Assembly (NCBI GenBank): GCA_016933055.1 | Contig: JAFGBS010000021.1 | Coordinates: 90,001-122,000, forward strand | Origin: Promethearchaeota archaeon | GTDB lineage: Archaea > Asgardarchaeota > Lokiarchaeia > Sigyniarchaeales > Promethearchaeaceae | Direction: 5' to 3' | Length of the DNA: 32,000 nucleotides | Part shown: one piece after another, positions 1 through 32,000 of the stretch | Position numbering within the stretch: position 1 is the stretch's first letter | Layout: every line of letters starts with the position of its first letter | The notes under the pieces: model-generated | What the model was told of the DNA's origin: nothing | The model's database searches: none | The model's input: the letters and a program-made list of their open reading frames with translations, nothing else | Made by a program: the position numbers and the translations under genes

Positions 1-9593: not shown

Positions 9594-9630
9594 TTCTCTT
9601 TTTTTTTCGTACTTTTTTCTTTAACCTTTT
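9594..9630 (+). terminator. Oligo-T archaeal-type terminator after the protease array
   Basis: TTTCTCTTTTTTTTTCGTACTTTTTTCTTT begins 12 nt after the stop codon. Confidence 0.55.
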
Positions 9631-9670
9631 AGCTTATTTTACAAGCTGAATTTTTACTCAGATACATCAC

Positions 9671-9862
9671 TTTGTTCTCCGAAATAACCATCTGGAATAG
9701 CCAATCTGCTAGTTGGCTCAATTTTCCTTAAATAGCAACCTTGGATCTATATATCATAGAACTAAAAAACCCGAACACGGAGGTAAAAAATCGATGAACG
9801 ATTACATGATGGAAAAAATTAATGAATACAAAATAAAAGAAAACCGAAACCGAAAATGGTGA
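9671..9862 (+). repeat. 192-bp dispersed direct repeat, copy 1
   Basis: Aligns without gaps to 13357-13548 with 14 mismatches by manual count (~93% identity). Confidence 0.95.
9794..9862 (+). CDS. Candidate 22-aa microprotein MNDYMMEKINEYKIKENRNRKW (copy 1)
   Basis: GGAGGT SD 9 nt upstream of ATG, TATA-like TTAAATA (~9728) and CTATATATC (~9747), T-rich tract after TGA; duplicated. Confidence 0.55.
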   Translation: MNDYMMEKINEYKIKENRNRKW

Positions 9863-10158
9863 AATTCTTCTTTTTTCTAATTTAATTCATTTTGTTTTGA
9901 ATAGTACTTCTGTTAGTTAGATCTTCTATTTTTTTGAGAGTTTCCAACACAATGATAATTCCTTTCATAAATGTCATTATGAGAAAAGTAATCATTTTGT
10001 CAGTGGATTTGTTATGATAATTAAACAAGTGGACTAATTATTCACCAATTATGATTAAGAAATTCACTATTTTTGAAATAGAATGATTTCATTTAATAAA
10101 GGTTCATCTCTTTTCTTACATAATTCAAAATTGATTTAAGTTTGAAAGAGTGTTCAAA

Positions 10159-10779
10159 ATGGAAGGTCAAGAAAGTTCTGATGAAATAAGAAATGATGTA
10201 TTTTGGCGAAAAGTAGTATTCCAATATTGGTATATAATCTTAATATTTCTTTTACTAATTGCCGGAGCCATTACGGGATTCATTCTCACACTGAAATGGT
10301 ATACTGAAGTGCGTATGATTGTTTCCACAGGAGAAACGGCCCTATCAACGTTTAATGAGTTTTCCATGCGATCCGCTGTTAGATGGATAGTATTTTTGGT
10401 ATTATGGGAATTGTTGATCGTATTCTTACCTTTCCTTGCCGTAGGGGGAGGTATCTTTGCTTTAGTATGGTACGTTATCTTACCAGAGAATCTAAAAGAA
10501 GAAATGAAATTGCGATCCAAGAAAGAAGAGGAAATGGAACGAAAGAAAAAACATAGGAAGAATGGAGATAGCGGAGTATTTGGATTATTGATGTTTGTTG
10601 GTTTATGCATCTATATTGCTGTAAATGGAAATTGGCAAACGGAATTTGGCAGTTTAAATCTGGGATACTTCGTGGACGCTTGGATTAGAGTATTCATTTG
10701 GATAATAATTATATTTGTTGTTCCTGCTATCGTGATAACAAGTATTTGGTTTATTTTACGATATGGAAAAGAAAAATAA
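10159..10779 (+). CDS. Hypothetical multi-pass membrane protein (~4 TM, charged central loop)
   Basis: Hydrophobic segments separated by a K/E-rich loop. ATG 10159 preferred to GTG 10150. T-run follows the stop. Confidence 0.75.
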   Translation: MEGQESSDEIRNDVFWRKVVFQYWYIILIFLLLIAGAITGFILTLKWYTEVRMIVSTGETALSTFNEFSMRSAVRWIVFLVLWELLIVFLPFLAVGGGIFALVWYVILPENLKEEMKLRSKKEEEMERKKKHRKNGDSGVFGLLMFVGLCIYIAVNGNWQTEFGSLNLGYFVDAWIRVFIWIIIIFVVPAIVITSIWFILRYGKEK

Positions 10780-10845
10780 ATCGATTTTACCCTTTTTTTT
10801 AATTTTTACATGACATTATAATAATTCTCTACATTCGATTGCCAC

Positions 10846-11355
10846 TTAATTCTTCTTTAGCATGGTTAAGAAATGTGTTAATTTATCAGAAAATTCCACG
10901 GCATGATCCTCAAAAATGAAAATTCTATTCCTCTTATCTCCCGATTGTTCCGTAATTACTAAGTACTTATCCCCTTTGCTTGTGTTTTTTATTTCAAAAT
11001 AATAGATCCGTGCCCCTGCATGTAATTTCGAATCATTTCCTTTAAATTTGGAACCATAATCCTTGGATTTCCGATCAAATCCTTTGGACTTGGGATCTGG
11101 TTTGTGATCAAATTTCAGTTTTTTCTCTATCTTCAAATCTGCTGGAACTTTATCTAACACTTTGAGATTAGTTCCATTGAAAAATTTCCCTTTTTGCACA
11201 ATTTTGCAGGAAATGATATCTCCTTCTTTCATTTTCGTCCCAATGTCTTCTTTCTCGAAAAATCCTACTGAATTATCGCATAATTTGAGTTGTAAGTATT
11301 TTTCTCCGTTTTTTCTCTCGCGAATCTCGACTTTTTCTACTTTATAATTACTCAC
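10846..11355 (-). CDS. Nucleic-acid-binding protein: N-terminal OB-fold-like domain fused to a PUR (Pur-alpha-like/DUF3276) repeat
   Basis: C-terminal SKLHAGARIYYFEIKNTSKGDKYLVITEQ..RNRIFIFEDHAVEF follows the PUR repeat pattern. N-terminal RERKNGEKYLQLKLCD..KEGDIISCKI resembles OB folds. GTG start with GGTGA SD. Confidence 0.7.
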   Translation of the reverse strand: MSNYKVEKVEIRERKNGEKYLQLKLCDNSVGFFEKEDIGTKMKEGDIISCKIVQKGKFFNGTNLKVLDKVPADLKIEKKLKFDHKPDPKSKGFDRKSKDYGSKFKGNDSKLHAGARIYYFEIKNTSKGDKYLVITEQSGDKRNRIFIFEDHAVEFSDKLTHFLTMLKKN

Positions 11356-11635
11356 TTTCTAAATCACCCAAAAATATATCTAGATATAGTCTAACGGCTA
11401 TCTAAGAAGAAAAACTTTCGGAAAAAGTGAGTCATAATAGTCAAATGGTCATAGATTAAACACTGTGAACTTAAAATGTGCAGAGTTCATTTCATCCATG
11501 GAGGAGAAAATGCAAGTAAAACTTAGAACAGTACTTCATGTTCTATTCGATGGTTCTGCTAATAGAATTCCAAAATTGGTGTACTTTCATATTAGTTTGT
11601 TTTGATTAAAGGTAGCGGGATTCGGTCATCGATCA

Positions 11636-12493
11636 ATGGAAATTTTATTTACTTTAGATTTGTTAAATTATTTGATCCTCATGGAAGGTTTAGATACTTA
11701 TACGATTAAAGAATTTTCGAAAGTACGGCAAATTTTGAGTGACGTCTATGAAGTTTCTATCAAAAAAACCTCGGTTATCGGCTTGATTGAACTAGATGTT
11801 ACAACAGCTCGTCACCGAATGCGAACATTTGAATCGGAGACAGGGAAAAAATTATCATTCACGGGTTGGTTAATCAAATGCATTTCGCAAGCCGTGAGTG
11901 AACATAAAGAAGTCCACGCCTATCGAGTAAAGAAAAACAAAATAATCGTATTTGATAATGTGCATGTGAGTGTAATGGTGGAAAGGACCACAAGTTCGGG
12001 TATAAAAGTTCCAATCACTTATGTTATTACTTCAGCTAACACCAAATCCGTCATGGAAATTACTGATGAAATAAGACAAGCTCAACAGCGAAAAATTGAA
12101 GAAAAGAATCAATTCGTGGCAGGCACCCCAAATTTCTTTGTTAAATTATACTCTCTCGTTCCGAGATTTCTGCGAAGAAGAATAATTCGAAAAAAATTAT
12201 CAGATCCTTGGTTTTATATTAAAAATGCAGGAACAGTCGGTGTTACTGCTATCGGAATGTTTGGGAAAAATATTGCAGGGTGGGCGATACCCTTCACTTC
12301 TAGCACTCTAAATGTAGCAGTAGGGGGAATGAAAAGTAAGCCAGAACTGGTGGATGGTAATCTTATTGATAGGGAATTTCTGAATTTGACCATCCAAATC
12401 GATCACACCTTGGTAGATGGAGCTCCGGCTACTCGATTTGTCTCTAGGTTGGTAGAATTGGTGGAATCTGGTTTTGGTTGCTATCAAATTTAA
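11636..12493 (+). CDS. Stand-alone 2-oxoacid dehydrogenase E2-like (CAT-fold) acyltransferase catalytic domain
   Basis: GTVGVTAIG and LTIQIDHTLVDGAPATRFV (DHRxxDG variant). No lipoyl or peripheral-subunit-binding domain. Start may be ATG 11681. Confidence 0.85.
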   Translation: MEILFTLDLLNYLILMEGLDTYTIKEFSKVRQILSDVYEVSIKKTSVIGLIELDVTTARHRMRTFESETGKKLSFTGWLIKCISQAVSEHKEVHAYRVKKNKIIVFDNVHVSVMVERTTSSGIKVPITYVITSANTKSVMEITDEIRQAQQRKIEEKNQFVAGTPNFFVKLYSLVPRFLRRRIIRKKLSDPWFYIKNAGTVGVTAIGMFGKNIAGWAIPFTSSTLNVAVGGMKSKPELVDGNLIDREFLNLTIQIDHTLVDGAPATRFVSRLVELVESGFGCYQI

Positions 12494-12578
12494 TAAATGT
12501 GTAATTTAGCTTGAAAGATATAGATGGAACTTAAGAATCAAATATTCGAATGGAATTAATGTCCTCGACGGTCTTTAG

Positions 12579-13295
12579 ATGAAAAAATATTTTCTATTTG
12601 TTCTATCTCTTTTCGTTTTAGGGGTACTAACTCTGACTGGATATGAAGTAAAAGCATTAAATTATTCTCCTGGCGTTGAAGTAGGTGATGTGTTGATATG
12701 GGAGACGCAGGAAGACCTCCACATTGCTCATACGGAACCTAATATATGGTACACGAAACACGTAATTATCGCAATCAATGACGTGAATGAGAATACAACA
12801 TGGGTCCAAGCTAATACCTTTTATTCGGAAGATAACATAGATTATGAACCCACTGGAGAAAATATAACTTGTGGTGTGTTAGAGGATTATATATTACAGC
12901 ACAGTGTCTATGAAATATGGATCAATAAGTACTATTATATCGTACCGGGGACTAAAATAGGGGATTACAGCGAAATCATCCAAGATGCGCATGTGGGAGA
13001 TGAATATAATGTATACATCCTCCAATTTGGATACGGATTGAACCTTCAGTATCATGATGATGAGGAAATTTTGTTCCAACAATCGATATACACAAAACAA
13101 GGAATATTAGAAAGGTTAAAGATAAATTATTATGACACAACAGTTACCTCTCTTCTGCTTTCAATTAATGGAACAAAATATAGATACCAAATACCGGGAT
13201 ACCACTTAATTTTATTCCTTGGCATCATTCTAGTCGCAATAACAGGACTTGTTATATGTGTGCACTATTTCCGTAAAGAAAACTTGGCAAGTTAA
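12579..13295 (+). CDS. Secreted/surface protein with Loki-CTERM-like C-terminal sorting signal
   Basis: N-terminal signal peptide MKKYFLFVLSLFVLG; C-terminal IPGY followed by a TM helix and basic RK. Confidence 0.8.
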   Translation: MKKYFLFVLSLFVLGVLTLTGYEVKALNYSPGVEVGDVLIWETQEDLHIAHTEPNIWYTKHVIIAINDVNENTTWVQANTFYSEDNIDYEPTGENITCGVLEDYILQHSVYEIWINKYYYIVPGTKIGDYSEIIQDAHVGDEYNVYILQFGYGLNLQYHDDEEILFQQSIYTKQGILERLKINYYDTTVTSLLLSINGTKYRYQIPGYHLILFLGIILVAITGLVICVHYFRKENLAS

Positions 13296-13356
13296 ATAAA
13301 AGTCATTTAACCATCTAGCTAATCCACCTAACTCTTTCCTTACTTGGATTCGATCC

Positions 13357-13548
13357 TTCGTTCTTCGAAATAACCATCTGGAATAGTTAATCTGCTAGAT
13401 GGCTCAATTTTCCTTATATAGCAACCTTGGATCTATATATCATAGAACTAAAAAACACTACCACGGAGGTAAAAAAACAATGAACGATTACATGATGGAA
13501 AAAATTAATGAATACAAAATAAGAGAAAACCAAAACCGAAAATGGTAA
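13357..13548 (+). repeat. 192-bp dispersed direct repeat, copy 2
   Basis: Ungapped match to 9671-9862. Confidence 0.95.
13480..13548 (+). CDS. Candidate 22-aa microprotein MNDYMMEKINEYKIRENQNRKW (copy 2)
   Basis: GGAGGT SD, ATG 13480, TAA 13546-13548, followed by a T-rich tract. Confidence 0.55.
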   Translation: MNDYMMEKINEYKIRENQNRKW

Positions 13549-13897
13549 GTTATTTTTACTTTCTTCTTCTTTTTTGCATTAACAACGCACTTACTTTCTT
13601 GAAATAAGGATTCAAACTCAAAGTCATATACTAATTGTTGAATTTTGTCTTTGCCCTACTACGTACAAAAAACTACGCAAAAAGCCATCTCGAGATAGAT
13701 CTTGGATAACATTATTTACTTTGGTAGTTTTTTCCTCACCCAAGAGTTGAAAATGCTACGAATGCCTTTTCTTTAACTGTTCGATGTCCGATAGATCGTT
13801 ACACTCAGATAAACTGATGCAATTCACTTCTTTAAGAAGTTTAAGTTCGCAATCCGATCGATGGGTTATTCGTATCATTTTTCCTTGTTCTTTTTCT

Positions 13898-15310
13898 TCA
13901 CTTTTGATATAACTCAGGATGTTCCGTGTGTATTGGTATTACATGATTTGGACGAACATCTCGAATTATTTGATGAATTTCCTTGCCTGAGGCGTGCCCA
14001 GATGCATGTGCATGATATTCTGGAATGCCAAATCGATTTAACCAGTTAGATTTGCGCTCTTCATCGAGCTCCATATCATCGGTAAATGGTTCACATGAGG
14101 ATTTAATCCAAATGGCACCTTTGGGTTGAATATCAATTAAATGTTTAATTTCCCACATGTTCATCGAAACTACATAGTGTTGTGGATTTTCAACGAGATC
14201 TCGAACTGTAATTGCATTTTCCCGATGGATGAAATCTTGCTCCCATTTGAAATAATCTTTCGATATTTGATGATCCGTGCAACCATCCTTGCATAGTAGC
14301 CCCCATCCCTTATTTGGAACTAGTATTTTCACTTCATCTATCGCAAACGGACTGATATCACCCAATAGTTCTATAAGGTATGCTAATTTTAAATTAACTG
14401 CGAACTGTCGTTGATTATCTCGTGCAGAGTCATATATCGATTTCACTCGATCCAAATCTCGAATGGGATGTTCTACAAACACTAAACCTTGGTTGTTGGA
14501 GACTAATTTGCTGATTTCTTCCCGGACTTTCAATTCGCCAATAGAATGCATATCTTTAATTCGTGTTCCTTCCATCAATAACCATTCTGGATTTGCAGCT
14601 TTTACTTTCTCGACGAAAGCGTGACTATATTCTCCATGATATCCGTGAAAGCGAATATCTCCGCTATAAGCTAAATTCCCCTCGTCGCTATAAATGATAA
14701 ATCCACAAGCACCAGGTAAGGAATGATCCACCAGACAGCATTCTATTTCCAGAGAGCCTATCTTTACTTTACCAACATTCGTTCCGGAACACGAGTCCAT
14801 AATATGAAAGGTACGGTCATGCACATATTCTCCGTGTTTACGGTCGATTCGAGACCACTCTCCTTTTTTATTTATGTAGTGTTTATAGGTTTCACATACA
14901 GTTACCAAATCCTTAAAACCCCCACTACCAGTTTCTTCTAATGCTTGCAATATGAGTTTGGTGGCGTGAGTACAATAAATTGGAATATCCCAACGGAGAA
15001 AATGGATATATTGCGCATGATCTGCATGAGCATGGGATAAAAATAACGCATCCACAGAGCGATCCTCTTTTGGTCGACCCATATGCTCGACATAATCTTC
15101 CCGATAGATTCCTTTAATATCTGGAAGCAGGCCCATTTCGAAAAAATCCTTTAATCCATCACATTTTCGGGGTTGCAGGAATTCGGAAAAATACATGCCA
15201 GTTGTGTTAAAACTCATTCCAAAATCCATCAAAATTCTGGTCCCTTTATGCTCGATAAGTACCTTATTCCCCCCGATCTCATTTCTTCCTCCTAAAACGT
15301 CGATCTTCAT
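13898..15310 (-). CDS. MBL-fold beta-CASP family nuclease (RNase J/CPSF-like)
   Basis: GGRNEIGGN, MDFG, SHAHADH, VDHSLPGA, YSGDIRFHG, MEGT, HASGHAS, IPIHTEH. ATG 15310 (GGTG SD) preferred to the track's 15343. Confidence 0.9.
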   Translation of the reverse strand: MKIDVLGGRNEIGGNKVLIEHKGTRILMDFGMSFNTTGMYFSEFLQPRKCDGLKDFFEMGLLPDIKGIYREDYVEHMGRPKEDRSVDALFLSHAHADHAQYIHFLRWDIPIYCTHATKLILQALEETGSGGFKDLVTVCETYKHYINKKGEWSRIDRKHGEYVHDRTFHIMDSCSGTNVGKVKIGSLEIECCLVDHSLPGACGFIIYSDEGNLAYSGDIRFHGYHGEYSHAFVEKVKAANPEWLLMEGTRIKDMHSIGELKVREEISKLVSNNQGLVFVEHPIRDLDRVKSIYDSARDNQRQFAVNLKLAYLIELLGDISPFAIDEVKILVPNKGWGLLCKDGCTDHQISKDYFKWEQDFIHRENAITVRDLVENPQHYVVSMNMWEIKHLIDIQPKGAIWIKSSCEPFTDDMELDEERKSNWLNRFGIPEYHAHASGHASGKEIHQIIRDVRPNHVIPIHTEHPELYQK

Positions 15311-15445
15311 TTTGCTTTCACACCTAATTTGCATATTTCTCATTGTTTTTTATTTTTATATTTTTTTTTATGGTTTTTTACAGTTATTTGTATACCTTTC
15401 AGAGTTCTTCCTTTGTATGGTATATTTTAGCATCGGAATAGTATA

Positions 15446-16813
15446 CTAATCCGTTTCTTTCTCCTCAAATTCTAACTCATCTTCATGTACTTCGATATCA
15501 CCGATCTTCCAAAAGCGTAATTTGCCTAGGTCATCTCCTGTGAGAGCACCATAATCATGACCCACAACAATTCGAGCCAATGTGTCACTTATAAATTTAT
15601 AACTCTTCTTCTGGACGTCTCTCGAAAACAAAAATGCAAGATATTCGGGTCCAGAACCACAGATCCAATCCCGAACGTTGGCAATATTAGAGGTAATCTC
15701 TTTTTTCATATGCACTTTCTTAATATGTTTTTCCGAGATTCGAGCAGGTAACTCCCGCTGAAATTGATAGAGGATACCGTTAGAATTGACGATATATAAC
15801 CCATAGGCAGATTCTGCTATCCCCATTAAAACTGAATTACCTAAATGTTGGTTTAATAACAACTCACCTTTTGTAGAAAAAATTATCATATCTCCACGAT
15901 GTTCCCTTATTCCACCTAATACAACAATTCTGTGGGAAATGGGCAGAAACTCAATTCGTGTGATTTCGGGTTTCCCGAGTACATATTTTGATCTGGTCCC
16001 AAAATCTTTTTCAAAAATAGTTCCTTTAGTTCCTCCTTTAATTAAAGTTTCCATTTCTTTGTTTTCTTTGAATACTTTTTGATTGAACACTAAGATGGGT
16101 TCTTCAACCTGATCTTTACCATCTTTAGGAGGTTTTACATCCCAAATCTGTACATTACCGTTTTTCAATCCGATAAATAATAAATTCTCATAAATTACTA
16201 ACGACATTACGGCAGCAGGAACGGATTTTTTCCAGATAATGTTTTTCTCTTTCCTATTTGAACTCCATTCTAATTTTATTACATAATAACTATGCGGACC
16301 TTTAGAAGAATCTCCCTCACTCTCCCGTAATCCCAAATAAATAATTTTTTTGGTAGTTTTAGATTTAGTTTGAAGTTCTGTTTTCAGTTCTCGTATGTCA
16401 ATGACCCCACATCTCACAAATTTCATTGGATAGAATTCCTTAATTTCAATTTTAAATGATTTTGGATTGATAGTAAACTCGCCGATTTCATATAATCCGA
16501 AGTAGAATCCATGATATGGAGTTTTCATGCAGATATCCAAAATATAACCTGCTCCCGTCTCAAATATATCGTGTTGTCTGAGAAAGTCCACATTTACGAG
16601 ATGTTTTTTGCCCGAATCCGATCTTGCTTTAAAGGAATTATACGTACGACGCTCTACATTCTCGAGTTTAAGACTATTTTTCCTTCCCAATTCTTTGGAA
16701 TTTAGAATTTTATTACTAGAACAATCCAACACTTCGATAACATTTCGAGCGAATTCGACATCGACATCATATTCAGGAATATTGAATCGCTTCTTCTTTG
16801 GTTCTTTTGTCAT
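15446..16813 (-). CDS. Hypothetical protein with WD40-like beta-propeller repeats
   Basis: VMSLVIYENLLFIGLKNGNVQIWD and VVGHDYGALTGDDLGKLRFWKI resemble WD blades; beta-rich throughout; GGTGGTG SD. Confidence 0.65.
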   Translation of the reverse strand: MTKEPKKKRFNIPEYDVDVEFARNVIEVLDCSSNKILNSKELGRKNSLKLENVERRTYNSFKARSDSGKKHLVNVDFLRQHDIFETGAGYILDICMKTPYHGFYFGLYEIGEFTINPKSFKIEIKEFYPMKFVRCGVIDIRELKTELQTKSKTTKKIIYLGLRESEGDSSKGPHSYYVIKLEWSSNRKEKNIIWKKSVPAAVMSLVIYENLLFIGLKNGNVQIWDVKPPKDGKDQVEEPILVFNQKVFKENKEMETLIKGGTKGTIFEKDFGTRSKYVLGKPEITRIEFLPISHRIVVLGGIREHRGDMIIFSTKGELLLNQHLGNSVLMGIAESAYGLYIVNSNGILYQFQRELPARISEKHIKKVHMKKEITSNIANVRDWICGSGPEYLAFLFSRDVQKKSYKFISDTLARIVVGHDYGALTGDDLGKLRFWKIGDIEVHEDELEFEEKETD

Positions 16814-16888
16814 TTTTCCACACCACCCTCTTTTTATTAAAGTTCGCGTTTTATAGGCTCCACAAAAAAAGCCGTGAAAAATGTATAT

Positions 16889-17710
16889 TTAATTTAAATA
16901 ATGGAAGATTTGAATGAGTTTCTTCCCTTTTTCAGATAACATCACTTTTTTATTACGAGTATCGGATGAAATCTCGATATATTCGAGAGTCTTGGAAAGT
17001 GGTCGCAAAAAGTCTTTTACTTTCATATACAGTGCAGATTTACGCTTGTGAATATCTTTATGCTTGCTTTCCAGATCAATTATCCCGCTAGATTGGAGTT
17101 TTTGAACGAGGTCTTTCAGGTAAGCAAATTGTGGTGCATCCTGAATTTCTTGCTTAGATAACTGTTTTTTTGCATATCTACGCTGAATCATTTCATCAAT
17201 CAATTTTAGAGTTTGAATGTGTTCCTTTTCGGGTCTCTGGGTAGGAAAAGTCAGTGGTTTCTCAATGTAAATATCACCCTTATGAACTGGTCCCTCGTCG
17301 TAGGGATCATAAGTGGAAGAGTAGACGTAATAGTATTCTAAACCCCAGATCTTGGAGGCTTCGATGCTTGCAATTGATGTAATTTTAGACCCGGTACTGA
17401 TGTTAATATAAATAGTAGCATTAGGGCTTTCTTCTCGTTCTATTTTAACTATCTTCGATATTTCTTGAATAACAGCGATATAATCCACGTAATCGATTTC
17501 CTTATGTATGATTTGGATCGTAGGAATTTTGTTTTTGAGGATTTGTGTATTATCATGATAAAATTGAAGATTAGGGTCTTTTTGCTTAGTTTTCTGTATG
17601 CAAGCGGTGAAATAATAAAGTTTATGCGGTGGATTTTGGAGTAGGGGTTCCGTAATACGATGAGTCTCTTTAGCATTGAATACGATATGAATTTGCGGAG
17701 AAAATATCAT
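16889..17710 (-). CDS. DUF6293/HFX_2341-like protein: CARF-like Rossmann domain plus C-terminal winged HTH
   Basis: QIHIVF..RITEP..HKLYYF, INISTGSKITSIAS, and C-terminal YIEISSDTRNKKVMLSEKGKKL (wHTH wing). Confidence 0.75.
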   Translation of the reverse strand: MIFSPQIHIVFNAKETHRITEPLLQNPPHKLYYFTACIQKTKQKDPNLQFYHDNTQILKNKIPTIQIIHKEIDYVDYIAVIQEISKIVKIEREESPNATIYINISTGSKITSIASIEASKIWGLEYYYVYSSTYDPYDEGPVHKGDIYIEKPLTFPTQRPEKEHIQTLKLIDEMIQRRYAKKQLSKQEIQDAPQFAYLKDLVQKLQSSGIIDLESKHKDIHKRKSALYMKVKDFLRPLSKTLEYIEISSDTRNKKVMLSEKGKKLIQIFHYLN

Positions 17711-17957
17711 GATACATCTCGATACTTTTTTACAAGTGATTTTTTTAACTTATTATCTATTAAGCGAGTTAAGTTAATAAGTTTTATTATTGATGCTGAT
17801 CGATCTATAGATGCTAAAGGAAGTTCATAGAGCACCGCACCCCCGGTATTTTGTATGAGCTTCTTTTGGCTCTTATTTTTCATGGTATATGCCTGTTTGG
17901 ATATATATGGGGTTATAATTACCATGTAAATAAAAAATACAGGAGGAAAATGATAAA

Positions 17958-18326
17958 ATGACGAAATATTGCCAAAAATGCGGAACTGCATTAGATGATG
18001 ATGCGGAATTTTGCGAGAATTGTGGTTCTCAACAAATTAGATCTTCTAAACCTGAGCCTCAGAATATCACTGTGAATGTAAATAACGTAGCACAAGTTAA
18101 TGCAGGAATAGCAGGGTTTCAACCATCTCCAAAATCCAAGATTGTTGCATTAATACTCTGGATATTTTTAGGATACATAGGAGGTCATTATTTTTATGCG
18201 GGTAGAATTGGAATGGGAATTTTATACTTTTTTACGGTTGGATTTTTTGGAATCGGCTGGTGTATTGATCTTTTTGTAATCCTATCAGGTAATTTTAAAG
18301 ATTCATTCGGAAGACCAATGAAATAA
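17958..18326 (+). CDS. Zinc-ribbon plus TM2 (NINE) domain protein
   Basis: CQKCG..FCENCG; KSKIVALILWIFLGYIGGHYFYAG..GWCIDL; AGGAGG SD. Confidence 0.9.
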   Translation: MTKYCQKCGTALDDDAEFCENCGSQQIRSSKPEPQNITVNVNNVAQVNAGIAGFQPSPKSKIVALILWIFLGYIGGHYFYAGRIGMGILYFFTVGFFGIGWCIDLFVILSGNFKDSFGRPMK

Positions 18327-18601
18327 TCAATTTAACATCAAAATATTACTTATTTTATTTTTTTATTGCATTTTACTATAAAACGAACTCAATTTTTAAG
18401 AGAGAGTTCGATTCACATTTTAAAAGCACTTGAGCGAAATTTTTCATTCTTTCAATCTGCGTGTCAATCTGTATGTGATCAATCCCTGGAACAGTATAGT
18501 AATTATATCCGAATGAAAAATAATGTAGGTCCTTCCAGTGAGTGAAAAATCCTATTTATTCTGTGAATGTCATAATGCAGAACATGAGAAGATTTTGTTA
18601 A

Positions 18602-19111
18602 TTATATAGTATTTTGCAAATCATAGAGCATCAGAAAGTAGCTACTAATCGCTAGATAAATAATTGTTCTGGAATCGTCTATCTCTGGGTCAATCTTAAT
18701 GAAAAATGTATGTTTCCCCTTTTTTTTTATCTTTAAATCCTTATTGATCCAAATTTTGGATCCAGAGAAATTTGAATTTATTCTTTTGGTGTCGTTGTTT
18801 TGTTCATCATCAAAATCGTAAATTATTTTTGATGAGCTTTTTTTTCTTTTTACATTCCCAACGTATTGATTTTCCACGATCTCCTCGCCCCAGTATATTT
18901 CAAAGTAAATTGTGGGCGAAAATGGTTTTTCTCTTATGGTCAATATTGCAGCATAGGAATCATGAAAATAGAGAGGATATAGTTTACTAAATGGTTTTAT
19001 TTTCAGAAACCCCACTTCTTGTTTATTCCGGTTTAAAATCTGAATTTTTCCCTTTCGTGGTCCGAATATATGTGTTAAATAAAAATCTCTTTGCGCTCTG
19101 TTATCACTCAT
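18602..19111 (-). CDS. Hypothetical beta-rich protein, possibly Tubby-C/LURP-one/scramblase-like
   Basis: 172-aa ORF in the track with alternating beta strands (QEVGFLK, YVGNVKRK) and a terminal hydrophobic helix. The fold call is weak. ATG 19111 preferred to TTG 19120. Confidence 0.5.
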   Translation of the reverse strand: MSDNRAQRDFYLTHIFGPRKGKIQILNRNKQEVGFLKIKPFSKLYPLYFHDSYAAILTIREKPFSPTIYFEIYWGEEIVENQYVGNVKRKKSSSKIIYDFDDEQNNDTKRINSNFSGSKIWINKDLKIKKKGKHTFFIKIDPEIDDSRTIIYLAISSYFLMLYDLQNTI

Positions 19112-19333
19112 AATTTTCAAGTTTCCTTATTTTGAATTCGCATAGAATTTTTGATTAAATTTATGAATATCTCTATTTCATTTGACAATAAATCAAATTT
19201 CTACCTTCCCTATTCATATAATACCGCCATTGCTAAAAGATTACCATGAAGTAAGTGGAAGGTCTCTCTATCCTTGATACAGTAATTCTCTTCTCTTCTC
19301 AATATTTTAGAGTTGAAAATTTACAATATGATG

Positions 19334-20647
19334 TTAAAAAATAAAATAATAGAATGTAATATACACCACACCACATATGATGTGAATCAGAGCAAATAAT
19401 GCACCGTTTTTAGTTAGAGTCTTAAATGAAAATCCTTCAACATTATTCCGTGTAGCAATCGTGAGTGTCATAACATCACACGCTGCCCCTTGAGGCAAAA
19501 AATTTCCTCCCATATTGATTCCAACTAATAAGGCAATTATCAATACATTGGGATTCAAGGATAAAGAGGGATTGAAAATAATTAATTGATCAATTATTGC
19601 TAAAAACATCAAGGTCGTTGGTGAATTAGCCAAAAAACCTGACAGTAAACTACTTAACAGCACAATAAATATAGAGACTACCAAGGGATTACTAGGGAGT
19701 ATTTTATTTAAAAAATCGGTTAAAACTTCAATTGTACCGTTTTCTATCATACATCCTATGATGATATACAACGACGCAAAAAAGAACATAACTTCCCACT
19801 CCACTTTTTTAAAATAATCGACGAGTTTTTGCCGATTGAGAAGGATCATTAAAATTGAACCAACTAAAGCTACTAAATACGCATCAGTAAATACGAAAAA
19901 GGAAATAAATACAATAGTTAAAAAAATAGAATTCATGATAAACTTCTTTTTATCGACAATTACTGCAGAGGGGACTAAAATATCTCGCACCAATTCTTTT
20001 CGAATCGGATCCACTCGAACATTCTTCTTTAATAAAAGCATATCCAATAATAGCATCGTTACGATGAGCACAATAAAGCCAAATACCATGACATTTTTAA
20101 CGAACCATATGGTATTCACTGCGTATTCTTCAAAATGACCTGCAATAATGATATTCTCAGAACTGGAAAATGGTGTAATCATACTCCCAATATTTATACA
20201 AATAGTCATTCCAAACAAATACGGAGCGGGTTTAATTTCTAAAATACGGCAGGTACGTATTATTAGAGGTGCAAAAATAATTGCCACTGTAACATCAGCA
20301 ACTACAGCAGCAAGTAGGGTTGATATTATACAAATTACATAGAATAGGGTACGATCATTCCCTTTAGTTAATCGAATCGTTTGTATGGCGACATACTGGA
20401 ATATTTTTTGACGCTCCGAGACAGCAATTACGATTTGTATCCCAAAAATGAATAACAAGGGTTTGAATTCAATCATACCGATAAAACTCGTGAAATTTAC
20501 CGTCCCGTCTGTTGTATAATATAAGATCCCCGCGGCAAGTAACGCTGAAAAAATCGCAACCGTCAAATAATCAAGAGTTTCTGTTGAAAAGACAACCATT
20601 ACAATTGTAAATAAAATAGCAACAGCGATGACAGAAAACAAGTTCAT
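19334..20647 (-). CDS. ArsB/NhaD/SLC13-type (IT superfamily) permease
   Basis: ~11-12 TM; ADVTVAIIFAP, NIGSMITPFSSSENII, ANSPTT, MGGNFLPQGAACDV. Confidence 0.85.
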   Translation of the reverse strand: MNLFSVIAVAILFTIVMVVFSTETLDYLTVAIFSALLAAGILYYTTDGTVNFTSFIGMIEFKPLLFIFGIQIVIAVSERQKIFQYVAIQTIRLTKGNDRTLFYVICIISTLLAAVVADVTVAIIFAPLIIRTCRILEIKPAPYLFGMTICINIGSMITPFSSSENIIIAGHFEEYAVNTIWFVKNVMVFGFIVLIVTMLLLDMLLLKKNVRVDPIRKELVRDILVPSAVIVDKKKFIMNSIFLTIVFISFFVFTDAYLVALVGSILMILLNRQKLVDYFKKVEWEVMFFFASLYIIIGCMIENGTIEVLTDFLNKILPSNPLVVSIFIVLLSSLLSGFLANSPTTLMFLAIIDQLIIFNPSLSLNPNVLIIALLVGINMGGNFLPQGAACDVMTLTIATRNNVEGFSFKTLTKNGALFALIHIICGVVYITFYYFIF

Positions 20648-20866
20648 TGTTATGAGAAAAATGAATAACTATTAAATAATGTTTTTTTGTGGAATCCTCC
20701 GCTCTGCGAAAATTTGGAAAAATTGCTTATGATATTCAGAAAATTATCACTATACTTCCAAATACTGGTTTAAAATATGTTTTTCTAGTAAACGCTTATG
20801 TATAGAAATAATATTAACGTAAGGGTTAATCCCTATCTTTTAAATAGTACAAAGATCTATTTTTTT

Positions 20867-21241
20867 ATGATGTATTGCCGCAGTTGTGGTGCATCAATTA
20901 GTTTAGAACAAGATGCAAAGCAAAATGGGTATTGTGATAATTGTTTTCGAGAACGCCCACTCAGCAATAGAGATTCTAATAATCAAATAACAAGGAGAAT
21001 GGATGAAATCACATGTTACATTTGTGATCGCCCACTTTTTACACGATGTTATAACTGTGGTAAGGCGATATGTGCCTATCACACAAAAGAACGAGTAGGA
21101 TATTTTGCTGCGATTAGAAAACGCTGTCCTGTTTGTGATCAACGATTTCGCCGTATAATCATCATTATCTATATTGCTGCTTTTACTGTATTTATTTCTA
21201 CAATGATAATTATTATTTCCCGATTTGTCCAGAACATATGA
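20867..21241 (+). CDS. Cys-rich zinc-finger protein with C-terminal TM anchor
   Basis: CRSC..CDNC, then CYIC-x7-CYNC-x4-CAYH-x14-CPVC, then a hydrophobic tail. ATG 20867/20870 preferred to 20798. Confidence 0.75.
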   Translation: MMYCRSCGASISLEQDAKQNGYCDNCFRERPLSNRDSNNQITRRMDEITCYICDRPLFTRCYNCGKAICAYHTKERVGYFAAIRKRCPVCDQRFRRIIIIIYIAAFTVFISTMIIIISRFVQNI

Positions 21242-21738
21242 TTTTCATGCTATTCTGGGGGTCACCAAACTTATTAATTCTGTTAGAGACCTTACAGAAA
21301 ATAACACATCCATTATGATTCATCATGAATCCCTCTCATGTATCATAATTATCGGATAAATTTCCCAAAAAACCAATATTACAAGAATGGGTGTTTTTTT
21401 CGTTTTATTAAAAATCGAACCACAGTTATTGTACTGGACGAGAAGAGAGCGGATAAAAGTGGAAAACAGAATCAATTGCTATAGAAAATTGCTGCGAATG
21501 ATATTAATATGACCCAAATAGGATTGGATGATACTATTTACTATCAAACCACATTAAGTGAAGAAATGAACAATTCCCGGTGATGATCGTTTCAAACATA
21601 TTCCCAAAGTGGTGTTTTCAAGAGATCCTCAACAAATCGAAGATGAATTGAGGAAATTATCCCAAATCTAACCACCGATTATAGAGAAAAGAAACAAATA
21701 GAAAAAAAGACTTAAGATGATTTGTCTATTGAATTTTT

Positions 21739-22659
21739 ATGATACGAAAGTTAGATCTGAAATCTCGACTGAGATTTCGAGAAATCCTCATCTCGTTACT
21801 TACTTATTCGGGATTCTTAGGTCTTGGATACGTGATAGCTTTATTCATTGCAATTCCTCAAGTCATATCCTACGCAATATTTCTTGTATTTGGCATTCTT
21901 GCAGTGGCTATCGATATTCCCGATGAAAAAATGAAATGGTTAAAACTCATCCCTCTTATTCGCCGGCACTTCTTTATGATGCATCGGGTGCGTCGCCGAA
22001 TTGGGATTGCTGCTAAGGAGGGAAAACTAACAAGTGCTTATAAATTCGCTGTGGGCATGATACTTGTAATTGGATACTTATTTTTCATGAATTTAGCAAT
22101 TATTTCCATTAAACTAATCCTGCATTTCACCATCGATTTTTCAGACCCGTTTCGATTTACCGAAGCCTTTCTAAGTTTACTCGGTGCTGGAGTAACTGCT
22201 TATATTATCTGGTTAAGGTCTTTCCATCGAGAATATAAACATACATTGACCTTAATTAAATTCAAGTCAGAAAAATTCAGAGAAAGGACTAAGAACGTTA
22301 CAAAAGGGGTAGCGAAAGGATTTTCCCTAGTGCTTAAACTCTATATCCTTTTCATTAGTTTTATTATTTGGCTTACGGGAGAGTGCCTATTTATGCTGGG
22401 CACACCATTTTTCACGGATTATATTACCTATTTTCTCCTAGGGACTGTGGGATTTTTCGCAGCTTTAGTGCTATCGCTAATCTTCATCGTGTTTTTAACA
22501 AAGCCCGACGAGGGTTTATTGGCAAATGATATGGTGCATGAAGAAAAAAATAGCGATTTTCCAGCGGAAGTGAAATCCACACTCGGGGATTCCTACGAAC
22601 CTGCATCGAGAAAAAGTATTTTTTCTCGATTACGGAAACATGATACAATCAAGCAATAA
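21739..22659 (+). CDS. Hypothetical multi-pass membrane protein
   Basis: 306-aa ORF with ~6 hydrophobic segments; no motif recognised. Confidence 0.7.
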   Translation: MIRKLDLKSRLRFREILISLLTYSGFLGLGYVIALFIAIPQVISYAIFLVFGILAVAIDIPDEKMKWLKLIPLIRRHFFMMHRVRRRIGIAAKEGKLTSAYKFAVGMILVIGYLFFMNLAIISIKLILHFTIDFSDPFRFTEAFLSLLGAGVTAYIIWLRSFHREYKHTLTLIKFKSEKFRERTKNVTKGVAKGFSLVLKLYILFISFIIWLTGECLFMLGTPFFTDYITYFLLGTVGFFAALVLSLIFIVFLTKPDEGLLANDMVHEEKNSDFPAEVKSTLGDSYEPASRKSIFSRLRKHDTIKQ

Positions 22660-22816
22660 TCTGGCATGGAATTTTCCGTTGAATTTTCCGTATCCATGTC
22701 CATGAGTCCATATCATGATCAAATTCCCGATTATTATTGTCATGACCATGAGTCTCGAAAATAAGTAACGATTCGTGTATAAATCTATAAATAGAAATAG
22801 TAATGTCTTCTACATA

Positions 22817-24043
22817 ATGGAACAAGTTAAAGGTCCTCGGTTGATTGGATTAGATATTTACAGGGGATTTTTGGTTTGGATGATGATTTTCTTTCATAAT
22901 TTAGATTCATATTCAGGAAATTTAGAAGCAATCGAGAGTAGTGCAGGAATAGCTAGTGTCATTGGTAAATTTATTGGTAGGTGGGGAGTGTTTTTTTTTA
23001 TAATCGTAGGATTTTCAAATACACTGAGTCTTTATCATAAATTCCAAAATCCTAAGGCGAATTCGGGAAAAATATTGCTTAAATCGATGACAAAGGCTTC
23101 AATATTGATAGCTTTTGATAAGATATGCACCATATTATTTAGCGGGGAATCTCAAGGTGGAGGAATTTATAATTTTAATGAAGGGCCTATTTCTATCGGG
23201 ATTGTTATGGGATTCATAAAAACCAGCTCGTATATTCCTCCTCGGACCTATGATGTATTTTTTGATCAATCAGCCGTAGTTACTATCGCTTATATCATGA
23301 TAATAATAAGTTTAATTGAGGTTATATTATTCAAGAGTTGTAAAAATCATAAAAGTTACCCCAATTTAATTATATTAGCCTCAATTGGGTTTATAATACT
23401 TATAATTTCTCCTTTTGCGGTTCAATATTTACGTCCCTTATGGGTGATTGCCTTAGTGAATGAAAATTATGGGATTGCTTTTATTTTGGGGATACTTGTA
23501 GGCGATGTTCACCCCTTATTACCTAATATTGGATTTGCCTTTATAGGTGCAGTTTTTGCACTGGCTTATGCGATGAGAATCCCTCGGAAACTAGTATTGA
23601 TTTTCGGTTCGATTTTTTCTTTTATTTCCCTTCTTATCGGTATAATTGGATATATTATGTTAGGAGAACCCTCTTATGAACAGACATTACAAACTTCTCC
23701 AGGAAGAACTATGTGGTTGTTAGTGGGCGTTATGATAATTCCTATCTTATTCATTTATTACTTTGAATTCGAACCGAGTCGAGAAAAGTCTCCTAATCGA
23801 TTAGCGTTAAATCTCCAACGATTCGGGAAAGTGTCATTAACATTATATCTTCTAGAGAGTTTTGTGGTTGAACTTTCTTTACTGACAATTGGGTTGATAT
23901 ATCCTATTGCGGATACATTATGGATTTTAGCGATATTTGGTGCTCTAATTATTATATTACTTAGTTATTTACTCATACTATGGGAAAGAGGAAATTTTAT
24001 TGGCTCCGTAGAGTGGATGGTACGAAAAGCAACATTGTTTTAA
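22817..24043 (+). CDS. DUF1624/HGSNAT-like membrane acyltransferase
   Basis: N-terminal RLIGLDIYRGFLVWMMIFFH, C-terminal FGKVSLTLYL..E and GSVEW, ~10 TM. ATG 22817 preferred. Confidence 0.75.
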   Translation: MEQVKGPRLIGLDIYRGFLVWMMIFFHNLDSYSGNLEAIESSAGIASVIGKFIGRWGVFFFIIVGFSNTLSLYHKFQNPKANSGKILLKSMTKASILIAFDKICTILFSGESQGGGIYNFNEGPISIGIVMGFIKTSSYIPPRTYDVFFDQSAVVTIAYIMIIISLIEVILFKSCKNHKSYPNLIILASIGFIILIISPFAVQYLRPLWVIALVNENYGIAFILGILVGDVHPLLPNIGFAFIGAVFALAYAMRIPRKLVLIFGSIFSFISLLIGIIGYIMLGEPSYEQTLQTSPGRTMWLLVGVMIIPILFIYYFEFEPSREKSPNRLALNLQRFGKVSLTLYLLESFVVELSLLTIGLIYPIADTLWILAIFGALIIILLSYLLILWERGNFIGSVEWMVRKATLF

Positions 24044-24203
24044 GTTATTGAATCTCTTTTAAGAGCAGATAGGAAAAGTTTCTCTACGCAATCAAATATA
24101 AATGAAGGATCTGACTCATTTTATTTTATTCTTCCTTAAATCATAAGTAAGTATAGATGCGGAAGTATTATTACGCTGAATTGACTATTGTTTGTTGGTT
24201 GAA

Positions 24204-26093
24204 ATGATGCGAAATTTCGACCATTCTGAGAAGAAACCCGAAAAAATCACTTTGGAGGATTTAAGCCGTATCATTAAGCCCGGATTTCGTATTTTTCTCG
24301 GAACTGGTTGTTCAGAACCTTATATAATAACAAAAGAATTAACTCATGATAAGTATCGGTGGACAGATTGTGAAATTGTACATTTACTCACTCTTACCGA
24401 GCAAAAATTTTTCAGTGATTCTTTTCCCACCAGATTTCGTCACAATACACTTTCTTTGATAGGCTCCGCACAGACACGTCATGCTGTAAATACAGGTAAG
24501 AGTGACTTTACACCCATCAGAACTTCAGAAATTCCAGATCTGTTAGAACGGGGAGTATTGAAGATTGATGTTGCGATGGTTCAACTAAGTCCACCAGATG
24601 AATATGGATACTGTTCTCTGGGAATCAATGTCGATATTAACAAGAAAATGGTAGAGTATGCGAAAATTATCATAGCTCAAATCAATTCTCAAATGCCATC
24701 CACCAGAGGCGATTCCACTGTAAGAATTGACCAACTTGATTATATTATCGAGGAAAACACGCCGCTTGTAGAATATAAAAACGAATATAGCCCATCTCAG
24801 TCAAATATTATCGATAAAATTTGCAGTTATACTGCACGATTAATTGAGGATGGAGCTACTTTAAATTTCGGTTTGGGTAAAATTCCCTTAAAAATTTTCT
24901 CTCATCTCCAAAATAGGAAAGATTTAGCGATATATACGGAAAGTTTGGTTATGACTGATGCTCTTTTTGATCTAATCTCAAAAAATGTTATCACCTGTAA
25001 ATTAAATCATTATCCCAAAGTGATGTGTGCCTTTGCTTTAGGAGAAAAACGCCATTACCAGAGAGTTCACAACAATCCTTTCATCAAATTTTACCCTACG
25101 GAATTTATCAATAACGTAGATAATATCATTAAAAATCACAAACTAATCTCGATTTACAGTGCGATTGCAGTGGATCTCTCAGGTCAGATTACAAATCATC
25201 TTGAAGATAAATTTTACAGTGGAATTGGAGGTGAAAATGACTTTATTGAAGGTACAAGTAGAACCCCAGGGGGAAAAACTATTATAGTTATTCCCAGTAC
25301 AACAAGCGACGGTGAGAAATCACGTATAGTTCCAATAATTTCTCGAAGTACGATTCCTGCATCAGATGTGCATTATATTATTACGGAATATGGAATTGCA
25401 CGGCTTACTGGAAAACCCATCCGACAACGGGCAATTCAATTGATTGCAATTGCTCATCCAAAATTTAGGAAATCTCTCCTTCAACAGGCAAAAAAAATGC
25501 ATTTTGTGTATCCCGATCAACTCATTCCCCTTACCCGCGACGGAAATGTGGTAGTGTATCCCGAGGAGTATGAGTGGATTTATAGCACGAATTCGGGTAA
25601 CATGGTAAAATTTCGGGCTATAAAGCCGACTGATGAAGCTCTATTACAACGCTTCTTCTACCAGCAAGATGAACGATCACGCATTTTGCGGTATTTGACT
25701 CCCAAAAAAACACTCACCCATGAAGAATCTCAAATTGAAGTAAATATTGATTATGATACTAATATGGTGATAGTTGGGTTAGTAGGGGATGAGGATGCTC
25801 AAGAAATTATTGCAGCGGCTTCCTATTATTTAGATCCCGAGGATAATACCAACATTGCGGAAGTTGCGATAATGATCTCAAAAGAATGGCAGAATCAAGG
25901 GCTGGGGCATCATATGTTTTCCAAAATGTGTTATATAGCTCATGAAAAAGGATTGAATGCGCTGATTGGAGAATTCATGAAAACAAATATTGGCGTTGAT
26001 AAAATGCTGAAAAATCTGCCATTTCCCGTCGAAATGAAAGATTTTGATGAAACTTTTGAATTTATTATTGATCTAACAAGGGAAAAACCTTAA
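24204..26093 (+). CDS. Acetyl-CoA hydrolase/4-hydroxybutyrate CoA-transferase domain fused to a C-terminal GNAT
   Basis: GTGCSEP, PPDEYGYCSLG, GLGKIP, IYTE (catalytic Glu position), SGIGGENDF, DVHYIITEYG; GNAT FRAIKPTD..EVAIMISKEWQNQGLG. ATG 24204/24207. Confidence 0.9.
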   Translation: MMRNFDHSEKKPEKITLEDLSRIIKPGFRIFLGTGCSEPYIITKELTHDKYRWTDCEIVHLLTLTEQKFFSDSFPTRFRHNTLSLIGSAQTRHAVNTGKSDFTPIRTSEIPDLLERGVLKIDVAMVQLSPPDEYGYCSLGINVDINKKMVEYAKIIIAQINSQMPSTRGDSTVRIDQLDYIIEENTPLVEYKNEYSPSQSNIIDKICSYTARLIEDGATLNFGLGKIPLKIFSHLQNRKDLAIYTESLVMTDALFDLISKNVITCKLNHYPKVMCAFALGEKRHYQRVHNNPFIKFYPTEFINNVDNIIKNHKLISIYSAIAVDLSGQITNHLEDKFYSGIGGENDFIEGTSRTPGGKTIIVIPSTTSDGEKSRIVPIISRSTIPASDVHYIITEYGIARLTGKPIRQRAIQLIAIAHPKFRKSLLQQAKKMHFVYPDQLIPLTRDGNVVVYPEEYEWIYSTNSGNMVKFRAIKPTDEALLQRFFYQQDERSRILRYLTPKKTLTHEESQIEVNIDYDTNMVIVGLVGDEDAQEIIAAASYYLDPEDNTNIAEVAIMISKEWQNQGLGHHMFSKMCYIAHEKGLNALIGEFMKTNIGVDKMLKNLPFPVEMKDFDETFEFIIDLTREKP

Positions 26094-26114
26094 TTCAGGG
26101 GATATTCTCACATA

Positions 26115-26723
26115 TTATACTCTATGTCTCACGATTTGCTGTAATTTATCTTGTAATGAACTAGTGAAATCTTCTAACTCTGGTGGAAATCGACTAAGAG
26201 CCTCGTTAATCTCATCCTTATATATATTCTCATCATCGTTTTTCGTCATTATGGTAAAAAAATCCTCCAAAACGGGTCGGAGATATGGAAAATTGATTAA
26301 CTTTGGAGTTTTTCGAATAATTGCGTGGAGATGGAGTTGAATGTATGAATCTGCATTTTTAGATAAATTCGCGAACATATCGATGATAATTTTAGATTTG
26401 AATCGATTCTTTTCGTCGAGTTCACTAACCATGATAGGTAGTAGTTTCTTAATGTAGTTTGGGTGTATTTTCTCTGCAATAATCACTGCTGTTTTCAATA
26501 AATCGGTGTGCAACGAGTAATCAGACTTACTGAGTTCCTCTTTAAGAAATTCGACAAGCTTATCGATGTCACCGGGATTAAGAGGTTCTTGCGTTTCGTC
26601 TACCAAAACACTAAATGCTTGAAGGGCTACACTTTGGAGTTGGGTATCTTCTAATTTTAACTGCTCGAGTATATCCTTCAGTGTAGGAAGGTTTTCCTTG
26701 GATTGGTCGGAATTGAAGTGCAA
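26115..26723 (-). CDS. Helical HEAT/ARM-like repeat protein
   Basis: Recurring amphipathic helix pairs (LQSVALQAFSVL, LHTDLLKTAVIIAE, FKSKIIIDMFANL). TTG start with upstream GGAG. Confidence 0.55.
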   Translation of the reverse strand: MHFNSDQSKENLPTLKDILEQLKLEDTQLQSVALQAFSVLVDETQEPLNPGDIDKLVEFLKEELSKSDYSLHTDLLKTAVIIAEKIHPNYIKKLLPIMVSELDEKNRFKSKIIIDMFANLSKNADSYIQLHLHAIIRKTPKLINFPYLRPVLEDFFTIMTKNDDENIYKDEINEALSRFPPELEDFTSSLQDKLQQIVRHRV

Positions 26724-26988
26724 TCTCTTTATTCTCCAATTTTCTTAATTTCTGCGTTCTGAAGTGTTACTATGTTGCATCTCAAATGAATTTTCCGTGT
26801 TAGTACGATCTAGAAGAAGAAGTTTTTTCATTTTTTTTTTGGGTTGATTTTGGGTTGGTGAATATTCCTTGATTGATATGCATTTGAGATTGAAATAGTC
26901 AATCCACAAGTATATCTTATCATATATATAGTTTAAAACCAATAGGTTTATACTCTCATTCCCACTTAGTACACTAGGTGGAGTTTAA

Positions 26989-27219
26989 ATGGATTCTGCA
27001 GTTACAATTGATATGAAAGGTAGGATTTTAATTCCCAAAGAGATACGAAAAAAACTTAATTTAAAACCCGGTGTTAAATTAATAATAAAAATCGAGAATG
27101 GGAGATTGGTATTATTAATAAGCACTTCTTTGGAGGATTTCCAATCAGAAATCAAATCATTTCAACAAAAATTGAAAGAACTAACTACCGATCCTATTCC
27201 TACAGAGAAATTGTTTTAG
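26989..27219 (+). CDS. vapB: AbrB/MazE/SpoVT-family antitoxin
   Basis: IDMKGRILIPKEIRKKLNLKPG..L.I..ENGRLVL; lies directly upstream of a PIN toxin. Confidence 0.92.
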   Translation: MDSAVTIDMKGRILIPKEIRKKLNLKPGVKLIIKIENGRLVLLISTSLEDFQSEIKSFQQKLKELTTDPIPTEKLF

Positions 27220-27235
27220 AGGGGGTAATCAGTGA

Positions 27236-27694
27236 ATGATCACCATTGATAGCCAGATCTGGATTTATTATTTCGATCCAAACGCTCCTGAGAACCTCAA
27301 TGTTCAGAAATGGATGAAATCCATTCTACAAAATGAAATTATAGTTCTTAGCACAATAATACCCTTAGAAGTTTCCCACAATCTCTATGCAATTCCCAAA
27401 ATAAGCAGAGATGATGTTGAAGAGTTGATTTTGAAATGGATTACCCAAGAAAATATAAGAATGGTCGAGGTAGACCAACATAACATGCTTATTGCTCTTG
27501 AACTAATGAAAACCAATCGTAATAGGGGGATTGGTGGCAGGGATTGTTTAATATTAGCGAGTATGTTAACTCAAGATGTGCAAATGCTTGTTACAAACGA
27601 CAAGAATTTATTAAGAATACAGAGCTTGCAGCGAATGAATCCTGTATTTGATCCCCCCTTAATCTTAAACAAAGGAGAGAAATTCAAACAATAA
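27236..27694 (+). CDS. vapC: PIN-domain toxin
   Basis: IDSQIW, IPLEV, GRDCLILA, LVTNDKNL acidic PIN residues; 16 nt after vapB. Confidence 0.92.
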   Translation: MITIDSQIWIYYFDPNAPENLNVQKWMKSILQNEIIVLSTIIPLEVSHNLYAIPKISRDDVEELILKWITQENIRMVEVDQHNMLIALELMKTNRNRGIGGRDCLILASMLTQDVQMLVTNDKNLLRIQSLQRMNPVFDPPLILNKGEKFKQ

Positions 27695-28166
27695 GAAAAT
27701 GAATATTTTAGCAAGCAGAATGGGACACACAGCATGCTACAATCAATTGATTGGAAATATATTCGTTAAGATGTTAACCCAGAAATCTAACATAGAACGG
27801 TCAATCTGCACCATCTAATAAAATCAAGAAACTTCACGAAATTATAAAAAAACTTTCATTTGGCAATAGAAATCGAATTATGATACAGCGAATTGCCTGC
27901 TAGGCTACAAGCAATGAACATTTCATTTTATCAAAATTGCAATATGGTAGGTGCCAAGATTATAGAGATGCACCAGCTTGCTGAATTCATTAAAACCAAA
28001 AATGAGATAAAAAGCATTTAAGTGAAAATGCGAGAAATCTAAGAGTTGAACAAGACCTTTACTATTTAGAACAAAATATCTCTACAGACAAAATTTTCCC
28101 AGATTAATAGATGCATCTAACCACTTTTTCTTCTGAAGTGGGAATCCCTTAAACATACATATATAT

Positions 28167-28442
28167 GTGTCGAATTTTATCAAGAAGATAAATTTTGGGG
28201 ATGGTTCCACGAATAGCACATTAAGTAATCCAACACATCTTTATAATACTCCTGGAAATTACACCGTTCCTTTAACTATTACGGATACTGATGGAGATTC
28301 TGCCATAGTTTCTACAATTGTTCGAGTTTCTGCACCGGAACCAAAAGGTTTAGGTATAGGTGCTATTATAGGAATTATTTTAGGTTCTCTGGTATTTGTT
28401 GGTGGAGCAGTGGCTGTTTTTATCATCGTTCGTAAGAAATAA
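28167..28442 (+). pseudogene. Truncated PKD domain plus TM anchor; probable 3' remnant of a larger surface protein
   Basis: NFGDGS..NPTHLYNTPGNYTV.LTITDTDG is the C-terminal part of a PKD domain; TM plus RKK; no signal peptide; upstream DNA is stop-rich. Confidence 0.6.
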
Positions 28443-28742
28443 AAATCAAATACGAGAGCTGACGATAAAAAATCTACTTCCACCAAACAATTACACCTAA
28501 TTATTGTATAAAGTGAGTGAATTTTTTCATTCTCCTATTTTTACCATCCCATTATGTTTTTAATAAGAATATTGTTTGTCTTTAGTATAATTCTAATTTG
28601 ACTGTTGGAGGAAGGGATCGAGGATCATCACTCGAAAATAATGAATTCATTTCAGTTTTCTACTAGGTAATTTATTCAAATTTATGATCTTGTGAAAATA
28701 ACTATTAAATGATAACACTCCTCATTATTATCAACGATATCA

Positions 28743-29552
28743 ATGGTGTTCATAAAAAATTATAATTTCGTGAAGGACTTCACCTTGGGAAGAGAAGTTT
28801 TCAATCGAATCCTCTACCCCGTGCATTCCTATCTAATTGACAATATTCTCATAGATTCAGGTCCAATGACCGCTGAGAAACACTTTTTACCACTGATTGA
28901 AAAAGAAAAAGATTCTATCGATTATATTATCAACACTCACTGTCATGAGGATCACATAGGAAATAATCTAACTATTCAGAAAATGACCGGAGCACAAATT
29001 TATATCCATCCTTTGGGACTTGATACTCTAACTTATCCAAAATCGCTTGGTTTATATCCATATCAGAAATTTTTTTGGGGAACTCCCCCACCCTCGTCAG
29101 GTAACTCGATACCAAACACTGTAACCGGCAATCGTTTTATATTCCAGATACTTCACACTCCTGGGCATTCAGAAGATCATATATGCATCTATGAACCCGA
29201 TAATGGAATAATTTTTACCGGGGACTTGTATTGGGGACAAAAAATCATTTCATTTCGACCAATAGATGATTTTTATGCCATTAAACACTCCTTAGAGAAA
29301 ATTAATCAACTGGATATTGATGCAATCTATTGCGGATTTCGCGGACGAGTAGAACATGGCAACAAGGCAATCACCCGAAAATTAAATTATATGGAAACAT
29401 TGGAAAAAACTGTCAAAGCCCATGCCTTTCAAGGATATGACGTTAAATCTATAGTCAAAAGAACTTTAGGACGTGAAAATTACATGAAATGGCTTACGAA
29501 CGGGCAATTTTCGAAAGAAAATGTGATCTTATCCATTTTATCTCAAGATTAA
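28743..29552 (+). CDS. MBL-fold metallo-hydrolase (glyoxalase II-like)
   Basis: IDSG, THCHEDHIG, HTPGHSEDH, FTGDL. Confidence 0.9.
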   Translation: MVFIKNYNFVKDFTLGREVFNRILYPVHSYLIDNILIDSGPMTAEKHFLPLIEKEKDSIDYIINTHCHEDHIGNNLTIQKMTGAQIYIHPLGLDTLTYPKSLGLYPYQKFFWGTPPPSSGNSIPNTVTGNRFIFQILHTPGHSEDHICIYEPDNGIIFTGDLYWGQKIISFRPIDDFYAIKHSLEKINQLDIDAIYCGFRGRVEHGNKAITRKLNYMETLEKTVKAHAFQGYDVKSIVKRTLGRENYMKWLTNGQFSKENVILSILSQD

Positions 29553-29693
29553 CCAATTTTAAATCCACGCCCCTATTCGTAGGGACTACCCTAGAAGCCT
29601 ATTTGAGAAACAATACAAATGAGTAAATTTTTACGTAGGGGTGCCTAGTACCCTTGACATTATATATTGGGTATCCCATGTGTTTTCCTGCGG

Positions 29694-29788
29694 TTATCCC
29701 ATTTGGGTGGCTCTTTATCAAAGAATGAGACTAAATAAGGAATAGTATGATAGATAGAGCCTAAACGAGCGTTTAGGATATGGGATAG
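29694..29788. ncRNA. Candidate structured non-coding element (three-way junction)
   Basis: TATCCCAT(29695-702)/ATGGGATA(29780-787) encloses a GGCTCT..AGAGCC stem and a CTAAAC-GAGC-GTTTAG hairpin; TTATATAT at 29660-667. Confidence 0.35.
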
Positions 29789-30076
29789 ATGAGGATTTGA
29801 CAAATATTGATATATGAGCAAATATCAAGTTCCGTGTATGGAAAAAAATATTAAATATATCTTGAACCATCAAGTCAGGTAATACGAGCAAACCGCCTGT
29901 CCAGCCTAAACCGACACTTCAGTTTTTTCTCAAAAATCTCGGAATTCTAGAAAAGCTTAAGAAATCAAACGGAAGAAGATCAAAGAAAAACCCATTAAAA
30001 TTGCATTCCATAAAGCAATTTTAGCCAAGAAACATAAAATAACCACCATAGATTTGCTTCAAATTGTTTTGAAAGA

Positions 30077-30280
30077 TCAAAACTCAGAGAAATTGAAGTA
30101 GAACTTATTTTCTTTAGAGGGATATTTTTTCTTCATATATTCTTCATTGAAACCAGTTTCAAATTTCTTGATTATTTTCTCTAGTTTTGCTTTCTCTTGA
30201 AAATCATCCTTATCTCGTGCTGTAATGCGAAGATCTTGAAGGAATCGTTCCATATATTCCTTATCAGAAATCATTCTCAT
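30077..30280 (-). CDS. Small hypothetical charged protein (67 aa)
   Basis: Helical, charged composition; AAGGA upstream; divergent from the GH2 gene; family not recognised. Confidence 0.45.
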   Translation of the reverse strand: MRMISDKEYMERFLQDLRITARDKDDFQEKAKLEKIIKKFETGFNEEYMKKKYPSKENKFYFNFSEF

Positions 30281-30282
30281 AG

Positions 30283-32000
<1,718 letters not shown>

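Follow-up and report, generated by a model that had tools for sequence, protein, structure and literature searches.

Of all parts of archaeal genomes, the small proteins have been charted least. Among short peptides of other organisms, the phenol-soluble modulins and leaderless bacteriocins have an amphipathic or hydrophobic character, and their export depends on dedicated transporters whose genes lie close by. For archaea, small proteins have been described in Methanosarcina mazei, where sP26, a protein of 23 amino acids encoded by an spRNA, binds glutamine synthetase (bioRxiv 10.1101/2020.05.06.080432). Furthermore, a Ribo-seq catalogue of the small proteins of this organism (PMC11456600) as well as pairs of spRNAs and asRNAs (bioRxiv 10.1101/2025.10.28.685009) have been reported. 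Repeated small ORFs are found in the type I toxin-antitoxin loci Ibs/Sib, Ldr/Rdl and Zor/Orz (survey PMC2887945). In the literature searched, no small proteins were found described for Asgard archaea.

Here, we describe a unit of 192 nt that is present twice in a window of 32,000 nt (C30:90001-122000 of a 3.76-Mb assembly with 35% GC) from a Promethearchaeota archaeon. This unit is a member of a microprotein gene family that is real, unannotated and specific to the lineage, and whose control region is strikingly constrained. It is likely that each copy is a stand-alone gene for a cytoplasmic microprotein of 22 residues, and that the family is young and confined, so far, to one Lokiarchaeial genus.

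The likeness of the unit to the spRNAs of M. mazei is one of description. Both appear as stand-alone, very short archaeal transcripts, each with just one ORF (~22-23 codons) overlooked by standard annotation, their products are thought to bind a larger partner (here by analogy), and their distribution is at the genus or species level. Unlike the spRNAs, the units described here occur as four to five paralogs per genome that share a conserved upstream module of ~140 nt, and no antisense RNA partner as in the spRNA/asRNA pairs is evident. With the type I toxin-antitoxin loci the family has in common several chromosomal copies, some of them in tandem, ORFs in the range of ~20-35 codons, conserved non-coding flanks and a patchy, narrow distribution missed by annotation. 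On the contrary, type I toxins are hydrophobic membrane peptides of bacterial hosts, whereas the peptides of this archaeon have GRAVY values of -1.2 to -2.1, and no antisense or divergent RNA gene is supported here. Phenol-soluble modulins and leaderless bacteriocins are similar in having ~20-45 residues, no leader and several paralogous copies; they differ in that the hydrophobic moment is 0.07-0.41 here and that no transporter is linked to the copies.

The significance of the family lies in its four to five copies, taken as co-regulated, with a control region under stronger constraint than the coding part. It is a test case for how microprotein genes arise, spread and are homogenised by gene conversion in a lineage near the origin of eukaryotes, and likewise for targeted peptidomics, start-site mapping and the search for the regulator of the upstream module. 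With a distribution limited to one genus, the general significance is moderate.

Copies, distribution and history of the unit

Copies A (9671-9862) and B (13357-13548) align without gaps over 192 nt, and re-alignment gave exactly the 14 mismatches counted in the initial annotation (92.7% identity). A repeat of this quality is far above chance (blastn E 1e-78 within the genome). Left of the tract, a likeness of ~59% extends as far as 9620 and 13306, respectively. On the right, the homology stops at the stop codon, TGA in A and TAA in B, and each stop is followed by a non-homologous T-rich tract of its own, T6 for A and T5 plus T6 for B. The TATA-like box, the GGAGGT and the ORF of 22 codons are present in both copies as well (Table 1), so that the initial description of the pair was accurate in all these points. 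The encoded peptides are MNDYMMEKINEYKIKENRNRKW for copy A and MNDYMMEKINEYKIRENQNRKW for copy B, and the coding differences are limited to two sites.

Table 1. Sequence features of copies A and B, with positions counted in the window
Feature	Position	Strand	Remarks
A upstream block 1 (TTTAACCnTTTAGCTwA)	9620..9637	+	kept in 12/12 full-length upstream elements (alignment A4)
A T-rich spacer, poorly conserved	9638..9673	+	59% A vs B, 48-83% other pairs; outside the high-identity tract
A conserved non-coding core (block 2, 8-nt variable stretch, block 3)	9674..9734	+	77-95% identity in every paralog pair
A block 2 GTTCTCCGAAATAACCA	9674-9690	+	part of the conserved core
A block 3, palindrome AGCCAA-N8-TTGGCT, ends in TATA box	within 9674..9734	+	part of the conserved core
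A TATA-like box CTTAAATA	9727-9734	+	end of block 3
A block 4 (TTGGATCTATATAATCATA type)	9735..9759	+	conservation ends here; predicted transcription start ~9755-9759
A Shine-Dalgarno GGAGGT	9779..9784	+	9 nt before ATG
A 22-codon ORF and TGA	9794..9862	+	frame, length and stop position as in 14 homologs; purifying selection
A T-rich tract, T6 at 9871-9876	9865..9878	+	likely archaeal oligo-T terminator (predicted function)
B upstream block 1	13306..13323	+	alignment A4
B conserved non-coding core	13360..13420	+	92% identity to A; 103 bits against model R1
B TATA-like box CTTATATA	13413-13420	+	end of the B core
B promoter-proximal block	13421..13445	+	predicted transcription start ~13441-13445, reasoning as for A
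B Shine-Dalgarno GGAGGT	13465..13470	+	9 nt before ATG
B 22-codon ORF and TAA	13480..13548	+	blastn/tblastn family match
B T-rich tract, T5 at 13553-13557, T6 at 13570-13575	13550..13575	+	not homologous to the A tract

The unit had been taken for a pair, which turned out to be too few. Blastn and tblastn searches of the assembly for copy number and context revealed five intact ORFs of 22 codons in varying contexts: A and B in the window, the tandem pair C and D on contig C32, which lie 209 nt apart, and E on contig C28. A sixth locus, F (C19:12766-12908), consists of the upstream element only, without an ORF. Among the genomes compared, a single further one belongs to this genus, the MAG Promethearchaeota archaeon AMARA_1. 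It contains four intact ORFs, two of which form a tandem with the same arrangement as C and D, plus one decayed copy. These copy numbers are minima since the genomes are 91% (this one) and 76% (AMARA_1) complete. Five further loci were detected on metagenome contigs by a scan with an exact pattern from the known copies, which is blind to diverged members. Four of these have intact ORFs, one of them together with an intact tandem partner, giving five ORFs, whereas the remaining locus runs into the end of its contig and is truncated. This results in a total of 14 intact homologous ORFs from two genomes and four metagenome contigs.

Outside the genus, the peptide profile gave no match with E up to 0.01; this search covered 398 further Asgard genomes from 84 other genera. 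The matches of a peptide HMM run over the order (154 genomes) and the phylum (400 genomes) were confined to the own genus. At the DNA level, a search of 60 relatives yielded beyond the genus just short A-rich chance matches.

The decayed copy of AMARA_1 is the ortholog of E (C66:17394-17456). Its flanks are syntenic, but a loss of ~190 nt has removed the upstream element entirely, the start codon is gone and the frame contains a TAA; it is a recent pseudogene of the family. Such a decay after loss of the promoter is the behavior of a gene. According to the initial annotation, conserved flanks around a broken ORF would have spoken for a non-coding repeat; the frame is open in all 14 homologues, and the decayed ortholog has lost its upstream element too.

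The history of A and B appears to be different from the initial proposal that they were copied as a unit. From block 2 to the stop codon, they share 91-96% identity, while block 1 and the spacer are 59% identical, like any two paralogs. Furthermore, the B spacer has 76% identity to the spacer of the metagenome copy M47. This mosaic points to a gene conversion tract and not to a fresh duplication. Read from the alignments, the near-identity of A and B is a conversion tract between old paralogs 3.7 kb apart, which ends where the homology ends. One syntenic slot, located between an array of genes for trypsin-like proteins and a DUF3276 gene, always holds a unit. The slot is occupied by A in this genome, by a tandem of C-type and D-type in AMARA_1 and on contig L046, and by M47 on contig L047, and both orientation and content vary among the occupants.

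Reading frame and selection on the peptide

All 14 copies retain the ATG, the frame and the position of the stop over 22 codons (one copy 21 or 22), even though the stop itself is TAA, TGA or TAG. The ORFs are 49-96% identical across copies, and the frame is kept even at 49-70% DNA identity. When the alignment columns of the 11 copies tested were shuffled, all frames were open in 12 of 20000 trials. Given the A-rich sequence, a single shuffled copy was open in only 11-21% of cases. The other two forward frames of the 11 copies contain 14 and 22 stops. The diversity at codon positions 1, 2 and 3 is 0.30, 0.26 and 0.48, the third position being the most variable. Pooling of four phylogenetically independent ortholog pairs gave a pS of 0.53 and a pN of 0.09, corresponding to a ratio of 0.17 (Fisher p ~1e-9).

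This comparison of substitutions shows purifying selection on the 22-residue peptide. The initial annotation had suggested an unannotated small-protein gene and had added the caveat that selection on the peptide was not shown, which arose from the small number of coding differences between A and B, two sites in all. The suggestion is borne out by the 14 homologues that keep the frame, and the caveat is lifted by the pooled pN/pS. As far as comparative genomics alone can tell, this is near-proof of a translated product of 22 residues.

An accidental open frame in a non-coding dispersed repeat or a miniature mobile element would be a different explanation. The unit is dispersed with discrete borders, related genomes carry it at varying positions and in varying orientations inside one and the same syntenic slot, and one copy comprises the upstream part only, all of which would fit to such an element. 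On the other hand, frame, length, start, stop and ribosome-binding site are conserved in 14 copies in spite of the low DNA identity, and synonymous changes are in clear excess. Moreover, neither terminal inverted repeats nor target duplications were consistently seen on reading of the flanks, the copy number is limited to five per genome, and two patterns searched in viral contigs gave no match to the family. With the column shuffles and the pN/pS values, a non-coding repeat appears largely refuted, and we assign it a very low probability.

The peptide encoded by the microprotein gene has the consensus MNDYMxEKIxEYKxKExRNRKW (alignment A3). Here, M1 and Y4 are invariant and N2, E7 and K8 are nearly so, followed by a basic tail and by Trp, Tyr or Phe at the C-terminus in 13 of the 14 copies. 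The peptides are very hydrophilic, as the GRAVY values given above demonstrate, contain no hydrophobic stretch and carry a net charge of +1 to +4; the helical hydrophobic moment is low to moderate. Hydrophilicity, charge and the modest hydrophobic moment indicate that the peptide is not a membrane toxin or a pore former. Profile searches against Pfam and NCBIfam at E up to 10 gave no family, and the best match of a profile search against the PDB (E 1.1) was not significant. By analogy with known archaeal microproteins, binding to a larger protein or nucleic-acid partner is the most likely mode of action.

The upstream module and the transcription unit

An extra feature of the family is the non-coding module of ~140 nt, composed of the TTTAAATA box and ~90 nt farther upstream. 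Twelve elements align over ~147 nt (alignment A4). They begin with block 1, followed by a T-rich variable spacer, block 2, eight variable bases, block 3 and block 4. In block 3, the palindrome AGCCAA-N8-TTGGCT runs into TCAATTTTCTTTAAATA; block 4 has the sequence TTGGATmTATATAATyATA, and 3' of it conservation resumes only at the ribosome-binding site. The identity from block 2 to the TATA box stays at the level given in Table 1 in every paralog pair, while the ORF falls to 49-70%. In ortholog pairs with ~45% difference at synonymous sites, the core differs by just 8-10% (90-92% identity). This indicates that the core is under selection as a nucleotide sequence.

Whether this selection acts on DNA or on RNA is reflected in the pattern of changes. 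No codon periodicity of three bases was observed in the core of the aligned copies, and RNAalifold predicted no pairs within it. The arms of the hairpin AGCCAA/TTGGCT pair in 89% of cells, which is no better than in shuffles, and show no covariation. Further, the hairpin is broken in copies C and F, and the ORF of C is still intact. In Rfam, no match was obtained for the window at the gathering threshold and none of note at E up to 1 for three further loci. Since covariation of an RNA structure is missing, the module most likely acts as DNA, that is, as a promoter plus regulator sites. Blocks 3-4 may then be read as the core promoter and blocks 1-2 as sites for a regulator on the DNA.

Some observations do not fit easily to this reading. 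A near-invariant stretch of ~90 nt upstream of the TATA box is unusually long for an archaeal promoter and counts against it. Also, since element F persists without an ORF, an independent role of the element is conceivable, and a promoter-only reading leaves the complementarity of UCUCCG in block 2 to CGGAGG of the ribosome-binding site (6 bp, -8.8 kcal/mol) unexplained. These points would be accounted for by a module of a small RNA and a microprotein resembling type I toxin-antitoxin systems. Here, the core would be a trans-acting RNA of ~65 nt consisting of a single-stranded conserved seed (GUUCUCCGAAAUAACCA), the hairpin AGCCAA/UUGGCU and a U-tract, and pairing of UCUCCG with CGGAGG would control translation by masking the ribosome-binding sites of all paralogous mRNAs. 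This is also in line with the stronger conservation of the core compared to the ORF, with the sequence T4CT3 that follows the hairpin ahead of the TATA box, and with a multi-copy, partly tandem and narrow occurrence as in type I loci. In contrast, a promoter-like box is not found at the right distance 5' of the core, where block 1 does not resemble a TATA box and is separated from the core by a T5-6 run. The missing RNAalifold structure and covariation as well as the broken hairpins speak against it as well, and so does the hydrophilic peptide, which is unlike type I membrane toxins. The pairing comprises just 6 bp, and own and cross duplexes have energies of -8.56 and -8.42 kcal/mol (permutation p 0.28), without co-variation. 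We therefore consider such an RNA module improbable; if it existed, it would represent the control of a microprotein by RNA in an Asgard archaeon, with copy F as an orphan regulator.

Several other candidates in and around the module gained no support. Pairing of ACC-A-UCUG or UCUCCG with the ribosome-binding site displayed no co-variation. A reverse-strand ORF through the core (YLKKIEPTSRLA...) is uninterrupted in 10 of 12 copies, yet it shows neither a start codon nor periodicity, and a short one (MVISEN...) is disrupted in several copies. The site motif ARCCAWYTRG, which is repeated, is inconsistent across copies.

The exact 18-nt consensus of block 1, TTTAACCATTTAGCTTAA, has one further occurrence in the genome, located at C11:95236-95253 on the minus strand just upstream of a gene for a winged-helix regulator (C11:94741-95211, minus). 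This gene diverges from a gene of 340 aa, whose promoter weakly matches the element model (20.5 bits), a match that is essentially a likeness in the TATA region and was discarded. The winged-helix protein may be a candidate regulator of the microprotein promoters.

The signals for transcription and translation are arranged in a similar manner throughout the family. A TTTAWATA box lies ~60 nt before the ATG in about nine intact copies that have the long upstream element (A, B, C, E, G1a, G1b and M44-M47); tandem second copies and G1c have a different upstream sequence. Genome-wide, leaderless ATGs peak 20-24 nt after such a box, and this spacing places the predicted transcription start of A and B at the positions listed in Table 1, where the upstream conservation ends. 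The Shine-Dalgarno sequence GGAGGT is located 7-10 nt 5' of the ATG in all copies, with GGAGAT in copy D. In the whole genome, GGAGGT-N5-10-ATG occurs only 149 times, of which 41 cases precede ORFs of more than 100 aa. A motif this rare at the right spacing suggests efficient translation.

Termination at oligo-T is established for archaea. Most copies have a run of T5-T8 within ~20 nt of the stop (in a few it is shorter or further away) in non-homologous flanks, and these runs likely fit archaeal oligo-T terminators. The mRNAs predicted in this way have 125-131 nt and 44-52% A, and their fold z-scores near 0 are no better than those of shuffles.

A short, stand-alone and multi-copy transcript would also suit a dual-function or purely regulatory small RNA of ~125 nt, which acts mainly by base pairing with other mRNAs and for which the ORF is secondary. 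Small RNAs that encode small proteins are indeed described in M. mazei (bioRxiv 10.1101/2025.10.28.685009). However, the constraint expressed by the pN/pS of 0.17 is on the protein, with synonymous sites near saturation in some pairs, the 5' leader is conserved at the ribosome-binding site only, and neither a stable fold nor an Rfam match is seen. Such a function appears even less probable than the RNA module discussed above.

Similarly, the short ORF with its strong ribosome-binding site and three Met among the first six codons could act in cis on the gene behind it, as a leader peptide or a regulatory upstream ORF. In AMARA_1, copy G1c does lie ~100 nt ahead of a co-directional gene resembling a membrane transporter; it is the one copy there with a co-directional gene downstream. 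On the contrary, a convergent gene or a tandem partner lies behind B, C/D, E, G1a, G1b and M47, the next co-directional gene is 290 nt away from A, and its orientation relative to the unit is reversed in a related contig. In addition, the stop codon is directly followed by T-runs. The convergent genes after most copies make a leader-peptide role unlikely, indeed highly so in our estimate, and argue for a stand-alone transcription unit of ~125 nt, which the gene order shows to be independent of downstream genes.

Taken as a microprotein gene, the unit would work as follows. A strong archaeal promoter would start the transcript ~22 nt 3' of the box, and the ~90 nt of constrained DNA upstream probably carry sites for a dedicated regulator, so that all paralogs would be switched together. 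The resulting RNA of ~125-130 nt is predicted to be A-rich and unstructured, with a 5' leader of ~37 nt that contains the near-perfect Shine-Dalgarno sequence, rare in this genome, and to end at the oligo-T tract just 3' of the stop. Its product, very hydrophilic and slightly basic with the conserved N-terminus M-N-D-Y-M-x-E-K, the basic tail and the C-terminal aromatic residue, would most likely bind a larger partner, either a protein or a nucleic acid, in the way of known archaeal microproteins.

Neighboring genes and further observations

The genes upstream of A and B are co-directional, end at 9582 and 13295, respectively, and both encode a hydrophobic helix followed by basic residues at the C-terminus. 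The initially noted context of surface-protein genes is valid for A and B. As a trait of the family it does not hold, since the upstream neighbor is an rps2-like gene for G1b and a divergent gene for C and E.

The gene upstream of A is the third of three tandem paralogs (window 4532-9582, plus strand) for proteins of 530-536 aa with a trypsin-like peptidase, a CARDB domain and a C-terminal membrane anchor. Two such genes are present in the same-genus relative and at least one on a metagenome contig. On the other side, window 10846-11355 (minus) encodes a protein of 169 aa with DUF3276 (PF11680; E 2.9e-6), which we take to be a relative of the Pur-alpha nucleic-acid-binding fold. This gene adjoins the microprotein unit in the relative as well as on two metagenome contigs and is one gene away from A here, the synteny being kept. 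From synteny alone, the DUF3276 protein and ribosomes may be considered as candidate partners of the peptide. Converging on copy B, window 13898-15343 (minus) encodes a protein of 481 aa with a metallo-beta-lactamase fold and a C-terminal RMMBL (RNA-specificity) domain, a combination that makes it similar to ribonucleases of the beta-CASP type.

Directly behind the ORF-less element F, a GC-rich stretch of ~170 nt is located (C19:12950-13120), which reaches up to 62% GC in this genome of 35% GC. It was not found in 40 related genomes and has no Rfam match. Within the genome it has one paralog (C2:4768-4930, reverse strand) with ~71% identity. Both share a long hairpin, CTACGk...CCACGGC / GCCGTGG...mCGTAG, with a compensatory change from T-A to G-C and a variable loop, and the stretch may be a new structured RNA.
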